Shown: positions 1 through 64,000 of the stretch, one piece after another
Numbering within the stretch: position 1 is the first letter of the stretch
Layout: each line of letters begins with the position of its first letter
From: Promethearchaeota archaeon
Lineage (GTDB): Archaea; Asgardarchaeota; Lokiarchaeia; Sigyniarchaeales; SOKP01
Direction: 5' to 3'
NCBI GenBank assembly: GCA_019058365.1
Contig: JAHPZE010000002.1
Coordinates: 128,001-192,000, forward strand
DNA length: 64,000 nt
Program-made: the position numbers and the translations under genes
Notes under the pieces: generated by a model
The model's input: the letters and a program-made list of their open reading frames with translations, nothing else
Told to the model about the DNA's origin: nothing
Databases searched by the model: none

Positions 1-625
1 CTCCTTTAAAAACACAATGGATCCTTTTTCGAGGGATTCCAACCACAGTACAAGCAGCCATTTCATCAGTTTCTCCTACGGGTAATGGATTGCATTCATA
101 ACAAGCATTTTTATAGGGGAAAACTGTATATACATGACCATGATAACCTGATACTCCTCCATCTACTAATGGCTTTCTAAATCTTATACACTGTGCATTT
201 AAATTTAGGCGTGCATTCATCGAATCAAGACCACCAATAACAACATCCGCAGCTTGGTATAGTGCTGGATTCAAACGTTCTAGAGAAGTATGGTATCCCT
301 TAACAATAATATTAGGATTAATTTCTTTTAACTTTCGAGCTGCAACAACTGCCTTAGGTTCTCCAATCTTCGCTCCCGTAAAAAGAACTTGACGGTTTAA
401 GTTAGAATGTTCAATAATGTCTAAATCAATAAGATCAAGGTGACCAACACCGAGCATAGCTAAGTTTTTAGCGATTTCACAACCTAAACCTCCAACCCCA
501 ACTATAAGAACTCTTGAATTCTTTACCACTTTCTGGGACCATCCCTCCAAACGAAATTGGCGGTCATAAAGGTCTCTCTCTTCCACTGATAATTCTTTTG
601 CGAAAAAATCTGTATCCTTATCCAC
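1..625 (-). CDS. E1-like ubiquitin/Ubl-activating enzyme (ThiF/UBA family, Uba2/Uba3-like); 3' end runs off the window
   Basis: Not in the ORF track; translated by hand from the minus strand: (M)DKDTDFFAKELSVEERDLYDRQFRLEGWSQKVVKNSRVLIVGVGGLGCEIAKNLAMLGVGHLDLIDLDIIEHSNLNRQVLF...GLDSMNAR...CYEC...AACTVVGIPRKRIHCV. Has YDRQ, GxGGLG, SNLNRQ and a catalytic-Cys motif CT..xP...HC. GTG at 625 follows GGTGA (631-635); an in-frame ATG lies at 637. Confidence 0.93.
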   Translation of the reverse strand, partial: MDKDTDFFAKELSVEERDLYDRQFRLEGWSQKVVKNSRVLIVGVGGLGCEIAKNLAMLGVGHLDLIDLDIIEHSNLNRQVLFTGAKIGEPKAVVAARKLKEINPNIIVKGYHTSLERLNPALYQAADVVIGGLDSMNARLNLNAQCIRFRKPLVDGGVSGYHGHVYTVFPYKNACYECNPLPVGETDEMAACTVVGIPRKRIHCVFKG

Positions 626-716
626 TATTATCACCATTAATTTTTACAAAAAAAATAAAAAAAATTGAAGGGCTAAATGCCCTTATATTATATTTTATGA
701 AGAAAGTTTTATAAGT

Positions 717-1049
717 CTACCCAGCCGTACTGGCGGGGATTAATAGAATATCATCACCATCATTTAAATCATAGTCGCTTAGGGAACTATTTTCATCCAT
801 AGTAACTCCTCCACTAGAAATATGGAAATCATTAGGATCAAGACCATATAAATTTCCTAATGTTTGTTTAATGTCTCTTACTGGATTACTGTCATTTACC
901 GTTAACTTCTCTTTTTTTTCGCCAGGACCAATTGTTGACATAAAATATAAAGTCAATTTCTTTCCTGCAGAAGGAATTTTACTTGCAGGAGTTTTAGATT
1001 TTACAGGTTCATTTACACCTAAATCTTCATCAAATTCATCAAAACTCAT
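717..1049 (-). CDS. Ubiquitin-like (beta-grasp) protein Ubl-1, acidic N-tail, ends in ...LLIPASTAG
   Basis: Ubiquitin-fold pattern (DIKQTLGNLYGLDPNDFHISSGGVTMDENSSLSDYDLNDGDDILLIP), terminal Gly, directly upstream of the E1 on the same strand. Confidence 0.88.
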   Translation of the reverse strand: MSFDEFDEDLGVNEPVKSKTPASKIPSAGKKLTLYFMSTIGPGEKKEKLTVNDSNPVRDIKQTLGNLYGLDPNDFHISSGGVTMDENSSLSDYDLNDGDDILLIPASTAG

Positions 1050-1318
1050 TCATTTCACTTCTCTTTTTTTTTTAATTTCTAATTTTTATTATACTTAATA
1101 AAATGGCGTTAAAAAGATATTATAAAACCCTTTGGAATGATTTTGAAGTATTCAAGATCCTCTCCAAAAATAAAAAGGTGAAAATTAGAATTCTTAAGAA
1201 ATTATATTATAAATTGTATGAAACCTTATCAATATATATATGAATTAAAAAAAGTTGTTTTAGAGAGAATATATAATTATAAAAACCAGATAAATCGACG
1301 GAATAAAAGTAAAGGCTT

Positions 1319-1990
1319 ATGAATCCTCTGGATGATGCAGAATCTGTTGTTCTTGAATTAGTAAGGGAGTATTTAACAAAGAAAACCTTCTTTTCAATTA
1401 GAGAAATTACCTCCTATATTAGCAATAGAGTACGATACAATCCAAATATAAATGAGAATAGAATAGAGTTAGTTTTGAAGAATTTAATTAAGCGGCGTGT
1501 TATTATCCCTGGAACAAAATTAATGAAAAATAATATTATAGAACATCCTAAAAGAAATGAAATCTTCAATTTTATTAAAAAAAATCCGTCAAATATTAAT
1601 GAAATAATGAAGGGTCTAAAAATTGGCAGTAATCAAGCTTTATGGCATTTATCATGTTTAGAAAAATTTCAATTTGTTAGATCAAAACAAATCAATAATC
1701 ATAGAATGTTCTTCAAATTTGATTCAAATCCAAAGCTTGACCCATTTTACTATTATTTAAAAAAAAATATCGTTCAAGATATAATAGAATTTATGAAAGT
1801 AGAAAATAAAGCATTAAAAATCACAGAGATAGCAAATGGTTTGAAAAAGAATCATAGTACTATTAAAAAATACATAGATATTTTAATAGATTTAAAATTA
1901 ATAAAAATTGAAAAAGAAACAAATAGGAATATATTCAAATTAGATCTTAGAAAATATTCTAATGTAAGAAAATCAATTCAAGGTGAATGA
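1319..1990 (+). CDS. Multi-winged-helix transcriptional regulator (ArsR/MarR-like repeats)
   Basis: Two to three wHTH-like segments (SNINEIMKGLKIGSNQALWHLSCLE; KITEIANGLKKNHSTIKKYIDILIDLKLI). Confidence 0.8.
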   Translation: MNPLDDAESVVLELVREYLTKKTFFSIREITSYISNRVRYNPNINENRIELVLKNLIKRRVIIPGTKLMKNNIIEHPKRNEIFNFIKKNPSNINEIMKGLKIGSNQALWHLSCLEKFQFVRSKQINNHRMFFKFDSNPKLDPFYYYLKKNIVQDIIEFMKVENKALKITEIANGLKKNHSTIKKYIDILIDLKLIKIEKETNRNIFKLDLRKYSNVRKSIQGE

Positions 1991-2074
1991 GATTAAAAAC
2001 TCCAATTTTATTCCAATCCCCTTTAAATTTTAAATTAAATATTATAAATTCAGAAAATAATCTAATTAAAAATC

Positions 2075-2875
2075 ATGAGAAAAAATTATAGAATTTTAAG
2101 TATTTTCACTCTTTATATAGTGTGTATTTTGTTTTATGTCTTTTTTTTCCTATATCGCATAGAAAATACACCATTATTTCTTGTTCTTACTATTGGTAGT
2201 GTTGCTGTTTTATCCACTAGTACAATTTATACAGTTTCAGTTTTACAGTCAAAAAGTAGTCCTGTCAAGACGATAAAAGAAAAAAAATATATCACAAAAC
2301 CAAAGTCAATTCAAAAGAAAACTTTCCCTATTATTGAAGATTATATTGATGCTCTACCTTCAATAGAAGACTATGTTGAATCAAATGAGTCCTATAAAGA
2401 TATGCCAATTATTGATAAATATATTTTTTCGATCTTAAGTCAGGAAGAATTAAATAAAATTGACTTGTTAGAGTTATCAAAAATGGACAAGATATTGTTT
2501 ATTAGAGAAATGATTTACTATGATCCAAATGAGAGAAAAGAATTAATCGAAAATATGTTAGAAAACAGAGATAATATTAATGGTGTAATACCTTATACAC
2601 CACCTAAAAGTTCTATAGGAATGGAAGATCAAATTCGTGTATATATACGATCACTTTTAGAACCTGGCGAGAAAACGAAAATTATAATAATAGATACAGC
2701 TGAATCAGCAAGAGTAGTTAAAGATAGAGTTGCACTATTATTTGATTATGAACAACAAGATTTTCTCTTATCTTCCGGAGGGATATTATTAGATGAGAAC
2801 TCACAGATAAAAGACTATAGTATTGATGATGATGATGAAATTGCTTTAATTCCCTCACGAAAAAAGAAAAATTAA
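2075..2875 (+). CDS. Membrane-anchored protein (2 N-terminal TM helices) with a C-terminal Ubl domain lacking the terminal Gly
   Basis: Hydrophobic at about aa 7-28 and 34-57; the last ~80 aa align with Ubl-1/Ubl-2 (PGEK, DF.LSSGG..LDENS...DY.I.D.D.I.LIP) but end in SRKKKN. Confidence 0.85.
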   Translation: MRKNYRILSIFTLYIVCILFYVFFFLYRIENTPLFLVLTIGSVAVLSTSTIYTVSVLQSKSSPVKTIKEKKYITKPKSIQKKTFPIIEDYIDALPSIEDYVESNESYKDMPIIDKYIFSILSQEELNKIDLLELSKMDKILFIREMIYYDPNERKELIENMLENRDNINGVIPYTPPKSSIGMEDQIRVYIRSLLEPGEKTKIIIIDTAESARVVKDRVALLFDYEQQDFLLSSGGILLDENSQIKDYSIDDDDEIALIPSRKKKN

Positions 2876-2922
2876 AAGTTAGGGCAGCTAATTTTAAATC
2901 CCTTTACTTATACCAGGAAGAT

Positions 2923-3348
2923 TTAGCCAGCAATACTAGCTGGAATTAAAAGTATATCCTCTCCATCAGAAATAGTATAATCGCTTAAAGGATTAATTTC
3001 ATCCATTGTTACACCACCACAAGATAAATGAAAGTCAGCAGGATCTAAACCAAATAAATTTGCAACGGTTTCTTTAATATCACCGACAAGATTTCCATCA
3101 TTAACAGTTAATTTTTGTTTTTTCTCACCCGGACCAATAGTAGACATAAAATATATTGAAATCTTCTTCCCTCCAGAAATAATTTTGGTAGTAGGAGTTT
3201 TTGTTTCAACTTCTTCTTCAAGACTCTTCTCAAAAGGTTCTTTTACATCTTCTTCTTTATTTTCTTCAAGATCTTCATCTAATTCTTCTAAATCTTCATC
3301 AAATTCTTGTTCATCAAATTCATCGTCAAATTCATTATCAAAACCCAT
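2923..3348 (-). CDS. Ubiquitin-like protein Ubl-2, long acidic N-tail, ends in ...LLIPASIAG
   Basis: Close paralog of 717..1049 (YFMSTIGPGEKK, GGVTMDE, LSDY, DILLIPAS.AG). Confidence 0.88.
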   Translation of the reverse strand: MGFDNEFDDEFDEQEFDEDLEELDEDLEENKEEDVKEPFEKSLEEEVETKTPTTKIISGGKKISIYFMSTIGPGEKKQKLTVNDGNLVGDIKETVANLFGLDPADFHLSCGGVTMDEINPLSDYTISDGEDILLIPASIAG

Positions 3349-3541
3349 AAAATAAACCCCAATAATTATGTTTTAAATATAAATTATACAATTTTTTTGC
3401 TATGAATCTATGAAAATAATAGAAATTAAGTTATATAAATAGAATCTACAAAATTTTAATATTAAAATCTTGATTAGCAAACACTTTAGAGTCAATATTC
3501 ATATGAATTTATTAATAGAGTATGTTAAAAATTGAACCATT

Positions 3542-4699
3542 ATGAACGACGAACCAATTCCAAAGTATCAAATTCGAGAAAAAACACCAATTGAAAAATT
3601 TGATATGATTTCTGATAAAAAATTGCTTAAAAAATTAAAAAAAGAAAGGATCAAGTTAGATAAAGAAAAGAATGAATGGGAAAAAGTTATTAACCAAATT
3701 GAAAATTACAAAGAAAATGTTGAAGATCTTGAGAAAAAAAGAAAAGAAAAAGAACTTAAAATTAAATATCTCCTTGAACAACGAGATAACTTACAGGATG
3801 AGTTAGAACGAACGAAAAATCAAATAAAACAACAGAATAGTGATTTAGCAACAAAAGATCAACAATTTAGAGAAAAAATCAGAAATAAAAATGAGGAATT
3901 GGATCAAAAAAATGCTGAATTAGAAAGATTTCAAGAAAAGTTAGATAATTTGAGAGAGGATATTGGAAATCAAAAAAAGAATCTAGAATGGGAAAAACAA
4001 AGAACAGAAAAACGAATAAAGGAAATTAAAACAAAAATTCCAGGTATGGAGAGAAGAGAAAATGCTTTAGAAAGAACTATTAATGATTTAGAGTCTAAAT
4101 TAATGGATTTAAGAAATGAAATCAAAGATTTAACTAAAGATCGAGATAATTTAAATAATGAAATTAATACTTTAAGGAGAGAAATTAATGATGAAAAAAA
4201 TCGAATTTCTGACGAAAAGAAAAAATTAAAAGAAGAAAGAGAAAAAACTCGTTACAAAAAACAAGATATTTCTCTACAATCTCGTGAAATTGATAAGAAA
4301 AAAACAGATCTGAAAAAATATAGAGATAAAGTTGAAAGTGATGTAAATAATTTGGAAAAAAGAAGACGCCAACAAGAAGCAAGATTAAAAGAATTAGAGA
4401 GAAAAGTTCCTGCTGCAGAAAACAAATATAACTCCTTAAATAGGAAAATTCCTAATTTAGAAGAAAAATTTAGAAGACTAAATAATGAATACAGACAATT
4501 AGAAAAACAAAAAGAGACCTTGGAAAGTGATAAAAATATAATTAAACGTGAAAGAGAAAAATTAGAAAAAGATAAACAACGATTTCTAAATGAAAAAAGG
4601 GCATTTGAAAGAGAAATAAGAAAGATAACAACGAAATCTCCATCAATTAAAACGAAAACACCCTCAAAAATTAATACTAAGACTCCTTCAAAATATTAA
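3542..4699 (+). CDS. Long coiled-coil protein with a Lys/Thr/Pro/Ser repeat tail
   Basis: About 330 aa of E/K/R-rich heptads, no Walker A motif; C-tail TKSPSIKTKTPSKINTKTPSKY. Confidence 0.8.
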   Translation: MNDEPIPKYQIREKTPIEKFDMISDKKLLKKLKKERIKLDKEKNEWEKVINQIENYKENVEDLEKKRKEKELKIKYLLEQRDNLQDELERTKNQIKQQNSDLATKDQQFREKIRNKNEELDQKNAELERFQEKLDNLREDIGNQKKNLEWEKQRTEKRIKEIKTKIPGMERRENALERTINDLESKLMDLRNEIKDLTKDRDNLNNEINTLRREINDEKNRISDEKKKLKEEREKTRYKKQDISLQSREIDKKKTDLKKYRDKVESDVNNLEKRRRQQEARLKELERKVPAAENKYNSLNRKIPNLEEKFRRLNNEYRQLEKQKETLESDKNIIKREREKLEKDKQRFLNEKRAFEREIRKITTKSPSIKTKTPSKINTKTPSKY

Positions 4700-4710
4700 A
4701 TATTTATATT

Positions 4711-5757
4711 ATGAAATTCATTAAAAATATTCAAGCAATTGAAGGAGACTATATCGAAACAAAAAGGGAAAATTTATTTTTCGATGTAAAAGGTCTTCTC
4801 CATCCAAATGATTATATTATATGTTTTTTACGTTTTTTTCCCGATCCAAATGGATTACGGATAAAAAATCGTATTAATTTTCGTAAAATTTACAATCTAG
4901 ACGAAAGATATGCTCTTTTGAGAGAAAAATATCCAGAATTTCTTTTTTTTTCTAAAGAACTCGATTTAGAAGTCCAAGGAGTTAAAAAAAAAGAAATAAA
5001 AAAAATTTATACCCCACAAAACTGCTTTAAAAAACTATTAAAAAAAAAAAAGTTATCCATTAGCGAAACACGTTCTAGAGAATTAGGTGAATTGTTTCTC
5101 TCTCAAGGAAATCTTTCTGAGGGTTCAATAGGAATTACAGGATCAATTATGGTGGGATTGAATACTGAAGAGTCTGATATTGATATAATAATTTACGGTA
5201 CAGAAACAAGTATGAAATTTCAAGAAACACTTGTAAAAATTTTTGAAAAATCAACTAATTGTAGGAAATATAATATAGATGAATATAAATCACATTATAA
5301 TTGGAGAGTTGGTGGTTCTAATATTCCATTTGAAGATTTTCTGAAAAGTGAACAAAGAAAGCAGCATCAGGGTAAATATTTGGAAAATGATTTTTTTATT
5401 AGATATATTAAAAGCCCCGAAGATTGGAAAGGAAATTTTTATGATTATCAATATAAAAATTTTGGCAGAATTAAACTTAAAGCACACATCATAGATTCAA
5501 TAGATTCTATTTTTACACCTTGTTCATATAAAATAGATCCTTTAAAAATTCTTGAAAGTAGTAATAATTCAAATAAAATTAATATAAAAGATATTAGTGA
5601 AATCAGTTCATTCAGAGGTCGCTTCTGTGAGCACGCAAGAGAAAATGAAACAGTATTAGTTGAAGGAAAGTTAGAAAAAGTAATTTTCAAGAAGGAATTA
5701 GAATATTTTAGAGTTCTATTAAGTGATCAAATTCAAGATAAAATGATCATTATTTAA
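4711..5757 (+). CDS. Predicted archaeal nucleotidyltransferase (pol-beta superfamily, COG1665-like)
   Basis: GITGS..VG.....SDIDIIIYG motif; C-terminal OB-like segment (SFRGRFCE...VEGKLE). Confidence 0.8.
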   Translation: MKFIKNIQAIEGDYIETKRENLFFDVKGLLHPNDYIICFLRFFPDPNGLRIKNRINFRKIYNLDERYALLREKYPEFLFFSKELDLEVQGVKKKEIKKIYTPQNCFKKLLKKKKLSISETRSRELGELFLSQGNLSEGSIGITGSIMVGLNTEESDIDIIIYGTETSMKFQETLVKIFEKSTNCRKYNIDEYKSHYNWRVGGSNIPFEDFLKSEQRKQHQGKYLENDFFIRYIKSPEDWKGNFYDYQYKNFGRIKLKAHIIDSIDSIFTPCSYKIDPLKILESSNNSNKINIKDISEISSFRGRFCEHARENETVLVEGKLEKVIFKKELEYFRVLLSDQIQDKMIII

Positions 5758-5829
5758 TGATAAATAAAATACTCTTAATTCAATTTAAATAAAAATATTT
5801 ATAACATTACTATTTAATTTGGATAAAAA

Positions 5830-7140
5830 ATGAAGTACTTCAATGCTGACTTGCACATTCATTCCCCCCATTCTATAGGAGTATCGAAATCTTTAAATTT
5901 AGACACTATGATCGATACCTGCAAAAAAAAGGGTTTAAATATTTTAGGGACTGGAGATGTTTTACAACCAGAATGGTTAAAATATTTAGAGCAAAAACTA
6001 GAAAAGAGTAAAGATAGAGCCTATATTTATAAAGATATTAATTTTATCCTTCAATCTGAGATAGAAGATCAAGAAAGTATCCATGAAGTTGTCTTTTTTG
6101 AAGATTTCAATATGGTAAGAACTATTCAAAAGAAATTAGAACCTTATTCAAGTAATATTTTAGGTGAATGGGGTGGACGTCCAAGGGTTAATTTAACTCC
6201 TGCAGAATTGGTTGATATAATCTCAGATGAAGGTGCTTTGATTGGTCCTGCACATGCTTTTACTCCTTTCAAAGCAATATTTCGGCAAAATAGATTTGAA
6301 ACTCTTTCAGATTGTTATCAAGATGCTACAAAAAATATTTATTTTATAGAACTTGGGTTATCTGCCAATACTTATCTTGCAGACAGGTTGGAATGTTTAA
6401 GAGATGTCACTTTTCTAAGTAATAGCGATGCACATTCACAAGGACCACGTTCTTTAGGGCGAGAATTTAATAGATTTGATATTGATAACCCATCTTTTGA
6501 AGAAATAGTATTAGCGATAAGAAGAAAAGATAATAGGAAAATATCATTAAATGTAGGGTTGCATCCTAAACTCGGAAAATATTATAATATGTTTTGCAAT
6601 AAATGTAGAAGAAGAATACTATTTAAAAAAGCAATGAAATCTTTTAATGACGTCTTTAGCCAATATTCGATAACAGAAAATTTTATATTCATATATACTA
6701 ATAATCCCGATATGGCTAAACAAGATTACATTAGCCAAGTAAATAAGGGTAAAGTAATATGTCCTTCTTGTAAAAAAGAATTAAGTAAAAATTATAAAAT
6801 AAAATTGGGTGTAAGTGAAAGAATAGATCTAATTTCAACAAGTGAAAAACCCATTCATCCAAATCACAGACCAAGTTATATTAATGCTATTCCATTAATC
6901 GATATAATACGTTCAGAGAAACACATAACAAGTAAAACCAGTAAAACGGTACTCAATACTTATAATAATATTATTGAGAAGTTAGGTTCAGAATTTGAGA
7001 TATTAATTGATACACCTATTAATAATATTAAAAAGTTTAATGAGAATATAGCATCAATTATAAAAGCAATGAGAAATGACGAGATTAAATATACTCCAGG
7101 TGGAGGAGGGACATACGGGGAAATTAATCTTGAGATATAA
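5830..7140 (+). CDS. Endonuclease Q family (PHP domain + Zn finger)
   Basis: ADLHIHS, GTGD, GPAHAFTP, ELGLSA, SNSDAHS, LGREFN, GKY..C..C, GV.ERI, PGGGG.YG. Confidence 0.88.
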   Translation: MKYFNADLHIHSPHSIGVSKSLNLDTMIDTCKKKGLNILGTGDVLQPEWLKYLEQKLEKSKDRAYIYKDINFILQSEIEDQESIHEVVFFEDFNMVRTIQKKLEPYSSNILGEWGGRPRVNLTPAELVDIISDEGALIGPAHAFTPFKAIFRQNRFETLSDCYQDATKNIYFIELGLSANTYLADRLECLRDVTFLSNSDAHSQGPRSLGREFNRFDIDNPSFEEIVLAIRRKDNRKISLNVGLHPKLGKYYNMFCNKCRRRILFKKAMKSFNDVFSQYSITENFIFIYTNNPDMAKQDYISQVNKGKVICPSCKKELSKNYKIKLGVSERIDLISTSEKPIHPNHRPSYINAIPLIDIIRSEKHITSKTSKTVLNTYNNIIEKLGSEFEILIDTPINNIKKFNENIASIIKAMRNDEIKYTPGGGGTYGEINLEI

Positions 7141-7167
7141 TTAAAAAGGTAAATTTAAAAATATATT

Positions 7168-7407
7168 TTAAATTTTAAATTCTAAATCAAGCTTTATAAG
7201 ATCTCCACATGTATTACAAGTGATAAATTCGAAGACTTTCACTGCAACTACAAGTAATTCAAGATTTTTTCTCGGAAATTGATTTCTAAATTTTTTCTTA
7301 TAATTACAATTTGGACAGCTAATTATAGCCCTTACTTGAATTAAGTCGCTATCTTCTGACACACTTAAGGCTTTATCGCTGCTTTCTTTAACATTATCAA
7401 TTTCCAT
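7168..7407 (-). CDS. Small zinc-ribbon protein
   Basis: CPNC...CNTC pairs. Confidence 0.6.
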   Translation of the reverse strand: MEIDNVKESSDKALSVSEDSDLIQVRAIISCPNCNYKKKFRNQFPRKNLELLVVAVKVFEFITCNTCGDLIKLDLEFKI

Positions 7408-7645
7408 ATTCTATATCCCTAGATACTTATGATAATTTAAACTTATAAATTTATTCTCTACAATGATTTGTCTTCTTTTTCAAACGAAAAAAATTATTTA
7501 GTTTAAAATTCATTAGGTTCTTTATTATAAAAGATTTCTCTTGAAAATAATACGTATATTACTGGTATTATCTTCATATTACTATGTTATATTATAAGGA
7601 TATCGTTCTCGTATTATAAAATACTTATTTTTTTGATGATACTCG

Positions 7646-8797
7646 ATGAGTGATGATATATTTGATCTAGTTGAATTAGCTAAGTCACGATCATCTGTAA
7701 GAGAAAGGTTCAATGAAATAGCTAAACATAACCAATGTCCTAATTCAAACCCTAATTGTGATGATGACAAATTTTTAGCAGATCTATTAAAAGTTTTGAA
7801 AATTAAAACATACGTGGTTGGTGTAGGAGGCGCTGGAAATAATACAGTTTCACGGTTAGATGATATGGGTATTAGTAATGCTGAGACAGTAAATATAAAT
7901 ACTGATGCGCATGACTTATATTACTCAAATTCAAAGCATAAAATATTAATTGGAAAAGAACGATGTAATGGATTAGGGTCAGGCAATGATCCTTCAGTTG
8001 GAGCTGAAGCAGCAGAGGAAGACCGCGACAGGTTAAATAAAACTTTAAACGCTGATATTATCTTTTTAACTTGTGGATTAGGTGGTGGTACGGGAACTGG
8101 AGCAGCACCCATTATTGCAGCAGAAGCAAAAAAAAATAATGCAATTGTAGTTACATTTTGCTCACTTCCATTTAACTCTGAAGGTAAGCAAAGATCAGTA
8201 AGAGCTCAACTAGGTTTAAAAAATCTTGCTAAATATTCTGATTTCCTAATTCCAATTCCAAATGATAATTTGCTAGGAATTGTCGGAAAAATACCAATGA
8301 TAACAGGCTTTAAGATTATGGATGAAATTCTAATAAGAAATATTGGTGAAGTTGTAAATTTAATTAATAATTGTGGTTTAGTTAACATTGATTTTGCAGA
8401 TGTAAAAAAAACACTTTTAGAAAACCCAAATGGAAAATATCCTTCTGGTTTAGTAGGAATAGCAGAATGCTTAGGCGAAGAATCAGATTTAATAGAAAAA
8501 GCCAGGTTAGCGTTAAATAATCCTCTTTTAAAACCAGACCCGAGACAAGTGAATAGATGTTTAGTATCTGTTACTGGTGATCATAATTTAACATTATCAA
8601 AAGTTGATAAAGTTGTATCAACTATATCAAATGAGATCCCAGAAACCGCTCAATTAAAATTTGGCGTTCAAAACAAGCCTGATATGGGATCAAAAATAAA
8701 AATAATGGTCTTAGCTAATGGGCCTGTTTCACCATATGTACGAGCTGCTGTAGATTCAGATAATGATTTTACACCAACGAGCATTGTTGGCTTTTAA
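7646..8797 (+). CDS. ftsZ: Cell division GTPase FtsZ
   Basis: GVGGAGNN, NTD, GGGTGTG, T7 loop GLVNIDFADV. Confidence 0.96.
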   Translation: MSDDIFDLVELAKSRSSVRERFNEIAKHNQCPNSNPNCDDDKFLADLLKVLKIKTYVVGVGGAGNNTVSRLDDMGISNAETVNINTDAHDLYYSNSKHKILIGKERCNGLGSGNDPSVGAEAAEEDRDRLNKTLNADIIFLTCGLGGGTGTGAAPIIAAEAKKNNAIVVTFCSLPFNSEGKQRSVRAQLGLKNLAKYSDFLIPIPNDNLLGIVGKIPMITGFKIMDEILIRNIGEVVNLINNCGLVNIDFADVKKTLLENPNGKYPSGLVGIAECLGEESDLIEKARLALNNPLLKPDPRQVNRCLVSVTGDHNLTLSKVDKVVSTISNEIPETAQLKFGVQNKPDMGSKIKIMVLANGPVSPYVRAAVDSDNDFTPTSIVGF

Positions 8798-8896
8798 AGC
8801 GAAAAAGTTGGATCTTTTTTACTACTCTTTAAAAATTTATCAACATTTATTCATTTTCACTTATAATTTAAATGAAATTATTTTAAGATCTCGAAC

Positions 8897-9343
8897 ATGA
8901 ATGATAAAAAAATGTCTATAGAAGACCTTAAGAAAGAAATTCGTAACTTTTTAGATAAAAGAAAAGTATTAGTTCTCTGTACTTGTAGCAATAATATTCC
9001 TCGTGCAACTCCAATGGATTTCTACATAGAGAAAGACAGTTTTAATATTTATGTAGGACCCGCTCCTGGAAGGAAAGTTAAGAATATGGAAGAAAATCCA
9101 ATTATTAGTATTGGTATATATACTCCTATGTCTGAAGGAAAAATACAAGGTATGCAAATTACAGCTACAGGTAAAGAAAGGTTGATATTTCTAAAAGAAG
9201 GAGATGAAGAATTCAAAAAAGCTCAAAAAATTGTACGAGGAAAAAGAAAACTAATTCTAAAAATAATACCTGAAAAAATTGAACTACTTGATTATGATTT
9301 TATCAAAAAAGGATATGGACGCCTTCAAACATTAGAAATATAA
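8897..9343 (+). CDS. Pyridoxamine 5'-phosphate oxidase-like (split-barrel flavin-binding) protein
   Basis: LCT...PRATP, RKVKNMEENP.ISIGI pattern. Confidence 0.75.
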   Translation: MNDKKMSIEDLKKEIRNFLDKRKVLVLCTCSNNIPRATPMDFYIEKDSFNIYVGPAPGRKVKNMEENPIISIGIYTPMSEGKIQGMQITATGKERLIFLKEGDEEFKKAQKIVRGKRKLILKIIPEKIELLDYDFIKKGYGRLQTLEI

Positions 9344-9363
9344 AAAAAAAATAATTTTAAATT

Positions 9364-9663
9364 TTATTCTTGCATTAATTTTATGGCTTCAGATCCTTCC
9401 ATTAAAGTGATTATTTTATAAAAATATCCCTCAAATTTAGTAAAAGCACTGAGACGTTTGGCTATTCCTTTCATCCCTGCATATAGTTTATCTTCAGGAA
9501 TTTCATATATATTATAAGTTTTAATATAATAATCTGATATTATCCATTGGTGTGTTCTCTTTACGAAATCAGGGTATTTTGGTGCTTTTCCTGAAAGATA
9601 AAACTTTAACATATCCTCTACAATATGAGGTGGATATTTAACTTTACTCATGACATAAACCAT
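9364..9663 (-). CDS. Small hypothetical protein
   Basis: Open frame; start moved to the ATG at 9663, which follows a GGTGA site. Confidence 0.6.
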   Translation of the reverse strand: MVYVMSKVKYPPHIVEDMLKFYLSGKAPKYPDFVKRTHQWIISDYYIKTYNIYEIPEDKLYAGMKGIAKRLSAFTKFEGYFYKIITLMEGSEAIKLMQE

Positions 9664-9868
9664 TTGGTGATTCACCTTTCTAACAATTTTGATTAATTAA
9701 TCTTGGATTTGTAAAATCAAATATATTGAATTATTATTAAAATTTTTATATTTTTAGAAAAATTCAAAAATAGGAAATAATAATCTTCTAAAAGTAAATG
9801 TTTTAGGAGAAAATAAATTCTTTCATTTAATACAAATAAAAATTCTTGAAAATTTCCAACTGATAAAT

Positions 9869-12835
9869 ATGATTTCTGAGGAAGAACAAGAGGATCTTAA
9901 GACAACACAATCTGATAAAGACTTAAAAAGAGTTTTTAAAATAATTTCCTCGAGAAATCCTGATGCTTATTTTCCTACTAAGGAGCTAAGAAAATTAGGA
10001 TATATGAGAAAAAAGTGTGAATGTTGTGGCACACATTTTTGGACTACAATTAAAGATAGAGAAGTATGTGGAGATCCTGTATGTTCTGGAGGTTTTCAAG
10101 TAGTCATAGATAATCCTTCCAAAGTTAAATTATCTTTTATTGGAGTTTGGGAAAAAATTGTTGAGATCTTAGAACCAAGAGGATATGTCCCAATTAAAAG
10201 ATATCCTTGTGTAGCTCGATGGAATCCGACTTCTGAATTTACAATCGCATCAATATCAGCGTTTCAACCGTATGTTATTACAGGAGAAGTAGAGCCCCCT
10301 GCCAAGAAGCTGTTAATCCCTCAATTTTGTTTAAGATTCAATGATATTGAAAATGTTGGAATAACGGGCTCTCATAACACTGGTTTTGTTATGATAGGGC
10401 AGCATACTTTTGTGCCACCTGAAGAATGGAATCAGGGGGAACTTTTTATGGATATACATGATTTTATTCATGAAGGTGTTGGTCTGCCAAAGGAAGAAAT
10501 AATAATTCATGAAGATTCATGGGCAGGTGGGGGCTCATTTGGGTGTAGCCTTGAGTTCTTCAGTAGAGGAGTAGAGCTATTTAATCAAGTTTATACTATG
10601 TTTGAACAAACTCCTCAGGGACCACGTGAACTTAAACTTAAAGTTCTTGATATGGGACTTGGTCAAGACCGTGTAGCATGGTTCTCTCAAGGTACTCCTA
10701 ACATGTATGAAGCCATTTTTCCATTTGTTTTATCAAAATTAAGAGAAATCACTAAAATTGAGTTAGATTTAGTATTATATAATCAGTTTTCACGATTTTC
10801 AGCTTATCTAAATGTGGATGAAGTAGATAATATTGATGATGCTTGGAATAGTGTTGCAAAAGAATTGAATATTGGTGTAAAGGAACTCAGAAATAAAATA
10901 ATGCCTATGACTGCTCTTTACTCAATAGCTGAACATGCTCGTAGCTTGCTTTTTGCTATAAATGATGGAAAGCTTCCTTCAAATGTTGGTGGAGGATATA
11001 ATTTAAGGGTAATATTTAGACGAGCTATTAGTTTTATAGATAAATTCAATTGGGATATTGATATAGCAGATGTGTGTATATGGCATGCTGATGAATTAAA
11101 AAGTATTTTTCCTGAAGTTTCAGAACATTTGGATGAAATTCGAGAAATATTAGATGTCGAAAGGGAGAAATTTTATGCAACTAAGCAAAAAGCTGGAAAA
11201 ATTTTAGAAAAATTGCTGAAAAAAGGAGAGATATCCACTGACACTCTAATAGAATTATATGATTCTAATGGTATAAGTCCAGACATGGTAAAAACGGCAG
11301 CTAAAAAATATGGTATAAAAGTACACATTCCAGATGATTTTTATAATTTAGTGGTAGAAAGACATGAAATAACTGAGCAGGTCCATGCAACCGGAAAACA
11401 AATTGAATTAAATTTAGAAGGAATTCCTGAAACAAAATCTCTTTATTATTATGACTATACCGAGACTTATAATGAAGCGAAAGTGTTAAAAATCATTGAT
11501 AAAATGGTTGTTTTGGATAAAACAATTGCATACCCTACTTCTGGAGGACAACTTCATGATATAGGTACAATAAATGGGCAAAAATTCTCTGATGCTTTTA
11601 AACAAGGGAACTATACGATTCATGTTTTAGATGAAAAACCTACTTTTAAGGAGGGAGATATCGTTAAAGTTGAAGTTGATAAGAATTGGCGTACTCAACT
11701 CTCCCAACATCACACTGCTACTCACATTCTAAATGCTGCGGCAAGAGACATTTTAGGAAGCCATGTAAATCAAGCTGGTGCTAAAAAAGCATTTAAAAGC
11801 TCTCATTTGGATATAACCCACTATGAACAAATTCCAAGAGAAAAACTTCTTGTAATTGAAAATAAAGCAAATCAGATAGTTGAAGAAGGAATAGATCTTA
11901 ATCTCAGTTTCATCCCTCGTGCTGAAGCAGAACAAAAATATGGAATGACGATTTATCAAGGAGGTGCAGTACCGGGAAAATATTTAAGAATTGTTGAGAT
12001 ACCTGGGGTTGATGTTGAAGCTTGTGGGGGCACACATCTAAATAATACTTCAGAAACAGGTTATATCCATATTATTAAATCACAAAAGATACAGGATGGA
12101 ATAGTCAGGCTTACTTTTGTAGCTGGAGAGGCTACAAATAAATTAAAAGAAAAACATAAAAGAATTCTTAATGAATTAAAAGATATGTTAAATGTTGATC
12201 GCAAGCAACTTGTTGGACGTGTAAAAGAAATAATTGAAAAGTGGAAAAATGTAAATAAAGCATTAAAAACTGGTAATGTAGATGAGAGGGATTTACAATT
12301 AATCTCCTCTGAAACGTTTGAAGGTGATGTATTATCAGAAATTTCTCAAGTTTTAAGCATTAAAAAAGATGATATATCAAATAAAATTCAAAAATTATAC
12401 AATGAATGGAAAGAAGGAAAACAAAAGTTAATTGCAATCAAGGACCTGTTTAGCGATGAGGCAATTGAAAAACGGATAGAAAATGCTCATTTGTATCACA
12501 ATGCTAAGTTAATTTTTGAATCTACAGAAGATTTAACTCAAAATGATATAAAAAATTTAAGTCAAAACATTTTAAAGAAAGATCCTAATACAATTACATT
12601 TATATCAAATCAAAGTGAAAAAGGTATAATGCTTATGGGTATGTCAGGGAGTAAATCATCAATGGAATCAGATATTAATGTCGGTAATATTGTATCAGCA
12701 ATAAAAAAGCACTACAATGGAAAAGGTGGAGGAAAAAACGATTTTGGCCAAGTCTTAATAACAAAAAAAGGAGTTACTTCAGCAGAAGTTTTACAATATA
12801 TAAAAGATAATTATATCAAAGGTAAAGATAAATAA
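9869..12835 (+). CDS. alaS: Alanyl-tRNA synthetase (archaeal type)
   Basis: FTIASISAFQP, CLRFND, LDMGLG, editing-domain HTATH and CGGTH, C-terminal DHHA1 GGG. Confidence 0.97.
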   Translation: MISEEEQEDLKTTQSDKDLKRVFKIISSRNPDAYFPTKELRKLGYMRKKCECCGTHFWTTIKDREVCGDPVCSGGFQVVIDNPSKVKLSFIGVWEKIVEILEPRGYVPIKRYPCVARWNPTSEFTIASISAFQPYVITGEVEPPAKKLLIPQFCLRFNDIENVGITGSHNTGFVMIGQHTFVPPEEWNQGELFMDIHDFIHEGVGLPKEEIIIHEDSWAGGGSFGCSLEFFSRGVELFNQVYTMFEQTPQGPRELKLKVLDMGLGQDRVAWFSQGTPNMYEAIFPFVLSKLREITKIELDLVLYNQFSRFSAYLNVDEVDNIDDAWNSVAKELNIGVKELRNKIMPMTALYSIAEHARSLLFAINDGKLPSNVGGGYNLRVIFRRAISFIDKFNWDIDIADVCIWHADELKSIFPEVSEHLDEIREILDVEREKFYATKQKAGKILEKLLKKGEISTDTLIELYDSNGISPDMVKTAAKKYGIKVHIPDDFYNLVVERHEITEQVHATGKQIELNLEGIPETKSLYYYDYTETYNEAKVLKIIDKMVVLDKTIAYPTSGGQLHDIGTINGQKFSDAFKQGNYTIHVLDEKPTFKEGDIVKVEVDKNWRTQLSQHHTATHILNAAARDILGSHVNQAGAKKAFKSSHLDITHYEQIPREKLLVIENKANQIVEEGIDLNLSFIPRAEAEQKYGMTIYQGGAVPGKYLRIVEIPGVDVEACGGTHLNNTSETGYIHIIKSQKIQDGIVRLTFVAGEATNKLKEKHKRILNELKDMLNVDRKQLVGRVKEIIEKWKNVNKALKTGNVDERDLQLISSETFEGDVLSEISQVLSIKKDDISNKIQKLYNEWKEGKQKLIAIKDLFSDEAIEKRIENAHLYHNAKLIFESTEDLTQNDIKNLSQNILKKDPNTITFISNQSEKGIMLMGMSGSKSSMESDINVGNIVSAIKKHYNGKGGGKNDFGQVLITKKGVTSAEVLQYIKDNYIKGKDK

Positions 12836-12997
12836 ATAACAGACCTTTTGATTTAAGATTTAAAAACAATAAGCTCTACTTTTTAGTTTTATACTAAAGA
12901 TATAAATAATTAATGAATAAAATACTACTATTATAATATTAGAAGTTTAATCTTAATTTCAAAATAAGATCTATAACTCTACAGATTTGAGAGAAAT

Positions 12998-15964
12998 ATG
13001 ATGAATGAATTAGAAATTGATAAAGAGCTTGAAAATTTCAAAGATCAGTTAAATTTACTGGCAATGATATTTGATACTCGCAGAAAAATGCGTAGAGAGA
13101 TATATAATGAAAAAACCGGTTTCATTTTTAACGCCAAGTATCAATTTACAACTAAAGATGATGCATTTAATGTTCACGTGATTTTTAAAGATGGAAAGAT
13201 GACTGTGGCAGATGGAAAAATTGATGATCCTAATATCACTATTTATTATAAGGATAAAGAGACTTTGGCAAATCTCTATAGCAAGAGTGCTGAAGAATCA
13301 CTTGATTATCTTTTAACAAACGAGATGGGATATATTGGAAACATGTCTTACCTTACCAAGTTTTCTTATCTCACATCGCTCGTTATGGGAGCTAAGATCA
13401 AGGATTATAAAGGTCCTGAAAACCGAATATTATATCCAATTGAGAATATTGATAATGGAGAAAAGAGTAGAAGGCTTAAGAATGAAGGTTTGAATCGAAA
13501 GGTTGATAAAGTTGAGGTATTAGAAGATCCTTATCTAGCAAAATATTCTTTGGAGGATTTTCCACGTTTAAAATATTTAAAAAACCGTCGTTTTGCCTTA
13601 AAACCGGCAATATGCGTTGAAAGGGCTAGATTAGTAACACAATATCATAGGGAAAATGGGTTCGAGGAAGATAGTTCTGGAAATCCACTAGATCCAGAAT
13701 TACGACAAGCAGGAGCAGTAAATTACATAATGTCTAATAAAAGACCTATAATTCATGATAGACATCTAATTGCTGGGTCTACTACATCAAAAGAAGTTGG
13801 GATCCCTATGTATCCTGAACTTATTGCGACAGCTATTTGGCCTGAACTAAAAACAATTGGTGAACGGGAGCTAAATCCTAATGATATTTCCGACAAAGAT
13901 GCAGATATTTTAAGTTTAGAAGTTTTTCCTTATTGGATGGAACGGAATGTGCGAGAATACTGTCGTACAAAATTCAATAATCCCAAATCTCAAGCATTAG
14001 AAGAAGGATGGGTATTTTATTTTATGATGAAAACCAATGCTATCAGCCATACAATCCCGGGTTTTCCAATGGTTATAAACAAAGGATTAGAAAGTGTAAA
14101 ACATAAAGCTGAAAAATTAGAAAAAGAAGCTGATTCAAAAGAGAAAAAAAATTTCTATAAGGCAATTCAAATAGCAATAGATGGTGTTTTAACATATTCT
14201 AAAAATCTGAGTGAAGAAGCAATAAGAATTGCTGAATCTTTGGATCCAAATGAACCAGAACAAGCAAAAAGAATTGATGAATTAAAGGAGATTTCCAGAA
14301 TTTGTGCGAAAGTACCAGGAAAACCAGCAGAAACGCTTCAAGAAGCAATTCAATCTATTTGGACGAGTTTTGTTTGCTTACATTGTGAAAATGCTAATTC
14401 TGCATTATCAATTGGTAGATTAGATCAAATACTCCAGCCATTCTTTTTAAAAGAGATTGTGAAGGCTAAAAATGACGATGAAAAAGAACAAATAATAAGA
14501 AAGGCAATTGAGTTAGTCGGATCCTTGTTTGTTAGAATTAATGATCATGATCCACTAATGCCAAATGTGGGGTGGAAACTTTTCGGAGGCAGTTCTTCAG
14601 ATGATACAGTGACAGTCGGAGGTGTTGATAGAGAAGGAAATAACGCTGTGAATGATATGAGCTATATTATTTTAAAGACAAATGAGATGCTTGGTTTCCA
14701 AGATCCTAATATGAATGCTCGATATTATTCTGGAATTAATTCAAAGGAATATTTACGTCGTTTGACTGAAGTAAATGTGAACATGGGGGCATCTCCAAGC
14801 ATTCATAATGATAGAACTATGATTGAAGCCTTAGTTCACGAAGGTTTTGTTATAGAAGATGCTAGAGACTGGGGTGCAACTGGATGTGTTGAGCCTACAA
14901 TTGTAGGAAAACATTATGGTCATACAAATTGCATGCTTTTGAATCTGGTGGCTCCCTTAGAAATGGCATTAAATAACGGAATTATTCCATTGACCGGAGA
15001 AAAAATGGGGATTGAAACTGGTTATGTTCGGACTAATTTTATAACATTTGAAGATTTTTTAGATGCCTATAAAATTCAACTTAAATATTTAGCAGAACAA
15101 TCAATTGAAATTAATAATTTTCTCGGGGAATCACATAGAGATATACATCCAACACCTCTTTTATCGTGTTTTTACGATGGTCCTTTAGAAAAAGGTAAGG
15201 ATCTCATTAATGGCGGTGCTGTTTATAATACATCGGGAGTTGCTCTTGTGGCACTTACGGATGTGATTGATAGTTTATTGGTTATTAAGGATTTAATCTA
15301 CAATAAAAGTGAATTTAATTTTGCTACACTAATGGATGCTATTGATAATAACTTTGAAGGTTACGAATCCATCTTGCATAAAATAGAACAAGTTCCCAAG
15401 TTTGGTTCAGGTGAAGATGGTACCATTGAAATGGCTCAAGATATAATTAATTTTTGTTATGATATCTACAATTCTGCTAGAAATTATAGGGGTGGTAAAT
15501 ATCTAGTGGGTTACTGGTCGATAAGTTATCATACTGGATTTGGAATGCTCACTGGAGCTTTACCCTCAGGTCGAAAGAAAGGAAAGGCATTGACTCCCGG
15601 ATTAACTCCCGCATCTGGTACCACTGATATCTTACTTCCAAGCATTCAAAGTGTTGCAGCTTTAGACTACTTAAAAATGGCAAATAATGCTTCTTATAAT
15701 GTGAAACTTGTTCCCCATCCGGGTGATAACCATAAAGAAACACTAGATCTTTTCACGAGCTATGTCCAGAGCTTTTTTGATCTAAATGGAATGCAATGGC
15801 AATTTAATGTTATATCTTCGGATACAATGAGAGATGCGATGGCTAATCCGATTGATTATAGATGGCTCCTAGTTAGAGTCTCAGGATATAATGCCTACTT
15901 CACAAAACTAAATAAAAATATGCAATTAGAATTAATTGAAAGGCATGAATATCATACAAGATAG
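12998..15964 (+). CDS. Glycyl radical enzyme (eliminase-type GCVE) with an N-terminal SCP2-like lipid-binding domain
   Basis: Gly loop LVRVSGYNAYF, Cys loop ATGCVEP, SIGRLDQ; extra N-terminal ~130 aa (YQFTT...VIFKDGKMTVADGKIDDPNITI...LLTNEMGYIGNMSYLTKF) has the SCP2 pattern. Confidence 0.9.
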   Translation: MMNELEIDKELENFKDQLNLLAMIFDTRRKMRREIYNEKTGFIFNAKYQFTTKDDAFNVHVIFKDGKMTVADGKIDDPNITIYYKDKETLANLYSKSAEESLDYLLTNEMGYIGNMSYLTKFSYLTSLVMGAKIKDYKGPENRILYPIENIDNGEKSRRLKNEGLNRKVDKVEVLEDPYLAKYSLEDFPRLKYLKNRRFALKPAICVERARLVTQYHRENGFEEDSSGNPLDPELRQAGAVNYIMSNKRPIIHDRHLIAGSTTSKEVGIPMYPELIATAIWPELKTIGERELNPNDISDKDADILSLEVFPYWMERNVREYCRTKFNNPKSQALEEGWVFYFMMKTNAISHTIPGFPMVINKGLESVKHKAEKLEKEADSKEKKNFYKAIQIAIDGVLTYSKNLSEEAIRIAESLDPNEPEQAKRIDELKEISRICAKVPGKPAETLQEAIQSIWTSFVCLHCENANSALSIGRLDQILQPFFLKEIVKAKNDDEKEQIIRKAIELVGSLFVRINDHDPLMPNVGWKLFGGSSSDDTVTVGGVDREGNNAVNDMSYIILKTNEMLGFQDPNMNARYYSGINSKEYLRRLTEVNVNMGASPSIHNDRTMIEALVHEGFVIEDARDWGATGCVEPTIVGKHYGHTNCMLLNLVAPLEMALNNGIIPLTGEKMGIETGYVRTNFITFEDFLDAYKIQLKYLAEQSIEINNFLGESHRDIHPTPLLSCFYDGPLEKGKDLINGGAVYNTSGVALVALTDVIDSLLVIKDLIYNKSEFNFATLMDAIDNNFEGYESILHKIEQVPKFGSGEDGTIEMAQDIINFCYDIYNSARNYRGGKYLVGYWSISYHTGFGMLTGALPSGRKKGKALTPGLTPASGTTDILLPSIQSVAALDYLKMANNASYNVKLVPHPGDNHKETLDLFTSYVQSFFDLNGMQWQFNVISSDTMRDAMANPIDYRWLLVRVSGYNAYFTKLNKNMQLELIERHEYHTR

Positions 15965-16009
15965 CAAAGATACTTTATTTTTATTTTTTAATTTTTATTT
16001 TTTGAAATA

Positions 16010-16909
16010 ATGACAGAAAAAACACTTATAGTAGACATTAAAAGAAATGCCCTAGATGATGGTCCAGGAATAAGAACTCTTATCTTTTTTAAAGGTTGTC
16101 CGCTTTCTTGCGTTTGGTGTCAAAATCCAGAAGCAAAATCTCCTTTTTTAGAGCTCTATTTTGATGATGAATTGTGTGTTGAATGTCGTAAATGTTTAGA
16201 AGCATGTGCTCAAAATGCGATTAAATTTGATTATAAGTATCGTATTGACCGAAGCATATGTAACCTATGTGGATGTTGTATAGATCTATGTCCTAATAAT
16301 GCTTTAAAATTTGTAGGAAAAATTTATACAATTAAAGAATTAATGAATATTATTTTAAAAGATAAAATATTTTATGATAATTCTGGTGGAGGAGTCACCC
16401 TTTCTGGAGGAGAACCTCTGTCTCATATTGATTTTGTTCATAATTTACTCAAAGAACTTAAAAAAGAAGAGATCCATATATGTATTGAGACATGTGGGTT
16501 TTATAATAAAAATAAATTTAATGAGCTGATAGAACCTTATGTTGATTTAATTTATTTTGATTTAAAAATTTCAGATCCTAATCTCCACGCTCAATATTGC
16601 AAAGTTTCTAATGAGCGAATTTTGGAAAATTTTGAAATTTTAATTAATAAACAATATATAGAAGTTCTACCAAGAATCCCCCTTATTCCTGATATAACAG
16701 ATACATCAGAAAATTTAAATAAGTTAGCCCGTTATTTAAAAACTCTGCATATAAAGAGAATAGGGTTTGTACCATATAATCCATTATGGATATCCAAACC
16801 TGAAAAAATTGGTATCATGCCTTTATACTATCATTCTGAATGGATTTCTAATAAGAAAAAAGAGCAAATTAAATCATTTTTTTCAGATTTTGATTATAAT
16901 GATTTTTAA
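16010..16909 (+). CDS. Glycyl-radical activating enzyme (radical SAM with 2x[4Fe-4S] insert)
   Basis: DGPGIRT..FFKGCPLSCVWCQNPE, two CxxCxxCxxxC motifs, GGVTLSGGEP. Confidence 0.95.
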   Translation: MTEKTLIVDIKRNALDDGPGIRTLIFFKGCPLSCVWCQNPEAKSPFLELYFDDELCVECRKCLEACAQNAIKFDYKYRIDRSICNLCGCCIDLCPNNALKFVGKIYTIKELMNIILKDKIFYDNSGGGVTLSGGEPLSHIDFVHNLLKELKKEEIHICIETCGFYNKNKFNELIEPYVDLIYFDLKISDPNLHAQYCKVSNERILENFEILINKQYIEVLPRIPLIPDITDTSENLNKLARYLKTLHIKRIGFVPYNPLWISKPEKIGIMPLYYHSEWISNKKKEQIKSFFSDFDYNDF

Positions 16910-17018
16910 ATCTTAAAAATAAATGAAGTAGTTTCATTATCAAGTATTATAAACTATTTAATATGATTAAATCTAATAGAATTATTAGCAGATTTTTAAT
17001 TATAAGGATGAATTAACT

Positions 17019-18821
17019 ATGGGAAAAATATTAAGAATTGATTTAGAATCTAAAAACTTCTTTACAGAAATTATTGAACCTGAATTAGAAGAAAAATATA
17101 TTGGAGGGTCTGGAGTAGCCGCAGCAATCTTTATCAAAGAAGTTCCCCCCGATATTGACCCTTTTGATGCTCAAAATCTCCTTATCTTCTCTTTAGGACC
17201 AATTTGTGGAACTCCAATACCATATTGTGGTAGACATTTTATTATGGCAAAATCCCCGTTAACTAGGATTTTAGGTGAATCTTCTGCTGGCGGCTATTTT
17301 GGAAATGAACTAAAGAAAGCAGGTTATGATCATATTATCATTAAGGGAATAAGTGAGACTCCTGTCTATTTATGGATTCATAATGATAATGTTGAAATTC
17401 GAGACGCTACAAAATTATGGGGAAAAGGAACTCGAGAAACAGAAGATTTATTGAAGAAAGACATTGGTGACGAAAAAGTAATAGTGACTTCAATAGGACC
17501 AGCAGGAGAAAACCTTGTTAAATTCGCTTCAATAATGAGTGAAAAAGGTCATGCTGCGGGACGTTGTGGCATGGGTGCAGTAATGGGCAGCAAGAATTTA
17601 AAGGCAATAGTTGTACGTGGTACTAAAGATGTACCAATCAATAATAAAGATAAATTAATGGAGGTGGCACAAAAAATAAGAACAATAGCAAAAACAACAC
17701 CTTTTTCTGTAGTTATGCATGATGTAGGTACTCTTGCACATATGGATAATTACGTTAGTGCGGGAGATGTACCGATTAAGAATTTCACACTAAGTCGATG
17801 GAAAGGAACAAAAAAAATTGGATTTTATTCACTAAAAGACAACTATGAAATACAACATTATTCTTGTTTCAATTGTTGGACTGCTTGTAGAGGAAAAATT
17901 AAGTATAATAATGAATGGGTGGTATGGCCTGAATATGAATTCTTGGGAATGTTAGGTTCTAATCTATATGTGGATGATTTAGAAGCTTTAATTAGATGGA
18001 ACATTATGGTTAATGATTTAGGGATGGATTGTATTTCTCTTGGTGGAGTTCTTGGAGTTTTTCTAGAAGCGGTAGAGCGAAAATTAATTGAAATTGACTA
18101 TAATGGTCTAGGGTTTGAAAAAGATCCAGAAAAGAATCACTATACTATTTGGGGTGCCACTTCAGCAATTGAAAATTTAATCGAGTTAATTGCATTTCGA
18201 AAAGAAATTGGGAACGATTTGGCTGATGGTGTTCGGATATTTTGTCAAAATAATAATTTACCAGATGATCTTAATATACAAGGAAAAGGTCTTGAAGTAC
18301 CTGCTCATGAACCTCGTTCGAACAATATAACAGCATTAGATCTCGCCACATCTTCTCGTGGGGCATACCATGGTTATGAACCCTTTCACTTATCATTTTC
18401 TACACATTTTAAAAAGGAATTAGGACTTACTGAAAGAATTGATGCATTTTCTGGAGGTGAGGAAGTTATAACTGCAGTCAAAAAAATACAAGATGCTTGC
18501 GAATCATATACAGCAACAGGAGGATGTATGTTTGGTTTTTTTTATTCTAGTGAGATTAGTCCTTGGGTAGATGCTGTTAACGCTATTACAGGTAGATCCT
18601 ATACAGTTGAAGATTGGGTAAGAATTGGTGAAAATCTATTTAATTCAAAAAGAAAATATAATATAAAATGTGGGATTGCTAAGAAGGATGATTCAATTGG
18701 AACAAGATTTTCAAATCCTATCCCTAAAGGAGGAACTAAAGGCAATATACCGCCTCTTAAAGAAATGCTGGAGAAATACTATAATCTAAGAAGTTGGGAT
18801 TCAGAAGGAAACCCCTCATAG
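17019..18821 (+). CDS. aor: Aldehyde:ferredoxin oxidoreductase family (W-pterin)
   Basis: AKSPLT...ESSAGG, IGPAGEN, AAGR.GMGAVMGSKNLKA, CFNC..AC, PEYE, GMD.IS, KGLE.PAHEPR. Confidence 0.93.
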   Translation: MGKILRIDLESKNFFTEIIEPELEEKYIGGSGVAAAIFIKEVPPDIDPFDAQNLLIFSLGPICGTPIPYCGRHFIMAKSPLTRILGESSAGGYFGNELKKAGYDHIIIKGISETPVYLWIHNDNVEIRDATKLWGKGTRETEDLLKKDIGDEKVIVTSIGPAGENLVKFASIMSEKGHAAGRCGMGAVMGSKNLKAIVVRGTKDVPINNKDKLMEVAQKIRTIAKTTPFSVVMHDVGTLAHMDNYVSAGDVPIKNFTLSRWKGTKKIGFYSLKDNYEIQHYSCFNCWTACRGKIKYNNEWVVWPEYEFLGMLGSNLYVDDLEALIRWNIMVNDLGMDCISLGGVLGVFLEAVERKLIEIDYNGLGFEKDPEKNHYTIWGATSAIENLIELIAFRKEIGNDLADGVRIFCQNNNLPDDLNIQGKGLEVPAHEPRSNNITALDLATSSRGAYHGYEPFHLSFSTHFKKELGLTERIDAFSGGEEVITAVKKIQDACESYTATGGCMFGFFYSSEISPWVDAVNAITGRSYTVEDWVRIGENLFNSKRKYNIKCGIAKKDDSIGTRFSNPIPKGGTKGNIPPLKEMLEKYYNLRSWDSEGNPS

Positions 18822-19026
18822 AAGAGGAAAATACTAGTATTAACTTTATTTTTAAAAATTTTTTTGCATTCTAAATATTTACTCTGAAAAATTATCATAT
18901 TTAATATTTTGAACTATTTCGATTTTCTATATAGACTATATAGACTCTATATAATATGATAAGAAAGCTTAAAACTCTAAAATTTTTTATTATAATAAAG
19001 AAAAATGGAGAAACTATATATTAAAA

Positions 19027-19197
19027 ATGTTTAATCGATATCTCTTAACCTTACTAAATCAAAAGAATGAATATATCAAATTAAAAAAAGGAGTTTCACA
19101 AACACCTCTCGAAAAATCTATTGATGACATAATTGAAAAAATTACGCAAGATATCGATAAAATAACAAAATTAAATCAAATTGATTGTATATATTAA
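19027..19197 (+). CDS. Possible 56-aa small protein
   Basis: Manual ORF MFNRYLLTLLNQKNEYIKLKKGVSQTPLEKSIDDIIEKITQDIDKITKLNQIDCIY, amphipathic, immediately upstream of the next small ORF. Confidence 0.35.
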   Translation: MFNRYLLTLLNQKNEYIKLKKGVSQTPLEKSIDDIIEKITQDIDKITKLNQIDCIY

Positions 19198-19222
19198 AAT
19201 TACAAATTTAGGAGAAAAAATT

Positions 19223-19405
19223 ATGAAACCTATTTTTAGAGAGTTTTGCTGTCCACAATGTGGAGAATTACGGCATATAAAAGTTAATGGCATTTGTTTT
19301 GATTGTAATAATGAAAACACTCTTAATTCATTCGCAGAACAGCGTAAATTACAGCAAAAGCTCGCTATGAAAAATCATTCTCTCACTGTAGAGAGTTATA
19401 ACTAA
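19223..19405 (+). CDS. Small zinc-ribbon protein
   Basis: ATG at 19223 after GGAG; CPQC...CFDC. Confidence 0.6.
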   Translation: MKPIFREFCCPQCGELRHIKVNGICFDCNNENTLNSFAEQRKLQQKLAMKNHSLTVESYN

Positions 19406-19569
19406 AATTATTTTAGTTTTTATTTAACTTGAATTTTTACAATCGAATCTTTTTTATTTAAGATTTTTATCTCATCAAAAATATTTTAAATTTAGTACTA
19501 ATTAATAAATTTATAAATTATAGAAATTCTCTCTTAGAAATTAATTTCATTATGAAGAGATGCTGAAAA

Positions 19570-20391
19570 TTGGTAGAAATTATACAAATTAGCGATTTAC
19601 ATTACGGAAGTGAATTCAGAGAAGATTGTTTTGAAAATATTATTAGTTATATTAAAGAAACTCACCCTGATTTAGTTGTCTGCACTGGAGATCTGGTGCA
19701 TAGGGGAAGAATAAATGAATTTAAAAATATAGTTCAATATATAAATAGAATAAAGGATATAACTAGGTTTATGGCGGTACCAGGTAATCATGATGTTAAA
19801 AGTTCAGGTCTCGTATTTTTTGAGAAAATTATTGGACCAAGAAGATCTAGATTGATTTTAGAAGAAAAAAATGCCCTGATAGTAGGTATCTGTTCCGCTA
19901 GAGATGATTTGGCCGAGGGTAGAATCGGGGATGAGCAATTGGATTGGTTAGGCCGCCAATTTAACCGGAATTTAGAAGATCGAGTAATAGCATTACATCA
20001 CCATTTAATTCCAATTCCAATGTCTGGACAAAAATTTACAACAGTCCGAGATGCGGGAGAAATTTTAGAGTTTACTAATTTATTTGAAATAGATCTAGTA
20101 TTAATGGGCCATCGCCATGTTCCTCATGCTTATACCATTTCTTGGAAGAATTCATCAAGTACAACTTTTCTTTACAGTGGTACTTCAACTTCAAATAAAA
20201 TCCGTGCTAATGATGCCCCTAGCTTTAATCATATTTTTCTTAGTGAAGGTAATTTAGAAGTTTATATAGTTAATTCGGTAAATCTTAAGAAGAATTTATT
20301 ACTGGAAAGAAAGGAACATCATACTGAATTTATTAGACCACGAAAAACTAGAATCGAACATTTACTTGCATCAGAAGTATGGGATGAATAA
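19570..20391 (+). CDS. Metallophosphoesterase (CpdA/Icc-like)
   Basis: SDLH, TGD, GNHD, LHHH, GHRH. Confidence 0.9.
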   Translation: MVEIIQISDLHYGSEFREDCFENIISYIKETHPDLVVCTGDLVHRGRINEFKNIVQYINRIKDITRFMAVPGNHDVKSSGLVFFEKIIGPRRSRLILEEKNALIVGICSARDDLAEGRIGDEQLDWLGRQFNRNLEDRVIALHHHLIPIPMSGQKFTTVRDAGEILEFTNLFEIDLVLMGHRHVPHAYTISWKNSSSTTFLYSGTSTSNKIRANDAPSFNHIFLSEGNLEVYIVNSVNLKKNLLLERKEHHTEFIRPRKTRIEHLLASEVWDE

Positions 20392-20420
20392 AAAGAATTC
20401 TATAAAGCAGGTGTAAATAT

Positions 20421-20849
20421 ATGCCTAAACCAATTACACCGTTATTAACGGTTGATGCTGTAATTTTAATAAATAACAAAAAGGATATTATCTTAATCCG
20501 GCGAAAAAATCCTCCTTTTCAAGGGCAATTTGCATTACCTGGAGGATTTGTTGATATAGGCGAAACCGTTGAAAATGCTTGTATTCGTGAAGTAAAAGAG
20601 GAAACAAATATTAGTGTGAAAATTATAAAACTTATTGGAGTTTTCTCCGATCCAGACAGAGATCCAAGAAGACATACTATCACTGTAGCCTTTCTTTGCG
20701 AACCATTAACAAAAAAGGAAAAACCAAAAGCTTTAGATGATGCTGCTGCCCTAGAAGTTGTACCTTTATCAAATCTTTCTTCATTAAAATTAGCTTTTGA
20801 TCATATGGAGATTGTTAAGAGTTCAGGGATATTAGATAACATAGATTAA
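20421..20849 (+). CDS. NUDIX hydrolase (ADP-ribose pyrophosphatase-like)
   Basis: PGGFVDIGETVENACIREVKEET Nudix box; RDPR, LAFDH. Confidence 0.92.
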   Translation: MPKPITPLLTVDAVILINNKKDIILIRRKNPPFQGQFALPGGFVDIGETVENACIREVKEETNISVKIIKLIGVFSDPDRDPRRHTITVAFLCEPLTKKEKPKALDDAAALEVVPLSNLSSLKLAFDHMEIVKSSGILDNID

Positions 20850-20857
20850 TTGGATTA

Positions 20858-21265
20858 TCATTTTTCCTTTATTTCATAGAGATTTTGAAAAGAATCTTTA
20901 ATAAAAAGATAATATCCAACACCATCTTTCCTTGGAACTTTCACGATATCATATCCTAATGAACTTGCTCTATTAATAAAATCATCTCTATTTTCTATTA
21001 ATAAGCATGAATGAGTAAAAGTGTCCTGTGCTTTACTTTCATCATCAGTAATAAAAACCTCAAAACTTAGAGAATCTTTTTCATATCGTATAATTTTTTG
21101 TTCTTTACTTACACCAAAGAATTTTTCCATCAAATCAGCTGAGACTGTGAATGATCTTGTTCTTTTTAACCCCAATAATTCAATAAAAAAATCATCTGAA
21201 TTGCTTTCGTTATTTGCGGCAATAGCTATATGCTCTAAGTTTTTCTCACCCATATTCATTAACAC
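20858..21265 (-). CDS. VOC/glyoxalase family protein
   Basis: HIAI...FF..LLGL, HSCL, FIKDSFQNLYEI. Confidence 0.75.
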   Translation of the reverse strand: MLMNMGEKNLEHIAIAANNESNSDDFFIELLGLKRTRSFTVSADLMEKFFGVSKEQKIIRYEKDSLSFEVFITDDESKAQDTFTHSCLLIENRDDFINRASSLGYDIVKVPRKDGVGYYLFIKDSFQNLYEIKEK

Positions 21266-21476
21266 TCATCCAACTCAATTTTCGTTTTTTTAACTCAATT
21301 TCCAATCGTATCTATATACAAATATTACGATTAATTTTATTTAATATCTTAGTTAATTATTTATATCGTTTTGTAAATTATCGCAATTGATTTTTTGTTT
21401 AAAATTTAAAAATTTATAGGTAACAATATTATTAATAAGTTTAAAAAAAAAAGAATAAGGTTAAGGTCTTTTGTAG

Positions 21477-22346
21477 ATGACTGAAGTCTCAGAACAACAA
21501 TTTCTTACTAAACTTTGTGAAGTGGTGTATAAATTATCAGGAATCGTTAAAACTCAATCTCCTCGTTTTAAGAAAAAATGGGACGAATACTTTGAGCCTT
21601 TTAATATTAAACCTCATATTGTTCGCCAAATACCTCTTGATAAAGATAGATTTTTAAAAGAAATTGATTACAGAATTACAGTCCTAAAAAACGTTGAACA
21701 AGCAACATTGGATGGCTTTTATTTAGTAAAAACCTTATTACAAACCTTTTATGGTTCTTATTTTGATTCTGAGCTATTTAAAAATGATTTTTCCAAGGAA
21801 GATCAACTAATATTAAAATATTTCGTCGCAAAAGAAATTTTAGGAAATCTAATACAATATAATAAATTAGATCATGAATCTGTTCCATTAAAATATAATA
21901 TTATTGCCAGAAATTATACGTTAATAAAGTTGAAAGGCCAAACAAATCATGAAATACTGGATAACTTAAACAAACTAAATATAAAGGATATAAAGTTGGG
22001 TGATGTCGAAAATTTCATGAACGAAATCGAATTAGATGGAATCATCAATACTAAAAAGAAAGGGAAAGACTATGAGTATAGTTTAAAAAAAGAATTAGAG
22101 TTGACTAAAGAGGGAAAGAAATACTATAGTCAAGTACTTCAACCACTAGTTGATTTTCCAACCCTCTTTTTTCGTAGCTTCTTCAATATCAGAGAATTAA
22201 ATGTAACTTTAGATCAAAACGTTTCATATCGTGATTTTCTTCAAAAAATCCTGCTAAAAACCGCTACACAAGGATTTTCTCCTACTAATTATGTCTTCCA
22301 AAATTTGGTTAAGTATTATGAAAAAATTAGGGACGAATTTACCTAA
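21477..22346 (+). CDS. Hypothetical protein (possible internal winged helix)
   Basis: Long ORF with normal composition; no family recognised. Confidence 0.6.
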   Translation: MTEVSEQQFLTKLCEVVYKLSGIVKTQSPRFKKKWDEYFEPFNIKPHIVRQIPLDKDRFLKEIDYRITVLKNVEQATLDGFYLVKTLLQTFYGSYFDSELFKNDFSKEDQLILKYFVAKEILGNLIQYNKLDHESVPLKYNIIARNYTLIKLKGQTNHEILDNLNKLNIKDIKLGDVENFMNEIELDGIINTKKKGKDYEYSLKKELELTKEGKKYYSQVLQPLVDFPTLFFRSFFNIRELNVTLDQNVSYRDFLQKILLKTATQGFSPTNYVFQNLVKYYEKIRDEFT

Positions 22347-22361
22347 TTTCTTTAATTCTCC

Positions 22362-23171
22362 TTAAAATTCGAATTCTTTCATTACCTCCTCGACAGAATA
22401 ATTCTCATGTAGAATTTTACTGATAGCTCGAACTAATTTTGTTGGATCTTCCGCTTGGAATACATTTCTGCCAAAAGCAACTCCTGATCCACCTGCTTCA
22501 ATCGAGTCATACACCATCTGAAGTAAATCTGGAATGGTGTTCATTTTAGGACCGCCCGCAATAATAACTGGAATATGTCTTACTCCTTTAGTAATCTTCC
22601 TAAATGAATCAATATCTCCTGTATAATTTGTTTTAACTATATCAGCTCCCAATTCAACTCCAGCTCTTACTGCAATATTAACTACACTAGGATCGTTTTC
22701 ATTTGTAATTTTTTTTCCTCGTGGATACATCATTACTATTAAGGGTACACCCCATTCTCTACTACTTTCCACAATTTTTTGAGCGTCTTGAAGCATTTCT
22801 GGTTCATCCTCTGCACCAATATTTATATGTATTGAAACCGCATCTGCGCCCATTTTTAAAGCACGCTCTACAGAACAAACTAAAACCTTTCTATTAGGAT
22901 GTGGTGATAAACTAGTAGCTCCTGATAAATGAATAATCAACCCAATATCCTTTCCATATTGCCTATGCCCTGCACTAACCATCCCAGAATGCATTAAAAC
23001 AGCATTTGCTCCTCCTAAAGCAACTTTATCCACCATTGCTGCTAAATCTTCCAATCCCTGGATAGTACCCATAGTCAATCCATGATCCATTGGAATTATT
23101 ATAGTTTTTTTGCTTTCTCTATCAAAAATCCGTTCCAATCTTATTCTTTTACCAAGACTCAATGGAAGCAT
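22362..23171 (-). CDS. 2-amino-3,7-dideoxy-D-threo-hept-6-ulosonate synthase (class I DhnA-type aldolase, archaeal AroA')
   Basis: [36 protein letters not shown]; prephenate dehydrogenase nearby. Confidence 0.85.
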
Positions 23172-23322
23172 TCACTTTAATAAATTTATATAAACTATTC
23201 AATATAATTAGAGCATAAATATAAAATTTAGTTTATGTTGGTACTTTTAGTGTTTTGTTTTAATTATTTATAATGCACTAAATAATTTTCCATATTTTAA
23301 TTCGAAATATATAAATAGTTAA

Positions 23323-23757
23323 TTGAAGGTTAAATTATTTAGTATGGTAATTTCATCAAAAATAATAAATGTACTCCTTCTCAGTGGCGTAGTTCTTTTT
23401 TTTATTGGAACCTTTTCAATTATTTATTATTTCATAATGTGTTTTGTAATTGAGATAATTATATCTCCTTTATATTTTATTATTGGATGGCTATTATTTG
23501 TAATTGGAGGATTTTTTATTGGAATAACCCCAAGGAAGTATTATCATACTATAAAAAGGGGGAATAAGAGAATATTGGAAATAGAATTACTTATTATAGG
23601 TTTATGTGGATTAATATTATGTACTTTTATATCTATAGCTACTGATATTTATATTTATAGAAATGATGGGACATTTCCCTTTCGAACATTATTATTTTTT
23701 ACTGCTGGATTTGTAGGATTTATTATAATAAAAATAATACGGAAAAAAAAGCAGTAG
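23323..23757 (+). CDS. Small 4-TM membrane protein
   Basis: Four hydrophobic segments. Confidence 0.6.
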   Translation: MKVKLFSMVISSKIINVLLLSGVVLFFIGTFSIIYYFIMCFVIEIIISPLYFIIGWLLFVIGGFFIGITPRKYYHTIKRGNKRILEIELLIIGLCGLILCTFISIATDIYIYRNDGTFPFRTLLFFTAGFVGFIIIKIIRKKKQ

Positions 23758-23803
23758 ACGAAATTATTTATGTCGTTATAAATAATAAATTTAATTATAC
23801 TTC

Positions 23804-24706
23804 CTATTCTTGTTTTAAAATTTTCATAAAATCATAAAAATATCTATAAGAATCTTTAAAATCATTATCTTCTTTAGAATAATCTAATGCTTCGTCAAAA
23901 ATCTGATTGAACTTAGATATATTCTTCTTTTGAATTATTGTTTTATATTCTTTTATTAAGCTTTCTAATAAATTTAACACTTTATGAAATTCTTGATTTT
24001 CTATTTGAATTTCTGCAAACATATCTCTCTCTCTTTGAATTATACTCTCAGCGAAAACTTTTTGTAACAAGAATGTAGTACCAGTATATTTCGTTAACTC
24101 AGTCAATGGTTCTTTTGACCTTCTAATAAGATTTAAAAAGAGAATGTTAAACATATGAGGTACTCCTAAGGTTAAAGCAATTCGTCTATCATGAATTTCA
24201 GGTGTACTCTCAGTGATTATTAGCCCATTTAATTCAAATAAAGTTATTAATTCATTTACTAAATCATCATAATTTTCTGTACCACCAACTTTTAACACGA
24301 TCATAACATAGTTTTTCATATCTTTTATACCAGGACCAAACATAGGATGTAGTGAAAGGCAATTTATTGGGTAAACTTTAATAATTTTTTGCATTGTATT
24401 CACGACCATGTTTTTTAATGATGTAATATCCATGAGTAAGGCGTTTTTTTTTAATAATGGGGAAATCTTTTGAATCATACTCACAGTAGAAGTAATTGGA
24501 ATTGAAACTAAAATTATGTCTGCATCTTTCACACTCTCTTCTAAAGAAGATTCATAGTTTATATCAAATTCATGAGCAACAATCTTTAATCTTTCCAAAT
24601 TTCTTGCATATATTGTAATTTTAAAACCATTTCTTTTAAAAAATTCTCCAAAAACTTTACCCATGCCACCAGAACCACCAATTATAGTAAGGTTTTTTCC
24701 TAACAT
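23804..24706 (-). CDS. tyrA: Prephenate dehydrogenase
   Basis: IIGGSGGMG, DITSLK, HPMFGP, HD......GVPH. Confidence 0.88.
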   Translation of the reverse strand: MLGKNLTIIGGSGGMGKVFGEFFKRNGFKITIYARNLERLKIVAHEFDINYESSLEESVKDADIILVSIPITSTVSMIQKISPLLKKNALLMDITSLKNMVVNTMQKIIKVYPINCLSLHPMFGPGIKDMKNYVMIVLKVGGTENYDDLVNELITLFELNGLIITESTPEIHDRRIALTLGVPHMFNILFLNLIRRSKEPLTELTKYTGTTFLLQKVFAESIIQRERDMFAEIQIENQEFHKVLNLLESLIKEYKTIIQKKNISKFNQIFDEALDYSKEDNDFKDSYRYFYDFMKILKQE

Positions 24707-24750
24707 CAGACTATCATTTATTTTATTTTTAATTTAATTATTAATTTTTA

Positions 24751-25626
24751 TTACATATCTTTTGTTTTCTTTATTGGGATATTGAATTCTTCTAAAAGAG
24801 GTATAAGATGTTTCTTGTCTTCGGAATTTGTCCCTTTCCAATCAATAATAAAATAATCAACCTTTTCAAGAGTATTATTTACCATTTGTTCAATTAAATC
24901 TTTATTTAATTCTTGAATGTAATATTTTGGACATATGAAAGACATAGCGATATTCGTATTTCTGATTAATCTATGAAAATTTGGAGCATAGTGAGTACCT
25001 CCAAATCCTAACCCTACTTTTTGATCTCCCATTTCTTTATATTCAATATATTTCTGAAAAGTACTAAAAATAGCGTTTGTTAATATCATTCCTGCCTCAT
25101 CTATTTTCCATTCCACCTTACTGCTTCCTAATTCCATGAAAATTAAAGGTTTATCTAAGATTGTAGGGCCATGGTGAGTTACCTCAATATCAAGTGAGAA
25201 TTCTGTTAATGTTGGGGGAAACTCTTGTTCAGTTAATGAAATAAATCCTGCCTTATGAAGTAATGCACTTGTTTTTGATAAATCTTGAGGATCTCCACCA
25301 AAATCTGTATCTTTACTCCAGTTACCAGTAGTATGAACTAAAAATGCTGGTCGGGTAGATTTTGAGGTATGACGACTTGCAAAAATAAGATAATCTGGAT
25401 TTATCTCTGATTCCTCTAATTTTAAATCATTCAAAAAAATTAATGGATCCTTTGTAAGCCCTAGCAATACTTCATTTTCAGTAAAATTTGTCGTTAATTT
25501 GAAAACGGGATTTTCATGCCATATGAAATGTGTCTCCTCGAAATTGTACACTTTAGAATTTATAAACTTTTCTCTTATGTTCATTGAGGCTTTATCCTCG
25601 GTTGAGGTTATGATTAGAAACTCGAT
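24751..25626 (-). CDS. dtdA: D-aminoacyl-tRNA deacylase (archaeal DtdA/GEK1 type)
   Basis: FASRH, HTTGN, EVTHHGPT, FMELGS, GFGGTHYA; frame extended 14 codons upstream of the track ATG (IEFLIITSTEDKAS-MNI) to an ATC 6 nt after GGTGA. Confidence 0.9.
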   Translation of the reverse strand: MEFLIITSTEDKASMNIREKFINSKVYNFEETHFIWHENPVFKLTTNFTENEVLLGLTKDPLIFLNDLKLEESEINPDYLIFASRHTSKSTRPAFLVHTTGNWSKDTDFGGDPQDLSKTSALLHKAGFISLTEQEFPPTLTEFSLDIEVTHHGPTILDKPLIFMELGSSKVEWKIDEAGMILTNAIFSTFQKYIEYKEMGDQKVGLGFGGTHYAPNFHRLIRNTNIAMSFICPKYYIQELNKDLIEQMVNNTLEKVDYFIIDWKGTNSEDKKHLIPLLEEFNIPIKKTKDM

Positions 25627-25740
25627 TACATATCACCAATGAGCTTTTTTGTACTATGTCTTTATTAATCTCAATAAAAATTTTATAATTTTAGTTAATT
25701 ACTTCAACTTTAATAATTTTTAAATCTATTTTCAATATTA

Positions 25741-26124
25741 ATGAGTGTTAATTTAATAATAGTTCTAATTCTTGCTTTACCTTTTGGAGTTTTATTTTTT
25801 ATCGCAGATTATTTTGAAAATAAACTCATTCAAGTACATGCTTCATTAATAGCGGGAATATCAGTATCGTATTTCTTTCTAATAGTACTTCCTGAAATTG
25901 CTCAACGATTACCAGAATTTCCTTTTCATTTGAAACTATTCGAATACCTCTTTGTGCTTATTGGCTTTTCATTTATTCATGTATCTGAAAAATTAATTCT
26001 GCAGAAAGCTGAGATGAAGACTCAAAAAAAAATGAGAAAATTAATCAAAAAATCAATTAATAATAAAAAAATGATAAGATTTGAATTTTTTATATTAATA
26101 ACGAGTTACAGCAAGACTGCTTGA
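25741..26124 (+). pseudogene. Probably truncated membrane-protein gene (3 TM helices, then runs into the convergent gene)
   Basis: N-terminal IAGISVSYFFLIVLPE (ZIP-transporter-like) followed by an A-rich junk tail that overlaps 26095..26574 by 30 nt. Confidence 0.45.
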
Positions 26125-26574
26125 TCTTATAAAGTTACCCGTTGTTTCAGAAATGACCACTATACTAATATTATGAGTTCCTTTGGACAATGTCTGAGAA
26201 TATTGTAGTGCGACGGGATAATACTGATAAGTTGCGTCCCCTTGATAGGGCCCTGCACGAGTAAAAGGATTAGTTAATTGTACACCATCAATCCAAAAAT
26301 AGAAAAGCATATCAGCAAAACCAAGCGGGTCAGGAAGGATTCTCGTGCTCGTAGTAAATAACATATGAACTGTAGCAGAAGCATCCAGTCTAACGATTAC
26401 ATATAAATCAGGAACGGTTACATATACTAAAGCTGGTGGGGTATATATATCTTCTTTATAATCATACCAGAAATCTGTTTTCCCTTGATCTATCCATGTA
26501 ATCAACCCAAAACCTAAGCCTCCAGCACCTAATATCAATGCAATCACACCTAAAACTGTTCCACCTTTTCCCAT
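26095..26574 (-). CDS. Membrane-anchored/exported beta-sandwich protein
   Basis: N-terminal anchor MGKGGTVLGVIALILGAGGLGFGLITW followed by a beta-rich domain ending LSKGTHNISIV...RSSSLAV. Confidence 0.7.
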   Translation of the reverse strand: MGKGGTVLGVIALILGAGGLGFGLITWIDQGKTDFWYDYKEDIYTPPALVYVTVPDLYVIVRLDASATVHMLFTTSTRILPDPLGFADMLFYFWIDGVQLTNPFTRAGPYQGDATYQYYPVALQYSQTLSKGTHNISIVVISETTGNFIRSSSLAVTRY

Positions 26575-26848
26575 TAAATCCCTCAACCTCTTAATTCATA
26601 AATGATTTTTTTTTGAGTTTACAATTAAAATATGAATTTATATTAATATAATTTCTATAATAAAAGTTTGCTTTAAAGAGGAAATAACATTATTTTAATT
26701 GGAATTCACAAATTTAAATATATATGAACTCACAAAATTAATTAACTTTTAAATTATAGGGTTTCTAAGTTCTATCTTTAACAAATATAAGATTACTATT
26801 TATAAACATTTTTATTCATTAAAACTAAGTTTAAATTAATGTGAGGTT

Positions 26849-27427
26849 ATGAAATTAATGAAAAATATGAAAAAGAAAATGTTTAATGAAATCTTAAATA
26901 TTGATAATGACGATAAAAAAATCATCGAAATGATTGAAAAAAATCCAGATATTACCCACAGTGATATAGCTAAGGAGATAGACAAATCTCAGCCCGCTGT
27001 AGGTGCCCGAATTATCAAGTTAGAAAGAAAACACCTACTCACAAAACAAGTAGGTTTCAATATTAAAGAAGTCGATATTAAAGTTGCTATTGTTTATGTT
27101 TCTACTAAAGATGTTGAAAATATTGTCCGAAAGATTGAGAACTGTCCCTTTATTAATCATGCGTTCAAAATTTCGGGTGAATTTAACGTACTCTGCTTTA
27201 TTGCCGCTTCGGATTTACAGACTATCGAAAAATTAGTAGATTTGTGCTTTAGACGCGATGAAAATGTTGTCAATGTTAAAACTAATATATTAATTGAATC
27301 CATCCATGATTTTGTGATCCCAATCGATTTTCAAATCGAAAATTTTGATGGGAGGCATTGTGGACCCAAATGTAATATGAGGGAAGATGTACCTAAATTT
27401 AAATTCAATCAGGAAAAAGAAATTTAA
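26849..27427 (+). CDS. Lrp/AsnC family regulator with a C-terminal CxxKC tail
   Basis: HTH THSDIAKEIDKSQPAVGARIIKLE, RAM domain AFKISGE, tail CGPKC. Confidence 0.88.
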   Translation: MKLMKNMKKKMFNEILNIDNDDKKIIEMIEKNPDITHSDIAKEIDKSQPAVGARIIKLERKHLLTKQVGFNIKEVDIKVAIVYVSTKDVENIVRKIENCPFINHAFKISGEFNVLCFIAASDLQTIEKLVDLCFRRDENVVNVKTNILIESIHDFVIPIDFQIENFDGRHCGPKCNMREDVPKFKFNQEKEI

Positions 27428-27519
27428 GTAAGTTGCATCTTTTTTCTATAAGAAATTTTAACCTTAATTTCACTTTAAAACTCTAATAAAGAGTATAAAA
27501 AAAATTAATCTACTTCCAC

Positions 27520-28068
27520 TTACACTAAACCCTTTGCTTTTGCGATTTTATACTTACATTTTTCACCGCAACCTTCTTCTAAAGTGGGATTATGCTCTTC
27601 TGAATCAAAATCAATAGGTAATATAAAATCTTTCGCGATATCAAGCACAACTTCCATCGAAACACTAGTTATTTCAGGGTTATTTCGAAAATGATAATTA
27701 ACAACATTATCAAGCTTCTGAAGTTTAGAACTCGCAAGTAAGATACAAACGTTATGTTCCCCTGAAAGTTTAAATGCGTTGAGCATAAAAGGACAGTGCT
27801 TAGCCATATCCATTATCTCTTCAGGATTCTTTGTCTTTATCTCTACAGTTGCGAGATGCAAATCTACTTTCTTAAAATTGATCCCCGGCTGGAATTGCAA
27901 AATTCCATTTTTCTCCAGTTTTTTTATTCTCATACCTACGGTCGGCTGCGAACGGTTAATTTTTGTAGCGATTTCTGTGTGTGTAAGACTAGGGTCTTCT
28001 TGAACAAGCGATATTATTTGTCTATCAATCTCATCAAGCTTTAACTTTTCTGAAATCATAATAATCAT
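27520..28068 (-). CDS. Lrp/AsnC family regulator with a C-terminal CxxKC tail
   Basis: THTEIATKINRSQPTVGMRIKKLE, CPFMLNAFKLSGE, tail CGEKC. Confidence 0.9.
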   Translation of the reverse strand: MIIMISEKLKLDEIDRQIISLVQEDPSLTHTEIATKINRSQPTVGMRIKKLEKNGILQFQPGINFKKVDLHLATVEIKTKNPEEIMDMAKHCPFMLNAFKLSGEHNVCILLASSKLQKLDNVVNYHFRNNPEITSVSMEVVLDIAKDFILPIDFDSEEHNPTLEEGCGEKCKYKIAKAKGLV

Positions 28069-28219
28069 ATAAAGAATTTTTTTTCTTGACTAATTAAGTA
28101 ATAATTTTTCCAAATTATAAAATTTTAGAAGTTTAAAACAACAATTTAAATTAGTCTAAAAAATTGATCTTACAGACTTATTTCAAGATTAGGATGAATT
28201 TATAAAACATTAATATGTC

Positions 28220-28465
28220 TTATTTTGAGTTTATTAAAAAAACCAAGATTCCATTATGGTCAATAATTTCCTTTATATGTCTAACTCCACGTTCTATAGG
28301 AGCATCGGGAAGAAGAACCATACCATCCTTAACCAATGTTATCCCTTTTACTTCTAATGGTACGTTATCAAGTGGAAATTCGATTCTAGTATTTCTAATT
28401 TTGACTTCTTTTCTGATTTCTTTCACATTAGAAAATTCTGGTAAAAATCCAAAAAATTGTTGAGA
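28220..28465 (-). pseudogene. Internal fragment of a second sfsA copy
   Basis: Aligns with sfsA at about 30530-30772 at both DNA and protein level (KEIRKEVKI..RI.F.LD..PLEVKG.TLV.DG..L.PDAP.ERG.RH.KEII.H.GIL); lacks both termini. Confidence 0.85.
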
Positions 28466-28475
28466 ATTATTTAAA

Positions 28476-29918
28476 TTAAAGAGGAAAGATTGATAGGATA
28501 ATTGGTATTATTGTTGATAATGATACGAATACCATTTTCATAACTTCCGGAAAATCATAACTCCAAGTTCCATAGCTTTTTATCTTCTCAACAACCACGC
28601 GAATAACTTTTATATCTTCAAGAAGAATTTTTCTAGACTTCCATTTTTCATCGATCATAATTAGAATATCAGGGTGGATTATGGCTTCAAAATAAATATA
28701 CTCTAACCGTGAAACCAACGATGTAAAGGAATCAATTAATGAATATTTCATTTTTCTTAAAAATTTATGAATCCGCCATTGGGGAAAAAAGAACAATCCG
28801 AAACTTAAAACTACAAATATCGCTATTCCTATAGAAAACGACATTGAATACAATTCTAAATCTTCAGGAACAATGTAAAATGCTTCACTAATCCAGAAAA
28901 TTAATCCAATAATAATCCCAGATAAGATTAAATAAGTTGTTATGTTAAAGAGTAATTCGCCTATTTTCCGATTTCCTCTCTGAAATTCATAGAAAGATTT
29001 ACCTGTAGCATCAAATTTCTTAGTACTCTCAGATAATTTAATTTTTTTTAATTGAGCATCTCCAAGCATATCAGTAATGGATTTAATTGTATCACTATAT
29101 CTTGTAACACTCAATATTGTCCGATCTGACCCTAAATCACCCATTTTAAAAAGGCCATATATAATAGCAAATAAAAATGTAGCAATCAAGAATATAACTA
29201 GACCAATCCCAATATTAGCTGGGATAATTAAAAATCGACTCCAATCCGGTATAGGTGTTAAATAACTTGCTTTCCAGCTATTTATATCAATCACGGTAAT
29301 TAAACCTATTATCTGATAAATTACAAAGAAAATTGAGCCCAAATACACCCATTTTAAACTCATAATCTTGTTTAATAATCTCTTTGAGAATTTTAAATAT
29401 TCAAGGTCATTACAAAATAGTAATTTTACAGAATTATGCTCTTTCCCATATGGTTTCATTATCTCGTCAATTCTTTTATGCGTATATCCAATTAATTTGG
29501 TGAGAACCAATCCTATAAATATTAATGGAAGATATGTAAACATTTCTTGATATAGAGACACGAAAAACATTTCTATTGAACCAGAATATATTAAATAGAC
29601 AAGAGGTAAACCTAACATGATTGGTAAAAAGAATATCAACGCAAAAATCACAGTAATATATAGTTTTGTACCTATTCCGGTAGTTCTGATTTTAGTCCAA
29701 TCTGATCTATATCCCATTTCTTCTCTCCAAGCTGAATCGTTGACATATTTTCCCATTGGAAATAGATGAGCGATTCCATTAGGATCCTTCCCATAGGGGG
29801 CGGTTTCGTCTATTTTTTTTACATAATCTTCAAAAAATTCTCCATCTTTAAGTTTAGGGTCAATATCACCCTTTTCTCTTTTTTCCATGTTATAATTTTC
29901 AACTGGTTCCGACATCAT
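28476..29918 (-). CDS. Multi-pass membrane protein of unknown function
   Basis: About 7 hydrophobic segments in 480 aa. Confidence 0.7.
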   Translation of the reverse strand: MMSEPVENYNMEKREKGDIDPKLKDGEFFEDYVKKIDETAPYGKDPNGIAHLFPMGKYVNDSAWREEMGYRSDWTKIRTTGIGTKLYITVIFALIFFLPIMLGLPLVYLIYSGSIEMFFVSLYQEMFTYLPLIFIGLVLTKLIGYTHKRIDEIMKPYGKEHNSVKLLFCNDLEYLKFSKRLLNKIMSLKWVYLGSIFFVIYQIIGLITVIDINSWKASYLTPIPDWSRFLIIPANIGIGLVIFLIATFLFAIIYGLFKMGDLGSDRTILSVTRYSDTIKSITDMLGDAQLKKIKLSESTKKFDATGKSFYEFQRGNRKIGELLFNITTYLILSGIIIGLIFWISEAFYIVPEDLELYSMSFSIGIAIFVVLSFGLFFFPQWRIHKFLRKMKYSLIDSFTSLVSRLEYIYFEAIIHPDILIMIDEKWKSRKILLEDIKVIRVVVEKIKSYGTWSYDFPEVMKMVFVSLSTIIPIILSIFPL

Positions 29919-30092
29919 AGTTCATTTTTAATTAGATTGCGCATATTAAAGCACAAATTTATTATAAATTAAAAAGTTAACTAAATATGGGTAATTTTCT
30001 CTTAATAAATGAAAGAATAAATTTATTAAAAATATATTAATTGGTCGATTACTTTATATATAACACAAAACTTAGGTTGATATCTCAATATT

Positions 30093-30365
30093 ATGAATAT
30101 CTGGAAATATCTGCATCATCTTCTCTCAGGTGCGATAATTTTACTGGAGGGAATAATCTTATTGTTTTTAAAAAAACCACTTTTTTACTCAATACTTTTT
30201 ATTCTTGTTGGTTTATTTTTAGTAATTGATGATATTTTTGCTGAAACTATGGATAAGTCCTTAGTAGGTAAAATCCATTCAGATCCGATTAAATTGAAAA
30301 AAATAGGGATAATATTCTTTCTATGTTTTCAATTATTTTTTGCCTTAATTATAATTTTTTATTAG
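30093..30365 (+). CDS. Small 3-TM membrane protein
   Basis: Hydrophobic ORF with HH...G and DD motifs. Confidence 0.55.
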   Translation: MNIWKYLHHLLSGAIILLEGIILLFLKKPLFYSILFILVGLFLVIDDIFAETMDKSLVGKIHSDPIKLKKIGIIFFLCFQLFFALIIIFY

Positions 30366-30372
30366 AATGTAT

Positions 30373-31068
30373 CTAAAAATCAGATAATGGAATTTTTCCG
30401 TTAAAATGAATCCAATTACCATCAAAACTTATTTGAACGGAAATAATTTTGATTCCTCTCTTTCTTGCTTCACTTAAATTTTCTGAAAATTTAGCATCCA
30501 TTTCAAAATTTGGACTAAAACTTTTTGACTTGCGAAATATTAAAAAGAATAAAATTCCATGATGTTCAATAATTTCTTTTACATGTCTCGCTCCCCGTTC
30601 TGTAGGAGCATCGGGAAAAAGAGCAACGCCATCTCTAACTAACGTCACTCCTTTTACTTCAAGTGGTATTCCATCAAGTAGAAAATCTATTCTGCTTTTT
30701 CCAATTTTTACTTCTTTTCTGATTTCTTTCATGTTAAAAAATTCTGGTAAGAGTCCAAAAACTTTTTGAGCAATCTTTGAATGTAAAGCGGTGTCTATAA
30801 GCACCCATTCAAGATTGACTTTAACAGCCTTGATATAATATTTTAGTTTACCCCGAGAATGAGTAAATAAAACTTCAGCACCTTCTATAAGTAATTCTTT
30901 TAACCTGCCGGGGTCGTGTATGTGAGCAGTTTCAATATGCCCCTTGTATTTGATTTCTCCTATAAATCTATTTGGTCTTGAAATAAATATTCCTTTCATT
31001 AAATTAGGAATTTCAAAAAGAGGTTTCTTGTTGTTATTCATGAATTTTTTAGTACCATTTAATATCAA
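30373..31068 (-). CDS. sfsA: DNA/RNA nuclease SfsA
   Basis: RPNRF, HIHDPGRL, SRIDF, EVKGVTL, FPDAPTERGARH. Confidence 0.92.
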   Translation of the reverse strand: MILNGTKKFMNNNKKPLFEIPNLMKGIFISRPNRFIGEIKYKGHIETAHIHDPGRLKELLIEGAEVLFTHSRGKLKYYIKAVKVNLEWVLIDTALHSKIAQKVFGLLPEFFNMKEIRKEVKIGKSRIDFLLDGIPLEVKGVTLVRDGVALFPDAPTERGARHVKEIIEHHGILFFLIFRKSKSFSPNFEMDAKFSENLSEARKRGIKIISVQISFDGNWIHFNGKIPLSDF

Positions 31069-31163
31069 TTATATTTAGACTAAATTTGTTTATAAAATTA
31101 AGAGATTTTATTATAGAATATAACCTTAATAGATAAAAAGAGTTTATTATTTGAATAATCATA

Positions 31164-31403
31164 ATGAGTGAGCCAGACGATCAAGCAGCTATTGTAAATT
31201 ATAAATTTCATCATATAGATACTTCGAAGTGTGCTCAATGTCAAGATTTTTCCTGTGAAGAAGCGTGCTTTAGGGGTATTTATGAAGTAATTAATAAAAA
31301 ATCTACACCTGAATGTACTGTGGTGGAAGATCGTGAAGATAGATGTGTTAAATGTCACATCTGTACTACAGCATGTAAATATCGGGCTATTCTCATTGAT
31401 TAA
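31164..31403 (+). CDS. Ferredoxin (4Fe-4S dicluster)
   Basis: CAQC...CEEAC and CVKCHICTTAC. Confidence 0.88.
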   Translation: MSEPDDQAAIVNYKFHHIDTSKCAQCQDFSCEEACFRGIYEVINKKSTPECTVVEDREDRCVKCHICTTACKYRAILID

Positions 31404-31597
31404 TCTACTAAAAATTCATTTTAAATCTTTTGATATATATCTATATATAAATTTTCCTTACCTTAATTGAAGATATTTATGAATATATTCAAAATAAAAA
31501 GCATTAAGTGCAGTTTTAGTATTAAATTTCGTTAAAATAAAAAATTATATCAATAAATTGAAAAAATATCATTTTGAAGAATTGTAGGTTTTTTCAT

Positions 31598-32116
31598 TCA
31601 TTGAGCACAAATACATTTTTCACAACAAGTTGCTTGCAAAGATACTTCTCCAAAATCAAGATTTAAATCTATTGGTAAGACAAGATCATTAACTACATTC
31701 TCAATGATGTCCATGTGGGCATATATAACATCTGGATTATTCCGAAAATGGATATTTACGATATTATCAAGGAATTTATAGTTGGTACCAATCAGAAGGA
31801 TGCTCATATTTCTATCTCCTGAAAGTTTAAATGCGTTAATCATGAAAGGGCAGTTTTTGACAGTCTCAATAACCTTTTTTGGATTCTTTGTTTGAATTTC
31901 AACTCTACCAAAACAGAGATCAGCTACTTTGATATTTACACCGGCCTGATATTTCAAAACGCCTAATTTTTCAAGCTTCTTGATGCGCATTCCCACAGTC
32001 GGTTGACTGCGATTAACTTGTCCCGCAATTTCTGTGTGTGTAAGTGTGGGCTCTTTTTGAATCAGGTCCATAATTTTACAATCAATATCATCAATACCAA
32101 TTTTGTCACTTATCAT
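31598..32116 (-). CDS. Lrp/AsnC family regulator with a Cys-rich tail
   Basis: THTEIAGQVNRSQPTVGMRIKKLE, CPFMINAFKLSGD, tail CCEKCIC. Confidence 0.9.
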   Translation of the reverse strand: MISDKIGIDDIDCKIMDLIQKEPTLTHTEIAGQVNRSQPTVGMRIKKLEKLGVLKYQAGVNIKVADLCFGRVEIQTKNPKKVIETVKNCPFMINAFKLSGDRNMSILLIGTNYKFLDNIVNIHFRNNPDVIYAHMDIIENVVNDLVLPIDLNLDFGEVSLQATCCEKCICAQ

Positions 32117-32292
32117 TTTCTTTACCTTTTAATTTTAAAATTAAAAATAAAACAATATTCACATATCGCCATATAACGATAATACGATAACATAATATTT
32201 AAACCTTTGTGATTTTCGTATTAATAATGAAATATTAATAATCCATTAAAACAAGCTTTAAAAACTAGTAAAAAAAATACTCTATTAAATCT

Positions 32293-32628
32293 ATGAGCGA
32301 ATTAAGAAAATACACAATAGAATTTTTAAAGGTATTAGCAGATTCAACAAGATTAGAAATCCTAGATCAATTAAAAAATAGTGAAAAAACCGCTAAAGAA
32401 ATTAAAGAGAAACTGAACAGATCTCAATCAACAATTTCCAAACATTTGAATTTGCTCATTGATAATAACCTTATAGATTTTGAGAAAAAAGATAATATTA
32501 AATTTTATAAGATTAAAAATAGCAATATTTTTACCCTTCTCTCTAATATAAATTCAACAGTAGCTAATATTAACTCTGAGAAACTTAAAGACTTAATTGA
32601 TGTTGACATCATTGATACATTATCTTAG
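32293..32628 (+). CDS. ArsR/SmtB family transcriptional regulator
   Basis: FLKVLADSTRLEIL...SQSTISKHL. Confidence 0.9.
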   Translation: MSELRKYTIEFLKVLADSTRLEILDQLKNSEKTAKEIKEKLNRSQSTISKHLNLLIDNNLIDFEKKDNIKFYKIKNSNIFTLLSNINSTVANINSEKLKDLIDVDIIDTLS

Positions 32629-32669
32629 CTTTTCAAGAATATATTTTATTTTAAAATCTCTTAAAAAAT

Positions 32670-33218
32670 ATGGAATCCTCAAAAAAAGATAAAGAAACTA
32701 AACAATCAATAAAGATTGTGCTTCTAGGATTAGATAATAGTGGGAAAACATCAATTTTGAATTGTTTAAAGGGTATTAAAGCTATTTCTGCTTTTAATAG
32801 TCTAATGCCCACTAAAGGTCTTGATGTTGAGCATTTTCAGGCCTTAAATTCAGAATATTCTATTTGGGATCTTGGCGGTCAAAAAGCATATCTTGATGAG
32901 TATTTCAACGATTTTAAAAAATATGTAAAGGGAACAAATAAATTTATATATGTAATTGATATTCAAGATGTTAATCGTTATGATATTGCCCTTGAATATA
33001 TGATCAAAGTAATAAATTCAATTGAAATACAAAATGGCATTGAGTTTTCTATTTTTCTCCATAAATTTGACCCAGATTTGGTATTTGATAGCAATTTAAA
33101 TGAAAATGTTATTGATGATTTTATAAGAAAAATAAGAGGGACTATTCCTCCAAAATTTAATTATTCACTTTATAGAACATCAATATACGCAATCTTTGAA
33201 AAATCTACAGTTATATAA
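32670..33218 (+). CDS. Ras-superfamily small GTPase (Arf/Rag-like)
   Basis: G1 GLDNSGKTS, G2 PT.G, G3 WDLGGQ, G4 HKFD, G5 TSI. Confidence 0.93.
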   Translation: MESSKKDKETKQSIKIVLLGLDNSGKTSILNCLKGIKAISAFNSLMPTKGLDVEHFQALNSEYSIWDLGGQKAYLDEYFNDFKKYVKGTNKFIYVIDIQDVNRYDIALEYMIKVINSIEIQNGIEFSIFLHKFDPDLVFDSNLNENVIDDFIRKIRGTIPPKFNYSLYRTSIYAIFEKSTVI

Positions 33219-33333
33219 ATGATGTAGGTTTAGTGGTTTTAGCGATTTTAAATAATTTGAAAATTTTAAAATATGTTAGAAAAGAATACTATTTAGTATC
33301 GAAGGAAAAAAAGTCACAAGATTTCATAAATAT

Positions 33334-35508
33334 ATGTGGTCGCAGGAAGAAAAAAAGGAATTAACAAGTCGAGTAAAATGTAGATCATCGTTAATTGTTT
33401 TTGCTTTAATCTTGTTCCTTACTTATCTTACTCATTTCTATAGTTTTCTTTTATTTCATACTATTGCTGAGTTATTTAGTGTAGTTATTGCATTTGGCAT
33501 TTTTATAATTGGATGGAATACTCGAAAGAATATAGAGAGCTCGATTTTCTTAGTTCTAGGCGTCAGTTTATTATTTGTTGGCTCAATTGATCTAATCCAT
33601 ACTTTAGCATATAGTGGAATGAATATATTTGAAGGATATGACGCAAATTTACCTACTCAATTGTGGATAGCTGCCAGATATCTTCAAGCAGGTTCTTTTC
33701 TCATGGCATTTCTTTTAATGTATAAAAAGATAAATCCAAATCATTTAGTAATTGGATATACGGTTATAAGTACACTTTTGGTGGTATTAATTTTTAATAG
33801 GATTTTTCCAGATTGCTATATTGAAGGGACAGGGCTCACACCATTTAAAATTATCAGCGAATATATAATTATTGGAATTTTAGCAGTATCTATAATAGTA
33901 TTATATAAAAATAGAAAAGAGCTCAATTTAACAACGTTTCGATTGAAAATCTTTTCGATTTTATCACTAATAATAGCGGAGGTAGCTTTTACTTTTTATA
34001 TTGGTGTATATGATCTTTCTAATTTAATAGGGCATATCTTTAAAATAATTTCTTTTTATTTTATTTATTTAGCAATTGTCCAAAAGGGATTTGAGGATCC
34101 TTTAAATACTTTATTCACAAGATTAAAACAGAGTGAGGAATTTATAAAAACAGCATTAAATACTCAAATGGATACTTTTTTTGTATTCAATCCAAAGAAC
34201 GGTAAAGCGATAAGATGGAATAAAGCTTTTAATGAGATCAGTGGCTATACTGATAAGGAAATATTATCCATGAAAGCACCTGATTCTTATTACAACCAAG
34301 AAGATTTAGAAAAAGCTGAAAAGGCTATACGTAATGCCATAGAAACTGGCAATACTACAGTTCAAATGGAATTAATTACAAAAGAAGGGAAAAAAATACC
34401 CTTTGAATATTTAGGCTCAGTTATTATTGATGATCATGGAGATATTAATTATATCGTTTCTGTTGGTCGAAATATTACTCAACGTATACAAGCAGAAGAA
34501 GAAATTAAGAGTTTAGCAAAGTTTCCTTCAGAGAATCCAAATCCAGTATTAAGAGTCAGTAATGAAATTGTCCTATATATAAATGATGCTGGTCAAAAAT
34601 TGTTTAATATTGAGGTTGGGAAGAAGATGCCACCTAGTTTAAATAATGTAGTAGGGGAAGTCTTTCATACTCAAATAATTCACCAAATTGAGCTTGAATT
34701 AAATAATCAATTTTACTCATTTACTATAACACCCATAACTGAAAAATCATATCTTAATATTTATGGTCTTAATATCACAGAGAGAATTTTAGCAGAAAGA
34801 AGAATTAAAAACTTGGTATCGACAATTTCTCATGAACTGAGAACACCAATAACCGTTCTAATGATGTCCTTAGATTTATACAGGCAAAAAAAAACTTCAC
34901 TAACCCCTGAACTACAAAACTACATTATTGAGACAGGAGAGAAGAATCTCTCACTTCTAAAAGATTTATCAGAAGATATTCTCATGCTCTCTCAAATTGA
35001 TGAACAAAAAATAGAACTTAATTTTGAAAATTATAATCCCTTAAAGCTATTACAAGATATGGAATTATTCTTTGCTCCTTTTGCTCAAGAAAAAAACATT
35101 ACTTTTGAAATTAATATTAGTGAAGATATCAATATGAAAGGGGACATTAAAAGGATTGATCAAGTTTTTCGAATTCTTCTTGATAACGCAATAAAATATT
35201 CACATGAAAATACAATTATCAAGATAATTGTGATTGAAAATTACAAAGGAAGATTTAATCCTAAAGGAAAAAATGGGACTTTATATCAATTTAAAAATAG
35301 TGGTATCGGAATTAGTAAAGATGATCTACCTCATATTTTTGAGAGGTTCTATCGAGCTTCAAATGTAAGCGAAACTTCTGGAACCGGATTAGGTTTATCA
35401 ATAGCAAAGGATATAATAGAACTTCACCAGGGAGAAATTTTTGTTGAAAGCAAATTAGGAAATGAAACAACCTTTTCCATTTTTTTTCCAAGAATAGAAA
35501 ATTTTTAA
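33334..35508 (+). CDS. Membrane sensor histidine kinase (MASE3 - PAS - PAS-like - HisKA - HATPase)
   Basis: MASE3 pattern (FHTIAELFS, IHTLAY.GM, TQLWIAARY, GLTPFKIISEY); H-box SHELRTP, N-box LLDNAIKYS, IFERFYR, GTGLGL. Confidence 0.94.
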   Translation: MWSQEEKKELTSRVKCRSSLIVFALILFLTYLTHFYSFLLFHTIAELFSVVIAFGIFIIGWNTRKNIESSIFLVLGVSLLFVGSIDLIHTLAYSGMNIFEGYDANLPTQLWIAARYLQAGSFLMAFLLMYKKINPNHLVIGYTVISTLLVVLIFNRIFPDCYIEGTGLTPFKIISEYIIIGILAVSIIVLYKNRKELNLTTFRLKIFSILSLIIAEVAFTFYIGVYDLSNLIGHIFKIISFYFIYLAIVQKGFEDPLNTLFTRLKQSEEFIKTALNTQMDTFFVFNPKNGKAIRWNKAFNEISGYTDKEILSMKAPDSYYNQEDLEKAEKAIRNAIETGNTTVQMELITKEGKKIPFEYLGSVIIDDHGDINYIVSVGRNITQRIQAEEEIKSLAKFPSENPNPVLRVSNEIVLYINDAGQKLFNIEVGKKMPPSLNNVVGEVFHTQIIHQIELELNNQFYSFTITPITEKSYLNIYGLNITERILAERRIKNLVSTISHELRTPITVLMMSLDLYRQKKTSLTPELQNYIIETGEKNLSLLKDLSEDILMLSQIDEQKIELNFENYNPLKLLQDMELFFAPFAQEKNITFEINISEDINMKGDIKRIDQVFRILLDNAIKYSHENTIIKIIVIENYKGRFNPKGKNGTLYQFKNSGIGISKDDLPHIFERFYRASNVSETSGTGLGLSIAKDIIELHQGEIFVESKLGNETTFSIFFPRIENF

Positions 35509-35568
35509 AATAAAATTTAAATTAATTCTAATTGATATTTTCACTAAAAGAGTATCAAGCGAATCACA

Positions 35569-36480
35569 ATGCAAGCTGAGTCTCAATCTGTAATACTCAT
35601 AGTTGATGACAACGTAGATATCTTATATCATTTAAAAGTCTTATTAGAAGATAATAACTATGTAGTTAAAACAGCAGTAAATGGTAGAGATGCTATAAAA
35701 CTTTTATCTGAAATAAAATCACCTCCAGATGTAATCATTAGTGATATTATGATGCCAGGAATGAATGGCTATGATTTTTTTGAGGCAGTATCTAATACCC
35801 CTCAATGGAATCGAATTCCATTTCTATTTCTAACTGCTAAAGCCGCTCCTGAGGATATTCGGTTGGGTAAAATGTTAGGTGTAGACGATTACATAACGAA
35901 ACCCTTTAAAAGGGAAGATTTAATTGCATCAATTTCGGGGAAAATTGCACGAAATAATAAAAGTAATCTTATCGATAAGGAGATTAAACAATTACTCTCC
36001 TCGTTAAAAATTCAGATGCAACCCTCCATTTCTAATAAAGATCAACAATTTTTATGTTTAACTATGGTATATTGGAATGATATTACTGGTCCTACTGTAA
36101 AGGAAGGTTACCCCTCTGATGAAAATTTACCTTTTTCAATTAATACAATTGGCAAGCAATTATTTCATGCTGCAACTTCGATCTATGGGCATGATAAAAT
36201 CACGAAATCTCAAGGTATATTACTTAACATTGAAAATATTAAGAATAAGGGCTATTTGTTTTTTGATTCTTTTCCCACTGAAAATGAGAGATATGGAGAA
36301 AAACAATACATGTTATCAGTAATCACGCCAAATTTATCTTATTTTAGTTCACTTAAAATCAGAGAGATTCTGAAAGAAATCTCTGAAAAAGTAAAAAAGA
36401 ACCAAGATTGGGATATAAAAGAATATTGGGGAAAAATTTTAGAAATTTTATCAGTAGACTCAGGTTTATTCCACCCTTAA
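35569..36480 (+). CDS. Response regulator: REC domain fused to a longin/uDENN-like output domain
   Basis: REC: IVDD, SDIMMP (D59), FLTA, KPF. C-domain: LTMVYWNDITGPTVKEGYP...YLFFDSFPTENERYGEKQYMLSVI...helix. Confidence 0.9.
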   Translation: MQAESQSVILIVDDNVDILYHLKVLLEDNNYVVKTAVNGRDAIKLLSEIKSPPDVIISDIMMPGMNGYDFFEAVSNTPQWNRIPFLFLTAKAAPEDIRLGKMLGVDDYITKPFKREDLIASISGKIARNNKSNLIDKEIKQLLSSLKIQMQPSISNKDQQFLCLTMVYWNDITGPTVKEGYPSDENLPFSINTIGKQLFHAATSIYGHDKITKSQGILLNIENIKNKGYLFFDSFPTENERYGEKQYMLSVITPNLSYFSSLKIREILKEISEKVKKNQDWDIKEYWGKILEILSVDSGLFHP

Positions 36481-36663
36481 TATGATTCTGTATTACTTAA
36501 AATCTATAGTGTTATAAATTAAAAATAGATCTGATTTTTAAATTAATAATTAAGCGAAAAAATCTCTTTTTTTAATAATATCTAGAAAGAACTTTTAAAT
36601 CAGCTCTTTTAGATCAAGATATCAAGAAATAAACTTATAATTTTAACCATTTAGGTGAAAAAT

Positions 36664-36978
36664 ATGTCTGAAATAAAAGAAACAGAAAAATATTTAATGT
36701 CTCCAGAGGTGTGTTCTTGGGCGGATGACGAAGATAATACCTATAAGATTGAAATTCAATTGCCCGGAGTAGAGAAAGAAACAATTAAACTTAAAATGCA
36801 TGATGATAGCTTTTTCGTTAAAGGAGAAACTGAAGATACTACTTTTATAGGTTCCTATACTGTTTGTTGTCCTATAAAACCAGAAGAAGCAAAAGCTGTT
36901 TATAAAAATGGACTTCTTAAGATTGAAGTGCCTTTCAAAGAGCCCGAGTTCCATAGTGTTGAGATTGAAATTGAATAA
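36664..36978 (+). CDS. Small heat-shock protein (Hsp20/alpha-crystallin)
   Basis: IQLPGVEKE.I, AVYKNGLLKIEVP; ATG at 36664 after GGTGA. Confidence 0.88.
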   Translation: MSEIKETEKYLMSPEVCSWADDEDNTYKIEIQLPGVEKETIKLKMHDDSFFVKGETEDTTFIGSYTVCCPIKPEEAKAVYKNGLLKIEVPFKEPEFHSVEIEIE

Positions 36979-37075
36979 ATCTTTTTTTTTTCTTATTCTT
37001 AAAATTAAAATTGTTTTAATAAATTAAACAATATTTTAATTAAGTAATTTTATGTATTTGTATTCTGATTAAACT

Positions 37076-37609
37076 ATGATTAAGATTATCCAAATTGAAA
37101 CTGACGATTATAAAAATCAAGTTAAGGAATTATACTCAGAATACCTTGAATGGGTCGTGTTAAACATAAATAAGGAGCTAAATCTTAATTTCAACATTGC
37201 TGAGGTAGTTAAAGAAGCAGTTGATGCAAGTATGAATGAATTTTATAAGTTTCTACCTCCTGAGGGATGTTTATTTCTCTGTAAATTCGAGAATAAAATT
37301 ATTGGATTAGCATCAATGAGGAGGATTGATCGGATAATTGGTGAGATTAAAAGAATGTATGTTCGTCCTGAATTTCGGGGTAAAGGTCTAGGTAAGCAAT
37401 TACTGGAAAGCTTGATTAATAAAACACGTATTCTAAAGTTTTCAAAACTTCGACTAGATACAGGTCCATTCATGAAAGAAGCTCGAGGACTGTATAAATT
37501 AATTGGCTTTAACGAAATTGATCCATATCAAGAGAGTGAGGTTATTCAAAATGAGATTTTAGAACCTATTCGCAAAAATTGGATCTTTATGGAAATGCTC
37601 ATAAAATAA
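37076..37609 (+). CDS. GNAT acetyltransferase
   Basis: EIKRMYVRPEFRGKGLGK, LDT, A..LY..GF. Confidence 0.9.
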   Translation: MIKIIQIETDDYKNQVKELYSEYLEWVVLNINKELNLNFNIAEVVKEAVDASMNEFYKFLPPEGCLFLCKFENKIIGLASMRRIDRIIGEIKRMYVRPEFRGKGLGKQLLESLINKTRILKFSKLRLDTGPFMKEARGLYKLIGFNEIDPYQESEVIQNEILEPIRKNWIFMEMLIK

Positions 37610-37634
37610 GAATTCTTTAAGAAAAAATTATCTA

Positions 37635-38579
37635 TTAATATTCAATATTCATTTCTTTAACGTAATCGAAAGCAGAATATGCGGCTATTACTCCTTCAGA
37701 AACTCCGGTAATAGCTTGTTTAAAAGGTGCATCAGCTACATCTCCCGCAGCAAAGATGCCTGGAATATTTGTTTCTGATTTACGATTAATTTTAATCTCA
37801 CCTTTTCTATTTGTTTCAACTCCAATATGATTTGCTAATTCAGATTTAGGAATCGATCCTATCTCAATAAATACACCATCTACTTCAAATTCTTTTCCAT
37901 TATCAAAAATTACTGATTTTACTGTTGTATCGCCTTTAATTTCTACAATTTTTGTTTTGTAAATTATCTTAATTTTATCATTATCGTACACTCTTCTCTT
38001 GTTTATTGGTTCAGCTCTAATTTCTTCTCCTCGATAAATAATATATACCTTATTTACACTTTGAGCTAAAAATAAGGCTTCTTTAGCAGCGGAGTCACTC
38101 CCACCAATCACACAAACACTTTTATCCTTATAAAATGGTCCATCACAAGTCGCACAATATGAAACACCTCTCCCAACAAATTTTTCTTCCCCAGGAATGC
38201 CTAACTTCCTTCTTTCTGACCCAGTTGCTATGCAAATTGAATGAGCTTTAAATTTTTGAAAGAAAGAATGAAGTTCAAAGTGATCATCAACTCTATCAAT
38301 ACTCCGTATCTCATCTGAGATGTAAGGGATCTTGAGTGAGTCCATGTGGTCCTTAAACATATCCATCAATCCTTGACCACTTATTGATGTAATAGCGGGA
38401 TAATTCTCTACAATATGAGTTGTTGCAATTAATCCTCCAAAAGTTTTACCAACGACTAAGATATCCATCGCAAATCGAGCTGCATATATGGCACATCCTA
38501 ATGCGGCAGGACCTCCTCCTAAAATTATAAGATCGTACGTTTTTTCTAAATCAATCTCATCCATATCAATATTGAACAT
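37635..38579 (-). CDS. trxB: Thioredoxin reductase
   Basis: GGGPA, GRGVSYCATCDG, GIFAAGD. Confidence 0.93.
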   Translation of the reverse strand: MFNIDMDEIDLEKTYDLIILGGGPAALGCAIYAARFAMDILVVGKTFGGLIATTHIVENYPAITSISGQGLMDMFKDHMDSLKIPYISDEIRSIDRVDDHFELHSFFQKFKAHSICIATGSERRKLGIPGEEKFVGRGVSYCATCDGPFYKDKSVCVIGGSDSAAKEALFLAQSVNKVYIIYRGEEIRAEPINKRRVYDNDKIKIIYKTKIVEIKGDTTVKSVIFDNGKEFEVDGVFIEIGSIPKSELANHIGVETNRKGEIKINRKSETNIPGIFAAGDVADAPFKQAITGVSEGVIAAYSAFDYVKEMNIEY

Positions 38580-39255
38580 GTATATTACCTCCGATCAACG
38601 CTCTTAATATTTCATTTGCACCAACCATTCCAACCAAAGTTTTTTGATCATTTATGATAGTATAAGGAACGCCTGCTGCGTCATAATATTGACCGATATC
38701 TGGATTTGCCATAATATCTATAATCACGGTTCTTATTTTCCCCTTAGATGCAATAGCAAAGTTATTGGCGATAGTAGAGACTTGAGGGCAGTAAGGGCAC
38801 GTTTCCGTTATCATTACTTTAATTGTGGAAGGTTGAATTCTGTCTAAATTTTGTTTTATTGTAGCTTCGTAATAATTTGGTGCTCCAGCAAAAGCGAATA
38901 TAGCTTGGATAAACGGTTGAATTTCACCACCTTGCGGGGCTGCTAAATATCGTATAATTTCTCTTCCCTCCTCATCAATAAATAAGATTGTAGGCACTCT
39001 CGAAATATCATACTTTTTAGTAAATTCAGGGTTATCATCAATACATAATTCCTCAATTGTTAGCATTCCATTGGAATTTTCTTCATATATTCTCAATAGT
39101 GCCATAAATTGATTACAATCCATACACTCTCTTATTAAACTCCCCGATGAAGGCTTTATTTTACATGTAAAAACCTCTAATTTAACAGGTTTTTTTAATT
39201 TAGCCATTTCTCTTTTAATTATATCTTTATATCTATCATCCTGAGACATTTTCAA
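38566..39255 (-). CDS. Protein-disulfide oxidoreductase (PDO/AhpF-N-like, two Trx folds)
   Basis: CMDC and CPYC motifs, cis-Pro VP. Confidence 0.88.
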   Translation of the reverse strand: MKMSQDDRYKDIIKREMAKLKKPVKLEVFTCKIKPSSGSLIRECMDCNQFMALLRIYEENSNGMLTIEELCIDDNPEFTKKYDISRVPTILFIDEEGREIIRYLAAPQGGEIQPFIQAIFAFAGAPNYYEATIKQNLDRIQPSTIKVMITETCPYCPQVSTIANNFAIASKGKIRTVIIDIMANPDIGQYYDAAGVPYTIINDQKTLVGMVGANEILRALIGGNIHVQY

Positions 39256-39272
39256 AAATCACCTAAATATAA

Positions 39273-39977
39273 TTAAGCATACATTCCTCCAAAATCTCTT
39301 TCTCCTTTTGTAAGTTTATCAAGTAAATCTTGAGGTGTAAACATTCCGTAAATATGATCCTTCTCATTTATTACTGTATGAGGGACTCCTTGAACTTGAT
39401 ATTTCATACCAATGTCTGGATTTAAATTAACATCAATTATTTCTGCTGAAATCTTTCCTTTAGAAACTATTGCAAATAAAGTTAGTACTGGGACAGTAGC
39501 AGGACAATATGGACATGTTGGTGTTATAAAGATTTTCATTTTTGATTTTGATATCTTTTTAAGATGAGTAATGATTTGATCCGCATAATAAGGTCTTACT
39601 CCTGAAAAATATTGTATACTATTGAGAAAAGGTACAAATTCAGATCCTATAGGGTGTGCTAAATATCGAATAATCTCTTCATTATTGTCATCAGCAAATA
39701 GAATAGCAGGTATTTTATCAACATTGAATTTCTTTGCTTCTTCTTCATTTTCTTCAGTAGATATTTCCTCAATTATTAGCTTTCCATTAGAAAGATCTTC
39801 TAAAGTTTTTAATAACTCATATGTTCCCTCACAAGCCATACACTTTCTTATTTTTGTTCCATCTTCTTTAGTTTTAAAATCAGTAAATAGTTTAAGTACA
39901 ACTTTTTCTTTTAGTTTGGCCATCTCTCTTTTTATATTATTCATCTCATTTTCGGAAAATAACAAATAATCACCCAT
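39273..39977 (-). CDS. Protein-disulfide oxidoreductase (PDO/AhpF-N-like), tandem paralog
   Basis: CMAC and CPYC motifs; aligns with 38566..39255. Confidence 0.88.
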   Translation of the reverse strand: MGDYLLFSENEMNNIKREMAKLKEKVVLKLFTDFKTKEDGTKIRKCMACEGTYELLKTLEDLSNGKLIIEEISTEENEEEAKKFNVDKIPAILFADDNNEEIIRYLAHPIGSEFVPFLNSIQYFSGVRPYYADQIITHLKKISKSKMKIFITPTCPYCPATVPVLTLFAIVSKGKISAEIIDVNLNPDIGMKYQVQGVPHTVINEKDHIYGMFTPQDLLDKLTKGERDFGGMYA

Positions 39978-40116
39978 TTGTTCATTCTAATATGAATATT
40001 TACTTTCACACTTAAAAGAATTTTTCATTTAAATTATAAAAAAAATCAGTTTAGAATTACTATAAGATAAATTCTAATGGAATTGTATTAATAGTTAAAA
40101 ATATAAATTTTATTGA

Positions 40117-41277
40117 TCAACTTTCAGGTTTGTCTATTACTTTTTTAAAAATGTAATAAAGTGTTATTCCAATTAGAAATCCAATAGCTATATTAATAAA
40201 GTATGAAAATATTGCGGAGATCAATATTATGGGAAATGTTTTAATATTAAAATCTTTAAAAGCTATTTTTCCTAGTAAAAAGGCAGTATAAATTAGCATG
40301 GCTCCTAGAATTGCCATGGGAAACTTAGTAAAAAGAAGAAATAGAATATCAGAAAAAAATAATCCAAGAAGTAATTCCATTATCCCCTCTAATATCATAG
40401 ACCCTCCAGTTCTAGCACCAAAAGCATATTGAGCCATTAATCCTCCTGAACCATGACATAAAGGCATCCCTACTAAAAAAGGATTAATTAAATTCATTGC
40501 TCCCATATTATAAGCTAATGTATTAGCATCAATCCCTTTTTTCTCTGGAAATAGCTCTTTAATTAATACAACAGTAGCAATCATAACATTTGTTAACGTC
40601 AAAAATAATTGGGCAATTCCAGCATAAACCATTCCATACAAAAAATTATCCCAAGTAGGTATTCCAAAAGAAAAGCTTGGAATACTAAATTTCAACTCTG
40701 TGATGTTAATAATACCAGTAAAAAACATTAGTAAAATTCCCCCAAATGTAAGAATAATTGCGGATGGTATTGGTTTATTCTTTATAAGTAACAAAATAAT
40801 TGAAATTGAAATGAAACCTAAAATAATATTCTCACTAAATAATAAAATTCCTGTCCAACCTAGAATAAAAGCTAAACCAAGTTGGATACCTCTTACAGCT
40901 ATAATAGGGACTTTACTCACAATATAATTTAGTTTTTTTGAAAATCCAAGAAGAAACCAAATCACTCCGGTACCAAATCCAGTAGAAATAACTAAGTCTG
41001 CATTCCAATGTCTTGAAATAGCTACGGTACCAATAGTTTTTTGAGGTTGAACTGGAAGTGGGAGGTTAAATTTCACTCCTAATATAATATTCGTAATTCC
41101 CAAAGTAATGAAGATTCCTGCTGGACTTAATCCTACAATTGAGATATATCCAATTATAAATGGAACTAATGTACCCCAATCTCCAAAAGCTCCTCCAAAT
41201 TCTCTTAAAGTGAACTTTTTATATTTTTTTTCAACTTCTTTTTCATCGAGACTTCTTTTTGGTTCCATACTAGTCAA
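40117..41277 (-). CDS. Putative sulfate/molybdate transporter (MOT1 family)
   Basis: E..GAFGD.GT..P, PLPVQP.K, RGIQLGL, MP.CHGSGGL.AQY.FGARTG. Confidence 0.88.
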   Translation of the reverse strand: MTSMEPKRSLDEKEVEKKYKKFTLREFGGAFGDWGTLVPFIIGYISIVGLSPAGIFITLGITNIILGVKFNLPLPVQPQKTIGTVAISRHWNADLVISTGFGTGVIWFLLGFSKKLNYIVSKVPIIAVRGIQLGLAFILGWTGILLFSENIILGFISISIILLLIKNKPIPSAIILTFGGILLMFFTGIINITELKFSIPSFSFGIPTWDNFLYGMVYAGIAQLFLTLTNVMIATVVLIKELFPEKKGIDANTLAYNMGAMNLINPFLVGMPLCHGSGGLMAQYAFGARTGGSMILEGIMELLLGLFFSDILFLLFTKFPMAILGAMLIYTAFLLGKIAFKDFNIKTFPIILISAIFSYFINIAIGFLIGITLYYIFKKVIDKPES

Positions 41278-41350
41278 CTATTAAAAAAGTCCCAAATTTA
41301 ATAAATTTCTTAAAAGTTTTTTAACAAAGAACATGACACATCGATGTAAC

Positions 41351-42349
41351 CTAAATCAATAACTCACACATATTTTTAAGTTTGAACTCTATTTTCTTCT
41401 TTCTACCAAAGACTTTTATAATCCAATAGGCATCCGGACAATAAGTTATAATATAATTTAGAACATCTGGTAAAAATTTAGATAGATTACTTAATCCCTT
41501 AAAATCTTCCATTCTTTTAAGAGCTATTGCTTCAGATATATCAGTACGTAACTGATGACCAACACCGCCACCACAACAATCTTGTGGAATAGAATCTATT
41601 AAGGTATATCCACTATTTCTGTAAATTTTTTCAATATGATCGACTATAAAAGGAATCTCTCCATTTTTTAATGGGCAAGCATGTTGTATTAGTAAATTTC
41701 CTGATTTTTTAGATTTTGATGGTTCTAAATATTCTGTAAAGTATCTAATTTTTATCCCATACTGACTGTAATGTTTATTAAAAACCATAAAACAGCTAGG
41801 ACAAACGGTAATGACGGTATCTATCCCCTTGGCTTTAAATTTTTCTAAATTATTTTCAACCAAATAGTTATAAGATTCTAATGCTCCCGTACATAATATA
41901 GGATATCCACAGCAGTCTTCCTTTTCAAGAATACAAAAATCAATTTTCTTAGAAAGAAGGTATTTCATAATACTACTCCCATATTCTGGAGTTTTAACAG
42001 TAGTAAAACAACCAAAGTATAATAAAGTGTTACTTTCTTTAGACACTGCGTTAGGAATTTTAATTCGATTCTTATTTCTAATAAATGGCGTTTTATATCT
42101 TTCTATATTGCCGATATTTACATCTAATCCATCGATTGAATTCCCATCTGTTAAGAATTTATGCTTCAAAATAAAACGCTCTTCAGATGTACCACAATCA
42201 TTACAATGAATACAATTGTACAGTCGAAAGTAGTCTTGTTGTTGAAATTTATAATTATCTCTATTTTCTATTAGATGTCTTACTTCTTCATTAGTAATGA
42301 AGTTATCTGGATCAACTTCTTGACAGGGACATTTATAATCTTCTTTCAT
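41351..42349 (-). CDS. CCG-domain Fe-S protein (HdrB/HdrD/GlpC-like)
   Basis: YFGC, DCCG, CPSC, QHAC, CCGGG, YCP; ATG at 42349. Confidence 0.85.
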   Translation of the reverse strand: MKEDYKCPCQEVDPDNFITNEEVRHLIENRDNYKFQQQDYFRLYNCIHCNDCGTSEERFILKHKFLTDGNSIDGLDVNIGNIERYKTPFIRNKNRIKIPNAVSKESNTLLYFGCFTTVKTPEYGSSIMKYLLSKKIDFCILEKEDCCGYPILCTGALESYNYLVENNLEKFKAKGIDTVITVCPSCFMVFNKHYSQYGIKIRYFTEYLEPSKSKKSGNLLIQHACPLKNGEIPFIVDHIEKIYRNSGYTLIDSIPQDCCGGGVGHQLRTDISEAIALKRMEDFKGLSNLSKFLPDVLNYIITYCPDAYWIIKVFGRKKKIEFKLKNMCELLI

Positions 42350-42359
42350 TTGTGGGATT

Positions 42360-43349
42360 TTATAACAATAATTCGAATAAATCAATAGCAGATGGATGAA
42401 TTTTACACTGTTTGCTAAATCGTCGTAGAATCCACCAGCATGAAGGACAATAAGTTGTTATATAATCAAGATCATCTCGATCAAAATCAGACATTCTCTT
42501 ACGAGCAATACCCTCTATTATATCAGTACGTCCCATCCAACCAGATCCACCACCACAACACCAATGAGGGATATCTACCACTTTATATCCACTTTTTTTA
42601 AGAGTATTATTAACATGCTTATCTATCCCCGCTTCACCCCTATTCATTAATTGACATAGGTGCTGTATCCCAACTCTGCTCGTTTTATGTACAATCGAAG
42701 GTTTTAAGTAATCAGAAATATATCTTACTTCAGCATTTAAACCTTCCATTTCATTTTTAAAAAGATGATAACAAGCGGGACACAAGCAAATTATTTCCTT
42801 AAATTTTTTTGCATTAAAAAGCTCTCTATTCTCTTTTATACATGTTTCAAACTCATTTATTAATCCGCTGATTTTTAAATGCCATCCACAACAAATTTCA
42901 GTTTCCAAAATAGTGAAATCAATCTCTTGTTGCATAAGATATTGAAGAGCATGTTCAGTATAATGGGGAATTCTTATCGTAGAGAGACAACCCATAAAAA
43001 AAAGAGTATCAGATTTATTTGGAATTCCTTTTGGGGGGTTTATTCGCATTTTATTTGTAGGATATGGTGATCTATAGTTCTCAAAACATTCAATCATCTC
43101 ATTTATCCCTTTAAATGTATTTCCTTCTTCAATATATTTTTGTTTTAATAAAATACGTTCATTTTCTGTCCCGCATTCTCCACAATGAACACAATTATAG
43201 AGTTTATCATAATCATCTGCTTTAAATTGAATTCTATCCTTCTTCCTAATGAAATCTCTTACTGTTTCATCACTAAGAAAATTTTCCGGATCAACTTCAT
43301 CAGTAGGATAATTTTTTCTTCCTTTTATTCGTTCTTTCATAAATTTCAC
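42360..43349 (-). CDS. CCG-domain Fe-S protein, tandem paralog
   Basis: FMGC, ICCG, CPAC, QHLC, CCGGG, YCPSC. Confidence 0.85.
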   Translation of the reverse strand: MKFMKERIKGRKNYPTDEVDPENFLSDETVRDFIRKKDRIQFKADDYDKLYNCVHCGECGTENERILLKQKYIEEGNTFKGINEMIECFENYRSPYPTNKMRINPPKGIPNKSDTLFFMGCLSTIRIPHYTEHALQYLMQQEIDFTILETEICCGWHLKISGLINEFETCIKENRELFNAKKFKEIICLCPACYHLFKNEMEGLNAEVRYISDYLKPSIVHKTSRVGIQHLCQLMNRGEAGIDKHVNNTLKKSGYKVVDIPHWCCGGGSGWMGRTDIIEGIARKRMSDFDRDDLDYITTYCPSCWWILRRFSKQCKIHPSAIDLFELLL

Positions 43350-43509
43350 ACGTAATTAACAAAGCTTAATTCTTTATAAAGACTTCATTAATATTCAATA
43401 AAGCAGTTATCCTATTATAATCAATTTATCAACATTTTTATTATAAAATTGAATATCGATCAAATACAAACAAGTTTAAAAATAAATAAAAAAGAAAATT
43501 CTTTAAGAT

Positions 43510-43668
43510 TTACTTATTTTTTTTGATTTTAACATTAGTTCTCTGTATGCCCACTTCTTTATTACTTGGCATAGGCGTTCCACAATGATCTCTTAACCTT
43601 TCACTATCTTTGAATGCTTTATCAAGTTCTTCCTCTAACTCATCATCAGATTTTTCTTTATCTGTCAT
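43510..43668 (-). CDS. Small 52-aa protein with a single Cys
   Basis: Manual ORF MTDKEKSDDELEEELDKAFKDSERLRDHCGTPMPSNKEVGIQRTNVKIKKNK, co-oriented with its neighbours. Confidence 0.5.
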   Translation of the reverse strand: MTDKEKSDDELEEELDKAFKDSERLRDHCGTPMPSNKEVGIQRTNVKIKKNK

Positions 43669-43776
43669 AATTTAAATAGAGAAGTCCTCTTATTTAAGGG
43701 TTTTATTTATAAATAAAAAATCAACTAAAACTCTTCTAAAACATAAAAGCAGAAAAAAAGAGGTGTAAAATGAGAT

Positions 43777-44142
43777 TTATTTTTTAAAATAATTTAATAC
43801 TGCTTTTTCCTTCTCTACAGGTCTTCTTTCAGGAACAAGAATATAAATTTTCCCAACAGTCTCATAGAAATCTGGACGTAAATATAAATTGCAGTAACAT
43901 GCACCATATTCTTTTATATCTAATGGAGCATAGTCACAAGGACATATTAAATCCCTATCCAAATCTCGATTCCCGGAAGCTAGACGACATGGACATGATT
44001 GATATCCATTTTTTTTTTTATTCTCTACTAAACCTTCAATTAAATTATTGAGAGTTTCTTGATCTTTATTTAATATCCACTTATTTGTTTTACAGACTTT
44101 ATTGCAGTATTCCATCATTCCTTCTTTAGTTTTCATATCCAT
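43777..44142 (-). CDS. Ferredoxin:thioredoxin reductase catalytic subunit
   Basis: CPC...CPC...CYC signature. Confidence 0.93.
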   Translation of the reverse strand: MDMKTKEGMMEYCNKVCKTNKWILNKDQETLNNLIEGLVENKKKNGYQSCPCRLASGNRDLDRDLICPCDYAPLDIKEYGACYCNLYLRPDFYETVGKIYILVPERRPVEKEKAVLNYFKK

Positions 44143-44143
44143 C

Positions 44144-44455
44144 TTAATTACCTCCAGATTTCATAAATTCTTCATATTTGTCTGGATTATACCCCACTAC
44201 AACTTCACCGTCACAAATCATAAAAGGATATGAAATCCTAGATTGGTAGTTTTCTCTTAAATAATCCATTATTTTTGACTTTTCTTCAAAATTAATCTGA
44301 TCAACATCAACATATTTATATTGCACATCACGATCATTCAACCACGCTTTGCATTTTTTACACCACATACACGTAGATAATGTTAGAATTGTAATATCTC
44401 TATTTTTATTAGAACCTTCAACTGTTTTTGCAAGTTTTTCTATAATTTCCGACAT
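44144..44455 (-). CDS. Glutaredoxin/NrdH-like protein
   Basis: LSTCMWCKKC, SYP, VVGY; 1 nt from the FTR gene. Confidence 0.88.
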   Translation of the reverse strand: MSEIIEKLAKTVEGSNKNRDITILTLSTCMWCKKCKAWLNDRDVQYKYVDVDQINFEEKSKIMDYLRENYQSRISYPFMICDGEVVVGYNPDKYEEFMKSGGN

Positions 44456-44495
44456 AATTTTATTTCTTCCTCGTTATTATAAAAATCTTTTTAAT

Positions 44496-44945
44496 TTATA
44501 CTGATCTAATATTTAGTTTCCATTCTGGATCTATACACTCAAAAGCTTCTTCTGTTAATTTTCTAATATCGCTATGACAAGAATCTAATAATATGCCTAA
44601 ATGCTCGAGTGCTCTTTTATCGCCAATCTTCATAAGACTTTCTATAATTACAAATAATCTTGTTTTATCCTGATCTTCTTCATGTTTTTCTACTTCTTGT
44701 TTTAAAACCTCTGTAATTAGCATTGTAGCCTTGGAGTCTCCAATTTCCCCCATAGCTTCAATAATTCGATTAATGACTACATCATCTTTTTCAGATTTTA
44801 AAGCTCTAGCCAACATATTGATTGCTCTACCTTCTTTTAATTGACCTAAGTTTTGCGCAGCAATCGCCCGCTCTTTAAAACTGGAACTACTAAATAGAGT
44901 TTTAATGTATTCATTAAAAGCTTCATTTCGAGTTTTTTGATCCAT
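44496..44945 (-). CDS. HEAT-repeat (PBS lyase-like) protein
   Basis: R..AA..LG.....A...L...L repeats. Confidence 0.8.
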   Translation of the reverse strand: MDQKTRNEAFNEYIKTLFSSSSFKERAIAAQNLGQLKEGRAINMLARALKSEKDDVVINRIIEAMGEIGDSKATMLITEVLKQEVEKHEEDQDKTRLFVIIESLMKIGDKRALEHLGILLDSCHSDIRKLTEEAFECIDPEWKLNIRSV

Positions 44946-45182
44946 CTTAAGTTTAGAATAAGAATAAGAAATAAGAATCTAATCATAATAAATTATTAAG
45001 AAATACTGAAAATGATATGAAAAATAAAGCGAAAATCTATGTTTTATTTGTTTTTTTAATAGTTGTAGATAATAATTTTTACATATGATTGATAAGAATT
45101 TCTGTAAAGATTTATTCAATTCTCATAAAAATTATATTATAGAAGATAAAACTTTTTTACCACTTATGTTTATTTGTATAAT

Positions 45183-45476
45183 ATGGAAGCAAAAACTCCA
45201 ATAGTGATAACCAAGGAAGGCTGCCACAAATGTGAAGAGTTAAAGGAATGGCTAAAGGAAAATGACGTTAGATATATTGAACGAGATATAAATGATGAGG
45301 AATTTGTACATGAACTACTACATGATGATAATTTTTTAACGACATTTTGTGATGCTGATGGATGTATAGTAAACACCCCCGTAGTTATACATAAAGGAAA
45401 GTATTGGTTTAAAGAGCTCTGGGGTATTTCTGGACTAAGAGAAAAAGAAGCAAAGAAGCTATTCGGAATTAGATAA
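45183..45476 (+). CDS. Glutaredoxin-like protein
   Basis: TKEGCHKCEELK.WL, TPV; extra CDADGC. Confidence 0.8.
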   Translation: MEAKTPIVITKEGCHKCEELKEWLKENDVRYIERDINDEEFVHELLHDDNFLTTFCDADGCIVNTPVVIHKGKYWFKELWGISGLREKEAKKLFGIR

Positions 45477-45572
45477 TTTTTTTTAATTTTTGAATTAATT
45501 TTTGATCAATTAAATTCAGTTAGTTTTTTTATCAGTCTTCTAATATTAGCAGTATGAAAATGATGATTTCAA

Positions 45573-45965
45573 CTAAAAATTGGAGCAAATTTCGATAAAA
45601 TTTTCCTCAAAGTACTGATTTTTTCTTTTTCTTAATTTCATGGGGTTGATCCTCATCTCGAAAGACCATTTTTTCATTAATTCTACAGGTTTTAACCATT
45701 GTAGGCCAGTACCAAACATTAACTTAATTTCAAAAGCAACGAATGTGATATTTTCATAGGGGTGATAACCAAGGATTAATTTATAAGTTTCTCCAAATGA
45801 TGCTAATGTCATTCCATGACGAACAATAAGTTTGCGATATAACTCATTTTCTGAAATATATTGATCAAGTATTTTTCCTCGATTAAGTTGCCAAAAATGT
45901 AATGTCCCATTCCATACCTCATCTATATTCGAATTTATTACATAATGACAAAACTTATGCCCCAT
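45573..45965 (-). CDS. Hypothetical protein
   Basis: ORF with a GGAG site upstream; no family recognised. Confidence 0.5.
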   Translation of the reverse strand: MGHKFCHYVINSNIDEVWNGTLHFWQLNRGKILDQYISENELYRKLIVRHGMTLASFGETYKLILGYHPYENITFVAFEIKLMFGTGLQWLKPVELMKKWSFEMRINPMKLRKRKNQYFEENFIEICSNF

Positions 45966-46069
45966 CAGAGCTCCTTTTATTTCATAGTATTATTTTTTTT
46001 ATTATACACTATCTATGATAAATTAGAATATTTATTTGTTTTGACTTAAATTTAATACTTCATACTCGC

Positions 46070-46666
46070 TTATAAAAATTCTACTAATCTTTTTATTACT
46101 TTTCGGATGGTTCTCAACCCTTCTTCATCATTTTCGACTCCTTCTTTTCCCATATCTCTACTCCATAAACTAGCACCTATATTCGCTCCAAAAGCGCCAC
46201 CAGATACGGATATAATATGATTTTGTTGGTAAAAATCTAAAATACTTCTTATAGCAATCTCTTGTCCTCCGCTTCTATCTCCCCCTACAGCTAATGCAGC
46301 TCCAATTTTATTTTTAAATACATTAGGATTCTTAGCAACAATAGCACGACATCGATCCATTACCGTTTTTAGTTGACCTGATAAATTACCTTGAAATACT
46401 GGAGTACCTAAGAGAAGAAATTTAGCTACTTCCAATTTAAAATAAAGATCTTCCATGTCATCCTTATTGACACAACCTTTTTTCTCTCGAATACAATAAT
46501 CGCAATGAATGCAGAAATTAATTTTTTTATTTCTAACACTCCAAAATTCTGTATCAAAACCAAATTTTTCAGCAGCATAGTTTAAGGCATACTCGACAGC
46601 ATATTCTGTTCCTTGCTTTCTTGGACTTCCACATATGCCTAAAAGTAGATTCTTCTTTTCAACCAT
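46070..46666 (-). CDS. Iron-sulfur flavoprotein (Isf / multimeric flavodoxin family)
   Basis: GSPRK..T, CIHCDYC.....C, GTPVF, GGDRSGGQE. Confidence 0.9.
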   Translation of the reverse strand: MVEKKNLLLGICGSPRKQGTEYAVEYALNYAAEKFGFDTEFWSVRNKKINFCIHCDYCIREKKGCVNKDDMEDLYFKLEVAKFLLLGTPVFQGNLSGQLKTVMDRCRAIVAKNPNVFKNKIGAALAVGGDRSGGQEIAIRSILDFYQQNHIISVSGGAFGANIGASLWSRDMGKEGVENDEEGLRTIRKVIKRLVEFL

Positions 46667-46752
46667 AATAATGCATTTAACTTGCTTTTATTAATAATTA
46701 ATCATTATTGTATAAAATAAAAGTTGTAAAATCAAAATCCTAATATTAAAAG

Positions 46753-47409
46753 ATGGATACAACTAGACTGAGTTTAGCAAGAATCAAGATTAAGTTTCCG
46801 GATCAGATATGGATTTCTGAAATTTTTAAGCACTATCCTGATATAAAAATGGAAATTGCTCATTTTCTCCCGTATGATCTTGAGGAATCTATCGGAAATA
46901 GTCTAGTTGAGATTTTACATTACAATATCAATTCTATTATAGAAGAAATTAGGAATCATCCTTCTGTTTTTGAGTTTAATATATTAGAGAAGGAAGAAAA
47001 CAAAATTAAATTTAATGTGAAAACAAAAGATCCTTATTTATTATATGCCATAATAAAATGCGGAGTTCTTATTGACTTTCCAGTAAGAGTTGAGGATGGA
47101 TTTGCTTATTGGAGGTTGATATCGAGTAGAGAACGAATAGATCAATTATTAACACTTTTTGAAGAAAAAAATATTAATTTTGAATTATTAAGAATTGGAT
47201 TATCTCCATACACTATTGAAGATGATAAAAATAAATTAACCTTTGATGAATCTAATATACTTGATAAGGCTATTTCTTCAGGATTCTTTGAAATTCCAAG
47301 GAAGATTTCTTTAGAAGAACTAGCTAACGAATTGGGCAAATCTAAATCAGCATTATCTGTAATGCTTAGAAAAATCATTAAAAAGAAAGTCTTATTCGAG
47401 AAACAATAA
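46753..47409 (+). CDS. Bat/HTH_10-type archaeal transcriptional regulator
   Basis: C-terminal LT..E..IL..A...GFFEIPRKISLEELANELGKSKSALS..LRK. Confidence 0.88.
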   Translation: MDTTRLSLARIKIKFPDQIWISEIFKHYPDIKMEIAHFLPYDLEESIGNSLVEILHYNINSIIEEIRNHPSVFEFNILEKEENKIKFNVKTKDPYLLYAIIKCGVLIDFPVRVEDGFAYWRLISSRERIDQLLTLFEEKNINFELLRIGLSPYTIEDDKNKLTFDESNILDKAISSGFFEIPRKISLEELANELGKSKSALSVMLRKIIKKKVLFEKQ

Positions 47410-47429
47410 GTAAAAAATATAAAGAAAAA

Positions 47430-48215
47430 TTATACCCATTCTTCTTTTAAAATATTTCCTTGTATGCCCACGATAACAAATTTTATTGGAACTTTTCTGT
47501 TTGCTCGCTTAGTTCCTTCTTGAGCTAAAGCTAATAAACCAGAACAACAAGGTACTTCCATAATAGCAACTGTAAGTGTGTTTATTTTTGCGTCATCAAT
47601 TAAAGATTTAATTTTTTCTATGTAAACTTCTTTACCTTGATCCAGTTTTGGACAAGCAATTGCTATAGATTTCTTTTTTAGGAAATCTCTATGAAAATCT
47701 CCATATGAGAATCCTACACAATCTGCAGAAAGAAGTACATCTGCTCCTTGGTAATATGGTGCTCGAGGATTGATTAAATGCATTTGAACAGGCCACTGTC
47801 TTAGTGCTGAAGGTATCTTTCCAGATACTAATGTTTGCGATTTTGGTTCCTCAAAAACCATTGTTTGAGCAGAAGGGCAACTACATTGATGGACATGCTC
47901 AGTAGCAATTTCTTTTATTTGTTCTATTTCAGTTTGTTCATTATGCTTCATAGATTCTAAATATTTTTCAACAGCTTCTTCATCGAACTCTAAAGCTTCT
48001 CTTTCAATTATTTCAAGTGCTCCCTCAGGACAACCAGAAATGCACGCACCAAGACCATCACAGAAAACTTCATTTATGACCCTTGCTTTTCCATCGATTA
48101 CTTTTAATGCTCCCTCTGCACAATCTACCACACAATTTCCGCATCCTGTACAAAGATCTTCATCAATCTTGATGATTTTTCTTTTTATCAAATTATTTTT
48201 TTCTGAAACTGTCAT
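47430..48215 (-). CDS. 4Fe-4S dicluster protein (family often found next to hcp/cooS)
   Basis: CTGCGNC...C, CDGLGAC...CP, LRQWPVQ, ADC, ACPKLD, MEVPCC. Confidence 0.88.
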   Translation of the reverse strand: MTVSEKNNLIKRKIIKIDEDLCTGCGNCVVDCAEGALKVIDGKARVINEVFCDGLGACISGCPEGALEIIEREALEFDEEAVEKYLESMKHNEQTEIEQIKEIATEHVHQCSCPSAQTMVFEEPKSQTLVSGKIPSALRQWPVQMHLINPRAPYYQGADVLLSADCVGFSYGDFHRDFLKKKSIAIACPKLDQGKEVYIEKIKSLIDDAKINTLTVAIMEVPCCSGLLALAQEGTKRANRKVPIKFVIVGIQGNILKEEWV

Positions 48216-48254
48216 AATTAAAAGATGTGGAGATCAGAATATGATTTTAATTTC

Positions 48255-48264
48255 GAACATGTTC
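48255..48264. promoter_or_regulatory. Palindrome GAACATGTTC, candidate operator
   Basis: Perfect 10-bp palindrome 40 nt upstream of the Fe-S gene; repeated at 50605. Confidence 0.5.
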
Positions 48265-48407
48265 TTTTTTTTCGATGAATTTATTATAGTTTATGATTAC
48301 ATACCAGCATCATGTATTACGACTTGCTAGTAGTTTTTAAATAAATACATCCTAATAACTTATAAAATTAATAATTTAAACCCAAAAAATTAATATAAAT
48401 AAATAAA

Positions 48408-48611
48408 ATGGAGGAAGTCAAAGTGACGGAAGAATTCAAAATCATTGAAGTAACGAATGTTATGAAAGCCGGTAGAACTGTTAAAGTAAAGACTTGGGAA
48501 GAATTCGTGGAAATTGCAAAAAATAATAAAGTTGATAAAGTATATAAATATGGAAAACTGCACTTTATGCTTTTATCGGACGGAATTTATCAAATTAAAA
48601 AGAAAAAATAA
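48408..48611 (+). CDS. Small hypothetical protein
   Basis: 67-aa ORF with protein-like composition filling an intergenic gap. Confidence 0.55.
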   Translation: MEEVKVTEEFKIIEVTNVMKAGRTVKVKTWEEFVEIAKNNKVDKVYKYGKLHFMLLSDGIYQIKKKK

Positions 48612-48623
48612 AATTTTTATTAA

Positions 48624-50528
48624 TTATATACCTAATTTTTTCCTATTCTTCTCAATATGAGTTAACATTGCATTGACGGCTTGAATTGGATCAGTCTCCA
48701 CATGTAATATTCCACCTGTTAACTCCTTACAATCTTCTGTTAAAAGTTTAACTAAATCGGCGCCTCCAGTGACTGTAGGTACTGGATTGACATATGTATA
48801 TAAACCAAATGCTAAACCAAATATTGCATCAATAGTGGCTTTTTGTTCCATGTATTCTGGAGCTGCGGCTACTACTGGTAATTCTGGGATTGGTATGCCA
48901 CCAAGAGCAGTAGAGATAGCTCCTATCAAATCTGCAACTCTACCAGTATCTGTACATGTTCCATAACTAAGAACAGGAGGAATCCCTAGTTTATCGCAAA
49001 CAGCTTTAAGTCCAGGTCCAGCCAGATTCTTTGCTTCTGGTACACATAATCCACCAACTTGTAAAGCACCATTACCGCACCCCATTGATAATACTAAAAC
49101 ATCTCTTTTAATTAATTCTTTAGCCACTTGAATTGTATGTACATCTTGACCATAATCTCTAAGTGTAGTACAAGATATTAATCCAGCAACCCCTCGAATA
49201 GTACCATTTTTAATTACGTCTAATAATGGATCGAGTGTCCCTCCAAGTGCAGCAAGAATACTTTCACTTGAAAATCCAACTACTGCTTCATTCATGTCTA
49301 AACCCATAATAGGTTCAACACTCGCTCTACGTTCCTTGAAATTATCAATTGCCATTTGAATTAATGTCGCAGCTTGCGCTTCAGCTTTTTCAGGTTTATA
49401 ATCCACTCGTTCAGTTATACCTTCAAAAACTACAACTTCTGAAACCGGAATTAACTTGAATTTATATTTTTCAGCATATATAGGGTCAATTGGCATACAA
49501 CAATTCATATCACAGATAAAGGCATCAATGCAGCCACTTGCCAAGATTGCTTCTTGCATAATCCAATTTCCTGTAAACCCATAAAAAACATCATCCATTT
49601 CCCATCTTTGTATCATTTCTTGTCCGGTCTCAATATTTGCTATAATTCTTATTCCTTTTGCACCAACTGCTTTCGCCTTTTCTTGCCATTCAGATTTTCG
49701 TGCAAGCTGGACCATTGCAAATCCTAGAAATGGTTCATGCCCATTTGGAAGGATATTTACGTAATCTGGGTCTAATACTCCTAGATTAACTCTCATTTTA
49801 TGTGGTCTGGGAATATTAAATAAAATATCTTGAGTAAATTCATTAACAATTTGGCTTTGGTAAGCCATGGCAATCCCAAGTCTCATTGCTTTTAGAGCTA
49901 AACTTGCATAATATCCATCTACATTTGTAAGGCAAGAGCTTGTTGAGAACATCATTTCACCATAAAGTCCCCCTGGAAAGATTCCTAATTTTTTCCATAC
50001 TTCTTGTCTTTCGGGAGGTGCTAATTTCTCAATAATTTTGCTTTGTTCATCATAAGGTATAATAAAGTCCTCCTTTACAAAATAATATAATCTAAGTGCA
50101 ATATCTTTTTCAGAACCGGATGTGTCTAAACCAAGACGCTCAGCAAAACTTTTTAATTTCTCGGGTTCAGAAATTTTAAATGGTGTTTTACCTTCTACCG
50201 TAGCCTTTAAGGTTTTCAAAGTTGTTTCAGTATGATAATGGTAGGTGGATGCACCCATTACATTCCTAAGAAGCATCATACGCATTGCCATACCGTCCGC
50301 AGTCATTCCGCATACGCCCCGTTTGTCTATTGATGAATCAGCTCTACAAGGCCCATTAGAACATAAGTCACAACGCGCACCTTTTAAGCAAAATGGACAT
50401 CGTTTATCAGGATCCCCTCCAAATCCCTGGGCTTCAAATCGATCCCAGATATTAGTCATCCCATCTTTTTTAATTCTTTCATAAACTTTTTGAACAGATT
50501 TATGGTAAGAGATTCTTTCATTTTCCAT
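48624..50528 (-). CDS. cooS: CODH-family catalytic subunit, atypical (CooS with Cys->Glu at a C-cluster ligand)
   Basis: CDLCSNGPC...GVCG B-cluster, NGHEP, IETGQE (canonical CCTGNE), DMNC, GCG, GTCTD, EQKA. Confidence 0.9.
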   Translation of the reverse strand: MENERISYHKSVQKVYERIKKDGMTNIWDRFEAQGFGGDPDKRCPFCLKGARCDLCSNGPCRADSSIDKRGVCGMTADGMAMRMMLLRNVMGASTYHYHTETTLKTLKATVEGKTPFKISEPEKLKSFAERLGLDTSGSEKDIALRLYYFVKEDFIIPYDEQSKIIEKLAPPERQEVWKKLGIFPGGLYGEMMFSTSSCLTNVDGYYASLALKAMRLGIAMAYQSQIVNEFTQDILFNIPRPHKMRVNLGVLDPDYVNILPNGHEPFLGFAMVQLARKSEWQEKAKAVGAKGIRIIANIETGQEMIQRWEMDDVFYGFTGNWIMQEAILASGCIDAFICDMNCCMPIDPIYAEKYKFKLIPVSEVVVFEGITERVDYKPEKAEAQAATLIQMAIDNFKERRASVEPIMGLDMNEAVVGFSSESILAALGGTLDPLLDVIKNGTIRGVAGLISCTTLRDYGQDVHTIQVAKELIKRDVLVLSMGCGNGALQVGGLCVPEAKNLAGPGLKAVCDKLGIPPVLSYGTCTDTGRVADLIGAISTALGGIPIPELPVVAAAPEYMEQKATIDAIFGLAFGLYTYVNPVPTVTGGADLVKLLTEDCKELTGGILHVETDPIQAVNAMLTHIEKNRKKLGI

Positions 50529-50603
50529 AAATAACCACTTTTATCCAAATTTTTTAAAACTATTGTATTTAAAAAATAAGTCATTAGGATTTAAGTTTAT
50601 AAT

Positions 50604-50615
50604 TGAACATGTTCA
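50604..50615. promoter_or_regulatory. Palindrome TGAACATGTTCA, candidate operator
   Basis: Perfect 12-bp palindrome in the divergent cooS/PAS intergenic region. Confidence 0.55.
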
Positions 50616-50679
50616 TTTAAAAGAGATAAAATGCTAAACTAAATTACATCAAATTATACATTATAATAGTGAAGAAGAA

Positions 50680-51066
50680 TTGCTAGAAAACTTACCAATT
50701 GAGTTAATAGAATTAATTATTGATACTTTACCTCTTGAAATGTCTTTTATTGACGCAGAGGATAAGGTAAAATACTATAGCAAAGGAGATAAAAGAATTT
50801 TTAAACGAACTCCCGCGGTAATAGGCAAAAAAGTTCAAAATTGTCATCCACCTAAAAGCCTTGATAAGGTAAATGAGATATTGAAAACATTTAAAGAAAA
50901 TACAAGAGATTTTGCTGAGTTTTGGATTCCTTTAGGTGATTTATTCTTATATATTCGTTATTTTCCTGTAAGAGATAAAGAAGGAAATTACTTAGGAACA
51001 CTGGAAGTAACTCAAGAAATTAGTAGAATACAAACTCTAAAAGGAGAAAAAAGGTTACTTGGTTAA
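50680..51066 (+). CDS. Stand-alone PAS domain protein (PAS_10/DUF438-associated type)
   Basis: LPLEMSFIDAED.V.YYS, RIFKRTP.VIG..VQNCHPPKS, YIRYF.VRD..G.YLG.LEVTQ. Confidence 0.88.
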   Translation: MLENLPIELIELIIDTLPLEMSFIDAEDKVKYYSKGDKRIFKRTPAVIGKKVQNCHPPKSLDKVNEILKTFKENTRDFAEFWIPLGDLFLYIRYFPVRDKEGNYLGTLEVTQEISRIQTLKGEKRLLG

Positions 51067-51262
51067 AATTTTAATTATTTCTTTTTTTTTCTTACTTCTT
51101 AATTTTAAGGGCTTTTAACCTTTATTTTTTGAAATTGCTAACAATAAAAGAGTATTTAGGTTATTTTATAATTATAATATCGTAAATATACATAGAGATT
51201 ATCCTTAAAGATTACATTATATAATAATAACGTTAAAATAAGATGAAAAAACTAATTATTCT

Positions 51263-52615
51263 ATGAAAGTTGTAATAATAGGAAACAATGTAGCAGGGAC
51301 TTTTACAGCTCAAAATCTAAGATCTCTCAATGAAGATATTGAAATCGAAATCTTTACCCAAGAAAAGTATCCTTACTATACAAGGGTTAAACTACCAGAA
51401 TTAATATCCGAGAAGGTAGCTATTGATGATTTAATTATATTTAAAGAAGATTGGTATAATACTAAGCGAATCAACTTACACTTGAATAAAAAAGTAAAAA
51501 AAATTGATCCCAGTAATAAAATGATATATATTAAGGATGAGTTTAACCCTATTGTTTACGATAAACTTGTTTTAGCACTTGGAAGTATGCCTAATATTCC
51601 TCCTTTTAAGAATGCAGTTGATATGAGAGATCAAAAGAAGGGAGTATTCACATTACGAAGCATTGATGATGCTTTAGAAATACGAGATTTTATAAAAAAA
51701 TCCGCAGTTGAAAAAGCAATAATTATTGGCGGGGGTCTATTAGGCTTAGAATTAGCTAATCAAATTAAAGCGTGTAATTTGGAAACTACTGTAGTAGAAT
51801 TCTTTCCCCGATTATTACCAAGACAATTAGATGAAGAATGCGCTGTTATGTTAAAAGAAGAAATCGAGAGTCGAGGAATTAATGTAGTCTTAGATGCAGT
51901 TACCGAAGAAATTTTAGGAAATGGTAGAGTCGAAGGGATTAAATTAAAAGATGGACGAAAATTTGATACCGATATTGTTTTGATTCAAGCAGGTATTAAT
52001 CCAACGATAGATTTAGCTAAGGAAGCAAATATCCAAACAAATAGAGGAATAATCGTTAATGAATTTTTAGAAACCAGTGAAAAAGATATCTATGCTGTTG
52101 GAGATTGTATAGAATATAAAAATCAAATATGGGGTATTATTCCAGCGTGTATGGAACAATCAAAAATAGTCGCAGCTTCCTTGCTTGGGATAAAAAACGT
52201 TGATTATGAAGGAACTACGCCTAAAAATACGCTTAAAATTGTAGGATTAGAACTAACATCAATAGGAATTATAGATCCTACTAAAGAAGAAGGCCCTGCC
52301 TGGGATATCTTAAAAAAGGCCGATAAAAAGGATTGTTGTTATCAGAAGATAGTGTTAAAAGGGAATAAGTTAAAAGGAGCCATATTATTTGGTGAAAATA
52401 AAGCAATGTCTTATGTGTATAACAAGATGGAAGAAGATGTTGATAGAGATGAGTTAAAAAAATTATTAGAATTATATTCTTATGTATGTAATAATTGTGG
52501 AATGGAATATGATGAGGCCAAAACGGGTATTCTCTTTAATGATCTACCATCTGATTGGAAATGTCCAAATTGTAAAGGCTCTAAAAAAGATTTTAAAAAA
52601 AAAAGTAATTCTTAA
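51263..52615 (+). CDS. NAD(P)H:rubredoxin oxidoreductase-like flavoprotein with a C-terminal rubredoxin
   Basis: [23 protein letters not shown]; tail CNNCG..YD...[10 protein letters not shown]. Confidence 0.9.
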
Positions 52616-52641
52616 TTGTATTTATAATGAGGTGAAAATCA

Positions 52642-52791
52642 ATTTCTCTTTACCGGTGTAAAAGATGTAATTATATTTATGATAATGATGAAGAAGATAA
52701 ACCTTTCGAAGAATTAGATGAAAATGAATTTAGATGTCCAAAGTGTAAATCTTCAAAAAAATTTTTTGTGAGAAAAGAGATGCCTAAATAA
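52642..52791 (+). CDS. Rubredoxin-like protein (49 aa), apparent ATT start
   Basis: Manual: (I/M)SLYRCKRCNYIYDNDEEDKPFEELDENEFRCPKCKSSKKFFVRKEMPK; GGTGA at 52631-52635. Confidence 0.8.
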   Translation: MSLYRCKRCNYIYDNDEEDKPFEELDENEFRCPKCKSSKKFFVRKEMPK

Positions 52792-52843
52792 ATTAATGAT
52801 CTTCTTAATTTGATTATATTTTTCTTTATTATATCACAGATAT

Positions 52844-53293
52844 CTATTCTTTTTTCAGTTTCTTAAGTTTTACAATATTATATACTAACGCAATTATGAA
52901 GGCCAATAAAAAGAAAAATATTACCCATCCCCAAGTTAAATCGATTGCGAGAGAGCCAAACAAGAGAGAGTAGCAAGCAGCCCATTCAATAATGATATAA
53001 GGAACGTGTGTACTTAGTTTTGATCGAAAATCAATCTTGAAAACCTGATCAAGCAAAAACTCTACCAGCAAATAAAAAAGGATTAGTATTACATATATAA
53101 TTAATTTCAGAGGTTTTCCAATTACAATATAATTAATCAATATCGCACCGAATGGAAGCATTAAAACAGCAAAAATCACTCCAAATACTTTAACCTCATT
53201 GAATTTGTCATTTGCAGTTAAAATGAATACGCAAATTACACAAGAGAAAAAAATCATGCTTGAAATGATAAATAACCAATCAAATAATTCCAC
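52844..53293 (-). CDS. Membrane protein (about 5 TM)
   Basis: Hydrophobic ORF. Confidence 0.65.
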   Translation of the reverse strand: MELFDWLFIISSMIFFSCVICVFILTANDKFNEVKVFGVIFAVLMLPFGAILINYIVIGKPLKLIIYVILILFYLLVEFLLDQVFKIDFRSKLSTHVPYIIIEWAACYSLLFGSLAIDLTWGWVIFFFLLAFIIALVYNIVKLKKLKKE

Positions 53294-53799
53294 TTATATC
53301 CCGCTACAATCTCTAAATTCTAATTATTATACTCAAATATTGCCATAGTGGTTTAAAAAGTATATCTTTTTTATATTTAAATTCAGACTTACTGGATATA
53401 ATATGTTTATGTGAAATTTTCAATAATCCGAGAAATTAGATACCAAAAGGAACTATAGGTTAAAAGATGTATCAGTTTTATAAGTATAACACTTATGTTC
53501 ATAAAGCATTGAATAGTCGTATTAAGCTTACTCCAACTGATATTGCTAAAATTACCTTAGTTGGACCCCAATTAGAACATTTCTATAGAATGGGTATCTC
53601 AAATAATGAATTATTGTTCAGATTAGGACCCGTATACAATAACATTGAATTTATTAAGTTCTATAAATATCCATAGATTAAAAAACCATTTAGAATAGTC
53701 TTATATTTATAAATTATTAAATTAATATTTTTTATATACATTCAATTACAATCCTTAAAATCAAAAGTAACGACTTAAAATTAATAAAAAGTGGTTAAA

Positions 53800-53937
53800 A
53801 TGGGAAAATGGGAATGTCAAGCATGCGGATATGTTTATGATGAAGAAGCTGAGGGAACTAAATTTGAAGATTTACCTGATGACTGGACTTGCCCTGTTTG
53901 TGGTGTTGGGAAGGATATGTTCGAAAAAATCGAATAA
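53800..53937 (+). CDS. Rubredoxin (45 aa)
   Basis: Manual: [45 protein letters not shown]. Confidence 0.95.
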
Positions 53938-54084
53938 TGAATAAAATATTACTTATTTTTTAATTTTTTTTTATTGTCTAATTTCTGAAAATTTTTATAA
54001 TAAATAGGATATAAGTTTTTAATTTGATTTGAATTAATAATACGAAATAATAATCAAATCCTATTATAAAAAGGTGAAATTGAA

Positions 54085-55290
54085 ATTACTCATTTAGAAT
54101 TAATGAAAGATATCTATTATGTTGGTTATGTAGATTGGGAAGTAAGGAATTTTCATGGATATTCTACTAACCGAGGTAGTAGCTATAATTCATATATAGT
54201 TAAAGGAGAGAAAACTGTACTGATTGATACTGTTAAACGTCCTTATTTTGATTACTTTTTGAAGAACATTAAGGATGTATGCGATCCTTCCGAAATCGAT
54301 TATTTCATTACGAATCATGTTGAGATGGATCATTCTGGGTCATTTCCATTAATTCTCAAATATATTCCTAATGCTGAATTAATTGCTTCAAAAAGAGCGG
54401 TTGATATATTAAAAGCTCATTTTCATGAGGAAGTTGATGAAAATTTATTTAATAAAATTAGAACCGTCGAGGAAGGGGATACTTTAGATATTGGAAATGG
54501 TAAAAAATTTACATTTGTGCCTATTCCAATGATTCATTGGCCCGATTCTATGGTTTCTTTTATGACTGACGAGAATGGGAAAAATATATTATTTTCTAAT
54601 GATGCTTTTGGACAACATTATGCAACATCTAAACGTTGGGATGATGAAAATGATCTTGCTGAAGTATTTCAAGAAGCAGAAAAATATTATGCGAACATCT
54701 TACTTCATCTTTCTGGGTTAATAACAAAGACATTACCTAAGGTTGGAGCATTACCAATCGAAATTATATGTCCTTCTCATGGGATTTGCTGGAGAAATCA
54801 TATTCCTGAAATCTTAGAGAAATATACTAAGTGGAGTAAAGGAGAAATTGATGAAAAAAGTGTTCTTATCGTATATGATACAATGTGGGAAAGCACCGCA
54901 AAAATCGCAAAAGCTTTAACCAATGAAATTAAGCATCGAGGTATTCCAGTAAAACGGTATAGACTAACTAATGTCAACTATTCAGATGTGATAACAGAAG
55001 CTATGAAAGCAAAAGCTATCTTAGTTGGGAGCCCTACTCTAAATAATGGATTATTTCCAACTGTTGCTGAATACTTATCTTATCAAAAGGGTTTAAAGCC
55101 TTTGAATAAGGTTGGATTAGCTTTTGGCTCATTTGGTTGGGGCGGAGGTGCTGTAAAAGAAATCGTGGAATTGATGAAGGTTGCTAAAATTGATGTAATG
55201 GAAGACACAATAGAAATTAAGTTTGTTCCAAGACCAGAAGATTTAGATTTTAAGGAAATTGTAGACAAATTAATTAAAAAAATGGCGTAA
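54085..55290 (+). CDS. fprA: Flavodiiron protein (A-type flavoprotein, O2/NO reductase)
   Basis: GSSYNSY, NHVEMDHSG, HWPDSM, SNDAFGQH, PSHG, flavodoxin domain; start either ATG 54103 or ATT 54085. Confidence 0.95.
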   Translation: MTHLELMKDIYYVGYVDWEVRNFHGYSTNRGSSYNSYIVKGEKTVLIDTVKRPYFDYFLKNIKDVCDPSEIDYFITNHVEMDHSGSFPLILKYIPNAELIASKRAVDILKAHFHEEVDENLFNKIRTVEEGDTLDIGNGKKFTFVPIPMIHWPDSMVSFMTDENGKNILFSNDAFGQHYATSKRWDDENDLAEVFQEAEKYYANILLHLSGLITKTLPKVGALPIEIICPSHGICWRNHIPEILEKYTKWSKGEIDEKSVLIVYDTMWESTAKIAKALTNEIKHRGIPVKRYRLTNVNYSDVITEAMKAKAILVGSPTLNNGLFPTVAEYLSYQKGLKPLNKVGLAFGSFGWGGGAVKEIVELMKVAKIDVMEDTIEIKFVPRPEDLDFKEIVDKLIKKMA

Positions 55291-55304
55291 AAGAGGAAAA
55301 AAAA

Positions 55305-56483
55305 ATGGATTTTATGCTAACTGAAGAACTAAAAGCTCTACAAAAAAAGGCGAGAGAGTTTGCCATTCGTGAAGTTTTACCAGTTTCAGGAAAATATGAT
55401 GAATCTGAAGAATTTCCTTTACCCGTTATTAAAAAAGCTTGGGAACAAGGATTATTAAACTTAGGAATCCCTAAGAAATATGGAGGCTTAGGTTATGGTT
55501 TATTAAGTTCCTGTATTGTTGTCGAAGAAATATCATCTGCATGTCCAGGAATTGCAACTTCAATCTTTGATAATAACCTTGGTGCTGAACCAATTCTTAT
55601 TGGTGGTAACGAAGAACAAAAGCAAAGAATTTTGAGTGAATTAGTCAATACCTTCAAATTGATTGCTTTTGCAACCTCTGAACCAATGATGGGTTCTGAT
55701 GTCGCTGGAATGAAATGTAAAGCAGAAAAAGATGGAGACGAATATATTTTAAATGGAAATAAGTTTTGGATTACTAATGGAGGATATGCTGATTATATTA
55801 CTGTATTTGCTACGATAGATCCTGAGCAAAAGCATAAAGGGATAGCAGCATTTATTGTAGATACAAAAAGCGAAGGAGTTAAATTAGGCAAGCATATCCC
55901 TAAATTAGGTCAAAGATCATCAAATACAGTATCAGTTGGTTTAAAAGATGTGAGGATACCTAAAGAAAATGTTCTAGCCAAGCCTGGAAGAGGGTTTGTT
56001 TTAGCTATGCAAACATTTGCTCATACTCGTCCCGCCATTGGTGCATTTGCAATTGGATGTGCTCGTTCTGCAATGGAATATTCTATTGATTATGCTCAAA
56101 AAAGAGAAGCTTTTGGAAGGCTAATTGGAAATTATCAAGTAATTCAAGAAAAGATAGCTAACATGTATAAAGATATTGAAGCTGCACGTTTATTAACATA
56201 TAAAGCCGCTTGGGAAGCTGATCAAGGAATGGACAATAATTTAAGTTCTTCTGTTGCCAAAGCTTTCGCCTCAGACGTTGCTATGAATGTAACAACAGAA
56301 GCAATTCAAATTTTTGGAGGTTATGGTTACTTGAGAACATACCCTGTTGAAAAATTATTTAGAGATGCAAAATTATACCAAATCTATGAAGGTACCAGTG
56401 AGATTCAGAGAATTGTTATCTCGCGTTTTGTAATGAAAGGATACGAACACGCAATGCCTTTTCTCGGCAAAAAGAGAAACTAA
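55305..56483 (+). CDS. Acyl-CoA dehydrogenase
   Basis: SEP..GSD, LNGNKFWITNG, R.AFG..I...Q, QIFGGYGY, IYEGTSEIQR. Confidence 0.94.
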   Translation: MDFMLTEELKALQKKAREFAIREVLPVSGKYDESEEFPLPVIKKAWEQGLLNLGIPKKYGGLGYGLLSSCIVVEEISSACPGIATSIFDNNLGAEPILIGGNEEQKQRILSELVNTFKLIAFATSEPMMGSDVAGMKCKAEKDGDEYILNGNKFWITNGGYADYITVFATIDPEQKHKGIAAFIVDTKSEGVKLGKHIPKLGQRSSNTVSVGLKDVRIPKENVLAKPGRGFVLAMQTFAHTRPAIGAFAIGCARSAMEYSIDYAQKREAFGRLIGNYQVIQEKIANMYKDIEAARLLTYKAAWEADQGMDNNLSSSVAKAFASDVAMNVTTEAIQIFGGYGYLRTYPVEKLFRDAKLYQIYEGTSEIQRIVISRFVMKGYEHAMPFLGKKRN

Positions 56484-56518
56484 AAGTAACTATTAAAAAT
56501 TTATATTTTTTTTCTTAA

Positions 56519-57067
56519 TTAAAATGACTTTAAAATTTCTTCTGTAGCTCCTATAAAGTTATCACATATTATAGTTGGTTTTATTCCAAGAGCTTCTAAT
56601 TCATCTAAGTGTTTATCACCATGTCCAGTTATAAGAAAAATTGTTTTACAACCCGCATTTATCCCAAATTGTATATCTGAAGGGTGATCACCAATCATCC
56701 ACGAATTATTAATATCAACGTTAAATTCATTGATGATTTCCTCAATAAATTTAATCTTTGGTTTCCTGCATTCACAATTATCCTCTCTTAAATGAGGACA
56801 AAAATAAGTTTTAAGAATGTTAATTTTTTCCTTTTTCAATATCTTTAATAAATGATTATTAAAATTATGAAAATCTTGAATAGTATAATAACCTCTTCCT
56901 ATACCTGATTGATTGGTTACAATAAAAAAGAGAAAATAATTTCTGAGTAATTTTAAACCTTCAATTACTCCAGGCAATAATTCAAAATCTTCGATTTTAT
57001 AAGTGTAATTCTTATCCTCAATTAATGTGCCATCTCTATCCAAAATAATAGCTTTGTTTTTTACCAA
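56519..57067 (-). CDS. HAD phosphatase, GmhB/HisB-N family
   Basis: LDRDGTL, TNQSGI, CPH...C.CRKP, MIGD..SDI. Confidence 0.9.
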   Translation of the reverse strand: MVKNKAIILDRDGTLIEDKNYTYKIEDFELLPGVIEGLKLLRNYFLFFIVTNQSGIGRGYYTIQDFHNFNNHLLKILKKEKINILKTYFCPHLREDNCECRKPKIKFIEEIINEFNVDINNSWMIGDHPSDIQFGINAGCKTIFLITGHGDKHLDELEALGIKPTIICDNFIGATEEILKSF

Positions 57068-57278
57068 CTTTTATTACCTCAATTAAATTTTAAAATTAAA
57101 AAAGTTATCCATAAAAAAAGAAAGTAATTACAGCAAGATAACCAATTCCTATTAGAATATGAAATAAAATATAATGATTTAATTGATTTGATATGTACAA
57201 TTGTGTTTCTGATGCTTAAAACTTCATGGTTAAAAAATAAATAAAAATTAAAAAAAAGTTATTTAGTTAATTTAAAAT

Positions 57279-57665
57279 TTAACTTTTCCATAAAAAGTGT
57301 ATATTACAATATTCTCGAGCCCAGAAACCTTCCGGTTTAGCAACAGTAAAAGTTGCTTTTGGTTCCATGCCAGGTTTCAAGAATCTTCTTTCGTAGCATC
57401 CATCTTTACAAATTATTTCAATCCACATTATATAGTGCTCGTCAGTCATAGGATGAGGAGTTCCCATTGAGATACCTACATCAACAGTTACCTTATTACC
57501 CTCAATCGTGATTTTAGGAACGTGCTTCTCTGTTTTCCAGTCTTTAGTTTGTTCCTCCATTAACATCATTGGTTTTCCACAGCAGATAGTCTCGGGAGAA
57601 GCGGGGTGTAAAATCTCGATTACTTTTCCGCATATAGAGCATCTATAGATTTCTTTTTGTTTCAT
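57279..57665 (-). CDS. dfx: Desulfoferrodoxin (2Fe superoxide reductase)
   Basis: True start ATG 57665 (MKQKEIYRCSICG...CCGKPM); EKHVP, HPM..EH.I.WI, CNIH. Confidence 0.93.
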   Translation of the reverse strand: MKQKEIYRCSICGKVIEILHPASPETICCGKPMMLMEEQTKDWKTEKHVPKITIEGNKVTVDVGISMGTPHPMTDEHYIMWIEIICKDGCYERRFLKPGMEPKATFTVAKPEGFWAREYCNIHFLWKS

Positions 57666-57756
57666 TTTTCTTCTCACTTTTAATCTTTTGTTTGTTAAAT
57701 CATTTAATTTAATATTTAATGATTTTGATTTTAAATTAAAACTTGATTTAATTTTT

Positions 57757-58347
57757 TTAGAAATCTTCACATTTCTTTCTATAGTACTCTCGAGGATGGT
57801 CACAAGATGGACATTTAAAGTTTTTAGGTAATTCATCCATTTCAACTTCATAACCACACTCCATGCATACCCAGACGACTTTTTTACCACGTTTGAAGAA
57901 AGCATCATCACCAACTAACTTTAAGAGTTTTCCATATCTCTCGGAATGGTGTTTTTCAGCCTTTATAATTGCACTGACTCTTTTGGCAACGTCAGAATAT
58001 CCTTCTTTTTCAGCTGTCTTAACAATATCAGGGTAAAGTGTTTGCCATTCCATATTTTCTCCGGCTATTGCGGATTTCAGATTTTCAATCGTAGTCCCAA
58101 GCGTAGTTGGGAATTCTGCATCAGGGATCACTTTCATTTCATCAAATTTTTCTTCCTTCTTAAATTGTTGGAGCATTTTATAAAACCAACTACCATGTTC
58201 TTTTTCTTGATCTGATGTTTCATCAAAAACTTTTGATATCAACACAAATCCTTCTTTTTTCGCGACTTTAGAAAAATAGTTGTATCTATTACGGGCTTGA
58301 GATTCTCCCACATATGCGGTATATAATTTTTTAGCAGTTTCTTTCAT
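57757..58347 (-). CDS. rbr: Rubrerythrin
   Basis: GESQARNRY, E..H, E..E, EKHH, C-terminal CMECG...CPSC.HP. Confidence 0.94.
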   Translation of the reverse strand: MKETAKKLYTAYVGESQARNRYNYFSKVAKKEGFVLISKVFDETSDQEKEHGSWFYKMLQQFKKEEKFDEMKVIPDAEFPTTLGTTIENLKSAIAGENMEWQTLYPDIVKTAEKEGYSDVAKRVSAIIKAEKHHSERYGKLLKLVGDDAFFKRGKKVVWVCMECGYEVEMDELPKNFKCPSCDHPREYYRKKCEDF

Positions 58348-58464
58348 AGTTTTTAACCTCCATTTTTAAATTGGAAATTCGTTTTATATGAATATATTTG
58401 GATTTATATTATTTCGCCTATTTTTTAACTTTTTTACTTATAATTTAAAGAAAAAAAAATTATT

Positions 58465-60861
58465 TTAATAATAAGTTTCTGTCATTCTACTTTCTTCCAA
58501 TTCTACGGGAAAACCTTTTCTATGCCATATCATCATACCCCCAGTTAAATTTCTAATATCTTTAAAATCCGCTTGGGCTAGTATTCGCGCTGCCATCATA
58601 GAGCGAGAACCAGAGTGACATATTACAATTATTTCCTCATCCTTATAATCTTTGATAATATCTGGATTATTTAATAACTCTCCTAAAGGAATTGATTTAG
58701 TATTTTTGATATGACCCTGTGGACCAAGATATTCTTGGGGTGTTCGAACATCGATCATAAGAGGAGGTTCTTCTTTAGTGCTAATACGTTCAAAAAGCTC
58801 ATCAGCACTAATATCTGAAACTGGAGGTGTATCAGGAGGTCTTAATTCTTTTCTAGTTTTCTTTTTGACAGGAGCTATAACTTCAATAGGTTGAACCTTT
58901 TCTAATGTAGCAACTAACATCCCCTTTTCTTTTCCAAGATGTAATAACTTTACTGCTTCGTTTAATTTAGAATAAGCCTCAACACTAGATTTAAATCCTA
59001 GATCTGTTGCATATACTTTTAATTTCTTATTTTCCGGTAATGTATCAAGCCCTTTAATTAGTGCATTTAAAGGACCCGGACATGAAAGTCCACAAGCATC
59101 TACTTCTATGTAATCTTCACTTTCAATAGCCTTTTCATGAACGAATTCTTCAATAACATTTTCGGAACCCCCACATGCTGCCATTATTTCTTCTGTTGTC
59201 GCATTTGCCATTTCATAAATTTTAAAACCCCCAGTTAGTTCATACACTTCTTTAAAACCATTTTGTAATAGAATTCTTAATGCCAAATAACTCCGATATC
59301 CTACTTCACAGTAAACATACATTGATTTATCATGAGGAATTTCATCTAGCCGGGTTCTAAGTTCCTCAATTGGAACATTTGTTGAGCCTTCAATGGATCT
59401 AGCAGAAAATTCTTCTTTAGTCCTAACGTCTAATAAAAGAGCTCCATTATTTACATTGCTAATAAAATCATGCCATTGCCAAATAGGCATATCTTCTCTA
59501 AGAAAGTTAGATGCGACAAATCCAGCCATATTTACGGGATCCTTAGCAGAACCGTAAGGAGGGGCGTACGTTAATTCTAGTTCTTCTAAATCAAAAACAG
59601 TGCCATTAAACTTTATTACTGTTGAGATAACATCAATTCTTTTTTCTGTACCTGGACCTCCAACCGCCTGTGCTCCAAGAATTTTCCCATTTGGAACCTC
59701 AAAAATTAATTTTAGGGTTATTGGTACTGCTCCAGGATAATAACCTGCATGATTATTAGGATGAATATAAATTTTGTTGTAATCTAAACTTAGATTTTTT
59801 AATTGTTTTTCAGTTAATCCTACAGAACCAACTGTCAGATCAAAAACTTTAACAACAGATGTTCCTAAAACCCCTTTATATTCTGAATTTCTTCCAGCAA
59901 TATTATCTGCCGCTATTCTTCCCTGTTTATTTGCGGGACCTGCTAATGCAATTGATATTGGTTTTTTAGTTTGAAAATGATCAACTTGAACAATATCACC
60001 AACAGCATAAACACTCGGATTAGAAGTTTGCATTCTATTATTAACAATAACATATCCTTTTTCGGTGACTTCTAAGTCAGCCTCTTTAGCCAGTTTATTT
60101 TCTGGTCTAATACCAATAGATAAAATAACTAAATCTGTTTCTATCATTCGACCACTTTTTGTTTTAACAAAAGGTTCATCGTTATCATTTCTTCCAAAAG
60201 AATCAACAGGATCTGCTAAAACCAAACAAACTCCATTTAAAATTAATTCTTGGTGGATAAATTGCGCTATTTCCTTATCTATTGGTGGCATGACTTGATC
60301 TAACATTTCAACGATTTTAACCCTCACTCCTTTCTTTACTAGGTTTTCTGCCATTTCTAATCCAATGAAACCACCTCCTATAACAACTGCCCTTTTGATA
60401 TTAGATTTTTCAACATAGTCACGTATTTTTACAGCATCTGGAATGGTCCCTACTGTAAAATAAGGAACGCTATCAAGCCCAAGAAATGAAGGTACTATTG
60501 GTTTTGAGCCGGTTGCTAAGATTAAATAGTCATAATCAAGAATAAATTCATTTAAATTTTTTAAATCTTTCACATTAACTTTTTTTTGGTCTTTATCTAT
60601 TGAAATTACCTCATTATTAACTCGAACATCAATATTAAATCTCTCGAGGAATATTTCTGGTGTTACCAATTCTAAAGACTCACGATCTTTTATTATATTT
60701 CCTACATAGTAAGGTAATCCACAATTCGCAAATGATACGTATGGACCTCGGTCTAACATAATTATTTCGAAATCTTCTCTTAATCTTCTTAATCTAGCGG
60801 CAGCAGAAGCACCTCCCGCCACACCCCCAACTATTACTACTCTTTTCATAAAAGTAACCAC
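58465..60861 (-). CDS. CoA-disulfide/persulfide reductase with rhodanese - TusA - rhodanese domains
   Basis: GGVAGG, SFANCGLPY, YAPPYGSAKD; rhodanese CEVGYRS; TusA DACGLSCPGP; rhodanese CHSGSRS. Confidence 0.92.
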   Translation of the reverse strand: MVTFMKRVVIVGGVAGGASAAARLRRLREDFEIIMLDRGPYVSFANCGLPYYVGNIIKDRESLELVTPEIFLERFNIDVRVNNEVISIDKDQKKVNVKDLKNLNEFILDYDYLILATGSKPIVPSFLGLDSVPYFTVGTIPDAVKIRDYVEKSNIKRAVVIGGGFIGLEMAENLVKKGVRVKIVEMLDQVMPPIDKEIAQFIHQELILNGVCLVLADPVDSFGRNDNDEPFVKTKSGRMIETDLVILSIGIRPENKLAKEADLEVTEKGYVIVNNRMQTSNPSVYAVGDIVQVDHFQTKKPISIALAGPANKQGRIAADNIAGRNSEYKGVLGTSVVKVFDLTVGSVGLTEKQLKNLSLDYNKIYIHPNNHAGYYPGAVPITLKLIFEVPNGKILGAQAVGGPGTEKRIDVISTVIKFNGTVFDLEELELTYAPPYGSAKDPVNMAGFVASNFLREDMPIWQWHDFISNVNNGALLLDVRTKEEFSARSIEGSTNVPIEELRTRLDEIPHDKSMYVYCEVGYRSYLALRILLQNGFKEVYELTGGFKIYEMANATTEEIMAACGGSENVIEEFVHEKAIESEDYIEVDACGLSCPGPLNALIKGLDTLPENKKLKVYATDLGFKSSVEAYSKLNEAVKLLHLGKEKGMLVATLEKVQPIEVIAPVKKKTRKELRPPDTPPVSDISADELFERISTKEEPPLMIDVRTPQEYLGPQGHIKNTKSIPLGELLNNPDIIKDYKDEEIIVICHSGSRSMMAARILAQADFKDIRNLTGGMMIWHRKGFPVELEESRMTETYY

Positions 60862-60978
60862 ATTCTTTATTTGTTTAAAACTCCTTTAACTATTTTTATA
60901 AAGCGATTAATTTAAATTTGGCTATTATAAGTTAGAAAAATTAGTATATTATCTAATATTATAAAAAATGATATTAAA

Positions 60979-62112
60979 ATGGATGTTAATAAATTATTAA
61001 CCGAAATAAATTCATGTATAGACTGTAAGGATTGTATGGAAGTATGTGATACTTACAAAGTTACTCATGATGAATTTAAATCACCTAACGGAAGATTAAA
61101 AATAGCTGAAAAAGTTTTTTCGAATAGTCAGATTACAGAAGAAGAACTCATAGGGCTGTATACTTGTACATTATGTGGATTATGTGATTTAACTTGTCAA
61201 CAAGAAATTCAAATATCGGAGATTATTCATTCATCAAAAGTTAGGCTTGTAGAAGAAAATAAAGCACCATTAGAAATACACAATAAAATCATAAAAGGTA
61301 TTATTGAAAAAGACAACGCTGTTGGGGGAAATCCAGAAGATAGATTAAATTGGTTATCTGAAAGTTATAAAACAACAGAATTATTTGAAAAAAAAGACTC
61401 AGATACTCTGTTATTTTTAGGATGCATGTCTTCATTTCGCGTAACAGAAAGTGCTCTTGCGCCCTACTCAATTTTAAAACTTGCTGGTTATGATTTTAAA
61501 ATTTTAGAAGAAGAACCATGTTGTGGAGAATATGTATATTCCGCTGGAAATCTTAATCTTGCTAAGAAGATATTTCAAGAAAATATTGAACTATTTAAAA
61601 GGGTAGGAATAAAAAATTTGATAGTTACATGTGGAGGTTGTTTGTATGCCTTTGATAAAGTATACAGAAAATATTTTAAAGATTTCAATCTAAATGTGAG
61701 ACACATAATTGATGTTATTTATGAGTTGGAAAAAAGCAATAAAATTACATTAAAACCATTGAATAAACTGATTACTTATCATGATCCTTGTCGGGTAGGG
61801 AGAAAATATAAAAGTGGACCTCTATACTCTAAACCCCGAAAACTTTTAAATAAATGTGGTTTAGAAATCAAAGAACTTTCCGAAAACCCAGAAGAATGTC
61901 CTTGTTGTGGAGCGGGTTCCGGAATTAGAGGTGTTGATAGTAGTATTTGTATTAAAATAGGTAAAGATTTCTTTAAGAATGTCGAATCTAGAGAAATAGT
62001 TACATCTTGTCCTTTATGTGTGTTTAATTTTAGATATGTTAACTATAAGAATCAAATGGATAAAGATAGTAAATATATAACGGATTATATTTTAGAGTCA
62101 TTAAAAAAATAG
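60979..62112 (+). CDS. HdrD/GlpC-like Fe-S oxidoreductase (2x[4Fe-4S] + 2 CCG)
   Basis: CIDCKDC...C, CTLCGLC...C, PCCG, YHDPC, CCGAG, CPLC. Confidence 0.9.
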   Translation: MDVNKLLTEINSCIDCKDCMEVCDTYKVTHDEFKSPNGRLKIAEKVFSNSQITEEELIGLYTCTLCGLCDLTCQQEIQISEIIHSSKVRLVEENKAPLEIHNKIIKGIIEKDNAVGGNPEDRLNWLSESYKTTELFEKKDSDTLLFLGCMSSFRVTESALAPYSILKLAGYDFKILEEEPCCGEYVYSAGNLNLAKKIFQENIELFKRVGIKNLIVTCGGCLYAFDKVYRKYFKDFNLNVRHIIDVIYELEKSNKITLKPLNKLITYHDPCRVGRKYKSGPLYSKPRKLLNKCGLEIKELSENPEECPCCGAGSGIRGVDSSICIKIGKDFFKNVESREIVTSCPLCVFNFRYVNYKNQMDKDSKYITDYILESLKK

Positions 62113-62151
62113 AAAATTATTTAATAAACGATAAAAACAATTATAGAAGAC

Positions 62152-62796
62152 TTATTGATAATAAGCAATATCTCGTTTTACTTTAAGGTATTTTTTTATT
62201 GAAGCAATTAAAAACGCTATGAAACCAAAAATTGAAATAATTAATACAATTGTTTCCATATTAGTTGGATATTTATCATCATTAGGAAAAAAATTAAATA
62301 ATCCATATGTTGTGAAATAGTATTCATATCGCTTATAATTATTATCCCATGATACGTTATATTTACCGGGTTGCATAGTCCATATCCTTGTATCAAATAT
62401 CATATTCTTGTACATTAAATATCCAACAATCATATAGTTAAAAGTGTAAGTTTTACCTGAATTTTGATGTGTGAATGTAATGTTACCAACTACATTGTCA
62501 TCTATAACCATTGGAAAATATCCTATAACCATGATGATATATCTATTTGAATACAAATAAGTAGGGGGGATATTTATTACTTGTTCACCAGATACTGGTC
62601 CACCTGCATACCTCCAGATCAATTTTGAACGTACTGAGATGACAAATATTAATTGAGCTATTCCTATAGAAAGTAATAAAATCGCGATCATTATGCCTTT
62701 TTTGAAAGTAACTTCTGGGTCTTTCTTTTTAGGAACTTTCTTTTTGGAATTAGGGTGAATATCATCTCTCCAATCCCATTCTGTTTTGTTTTTCAT
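62152..62796 (-). CDS. Membrane protein with an extracellular beta domain between two TM helices
   Basis: Hydrophobic segments near both ends. Confidence 0.6.
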   Translation of the reverse strand: MKNKTEWDWRDDIHPNSKKKVPKKKDPEVTFKKGIMIAILLLSIGIAQLIFVISVRSKLIWRYAGGPVSGEQVINIPPTYLYSNRYIIMVIGYFPMVIDDNVVGNITFTHQNSGKTYTFNYMIVGYLMYKNMIFDTRIWTMQPGKYNVSWDNNYKRYEYYFTTYGLFNFFPNDDKYPTNMETIVLIISIFGFIAFLIASIKKYLKVKRDIAYYQ

Positions 62797-62899
62797 TTAA
62801 TATTCATTATTATGCTATTTTCATAAAAAAAATAGTTTAATATTCTTTAAGTTTTCTACTTAATTTATAATGCGTTATAATTTCTTGAATTATTAATCT

Positions 62900-63156
62900 T
62901 TAAATCTCTATAATTCTTTTGATAAATTTCCTAATCGATCTTAAGCCGTGTTTTTCAGAGTTAATACATTTCAATCTTAAATTTTTACCATATACTTGTA
63001 ACTAAATCTATTAAAAAATACCCCCAGATACAATTAAAACATATTTATGTTGAAAAAAATCAAAAATATTTTTTATAGTGGTTTCTTATCCACCATTTCT
63101 ATCACCCCCTAATGCTAATGCCTCTCTATTTTAAATTAGAATATTTGAATTTTTGT
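62900..63156 (-). pseudogene. Decayed 3' half of an Isf/flavodoxin paralog
   Basis: Manual translation KNSNIL...EALALGGDRNGG*ETTIKNIFDFFQHKYVLIVSGG...EKHGLRSIRKFIKRIIEI* matches 46070..46666 (AALAVGGDRSGGQEIAIRSILDFYQQNHIISVSGG...EEGLRTIRKVIKRLVEFL), with stops and frameshifts. Confidence 0.8.
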
Positions 63157-63326
63157 TACTTAACACTTCAAGATAATCAAGATATGCTAGTAGAGTGGTT
63201 TTTCACATCCATCCAAAAATGAGGGAAATATGGAAAGGAAATTGAAATGAAAGTTGAAACAAACATAATAAAAATTAACGATAAATAAAAATTACATTAG
63301 ATACTCAAAAAGAAAAAGAAAAAAAA

Positions 63327-64000
63327 TTAACCTCTATAATCTAAAATGACTACAGCGTCAACGAAAAGTTCATATTTCTCGTCTTCATCGAAATCATGGA
63401 TAACAACCTTTTCAATTTCACCTAGTTCCCCGTTGATTTCATTGAGTTCTGATTGTTGCACGACTTTTACATCAGATTGTTTCAATTTTTTTGCAATTTC
63501 CACAGTTCCGGGGATCTCTTTTGCGGAAGTAACTACTATTACTCTCCCTGTATATTCAGTTAATTTGAGGGCTAATTCTAAAGAATCATCACCTGTATCA
63601 ACGATCAACGTTCTCTTCTCCCTTAGTTCTTCGAGATCAGGAACTTCCGTATAGACTCCTTTCCCCTTGAACTCATCAACACCGAGTATTACTCGCACAT
63701 CCAGCTGACATGAAGTAACAACTTCTACTTCTGGTTTTGTTCCCTCACGATAGTTATTTATCGCAGCTTTTAACGCATCTGCGGCTAGATTTGAACAATG
63801 CATTTTGATTGGAGGTAAACCGTCTAATTCCTCCGCTACATCGCTTCGAGTAATTTTATATGCATCATCAAGAGTCATTCCCTTAGCCATCTCAGTTACC
63901 ATTGATGAAGTCGATACTGCAGATCCACAACCAAAAGTTCTGAATTTAATATCATCAATGATATCTTCCCCTTTATCATTTTTCCCTACTTTTATGAATA
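63327..64000 (-). CDS. IscU/NifU-N Fe-S scaffold fused to a degenerate TrxB-type NAD(P)H-binding domain; 5' end outside the window
   Basis: The frame extends to the window edge: ...IDDIKFRTFGCGSAVSTSSMVTEMAKG...LDGLPPIKMHCSNLA (IscU Cys motifs), then ~125 aa of Rossmann-like sequence. Confidence 0.88.
   Translation of the reverse strand, partial: FIKVGKNDKGEDIIDDIKFRTFGCGSAVSTSSMVTEMAKGMTLDDAYKITRSDVAEELDGLPPIKMHCSNLAADALKAAINNYREGTKPEVEVVTSCQLDVRVILGVDEFKGKGVYTEVPDLEELREKRTLIVDTGDDSLELALKLTEYTGRVIVVTSAKEIPGTVEIAKKLKQSDVKVVQQSELNEINGELGEIEKVVIHDFDEDEKYELFVDAVVILDYRG

Follow-up and report, generated by a model that had tools for sequence, protein, structure and literature searches.

Asgard archaea are the closest microbial relatives of eukaryotes, and insulated parallel modifiers (Ub, SUMO, NEDD8 and UFM1) and membrane RING ligases are usually viewed as eukaryotic developments. 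In the membrane RING E3s of ERAD, Hrd1 and gp78, a polytopic membrane domain is joined through a linker to a cytosolic RING. Among archaea, the Caldiarchaeum subterraneum operon encodes Ub, E1, E2, an srfp RING and Rpn11 (PMC5654768, PMC6043591), and this cascade, which is homologous to the one described here, is active in vitro (PMC5654768). A second described system is the ESCRT-linked Asgard ubiquitin (HeimAB125_14240, OdinLCB4_14240, Lokiarch_37670; PMC9192718), and the E2 alignment of the same paper contains A0A0F8VF99, the Lokiarchaeum GC14_75 orthologue of our operon E2. A set of Asgard Ufm1 proteins has been published as well (PMC12962969). This kind of operon has been described before, and published trees include the Lokiarchaeum orthologue of the E2. 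Literature searches and a motif search of supplements, in which most subscription papers were not searchable, returned no description of an Ala-Gly (AG) end, and a literature search found no paper on the separateness of the AG family. From its sequence, the present locus appears to provide Asgard archaea with a second, self-contained system for ubiquitin-like conjugation, a reading to which we assign a probability of roughly 80%.

The window, that is, the whole 64,000-nucleotide stretch of DNA that was analysed, holds half of a complete tagging kit (Table 1). Ubl1 is the first gene of a Ubl-E1-E2-JAB-RING run, in which all five genes were clustered and co-oriented with their catalytic residues intact, and 628 nt of the E1 gene lie past the left edge of the window. 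An earlier, sequence-only reading of this DNA had suggested that E2, E3 and JAB genes may lie to the left of the window, and inspection of the adjacent contig DNA revealed all of them there. The same reading had described two Ubls beside the E1; both ends were as it gave them, but Ubl2 does not adjoin the E1, as a winged-HTH (wHTH) gene and a membrane-anchored Ubl-domain gene lie between the two on the other strand. The wHTH protein is possibly a regulator, and its synteny was limited to close relatives. A promoter and terminator scan was uninformative (31 against 26.9 expected).

Table 1. Features of the locus, given as window positions or, where C34 is named, as contig positions.
Feature	Coordinates	Strand	Remarks
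Uba2/Uba3-like E1, 5' half	1..637	-	421 aa single chain; start codon at 637; whole gene G000:C34:127372-128637
Ubl1	717..1049	-	110 aa, IPASTAG-stop; PF00240 25.8 bits
Tandem winged-HTH protein (ArsR-like)	1319..1990	+	divergent from Ubl1
Membrane-anchored Ubl paralogue	2075..2875	+	two TM helices at the N-terminus, a helical middle part and a Ubl domain at the C-terminus
Ubl2	2923..3348	-	141 aa, IPASIAG-stop
Coiled-coil protein	3542..4699	+	the tags' [IV]x[ST]KTP motif recurs in its C-terminal tail (4622-4699)
E2	C34:126769-127296	as E1	downstream, outside window; 175 aa, HPN, Cys99
Rpn11-like JAB	C34:125945-126775	as E1	downstream, outside window; metal site intact
Polytopic membrane protein with RING variant (probable E3)	C34:124732-125916	as E1	downstream, outside window

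The E1 carries AACTVVGIPRKRIHC, and its Cys196 (nt 50-52) sits in a CTxxxxPxxxxHC motif and aligns with the catalytic cysteine of the SUMO E1 Uba2. Among its orthologues, this motif was conserved in 51 close ones and retained in 34/34 of the pan-Asgard set. A YDRQ Arg finger, a GxGGxG loop, SNLNRQ, two CxxC zinc pairs and a helical insert were also present, and the ThiF profile scored 207 bits. Against the PDB, Uba2 was the best match (135.7 bits), followed by UBA3 (126), MoeB (120) and UBA5 (62), which bears out the Uba2/Uba3-like assignment made from the sequence. The ESCRT-type E1 scored 122 to UBA3 and 98 to Uba2, compared with 126 and 136 for the AG-operon E1; the relation of the latter to eukaryotic Uba1/2/3 is based on motifs and scores. 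Its C-terminus is probably a ubiquitin-fold (E2-binding) domain, for which the Atlas leads UAE_UbL/E2_bind scored 0.87, under the 0.9 mark. A search for longer E1 homologues yielded a single archaeal fusion.

The E2 displayed an invariant HPN, its catalytic cysteine and two inserts, and its best profile matches were ubiquitin E2s, nearest the Ubc13/UBE2T type. The JAMM motif of the JAB was intact, and the top match of the JAB was CsRpn11. Pfam returned no RING match for the membrane protein, whose cysteine-rich domain has the ligands C-C-C-C-H-E-C-C with Glu as ligand 6. The 50 best structural matches of this domain were all RING/U-box domains or complexes thereof, with middling Z-scores (best match Z 7.4, rmsd 3.4 Å over 70 residues; Foldseek E 2e-3), and the HRD1 RING was among the top Foldseek rows. 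The C/H spacing equals that of Asgard srfp, and the E2-binding Trp was invariant. RING and E2 are a textbook pair. Their co-fold scored 0.56 against 0.21 for the best control and lends weak support to the pairing, as 58/80 solved pairs but also 2/110 mismatched ones attained the mark, with 7/80 solved pairs and both mismatches at 0.60 or under. At least 95% of the contacts agreed between runs, with a partner pLDDT of at least 89. The membrane RING protein is the probable E3 of the system.

Analysis of the tag family revealed an x-x-Ala-Gly end in 299/299 distinct non-membrane domains, and the terminus is therefore not due to chance. Short unconserved tails followed the Gly in 60 of these domains, while three ran on into a further unit in a polyubiquitin-like manner. 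The invariance of AG ahead of variable tails and run-ons marks the Gly as the processing or activation site. The earlier view that no maturation protease is needed thus holds for Ubl1 and Ubl2 only, as one in five members of the family is tailed, some are head-to-tail polyproteins and the operon contains an intact JAB. Ubl1 has an N-tail of about 28 aa, acidic and then VKSKTP-bearing, ahead of a ubiquitin-fold domain ending PASTAG; Ubl2 has a long Asp/Glu-rich N-tail with VETKTP, and its core, ending PASIAG, is 73% identical to that of Ubl1. P0178, a three-unit precursor, and P0180 were on short contigs without gene context.

The predicted structure of Ubl1 (pLDDT 92) has the ubiquitin fold, with ISG15 matched at Z 14.6 and rmsd 1.5 Å over 77 residues. 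Its top Foldseek match was C. subterraneum Ub (CsUb), and the top rows of the best 50 structural matches were Ub, ISG15, SUMO and NEDD8. In profile searches, PF00240 matched 31/31 tag-family members and ThiS one (E 0.04), whereas the Ufm1 profile PF03671 matched 0/31 at E 0.1 and nothing at the locus. SAMPs fell outside the tag clade in the Ubl tree. The tag belongs to the ubiquitin clade and is not demonstrably UFM1 or SAMP; a kinship to UFM1 or SAMP/MoaD was not supported. The IP-x4-G spacing, in which the sequence-only reading had seen a match to UFM1 and SAMP/MoaD, is not diagnostic, as ubiquitin and Asgard GG-ubiquitin have an equal tail length in the alignment. UFM1 kinship was dropped as profile support was absent; UFM1 was not among the structural matches listed, which is itself no exclusion. 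The ThiF/MoeB adenylation domain, which the E1 shares, could suit thiocarboxylated sulfur carriers of the ThiS/MoaD/Urm1 type. We consider this extremely unlikely, as the operon contains E2, JAB and RING genes but no rhodanese domain or sulfur-pathway gene, the E1 fell below every ThiF/MoeB/UbaA cut-off, and the genome's GG-ended SAMP/MoaD proteins are separate and branch apart.

The gene order was kept in Lokiarchaeia (including the cultured L. ossiferum, NEF87_002994 region), Helarchaeales, Borrarchaeum, Hodarchaeales and other Heimdallarchaeia. No AG system was found in a number of near-complete Lokiarchaeia, which indicates that it is dispensable. Such patchy loss, together with additional tag copies and variable fusions, would suit an anti-viral conjugation system resembling bacterial Bil/Bub, and a JAB also processes the Bil Ubls so that a Gly is exposed (10.1101/2023.09.26.559546). 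This alternative is nevertheless very unlikely, as the locus is fixed beside the housekeeping gene folE2, the E1 tree broadly splits Loki/Hel from Heimdall lineages, and PADLOC gave no match for tag, E2 or E3 and weak, generic matches for E1 and JAB.

The AG system and the ESCRT-type Gly-Gly ubiquitin locus occurred together in 12 genomes. The AG-operon E1 formed its own clade (SH-aLRT 99), as did the AG Ubls (93/97), and eukaryotic ubiquitin grouped with the ESCRT type (92/85), apart from the AG family. The distinctness from the canonical ESCRT-linked Asgard ubiquitin that the sequence-only reading had proposed is upheld by these clades and the co-occurrence. Because the first loops are similar, the AG tag might simply have been what Lokiarchaeia have as their orthologue of ESCRT-type ubiquitin; this possibility was rejected on the same grounds. 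The assignment of tag to E1 is based on synteny and matching clades. Elsewhere in the genome of the locus, a second E1/E2 is located on C45, a Vps4-like gene on C46 and, on C12, a GG ubiquitin that stands alone, with no enzyme genes beside it. The operon enzymes might conjugate this stand-alone ubiquitin (Lokiarch_37670 type), with the AG proteins serving as non-conjugated, Hub1-like adaptors or decoys; a Gly-Gly end is what the eukaryotic Uba1/2/3 normally recognise, and the family already holds a clearly non-conjugatable membrane paralogue. We judge this improbable, as random tails and polyproteins follow a terminal Gly that is itself invariant, the GG ubiquitins of Heimdall/Hel genomes sit beside their own E1s, and the AG-type E1 is missing, but the other E1 retained, in three genomes that have no AG tag.

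The membrane paralogue has a Ubl domain of the tag family ending IPSRKKKN, and a terminal Gly was absent from every orthologue seen. The orthologues of the coiled-coil protein contained one to four copies of [IV]x[ST]KTP in 41/44 cases, and among about 3,990 proteins this was the only non-Ubl carrier of the full motif; plain [ST]KTP was mildly enriched genome-wide (29 vs 17.6). The shared motif makes it a candidate substrate or partner of the tags. Multidomain proteins ending in a conjugatable tag unit were also observed, with fused roadblock, longin-like, HerA and vWA domains. With their terminal unit, the membrane E3 and paralogue, and a single Gly end as in ATG8, ATG12 and UFM1, the tags could be activated as proposed yet joined mainly to a membrane lipid or another non-lysine acceptor, ATG8-like, thereby tethering the fused cargo. 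This is quite unlikely, as the canonical HPN E2, RING E3 and Rpn11-like JAB are lysine-isopeptide machinery and the E1 is far from ATG7 (44 bits).

In the lysine-directed conjugation system that we favour, tags would be made mature or, as the tail pattern suggests, trimmed after Ala-Gly by the operon JAB. The E1, probably a homodimer, would adenylate the terminal Gly and form a thioester on Cys196, chemistry for which the residues are present, and would hand the tag to E2 Cys99 via its C-terminal ubiquitin-fold domain. The membrane protein, given its RING fold, could then draw E2 loaded with the tag to the cytoplasmic membrane, promoting isopeptide bonds on lysines of membrane or membrane-near proteins, and the JAB would take the tag off. 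Insulation from the Gly-Gly pathways operating in the same cell would most likely come from the Ala that replaces Gly75, a residue other than Arg at the Arg72 position and the inserts of the E2. Less firmly, the strongest candidate for an acceptor is the lysine of [IV]x[ST]KTP, which may allow SUMO-style N-tail chains and modification of the coiled-coil protein. The likeliest output may be membrane-protein quality control or sorting, the substrates and an ERAD-like output being guesses.

The presence of AG and ordinary ubiquitin in the same cells suggests that, before eukaryotes, several tagging systems already existed in parallel and that one of them had a membrane-bound ligase. A second system present across the phylum, with a terminus, enzymes and a membrane E3 of its own, would show that such diversification began in archaea, and this one occurs in Hodarchaeales and a cultured lokiarchaeon. 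AG tags would escape proteomics that relies on Gly-Gly remnants and genome screens that look for GG ends. A broader scenario, which is possible but which we doubt, is that at least three orthogonal Ubl cascades were already running in the common ancestor of Lokiarchaeia and Heimdallarchaeia. The AG cascade would be an ERAD-like membrane-protein quality control that relies on a membrane RING ligase and uses [IV]x[ST]KTP as an acceptor code of its own (SUMO-style chains), with polyubiquitin-like precursors and with whole multidomain proteins serving as conjugatable tags. Its CTxxxxPxxxxHC E1 would stand nearer than the ESCRT-linked E1 to the origin of eukaryotic Uba1/2/3.

Compared with the known systems, the locus shares with C. 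subterraneum the same five functions in one cluster, the srfp C/H spacing, and CsUb and CsRpn11 as top matches. It differs in the Ala-Gly end and long acidic N-tail of the tag, in the CTxxxxPxxxxHC motif, which CsE1 and the ESCRT-type E1s lack, in the two E2 inserts and in a polytopic membrane E3 with Glu at ligand 6. The ESCRT-linked ubiquitin has the same ubiquitin-clade fold, tail register and organisms, but ends in Gly-Gly and belongs to separate Ubl and E1 clades. The SUMO pathway (Uba2/Aos1, Ubc9) is similar in that Uba2 is the best E1 match and in the disordered N-tail, whose conserved lysine motif could be a chain seed; in contrast, the E1 here is a single gene, there is no TGG end, the E2 profile is nearest ubiquitin E2s, and PF00240 scores above the SUMO-like model for the tag. 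The UFM1 pathway (UBA5, UFC1, UFL1) likewise has a single terminal Gly with IP-x4-G spacing, and a membrane-associated role is plausible for both, whereas the tag has no Ufm1 profile match, the E1 is closer to Uba2 than to UBA5, the E2 has HPN, and a JAB and a RING stand here in place of the UFSP cysteine protease and UFL1. Lastly, the operon RING protein resembles Hrd1/gp78 in architecture, with its polytopic membrane domain, linker and cytosolic RING, while the RING itself is an archaeal srfp-type variant.

The AG tag locus, whose ubiquitin-like tags (Ubl1 and Ubl2) end in Ala-Gly, is real. The window is part of a lokiarchaeal (Promethearchaeota) genome, at G000:C34:128001-192000. The eukaryote-style catalytic motif that the sequence-only reading had named was present in the E1, and the Ala-Gly ends claimed for the two tags were confirmed in the sequence. 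Two genes separate the tags: one encodes a tandem wHTH protein, and the other, a third member of this Ubl family, is fused to two membrane helices and has a C-terminal end without Gly. The E2, E3 and JAB genes that had been suggested to lie left of the window found their counterparts there, as the E1 (421 aa) is followed, tightly spaced and in the same orientation, by an E2, an Rpn11-like JAB and a membrane protein with a RING-like domain. A perfect 6-bp hairpin with flanking A/T runs on both strands was observed in the Ubl1/E1 gap (668-684) and could establish a high tag-to-enzyme ratio. An FtsZ-family gene (7646-8797, plus), 4 kb off the locus, is divergent from a small zinc-ribbon gene (7168-7407, minus).

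Features of the AG locus and related loci (plain coordinates, window; G000, source genome; C, its contigs; L, fetched loci; P, protein entries)
Feature	Location	Strand or orientation	Remarks
Ubl1	717-1049	minus	PASTAG immediately before stop
Ubl2	2923-3348	minus	PASIAG immediately before stop
E1, 5' part	start at 637		catalytic motif
E2	C34:126769-127296	as E1	HPN, Cys99
Rpn11-like JAB	C34:125945-126775	as E1	metal site intact
Membrane protein, 394 aa	C34:124732-125916	as E1	cysteine-rich C-terminal domain
Orphan third AG tag	G000:C16:301117-301449 (L124:5118-5450)		core 91% identical to Ubl1
Second E1/E2	G000:C45:4404-7865 (L122)		529-aa E1 with a large helical insert and the CT..P..HC motif of the AG-locus E1
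Stand-alone GG ubiquitin	G000:C12:107488-107740 (L123:7489-7740)	minus	Lokiarch_37670 orthologue; start apparently ATT
Third Ubl system	L132:10337-10657 (tag), L134, L136, L138, L144	minus (L132 tag)	Hodarchaeales-type genomes
Multidomain proteins ending in predicted conjugatable AG unit	L082:10072-11814, L083:1910-3718, L086, L111:8557-9237, L118:9691-11448, L119, L120; P0239

The cysteine-rich domain gave no match in a Pfam search. Its fold was predicted confidently (pLDDT 92), and the top structural matches were RING/U-box domains or complexes of these. Small RINGs encoded in ESCRT-type Asgard operons are similar to it, but its sixth ligand is replaced by Glu in 73 of 74 copies. Co-folding with the E2 scored 0.56 against 0.21 for the best control and weakly supports the pairing; of the reference pairs, 7/80 solved and 2/110 mismatched ones passed with scores in this range.

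The IP-x4-G spacing, previously matched to that of UFM1 and SAMP, is not diagnostic because the tail keeps the register of ubiquitin, with Ala aligned to Gly75 and a variable non-Arg residue to Arg72. PF00240 matched all 31 diverse AG family members, the Ufm1 profile none of the 31 and the ThiS profile one, weakly. The best structural matches of the tag model were C. subterraneum Ub, ISG15, ubiquitin, SUMO and NEDD8. In the Ubl tree, where a short alignment (81 columns) restricts trust, the AG family formed a single clade (93/97) with SAMPs outside it (97/97), and eukaryotic ubiquitin grouped with ESCRT-type Asgard ubiquitin (92/85).

Eukaryote-like E1 neighbourhoods at 40 further loci were of three kinds: ESCRT-type, AG type and a third type. 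ESCRT-type loci carry an R-T-x-G-G ubiquitin, an E1 of ~335 aa without the HC motif, a small RING and often a Vps4-sized AAA gene. AG-type E1s formed one clade in a quick tree (SH-aLRT 99), and the AG and ESCRT-type loci were seen together in 12 genomes; therefore, the main inference of the sequence-only reading, a system distinct from canonical Asgard ubiquitin, holds. Long E1-containing frames (P0328; G281:C61; 800-985 aa, one named as Sigynarchaeota) are likely fusions.

No recognisable ESCRT-type E1 was found in the source genome. Its second E1/E2 has no Ubl gene nearby and is retained in genomes without the AG system, while its stand-alone ubiquitin, ending QAGG-I, shows a loose affinity to the third system in the tree (87/79, on long branches). 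Five further JAB/MPN-domain ORFs were observed (G000:C33:97583, C12:32305, C7:87210-91540), several with long C-terminal extensions. The third system comprises an N-extended tag ending PDQIKGG, an E1 (410 aa), an E2 (180 aa) and a JAB. This tag scores above the threshold of the SUMO-like Rad60-SLD profile (28 bits), and its alignment with PDB 1j0g, mouse Ufm1, is weak (E 0.53) although it covers the full length. These matches are a lead towards published Asgard Ufm1 or SUMO ancestry.

The ten-gene order was preserved in ~40 genomes of close relatives, the AG tag was detected in 193/400 Asgard genomes, and the core Ubl-E1-E2-JAB-RING set is spread across the phylum. Fetched loci with the same genes came from L. 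ossiferum, Helarchaeales, Borrarchaeum, Hodarchaeales and the AB_125 family of Heimdallarchaeota, which was identified by its ubiquitin and in which the cluster is rearranged. Orphan tag copies like that on C16 are frequent in the genus. The system is dispensable, since the queries used did not find it in two closed lokiarchaeal genomes (4.3-4.4 Mb), most of genus g2 or the large family f31.

Most tags, both close (118/129) and distant (35/47), have an [ST]KTP motif in their N-tail, and 41/44 orthologues of the adjacent coiled-coil protein carry it in their C-terminal tail. The pattern [IV]x[ST]KTP[AST], defined post hoc from these proteins themselves, matched 4 of ~3,990 proteins (~0.6 expected), namely three tags and the coiled-coil neighbour. 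It may represent an acceptor-lysine consensus, which we favour, a phospho-site or a docking motif.

Archaeal operons of the Ubl-E1-E2-RING-JAB kind function in vitro (PMC5654768, PMC6043591), and the Ub and ESCRT regions of Lokiarchaeota are separate (PMC9192718). Earlier work has very likely depicted this cluster already, because PMC5654768, which uses E2 phylogeny to tell clusters I and II apart, includes E1s of Lokiarchaeum GC14_75, CR_4 and Heimdall LC_3, and an E2 orthologous to that of the locus appears in an alignment of PMC9192718. Our literature search found no description of the AG end, membrane RING, precursors or KTP motif.

Conjugation by the AG system is likely (probability about 0.8). 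The ubiquitins studied all end in Gly-Gly; here, x-x-Ala-Gly ended 299/299 distinct non-membrane family domains (STAG in 262). Fusion proteins with roadblock, longin-like, HerA-type ATPase, vWA or zinc-ribbon domains carry the same conjugatable-type end, including a HerA/FtsK ATPase from Borrarchaeum and a longin-like protein from Hel. Behind the Ala-Gly, 236 domains have a stop, 60 have 1-15 unconserved residues and three run into a further unit. The claim that no maturation protease is needed thus stands for the genes of this locus and fails for the family. Two entries are head-to-tail precursors whose units join at the Gly, P0178 with three units and P0180 with two. This pattern, the strongest sequence evidence, suggests that the terminal Gly is the site of cleavage and activation, and it is the same pattern as that of ubiquitin precursors.

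Follow-up and report, generated by a model that had tools for sequence, protein, structure and literature searches.

A membrane-tethered ubiquitin-like protein of a Lokiarchaeial Ubl locus as a candidate anti-regulator of a neighboring tandem winged-helix protein

Introduction

Eukaryotes have no closer known relatives than the Asgard archaea. Both the membrane sequestration of regulators and the use of integral ubiquitin-like (Ubl) domains are known kinds of arrangement, and several described systems are close to the one reported here. In membrane anti-sigma/ECF sigma pairs such as RseA–sigmaE and RsgI–SigI, the cytoplasmic domain of a membrane protein masks a regulator encoded by a neighboring gene. 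HERPUD1/HERP, Usa1, and TMUB1/2 are eukaryotic membrane-anchored Ubl-domain proteins of ERAD. In ubiquitin-fusion degradation (UFD), a non-cleavable ubiquitin fusion serves as a chain primer and as a degron. The ubiquitin operons of Caldiarchaeum subterraneum and of Asgard archaea, in the excerpts of their descriptions used here, encode ubiquitin, E1, E2, a small RING protein, and an Rpn11-like JAMM protease (PMC5654768, PMC9192718).

We analyzed a 64-kb stretch of DNA (contig C34:128001-192000; "the window") from a Lokiarchaeial genome of 4.74 Mb in 54 contigs. Near its start lies the gene of a membrane protein, referred to here as TM-Ubl, in which a membrane anchor and a small helical domain (the "tail") precede a C-terminal Ubl domain. 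The gene is flanked by those of a tandem winged-helix protein (wHTH) and of a free Ubl (Ubl-2), and the wHTH gene is divergent from an operon that begins with a second free Ubl (Ubl-1). The coordinates of these features are collected in Table 1.

Compared to the Caldiarchaeum and Asgard operons, as far as the excerpts cover them, this locus has a similar set of components, namely Ubl, a ThiF-type E1, a UQ_con E2, and a JAB/MPN protein, and the Foldseek matches of TM-Ubl include the Caldiarchaeum ubiquitin 6fno_D. However, the free Ubls end in -AG here and not in -GG, and the same excerpts (PMC5654768, PMC9192718) mention neither a membrane-tethered Ubl nor a dedicated wHTH/anti-regulator pair.

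Compared to the anti-sigma/ECF sigma pairs, TM-Ubl would follow the same logic in two respects: according to a complex prediction, its cytoplasmic part binds the regulator encoded by the adjacent gene and hides the surface with which that regulator would read DNA, and it has paralogs with large outside sensor domains, many such pairs being found per genome. The ancestry, however, is not alike. The tail shows no sequence or fold relation to known anti-sigma domains, either in a Pfam scan of 57 instances or in fold searches of the PDB. Furthermore, its partner is a tandem winged-helix protein instead of a sigma factor, and TM-Ubl carries a cytoplasmic Ubl and no outside domain.

Like HERP, Usa1, and TMUB1, TM-Ubl combines an integral, non-conjugatable cytoplasmic Ubl with a TM anchor, and it is encoded together with an E2 and a polytopic Zn-finger protein that is a candidate ligase. 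This likeness is limited to the beta-grasp fold. The Ubl of TM-Ubl, unlike those of the ERAD proteins, is C-terminal and a recent paralog of the organism's own modifier, and the rest of the protein is a predicted regulator-binding module. Like the substrates of UFD, TM-Ubl has a ubiquitin fold fused without a cleavable Gly-Gly, and two of its lysines, K200 and K216, are found without exception in the tethered Ubl as well as in the free Ubl-1 and Ubl-2. The comparison with UFD is used here as an analogy for the proposed input step of TM-Ubl only.

In the literature searched, the tail domain, its pairing with a Lokiarchaeial tandem winged-helix protein, and the placement of a Ubl where related proteins have a sensor appear to be undescribed. 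The search returned no description of the tethered Ubl or of tail/wHTH pairs; its coverage was incomplete, and it is therefore weak evidence for novelty.

Table 1. Features of the TM-Ubl locus, in window coordinates
Feature	Position	Strand	Basis
N-terminal part of E1 (ThiF family)	2..637	-	full gene, E2, JAMM, and multi-TM Zn-finger protein lie before the window start
Free Ubl-1 (110 aa, ends STAG)	717..1049	-	first gene of the Ubl-E1-E2-JAMM-membrane Zn-finger operon
Divergent intergenic region Ubl-1/wHTH, candidate promoter/operator	1050..1318	.	conserved blocks in an alignment of 5 genomes
Tandem winged-helix protein wHTH (223 aa, P0004)	1319..1990	+	Pfam, orthologs, complex prediction
TM-Ubl gene (266 aa, P0001)	2075..2875	+	ORF list and translation
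TM hairpin (TM1 ~7-27, 6-residue loop, TM2 ~33-57)	2093..2245	+	AF2 model, charge distribution, profile positions 33-57
Basic linker, probably disordered (residues 58-84, net charge ~ +8)	2246..2326	+	pLDDT 30-54
Tail domain (residues ~85-178)	2327..2608	+	alignment, AF2 model, C-termini of other membrane proteins, predicted wHTH interface
Ubl (beta-grasp) domain (residues ~184-261)	2624..2857	+	paralogy to Ubl-1/Ubl-2, AF2, Foldseek
C-terminal SRKKKN, no Gly	2855..2872	+	family alignment, R262-K263 invariant
Free Ubl-2 (141 aa, ends SIAG), convergent with TM-Ubl	2923..3348	-	part of the inserted wHTH/TM-Ubl/Ubl-2 module

The TM-Ubl protein

The original prediction had described two TM helices, a basic linker, a helical domain, and a Ubl, and this layout was confirmed by the open reading frame, the distribution of charges, and the AF2 model. 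The two hydrophobic stretches are modeled as helices 3-26 and 32-57, and short helices follow at residues 88-163. The net charge is +3 ahead of TM1, 0 in the six-residue loop, and +8 past TM2, a pattern consistent with an N-in/C-in hairpin that leaves the remainder of the protein in the cytoplasm. The proposed tethering to the membrane is supported by this predicted topology. A Pfam scan of TM-Ubl gave no match outside the Ubl domain.

Homologs of TM-Ubl number 375; they are of ~264 aa and 60-92% identity, and all are labelled Asgard (Promethearchaeota, Loki and similar). Among 301 sampled genomes of the phylum, 46 (the source genome counted) encode the full-length protein, and none was found in the remainder. 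The carriers belong to one family and four genera (19 of 21 and 24 of 28 members in two of them, and some members of two more).

The C-terminal domain adopts the beta-beta-alpha-beta-beta order of the beta-grasp fold, according to both AF2 and Foldseek. In the AF2 model, the fold spans residues 186-260 (pLDDT 70-86), with strands at 186-193, 201-207, 230-234, and 254-260 and a helix at 212-222. Foldseek returned 167 PDB matches at E<=0.001 for the TM-Ubl model, and the best 50 of the 167 are mostly Ub, NEDD8, SUMO, and ISG15. TM-Ubl itself missed the gathering score of PF00240 (17.4 bits vs a cut-off of 25.4); Ubl-1 clears it at 25.8 bits, and many TM-Ubl orthologs carry a precomputed PF00240 hit. 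The paralogy to the two neighboring Ubls, as first proposed, is evident from 36% identity to each of them (E 9e-18 for Ubl-1 and 8e-16 for Ubl-2), and a PGEK hairpin, SSGG, and D.I.LIP elements are common to all three proteins.

The tethered and the free Ubls differ at their ends, where the AG of Ubl-1 and Ubl-2 is replaced in TM-Ubl, as had been noticed. Among 120 members of the TM-Ubl family, the end reads LIP-S-R-K followed by 0-8 residues, and none has a Gly where the free Ubls have their -AG. A terminal Gly is absent from 119 of the 120, the sole G end (DRG) having arisen by chance. Conservation does not extend to the lysine run, for the consensus reads SRKEKN, with R262 and K263 as its only invariant residues. 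A conjugatable type 1 Ubl has a C-terminal Gly, exposed or exposable by processing, for adenylation by E1, and TM-Ubl has none; the lack of a conjugatable Gly end throughout the 120 members supports the earlier claim that E1 cannot activate it. Processing by JAMM to liberate the Ubl from TM-Ubl was also considered and was dropped, because no family member has such a Gly at or past the end of the fold. Collectively, these results support the view that TM-Ubl, as modeled, is a membrane-tethered, cytoplasmic paralog of the free -AG Ubls.

The locus and its neighbors

The minus-strand stretch before the window encodes a ThiF E1 of 421 aa, a UQ_con E2 of 175 aa (a canonical member of this family, E 5.6e-26), a JAB/MPN protease of 276 aa, and a multi-TM protein of 394 aa with a C-terminal Zn finger. 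The gene order of this Ubl-1/E1/E2/JAMM/Zn-finger locus repeats in other genomes. The wHTH gene, which had been predicted to encode a regulator divergent from Ubl-1/E1, has this orientation and, in each of the nine loci read, immediately precedes TM-Ubl. Co-occurrence of TM-Ubl with the E1/E2 locus also holds across genomes: TM-Ubl and E2 are on one contig, about 2.8-3.9 kb apart, in 35 of the 46 TM-Ubl genomes. Most of the others have the two genes on separate contigs, and fragmented assemblies are common among them.

In a closed 3.3-Mb genome, the locus is split, with an intact E1/E2 about 104 kb away (L007:6159-6569 (-); G301:C1:566426-568284). A 5' fragment of E1 adjoins Ubl-1 in this genome, and an actin-family gene is found ~1 kb beyond the fragment. 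The full-length E1 match contains one in-frame TAA.

The orthologous E2 is more widespread than TM-Ubl, and many genomes have the E2 and no TM-Ubl. TM-Ubl is therefore an accessory to the system and not a core part of it. Loci without TM-Ubl read TMZnf-JAMM-E2-E1-Ubl <-> coiled-coil, which indicates that wHTH, TM-Ubl, and Ubl-2 form an insertion into an older locus. In every locus read, the inserted wHTH/TM-Ubl module keeps at least one free Ubl gene alongside. The coiled-coil protein (385 aa; window 3542-4699 (+)) is a conserved divergent neighbor of the Ubl gene, and since its gene is kept even where TM-Ubl is missing (L014, L015, L016), it may belong to the older core locus.

A block in the Ubl-1/wHTH intergenic region, TTGGAATGATTTTGAAGT at 1132-1149, is identical in the four closer of five aligned genomes and has three changes in the most distant one. 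No second copy of it was found in the 64-kb window or near Ubl-2, and no operator was defined. This block is a candidate regulatory site.

Both Ubl-1 and Ubl-2 have acidic, probably disordered N-terminal extensions, of ~30 and ~60 aa, respectively; such extensions ahead of the beta-grasp are unusual for ubiquitin-type modifiers. A third free Ubl (110 aa, with a STAG end) is encoded elsewhere in the genome (L006:7117-7449 (-) = G000:C16:301117-301449), and its gene is 85% identical in DNA to the Ubl-1 region. About 0.8 kb from it lies the gene of an 876-aa polytopic membrane protein (8287-10917, -) with a CPBP/CAAX-protease-like "ELLFRG" motif at its C-terminus.

The tail domain as a separate module

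A profile of TM-Ubl residues 1-178 was searched against 1.84 billion representatives. The search located the tail (~78-168) at the very C-terminal end of proteins that are 443-2081 aa long. One TM helix and a basic linker usually come before it, and some of the proteins have it in tandem. The ectodomains of these proteins are of beta-helix/NosD, Laminin_G, TSP3, beta-propeller, Ig, or WD40 type. By their sequences, these large proteins are surface proteins with a cytoplasmic tail. TM2 of TM-Ubl contains a conserved G-S-V..LS.S..Y motif, and the TM helix ahead of the tail in the paralogs has it as well. R154 does not vary across 57 instances of the domain, and F142 is kept in at least 90% of them. 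The AF2 model shows two short helices and a small three-helix bundle (core pLDDT 79-90).

Searches for relatives of the tail among known domains gave no family of this kind. A Pfam scan of the 57 instances yielded no significant family; the best matches, to TRI4_N in 7 members and to Cue1_U7BR in 3 members at E 0.02, were at noise level and were discounted. Foldseek against the PDB found nothing at E<=0.001. In a VIA-align search of 48,161 chains, the best match was a designed protein at Z 5.9, which is below the level asked for a small helical bundle, and the others were generic three-helix bundles at Z < 5. Besides the family of the tail itself, a shape search of the ESM Atlas brought up a single further Promethearchaeota cluster and weak rows from bacteria, and a feature search of the Atlas gave no usable hit.

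Some of the tail-bearing proteins also contain an eight-ligand Zn finger, C-x2-H...C-x2-C-x4-C-x2-C...C-x2-C, of ~50 aa. Twenty such stretches are present in 19 of 75 tail representatives, usually directly ahead of the tail (e.g., P0147, P0149, P0154, P0165, P0169, and P0188); P0158 has the finger after the tail and P0184 has two copies. The finger is cross-brace-like. Its identification as a RING was considered and rejected, because the Pfam hits to RING, B-box, IBR, and double-zinc-ribbon families were all sub-threshold and an HMM of the cassette gave no match to the membrane Zn-finger protein of the locus.

Pairing of the tail with winged-helix proteins

The wHTH protein matches HTH_5 with 30.4 bits (cut-off 22) at residues 76-121 and HrcA_DNA-bdg with 24.5 bits (cut-off 21), and these Pfam matches suggest that it binds DNA. 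Its orthologs are 71-97% identical, and its conservation is even better than that of TM-Ubl. The source genome encodes a single tail domain and a single close wHTH, adjacent to each other; multiple wHTH paralogs, 5-23 per genome, were found in five genomes of three other genera (3-4.6 Mb each).

In these five genomes, a same-strand wHTH paralog lies within 6 kb of 27 of the 30 tail-domain hits. The chance expectation, given 5-23 copies per 3-4.6 Mb, is a few per cent, although the pairs within and between genomes are kin and not independent samples. The wHTH gene of a pair either precedes the large gene, as it precedes TM-Ubl in the source genome, or follows the tail at a distance of 40-500 bp. 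A detectable tail is near only 23 of 48 wHTH paralogs.

The pairing is also seen within single proteins. Two fusions, each a single ORF of 1107 or 985 aa, combine a signal/TM segment, an ectodomain, a TM helix, the tail, and a complete tandem wHTH (L019:2747-6070 (-) and L020:2195-5152 (-)). One of the two is also present in a public protein set, where its annotation mentions nothing but a beta-helix repeat protein; it was the only longer, fused form of the wHTH recovered there by a word-based search, a method that is weak for such forms.

In the arrangement with the wHTH upstream, a short wHTH-like gene (135-141 aa) was observed between the full wHTH and the sensor gene (L021:4876-5283 (-), L023:1668-2093 (+)). 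These short genes match only positions ~20-132 of the wHTH profile.

The predicted complex of wHTH and TM-Ubl

The complex of wHTH (24-row alignment) and TM-Ubl residues 78-266 (22 rows) was predicted from our own unpaired alignments. Three runs gave ipSAE values of 0.78, 0.79, and 0.77, compared to 0.35 for the best of three controls. Of 80 solved complexes, 58 come up to the ipSAE mark taken as reference, as do 2 of 110 mismatched pairs; these counts hold only roughly here because our own alignments were used. At least 88% of the contacts agree among the three runs, and the pLDDT of the partner is at least 79. As the tail domain has no solved homolog, it is improbable that the high score reproduces a complex already known to the model.

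The predicted interface joins wHTH residues 15-129 with TM-Ubl residues 87-183, F142 included, and involves no residue of the Ubl. The tightest contacts are those of wHTH 24-26 and 62-65 with TM-Ubl 117-119 and those of wHTH 108-112 with F142, L157, and 160-161. They cover wHTH helix 103-118, the putative recognition helix of the ArsR-type fold. At the level of a model's confidence, this prediction supports binding of the tail to wHTH.

The original prediction had treated the helical domain as a spacer and wHTH as a mere neighbor. The pairing of tails with wHTH paralogs, the fusions, and the predicted interface do not support that view of the main function. The evidence points instead to the helical domain as the working part of TM-Ubl, a binding module for the wHTH encoded upstream.

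A proposed mechanism and its alternatives

Our preferred reading, which we hold to be reasonably probable, is that TM-Ubl is a membrane anti-regulator of the neighboring wHTH, with the cytoplasmic Ubl as its putative input. It is the simplest account of a tail that is a separate module, is paired with wHTH, and is predicted to bind it. An anti-regulator is expected to stay adjacent to its cognate regulator, and adjacency is indeed kept (27 of 30 tail hits, two fusions, and nine of nine loci). In the mechanism that we propose, the N-in/C-in hairpin would anchor TM-Ubl in the membrane, and its cytoplasmic tail (~85-178) would bind the wHTH encoded directly upstream. By covering the first two winged-helix units, including the putative recognition helix, the tail would keep the regulator off DNA. 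In a Lokiarchaeial family of large surface proteins, each of them paired with a separate wHTH paralog, the same module of TM helix and tail would form the output end.

The Ubl may be the input, because the siblings of TM-Ubl have outside sensors and TM-Ubl has none, carrying instead a Ubl of its own locus behind the tail. The domain could be bound or modified by E1, E2, or the membrane Zn-finger ligase, by JAMM, or by Ubl receptors, and the conserved K200 and K216 are possible chain-priming sites or a degron, by analogy with UFD substrates. Release of the regulator would then depend on how active the Ubl system is, and the targets of the released regulator would be the Ubl genes and the divergent Ubl-E1-E2-JAMM operon. 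This operon is a likely target since the wHTH/TM-Ubl pair is divergent from it and is always found beside a free Ubl gene. A tentative extension, which we see as possible but doubtful, is that the fused, non-removable Ubl is a self-reporting sensor on which the cell's E1, E2, and membrane ligase, or else JAMM or a Ubl receptor, would act, and through which the activity of the Ubl system leads to release of a transcription factor that sets the expression of the same system.

The same conserved Ubl, with its invariant surface residues, could serve a membrane adaptor or scaffold, the main idea of the original prediction, that recruits E1/E2, the Zn-finger ligase, JAMM, or Cdc48/proteasome-type receptors in the manner of HERP, Usa1, or TMUB1 in ERAD, with wHTH acting only as a transcriptional regulator. 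The locus does hold a multi-TM Zn-finger protein, an E2, and a JAMM, and TM-Ubl adjoins the E2 in 35 of 46 genomes. However, some genomes that encode the membrane Zn-finger protein and the orthologous E2 lack TM-Ubl, and an adaptor leaves unexplained both the strong predicted interface and the pairing or fusion of tails with wHTH paralogs across many unrelated sensor proteins. We therefore judge this explanation unlikely as an account of the whole, although an adaptor role is compatible with an anti-regulator because the Ubl lies outside the predicted wHTH interface. The notion of a decoy, or competitive inhibitor, that ties up E1 or JAMM non-productively and lowers conjugation near the membrane draws on the 36% identity of TM-Ubl to true substrates, on the PGEK, SSGG, and D.I.LIP elements common to both, and on the absence of a Gly for adenylation. 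It fares worst of the readings considered and seems very improbable, as it does not account for the conserved tail domain and the wHTH pairing, and a one-to-one decoy at the membrane would be a weak inhibitor of a soluble enzyme. The adaptor and decoy ideas of the original prediction could hold alongside an anti-regulator, and the presentation of acceptor lysines, also raised there, may be another role of the Ubl domain.

A different question is whether wHTH is a transcription factor at all. The subunits of ESCRT-II are tandem winged helices as well, and wHTH could likewise be a structural or adaptor protein, in which case the tail–wHTH pairs would bring cytoplasmic machinery to membrane proteins and TM-Ubl would be a Ubl-bearing docking site. 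Use of the surface that would otherwise read DNA for the predicted interface is in line with this idea, as is the suggestion (PMC9192718) that the Ubl locus of these archaea acts with ESCRT. The matches of wHTH to HTH_5 (ArsR) and HrcA-type families above the Pfam cut-offs argue against it, and a scan of the protein that took in matches up to E = 1 contained no ESCRT-II family. Furthermore, the paralogs, 5-23 per genome and each beside a different sensor-like ectodomain protein, show the pattern of signaling pairs. A non-transcriptional wHTH is thus quite unlikely in our estimate. The parallel with ER UFMylation drawn in the original prediction found no support: the E2 is a canonical UQ_con protein, nothing resembling UFM1, UFC1, or UFL1 was seen in the proteins scanned, and the Pfam scans contained no family of a UFM1 pathway (UFC1-type E2, UBA5-type E1, or UFL1/DDRGK1 complex).

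Significance

As an anti-regulator, TM-Ubl probably ties control of the Ubl tagging genes to the state of the tagging system. The locus offers a concrete, testable control circuit composed of a tethered Ubl, a new regulator-binding domain, and a winged-helix factor, and it exposes a whole Lokiarchaeial family of membrane sensor/regulator pairs. Should the Ubl be the input, ubiquitin-fold domains that are not conjugated were already in use for signaling at membranes before eukaryotes. If it is not, the tail–wHTH module remains a new archaeal device for transmembrane signaling. The self-reporting sensor, if true, would represent a ubiquitin-fold feedback loop at the membrane in archaeal relatives of eukaryotes, built on apparently undescribed Lokiarchaeial pairs of transmembrane sensors and winged-helix proteins.

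Follow-up and report, generated by a model that had tools for sequence, protein, structure and literature searches.

An Asgard archaeal glycyl radical enzyme fused to an SCP2-fold domain: a candidate radical eliminase for lipid-like substrates

Three consecutive genes, all on the forward strand, form a unit in a Loki-type Asgard archaeon: a glycyl radical enzyme (GRE, P0001) with an extra N-terminal domain, its radical-SAM activase and an enzyme of the aldehyde:ferredoxin oxidoreductase (AOR) family (Table 1). The window analysed, whose numbering is used below, is the 64,000 nts at positions 128,001-192,000 (forward strand) of contig JAHPZE010000002.1, assembly GCA_019058365.1. The order of the genes, and the gaps of 45 nts between GRE and activase and 109 nts between activase and AOR, agree exactly with those given in a preliminary description of this sequence. 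The ORF 5′ of the GRE (9869-12835) likewise specifies 988 aa; by Pfam it is an unrelated alanyl-tRNA synthetase. An Rfam scan of window positions 9000-21000 gave no match, and the 749-nt gap 3′ of the AOR gene contains short ORFs only.

Table 1. Genes, domains and active-site motifs of the GRE-activase-AOR unit (positions in the 64,000-nt window)
Feature	Position	Strand	Basis or remarks
SCP2-fused glycyl radical enzyme (GRE, P0001)	12998-15964	+	ORF, 988 aa; Pfam PFL-like and Gly_radical
N-terminal SCP2-fold domain, residues 1-131	12998-13390	+	AF2, Foldseek, VIA-align, Pfam SCP2 matches of relatives
Linker, residues 132-189, with LEDPYL motif	13391-13564	+	Invariant D170, V172, L175, D177, P178, Y179, L180
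His351 codon (column of glycerol dehydratase His164)	14048-14050	+	Aligned to 1r8w, 5i2a, 6vxc
GGSSSDDT strand, residues 530-537	14585-14608	+	Aligned to GDH Tyr339 / HypD Ser-Thr strand
Cys loop G629-C630-V631-E632	14882-14893	+	Conserved; aligned with catalytic Cys/Glu of dehydratases
Glycyl radical motif R960-V-S-G963-Y964	15875-15889	+	Conserved across family
GRE activating enzyme, radical SAM with ferredoxin-like insert	16010-16909	+	299 aa; Pfam Radical_SAM and Fer4
AOR family enzyme	17019-18821	+	600 aa; Pfam AFOR_N and AFOR_C

The proposal that the N-terminal region (about nts 13055-13390) is an SCP2 domain was made originally from its sequence pattern. By sequence the match is weak, with Pfam SCP2 (PF02036) giving E 0.019 and 15.8 bits against a cut-off of 21.3, and a profile built from 61 relatives of the domain found nothing significant among PDB sequences (AF1534 at E 0.67 only). 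At the level of the fold, however, it is confirmed. In the AF2 model of the domain, which has five helices and five strands, most of residues 1-130 exceed pLDDT 90. The top 35 Foldseek matches of this model at E <= 0.001 are all of SCP2 type (best E 9e-6), and include UbiJ-SCP2, AF1534, the C-domain of an alkylsulfatase, the SCP2L of MFE-2 and SCP2. VIA-align, which is independent of Foldseek, places nine SCP2 chains at Z 9.2-11.3 and a tenth at 6.8, with the first non-SCP2 entry at 5.8. Further, 15 of the 61 sequence relatives themselves match Pfam SCP2 (best E 7e-5), some above its cut-off. Since direct sequence and profile searches are sub-threshold, the assignment rests on the fold and on these transitive Pfam matches; as modelled, residues 1-130 are a genuine SCP2 fold.

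Residues 161-190, in the linker, have low confidence in the model of the isolated domain, but pLDDT 88-94 in the full-length AF2 model (pLDDT 83, pTM 0.88 overall), which suggests packing of the linker against the GRE body. Pairing of the domain with GREs is recurrent: several subfamilies have it fused, and it also occurs as a separate gene. One Loki genome has the parts apart, as an 806-aa GRE, a 351-aa protein with an SCP2-like C-terminus and then the activase. Other relatives of the domain occur in fusion with a FadH-like dienoyl-CoA reductase, or are encoded beside an enoyl-CoA hydratase (ECH). Elsewhere in the host genome SCP2-like ORFs gave weak matches on C3 and C44, neither beside a GRE. 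Hydrophobic ligands are common to SCP2 domains of solved structure (UbiJ, the alkylsulfatase SdsA1 with dodecanol, and MFE-2, judging by structure titles). In SdsA1 (2cfu/2cfz), UbiJ (6h6p) and the SCP2L of MFE-2 (1ikt) the fold also accompanies a catalytic unit for long hydrophobic chains. The partners there are, however, a metallo-beta-lactamase-type sulfatase, the Ubi hydroxylase/methyltransferase set and beta-oxidation enzymes, with no radical enzyme among them, and identity to the present domain is 6-18% only. No description of the fusion was found in literature on GREs with SCP2, sterol carrier or ether lipids.

The rest of the protein has the features of the GRE superfamily: a Cys loop in a PFL-like barrel (PF02901, residues 191-849, E 2.6e-160), a Gly_radical domain (PF01228, residues 866-969, E 6.6e-22) with the RVxG motif, and a dedicated radical-SAM activase. 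Its conserved catalytic set is Gly963, Cys630-Val-Glu632 and His351. Cys630 lies at the position of the catalytic Cys in 1r8w, 6vxc and 5i2a, and the Glu two residues after it, together with His351 at the column of His164 of glycerol dehydratase (GDH), matches the pattern of the 1,2-eliminases (GDH, PDH, HypD, CutC, IslA/HpsG), which have His or Asp at that column. His351, which is kept in at least 90% of family members, is not discriminating because all six GRE paralogues of the host genome have His there. The GGSSSDDT strand, by prediction part of the active-site lining, hardly varies within the orthologue clade (a single Ser-to-Thr change) and differs in distant SCP2-GRE subfamilies. Rich in Ser and Asp and very polar, it would suit a small hydrophilic substrate too. 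The active-site loops of the full-length model have pLDDT <50 at residues 528-534 and 958-972. Both the single-Cys Gly-Cys-Val-Glu loop and the strand had been singled out in the preliminary description, and both prove to be conserved across homologues; the eliminase-type residues, Cys-x-Glu and His, are retained.

It had also suggested a GRE class for which it could name no substrate, and by the scores the enzyme does not group with HypD, CutC, PFL or any other characterised GRE. P0001 falls beneath every NCBIfam GRE cut-off (HypD 438.7 against 1100, CutC 421.7 against 1050, HpsG 371.9 against 1000, PFL2-3 subfamily TIGR01774 536.3 against 678.2). HypD, CutC, HpsG/HpfG, IAD and HPAD identities are ruled out by such scores, and pyruvate formate-lyase by the lack of a Cys-Cys pair, the loop being Gly-Cys-Val-Glu, and by 125.8 bits to TIGR01255 against a cut-off of 994. 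On sequence criteria, then, the family lies outside all characterised GRE classes, yet it is widespread. The closest solved relative, Archaeoglobus fulgidus PFL2/PflD (2f3o, E 2e-116 over residues 202-982 of P0001), has the same barrel, a single Cys and a Cys-x-Glu loop. It differs in being 776 aa long without an SCP2 domain, in keeping Asp at the column of GDH Asp447 (Asn644 in P0001) and in having SGQATNQ where P0001 has GGSSSDD; its own substrate is likewise not established. Glycerol dehydratase (1r8w) and propanediol dehydratase (5i2a) share with P0001 the catalytic Gly, Cys, Glu (Cys+2) and His164-column His, an activase with ferredoxin-like clusters and an aldehyde as expected product. 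In the alignment, however, the glycerol-binding His281/Ser282 of GDH become Ser468/Ala469 in P0001, Tyr339 becomes Ser532 and Asp447 becomes Asn644; P0001 is below the TIGR01774 cut-off, and it carries the extra 190 residues of SCP2 domain and linker. The small residues in place of GDH's bulky ones are consistent with a larger pocket.

The small substrates used by the closest solved relatives, the polar character of the active-site strand and the occurrence of SCP2-like domains without a proven lipid role (in Eis acetyltransferases, for example) would suit a small-molecule dehydratase or lyase, of glycerol/diol type or for another polar metabolite, with the SCP2 fold as a structural, oligomerisation or membrane-tethering module. 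We think this unlikely, while granting it a real chance, for all small-substrate equivalog cut-offs are missed, the substrate-binding residues of GDH are not conserved, the SCP2 domain is repeatedly with GREs, whether fused or separate, and acyl-CoA enzymes recur as neighbours (see below).

A 2021 paper on Hermodarchaeota assigned such Asgard GREs to the alkyl/benzylsuccinate synthases on the basis of 29-33% identity to AssA/BssA and a single Cys (PMC8163825). The enzyme would then add fumarate in anaerobic hydrocarbon activation, with the SCP2 domain delivering the alkane. Besides the published label, the presence of the family in the hydrocarbon-degrading genus Desulfatibacillum accords with this, as do neighbouring acyl-CoA dehydrogenase (ACAD) and ECH genes, which recall a bbs-type beta-oxidation set. 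The X-succinate synthases (AssA/MasD, 9o8u; BSS, 4pkc) do resemble the present family in GRE fold and in occurring in Desulfatibacillum, and act on hydrophobic substrates. Their Cys-Met-Ser loop and their Arg for fumarate binding are, however, absent from P0001, as are their small subunits from its locus, where no beta/gamma subunit ORFs lie between or flank the three genes. The same Desulfatibacillum genomes also hold true AssA genes. The AssA/MasD orthologue of D. alkenivorans (L130:878-3394; 1478 bits to 9o8u) has the Cys-Met-Ser loop and an Arg at Cys+15, whereas P0001, 25% identical to it, has Cys-Val-Glu and, at the Arg column, Cys645. X-succinate synthase structures are matched at E 1.9e-49 and 5.7e-56, against 2e-116 for the best solved relative. 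On the comparison with true AssA (loop, Arg column and identity) a fumarate-adding identity is rejected, and we regard it as highly improbable.

Asgard archaea have the family, and so do Desulfobacterota and other bacteria, with 51-68% identity across the first 300 residues. Among Asgard archaea of Lokiarchaeia type it is common: matches at E <= 1e-10, weaker GRE-only ones included, came from 26 of the 201 Asgard genomes sampled. In a quick tree the Asgard orthologues are nested in a bacterial, Desulfobacterota-dominated grade. Gene neighbourhoods were compared at 81 loci, for which single-linkage grouping at 75% identity merged most of the main clade, so that the counts given here are per locus or named taxon and not of independent events.

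The activase (TIGR02494, 290.7 bits against a cut-off of 174; CxxxCxxC at residues 30-37) adjoins the GRE in 50 of these loci. The AOR, with Pfam matches to AFOR_N (E 1e-81) and AFOR_C (1.2e-81) and a CxxCxxxC 4Fe-4S motif in its translation, has P. furiosus AOR as its nearest solved structure (1aor, E 1e-113) and scores below both NCBIfam equivalog cut-offs; by sequence its metal may be tungsten or molybdenum. With 16 AOR and 7 GRE paralogues in the host genome some chance adjacency is to be expected and, because many orthologue loci also lack an AOR, adjacency in this window alone is weak evidence for a link. Orthologues of this AOR at 55-98% identity nevertheless adjoin the GRE in other Asgard genomes, against at most 40% identity for the paralogues in the host genome (no higher than 37% when matched over full length). 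In 24 of the 81 loci an AOR-family gene is found no more than 5 kb from the GRE; AORs, non-orthologous ones included, count as neighbours in 25. Three bacterial loci carry non-orthologous AORs, and as these are only 29-35% identical to the archaeal one, bacterial and archaeal AORs were recruited independently. Given the 24 loci and the non-orthologous bacterial AORs, the connection of AOR to GRE that had been proposed from this locus is more than local synteny.

Besides AORs, the neighbours across the 81 loci include ECHs, ACADs and acyl-CoA synthetases, with MaoC and SDR genes also among them. At 15 loci, of Asgard, Desulfobacterales, Desulfosudaceae, Pseudomonadota and Dehalococcoidia, an ECH gene is next to the GRE or close by, in genomes with a background of only 13-29 ECH genes per 2.9-5.9 Mb. 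A FadE-like ACAD is directly upstream of the GRE in four main-clade loci (ACAD within 5 kb in 5 of the 81), and at locus L076 an AMP-binding acyl-CoA synthetase faces GRE-activase-AOR. A CrtI-like isoprenoid-type oxidoreductase pair is beside the GRE in 20 Loki loci. The context is variable: the orthologue in cultured Desulfatibacillum stands alone, and AOR and ECH are both missing from many loci.

Such neighbours (ECH, ACAD, MaoC, SDR and acyl-CoA synthetase), and the FadH-like reductase fused to SCP2 relatives, could alternatively mean that the SCP2 domain binds an acyl-CoA or fatty-acyl thioester (compare MFE-2 and SCPx) for radical dehydration or rearrangement in a beta-oxidation-like route, with the AOR only loosely coupled. 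The independent recurrence of AORs in archaea and bacteria, however, suggests that the aldehyde is free, some loci have no CoA enzyme besides ECH, and we know of no GRE with a CoA thioester as radical substrate; we hold this to be distinctly unlikely.

The reading that we favour, giving it about an even chance, is that the GRE is a radical 1,2-eliminase whose target is the hydroxylated head of a lipid-like substrate, and that the AOR oxidises the resulting aldehyde. The activase would set the radical on Gly963, from which it would move to Cys630. The substrate would be hydrophobic, with its tail held or delivered by the fused SCP2 domain, a putative carrier, and at its polar end the Cys630 thiyl would take hydrogen from a carbon that bears a hydroxyl. 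With Glu632 and His351 as base and acid, a neighbouring O-linked group (water, alkoxy or similar) would leave to give an aldehyde, which the AOR would convert to the acid with reduction of ferredoxin. In other lineages the acid may be processed further by the GRE-adjacent acyl-CoA synthetase, ECH and ACAD, neighbours that fit a route from aldehyde via acid to acyl-CoA. The preliminary description had likewise interpreted the unit as radical elimination on a lipophilic substrate (for example a glyceryl ether, long-chain diol or lipid head group) with the aldehyde captured by AOR. Of this the SCP2 domain, the non-membership in known GRE groups, the eliminase residues and the AOR link have stood; that the reaction is an elimination, that its substrate is lipid-like and that an aldehyde results are inferred.

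A more specific version, in which the unit is the entry to O2-independent degradation of glycerol ether lipids (alkylglycerols, or archaeol-type lipids after head-group removal), is something of a long shot. The GRE would dehydrate a free diol, or eliminate an alkoxy group beside a free hydroxyl, to yield a 3-alkoxypropanal; the AOR would convert this to the 3-alkoxypropionate for CoA activation, and ECH, with or without ACAD, would free the fatty or isoprenoid alcohol via beta-elimination or hemiacetal collapse. Such a route is in keeping with the neighbouring AOR, synthetase, ECH and ACAD genes and with the CrtI-like pair of the 20 Loki loci. Long-chain 1,2-diols, sphingoid bases, phosphatidylglycerol heads and hopanepolyols would also fit these data.

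To our knowledge, all characterised GREs use small soluble substrates or, in the case of the fumarate-adding enzymes, a hydrocarbon. With a lipid-carrier fold built into a conserved clade of GREs, radical elimination chemistry would extend to lipid-like substrates. The unit points to an unstudied O2-free cleavage of a greasy molecule at its polar end, and would be a candidate for the little-known processes by which ether lipids, long-chain diols and the like are broken down anaerobically in sediments. The published reading of such Asgard GREs as alkyl/benzylsuccinate synthases is corrected here. The occurrence of orthologues in cultured Desulfatibacillum species (D. aliphaticivorans DSM 15576 and D. 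alkenivorans DSM 16219) makes the question open to experiment, and the nesting of the Asgard enzymes in a bacterial grade bears on the acquisition of lipid-related metabolism by relatives of eukaryotes.

The SCP2-fused glycyl radical enzyme (GRE) P0001 lies within four co-directional ORFs (9869-18821), in a window of ~29% G+C whose genes have their nearest homologues in Promethearchaeota (Lokiarchaeia) MAGs. The preliminary description had read an SCP2-fused GRE followed by an activase and a member of the aldehyde:ferredoxin oxidoreductase (AOR) family, and overall this holds for the ORFs, gaps, motifs and fold. The intergenic distances are indeed 45 nt (GRE to activase) and 109 nt (activase to AOR), and its GCVE and GGSSSDDT motifs are at residues 629-632 and 530-537, with RVSGY at 960-964. 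Judged from sequence and modelling, P0001 is an uncharacterised variant of the eliminase type of GRE with a lipid-carrier fold; its context is one of recurrent aldehyde and acyl-CoA processing genes. [A small zinc-ribbon-like ORF lies in the 749 nt that separate the AOR and metallophosphoesterase genes, and genes for a coiled-coil and an FtsZ/tubulin-family protein are upstream of the alanyl-tRNA synthetase gene.]

Features at the P0001 locus and elsewhere (G000, genome of the window, with C numbers its contigs; L numbers, compared loci; unprefixed positions are in the window)
Feature	Position	Strand	Remarks
Coiled-coil protein	3542-4699	+	385 aa; ERM, tropomyosin, APG6 matches sub-threshold
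FtsZ/tubulin family	7646-8797	+	
Alanyl-tRNA synthetase	9869-12835	+	988 aa, same length as GRE by coincidence
GRE (P0001)	12998-15964	+	988 aa; Pfam PFL-like residues 191-849, Gly_radical 866-969
Activase	16010-16909	+	299 aa; Pfam Radical_SAM and ferredoxin-type cluster domains
AOR	17019-18821	+	600 aa; Pfam AFOR_N and AFOR_C
Zinc-ribbon-like ORF	19181-19405	+	74 aa; two CxxC pairs
Six other GRE paralogues (L008-L013)	G000 C35, C21, C16, C14, C8, C34		~790-860 aa, without SCP2
Second AOR-GRE pair	G000:C8:23362-25167; G000:C8:26455-28491	+; -	~1.3 kb apart
CrtI/carotenoid-isomerase-like FAD oxidoreductase and PaaE/FNR-like 2Fe-2S reductase	L016:3031-5828	-	522 aa and 410 aa
Split arrangement	L113:617-5107	-	806-aa GRE without N-domain, 351-aa ORF, activase
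FadH-like protein	L114:3862-6237	+	791 aa; Oxidored_FMN, Pyr_redox_2, C-terminal SCP2 (Pfam E 2.5e-8)
DUF1848 protein, examples	L043:19342-20208; L087:13663-14652	-; +	

By themselves, GRE residues 1-190 match Pfam SCP2 below threshold (E 0.019). Searched exhaustively with phmmer, 1.8 billion representatives yielded 139 relatives of this domain, many of them stand-alone proteins of ~150 aa, and 15 of 61 relatives match Pfam SCP2 independently. In an AlphaFold model made with an alignment of the phmmer relatives, residues 1-130 have pLDDT mostly >90, with five helices and five strands. All 35 Foldseek matches to the PDB at E <= 0.001 are SCP2-type domains (UbiJ-SCP2, AF1534, the alkylsulfatase C-terminal domain, MFE-2 SCP2L, and mammalian, insect and yeast SCP2), and in the VIA search, which does not depend on Foldseek, nine SCP2 chains reach Z 9.2-11.3, followed by a tenth at 6.8 and the first non-SCP2 entry at 5.8. 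Since the top matches of both searches are all SCP2, the fold proposed for the N-terminal domain is confirmed. Residues 161-190, with their invariant LEDPYL motif, are disordered in the isolated-domain model and have pLDDT 88-94 in the full-length one (pLDDT 83, pTM 0.88 for the whole); because confidence appears only in the latter, we take this to mean that the linker packs against the GRE body. One Loki genome has a split form, in which a gene of its own, placed between an N-domain-less GRE and the activase, encodes the SCP2-like module (the C-terminal part of the product is SCP2-like, with no Pfam match). Elsewhere in Asgard genomes, relatives of the domain occur in fusion with a FadH-like dienoyl-CoA reductase or adjoin an enoyl-CoA hydratase (ECH). 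[At L115 a tandem pair of small SCP2 genes accompanies TetR and ECH genes.]

The nearest solved sequences to P0001 all belong to the PFL2/eliminase group: A. fulgidus PFL2 (2f3o, E 2e-116), HypD, propanediol dehydratase, glycerol dehydratase (GDH) and CutC. Much greater distances separate P0001 from true PFL (E 6e-25) and from the fumarate-adding enzymes (E 1.9e-49 and 5.7e-56). All NCBIfam models score P0001 far under their cut-offs, even the generic PFL2-3 subfamily (536 vs 678), so it falls in no characterised GRE class and, as had been supposed, is distinct from the known small-substrate enzymes. Residue-level alignment retains the GDH catalytic columns as Cys630, Glu632 and His351 (GDH His164), whereas the glycerol-binding His281/Ser282 align with Ser468/Ala469, Tyr339 with Ser532 and Asp447 with Asn644; on this alignment, glycerol-binding residues are swapped for small ones. 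An alternative, that P0001 is a small-substrate eliminase whose SCP2 domain is not a carrier, we consider unlikely. Active-site segments, including FGGSSSDDTVTVGG and TGCVEPT...GHTN, are essentially invariant in the orthologue clade (61-94% identity); distant SCP2-fused subfamilies have other strands. One distant member, P0199 (985 aa), has GGAMQP for TGCVEP and VGISGY for RVSGY and so lacks both catalytic residues, Cys and Glu; it is perhaps a paralogue without activity. The SCP2 module is thus carried by several active-site variants.

Asgard GREs of this kind were named Ass/Bss in 2021 from ~30% identity and a single Cys (PMC8163825). Desulfatibacillum alkenivorans has a genuine AssA/MasD orthologue (1478 bits to the AssA/MasD structure 9o8u), with which P0001 shares 25% identity. 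AssA has a Cys-Met-Ser loop and an Arg 15 residues past the Cys, whereas P0001 has Cys-Val-Glu and Cys645 at the Arg column, and no small-subunit ORFs flank its gene. On these grounds the label is unsupported for the SCP2-fused family, and fumarate addition by its members is highly improbable.

Full-length homologues with the SCP2 domain occur in Promethearchaeota, in MAGs labelled Jord-, Frey- and Hermodarchaeota, and, with 51-68% of the first 300 residues identical, in bacteria (Desulfobacterales, Desulfosudaceae, Desulfatibacillum, Bacteriovoracaceae and others). A second subfamily, in Dehalococcoidia, Chloroflexia and some Asgard genomes, has ~36-40% identity over that stretch and 45-50% over full length, where measured. 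The first 300 residues are matched (E <= 1e-10) in 26 of 201 sampled Asgard genomes, weaker matches covering the GRE part only being included. By FastTree (a fast tree only, rooted on long-branched paralogues), Asgard orthologues form one clade, sister to a Desulfobacterales group; its nesting among bacterial sequences suggests transfer from bacteria to Asgard archaea. The window's genome has 16 AOR-family matches and seven GRE paralogues, P0001 alone bearing SCP2. [One paralogue is on the window's contig, ~17 kb upstream of the window; another, at L009, has HypD-like active-site strings. Desulfatibacillum genomes (L132, L118-L129) have 10-11 GRE paralogues, true AssA genes among them; two or three are SCP2-fused, 62-63% and 42-44% identical to P0001.]

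Among the clustered ORFs of 81 GRE loci, the activase adjoins the GRE in 50 and an AOR-family gene is within 5 kb in 24. Asgard GRE-linked AORs are orthologous to that of the window (55-98% identity), which is <=40% identical to its paralogues in the same genome (<=37% for full-length matches). Where an AOR adjoins the GRE in Desulfobacterales (two loci) and Bacteriovoracaceae (one locus), its identity to the window's AOR is just 29-35%, so different AOR lineages were recruited independently; the pairing is not exclusive to the SCP2-fused enzyme, since the genome has a second AOR-GRE pair. ECH lies next to or near the GRE in 15 of the 81 loci (Asgard, Desulfobacterales, Desulfosudaceae, Pseudomonadota, Dehalococcoidia); with only 13-29 ECH genes per 2.9-5.9 Mb in those genomes, chance adjacency would be a few percent. 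Five loci have an acyl-CoA dehydrogenase (ACAD) gene no more than 5 kb away, in four main-clade loci a FadE-like one immediately precedes the GRE, and an acyl-CoA synthetase is opposite GRE-activase-AOR in L076 and found in three further loci. Beside such neighbours, an acyl-CoA as the GRE substrate itself is conceivable, though unlikely. The GRE neighbourhoods of Desulfomonilia and Bacteriovoracaceae also contain MaoC, SDR and TetR genes. Counting against these associations, many of the 81 loci have none of the AOR, ECH, ACAD or acyl-CoA synthetase types, and the orthologue in cultured Desulfatibacillum stands without related genes nearby. The CrtI-like and PaaE/FNR-like pair, divergent beside the GRE in 20 loci of one Loki genus, counts as one observation because the lineage is single. 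[L041 and L058 have a second such pair on the opposite side of GRE-activase-AOR; L097, which begins inside the GRE, shows the downstream copy only. A DUF1848 protein is near the GRE in 11 loci, from Loki genomes and one Desulfosudaceae.]

Radical elimination on a lipophilic substrate with the aldehyde passing to AOR, as first interpreted, is partly supported. The observations fit a reading, to which we give an even chance, in which the dehydratase-type Cys/Glu/His set would carry out 1,2-elimination at a hydroxylated carbon of a substrate whose hydrophobic tail would be handled by the SCP2 domain. The aldehyde so formed would be oxidised to an acid by AOR and processed further by acyl-CoA synthetase, ECH and ACAD. 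That the enzyme begins an anaerobic ether-lipid route is a doubtful extension, drawn purely from chemical logic and gene context: the GRE would yield a 3-alkoxypropanal and AOR a 3-alkoxypropionate, with CoA activation and then release of the alcohol by an ECH-type step. The sole known alkylglycerol ether-cleaving enzyme requires O2 (PMC7911779, PMC3617469), so such a route, if true, would fill a real gap.
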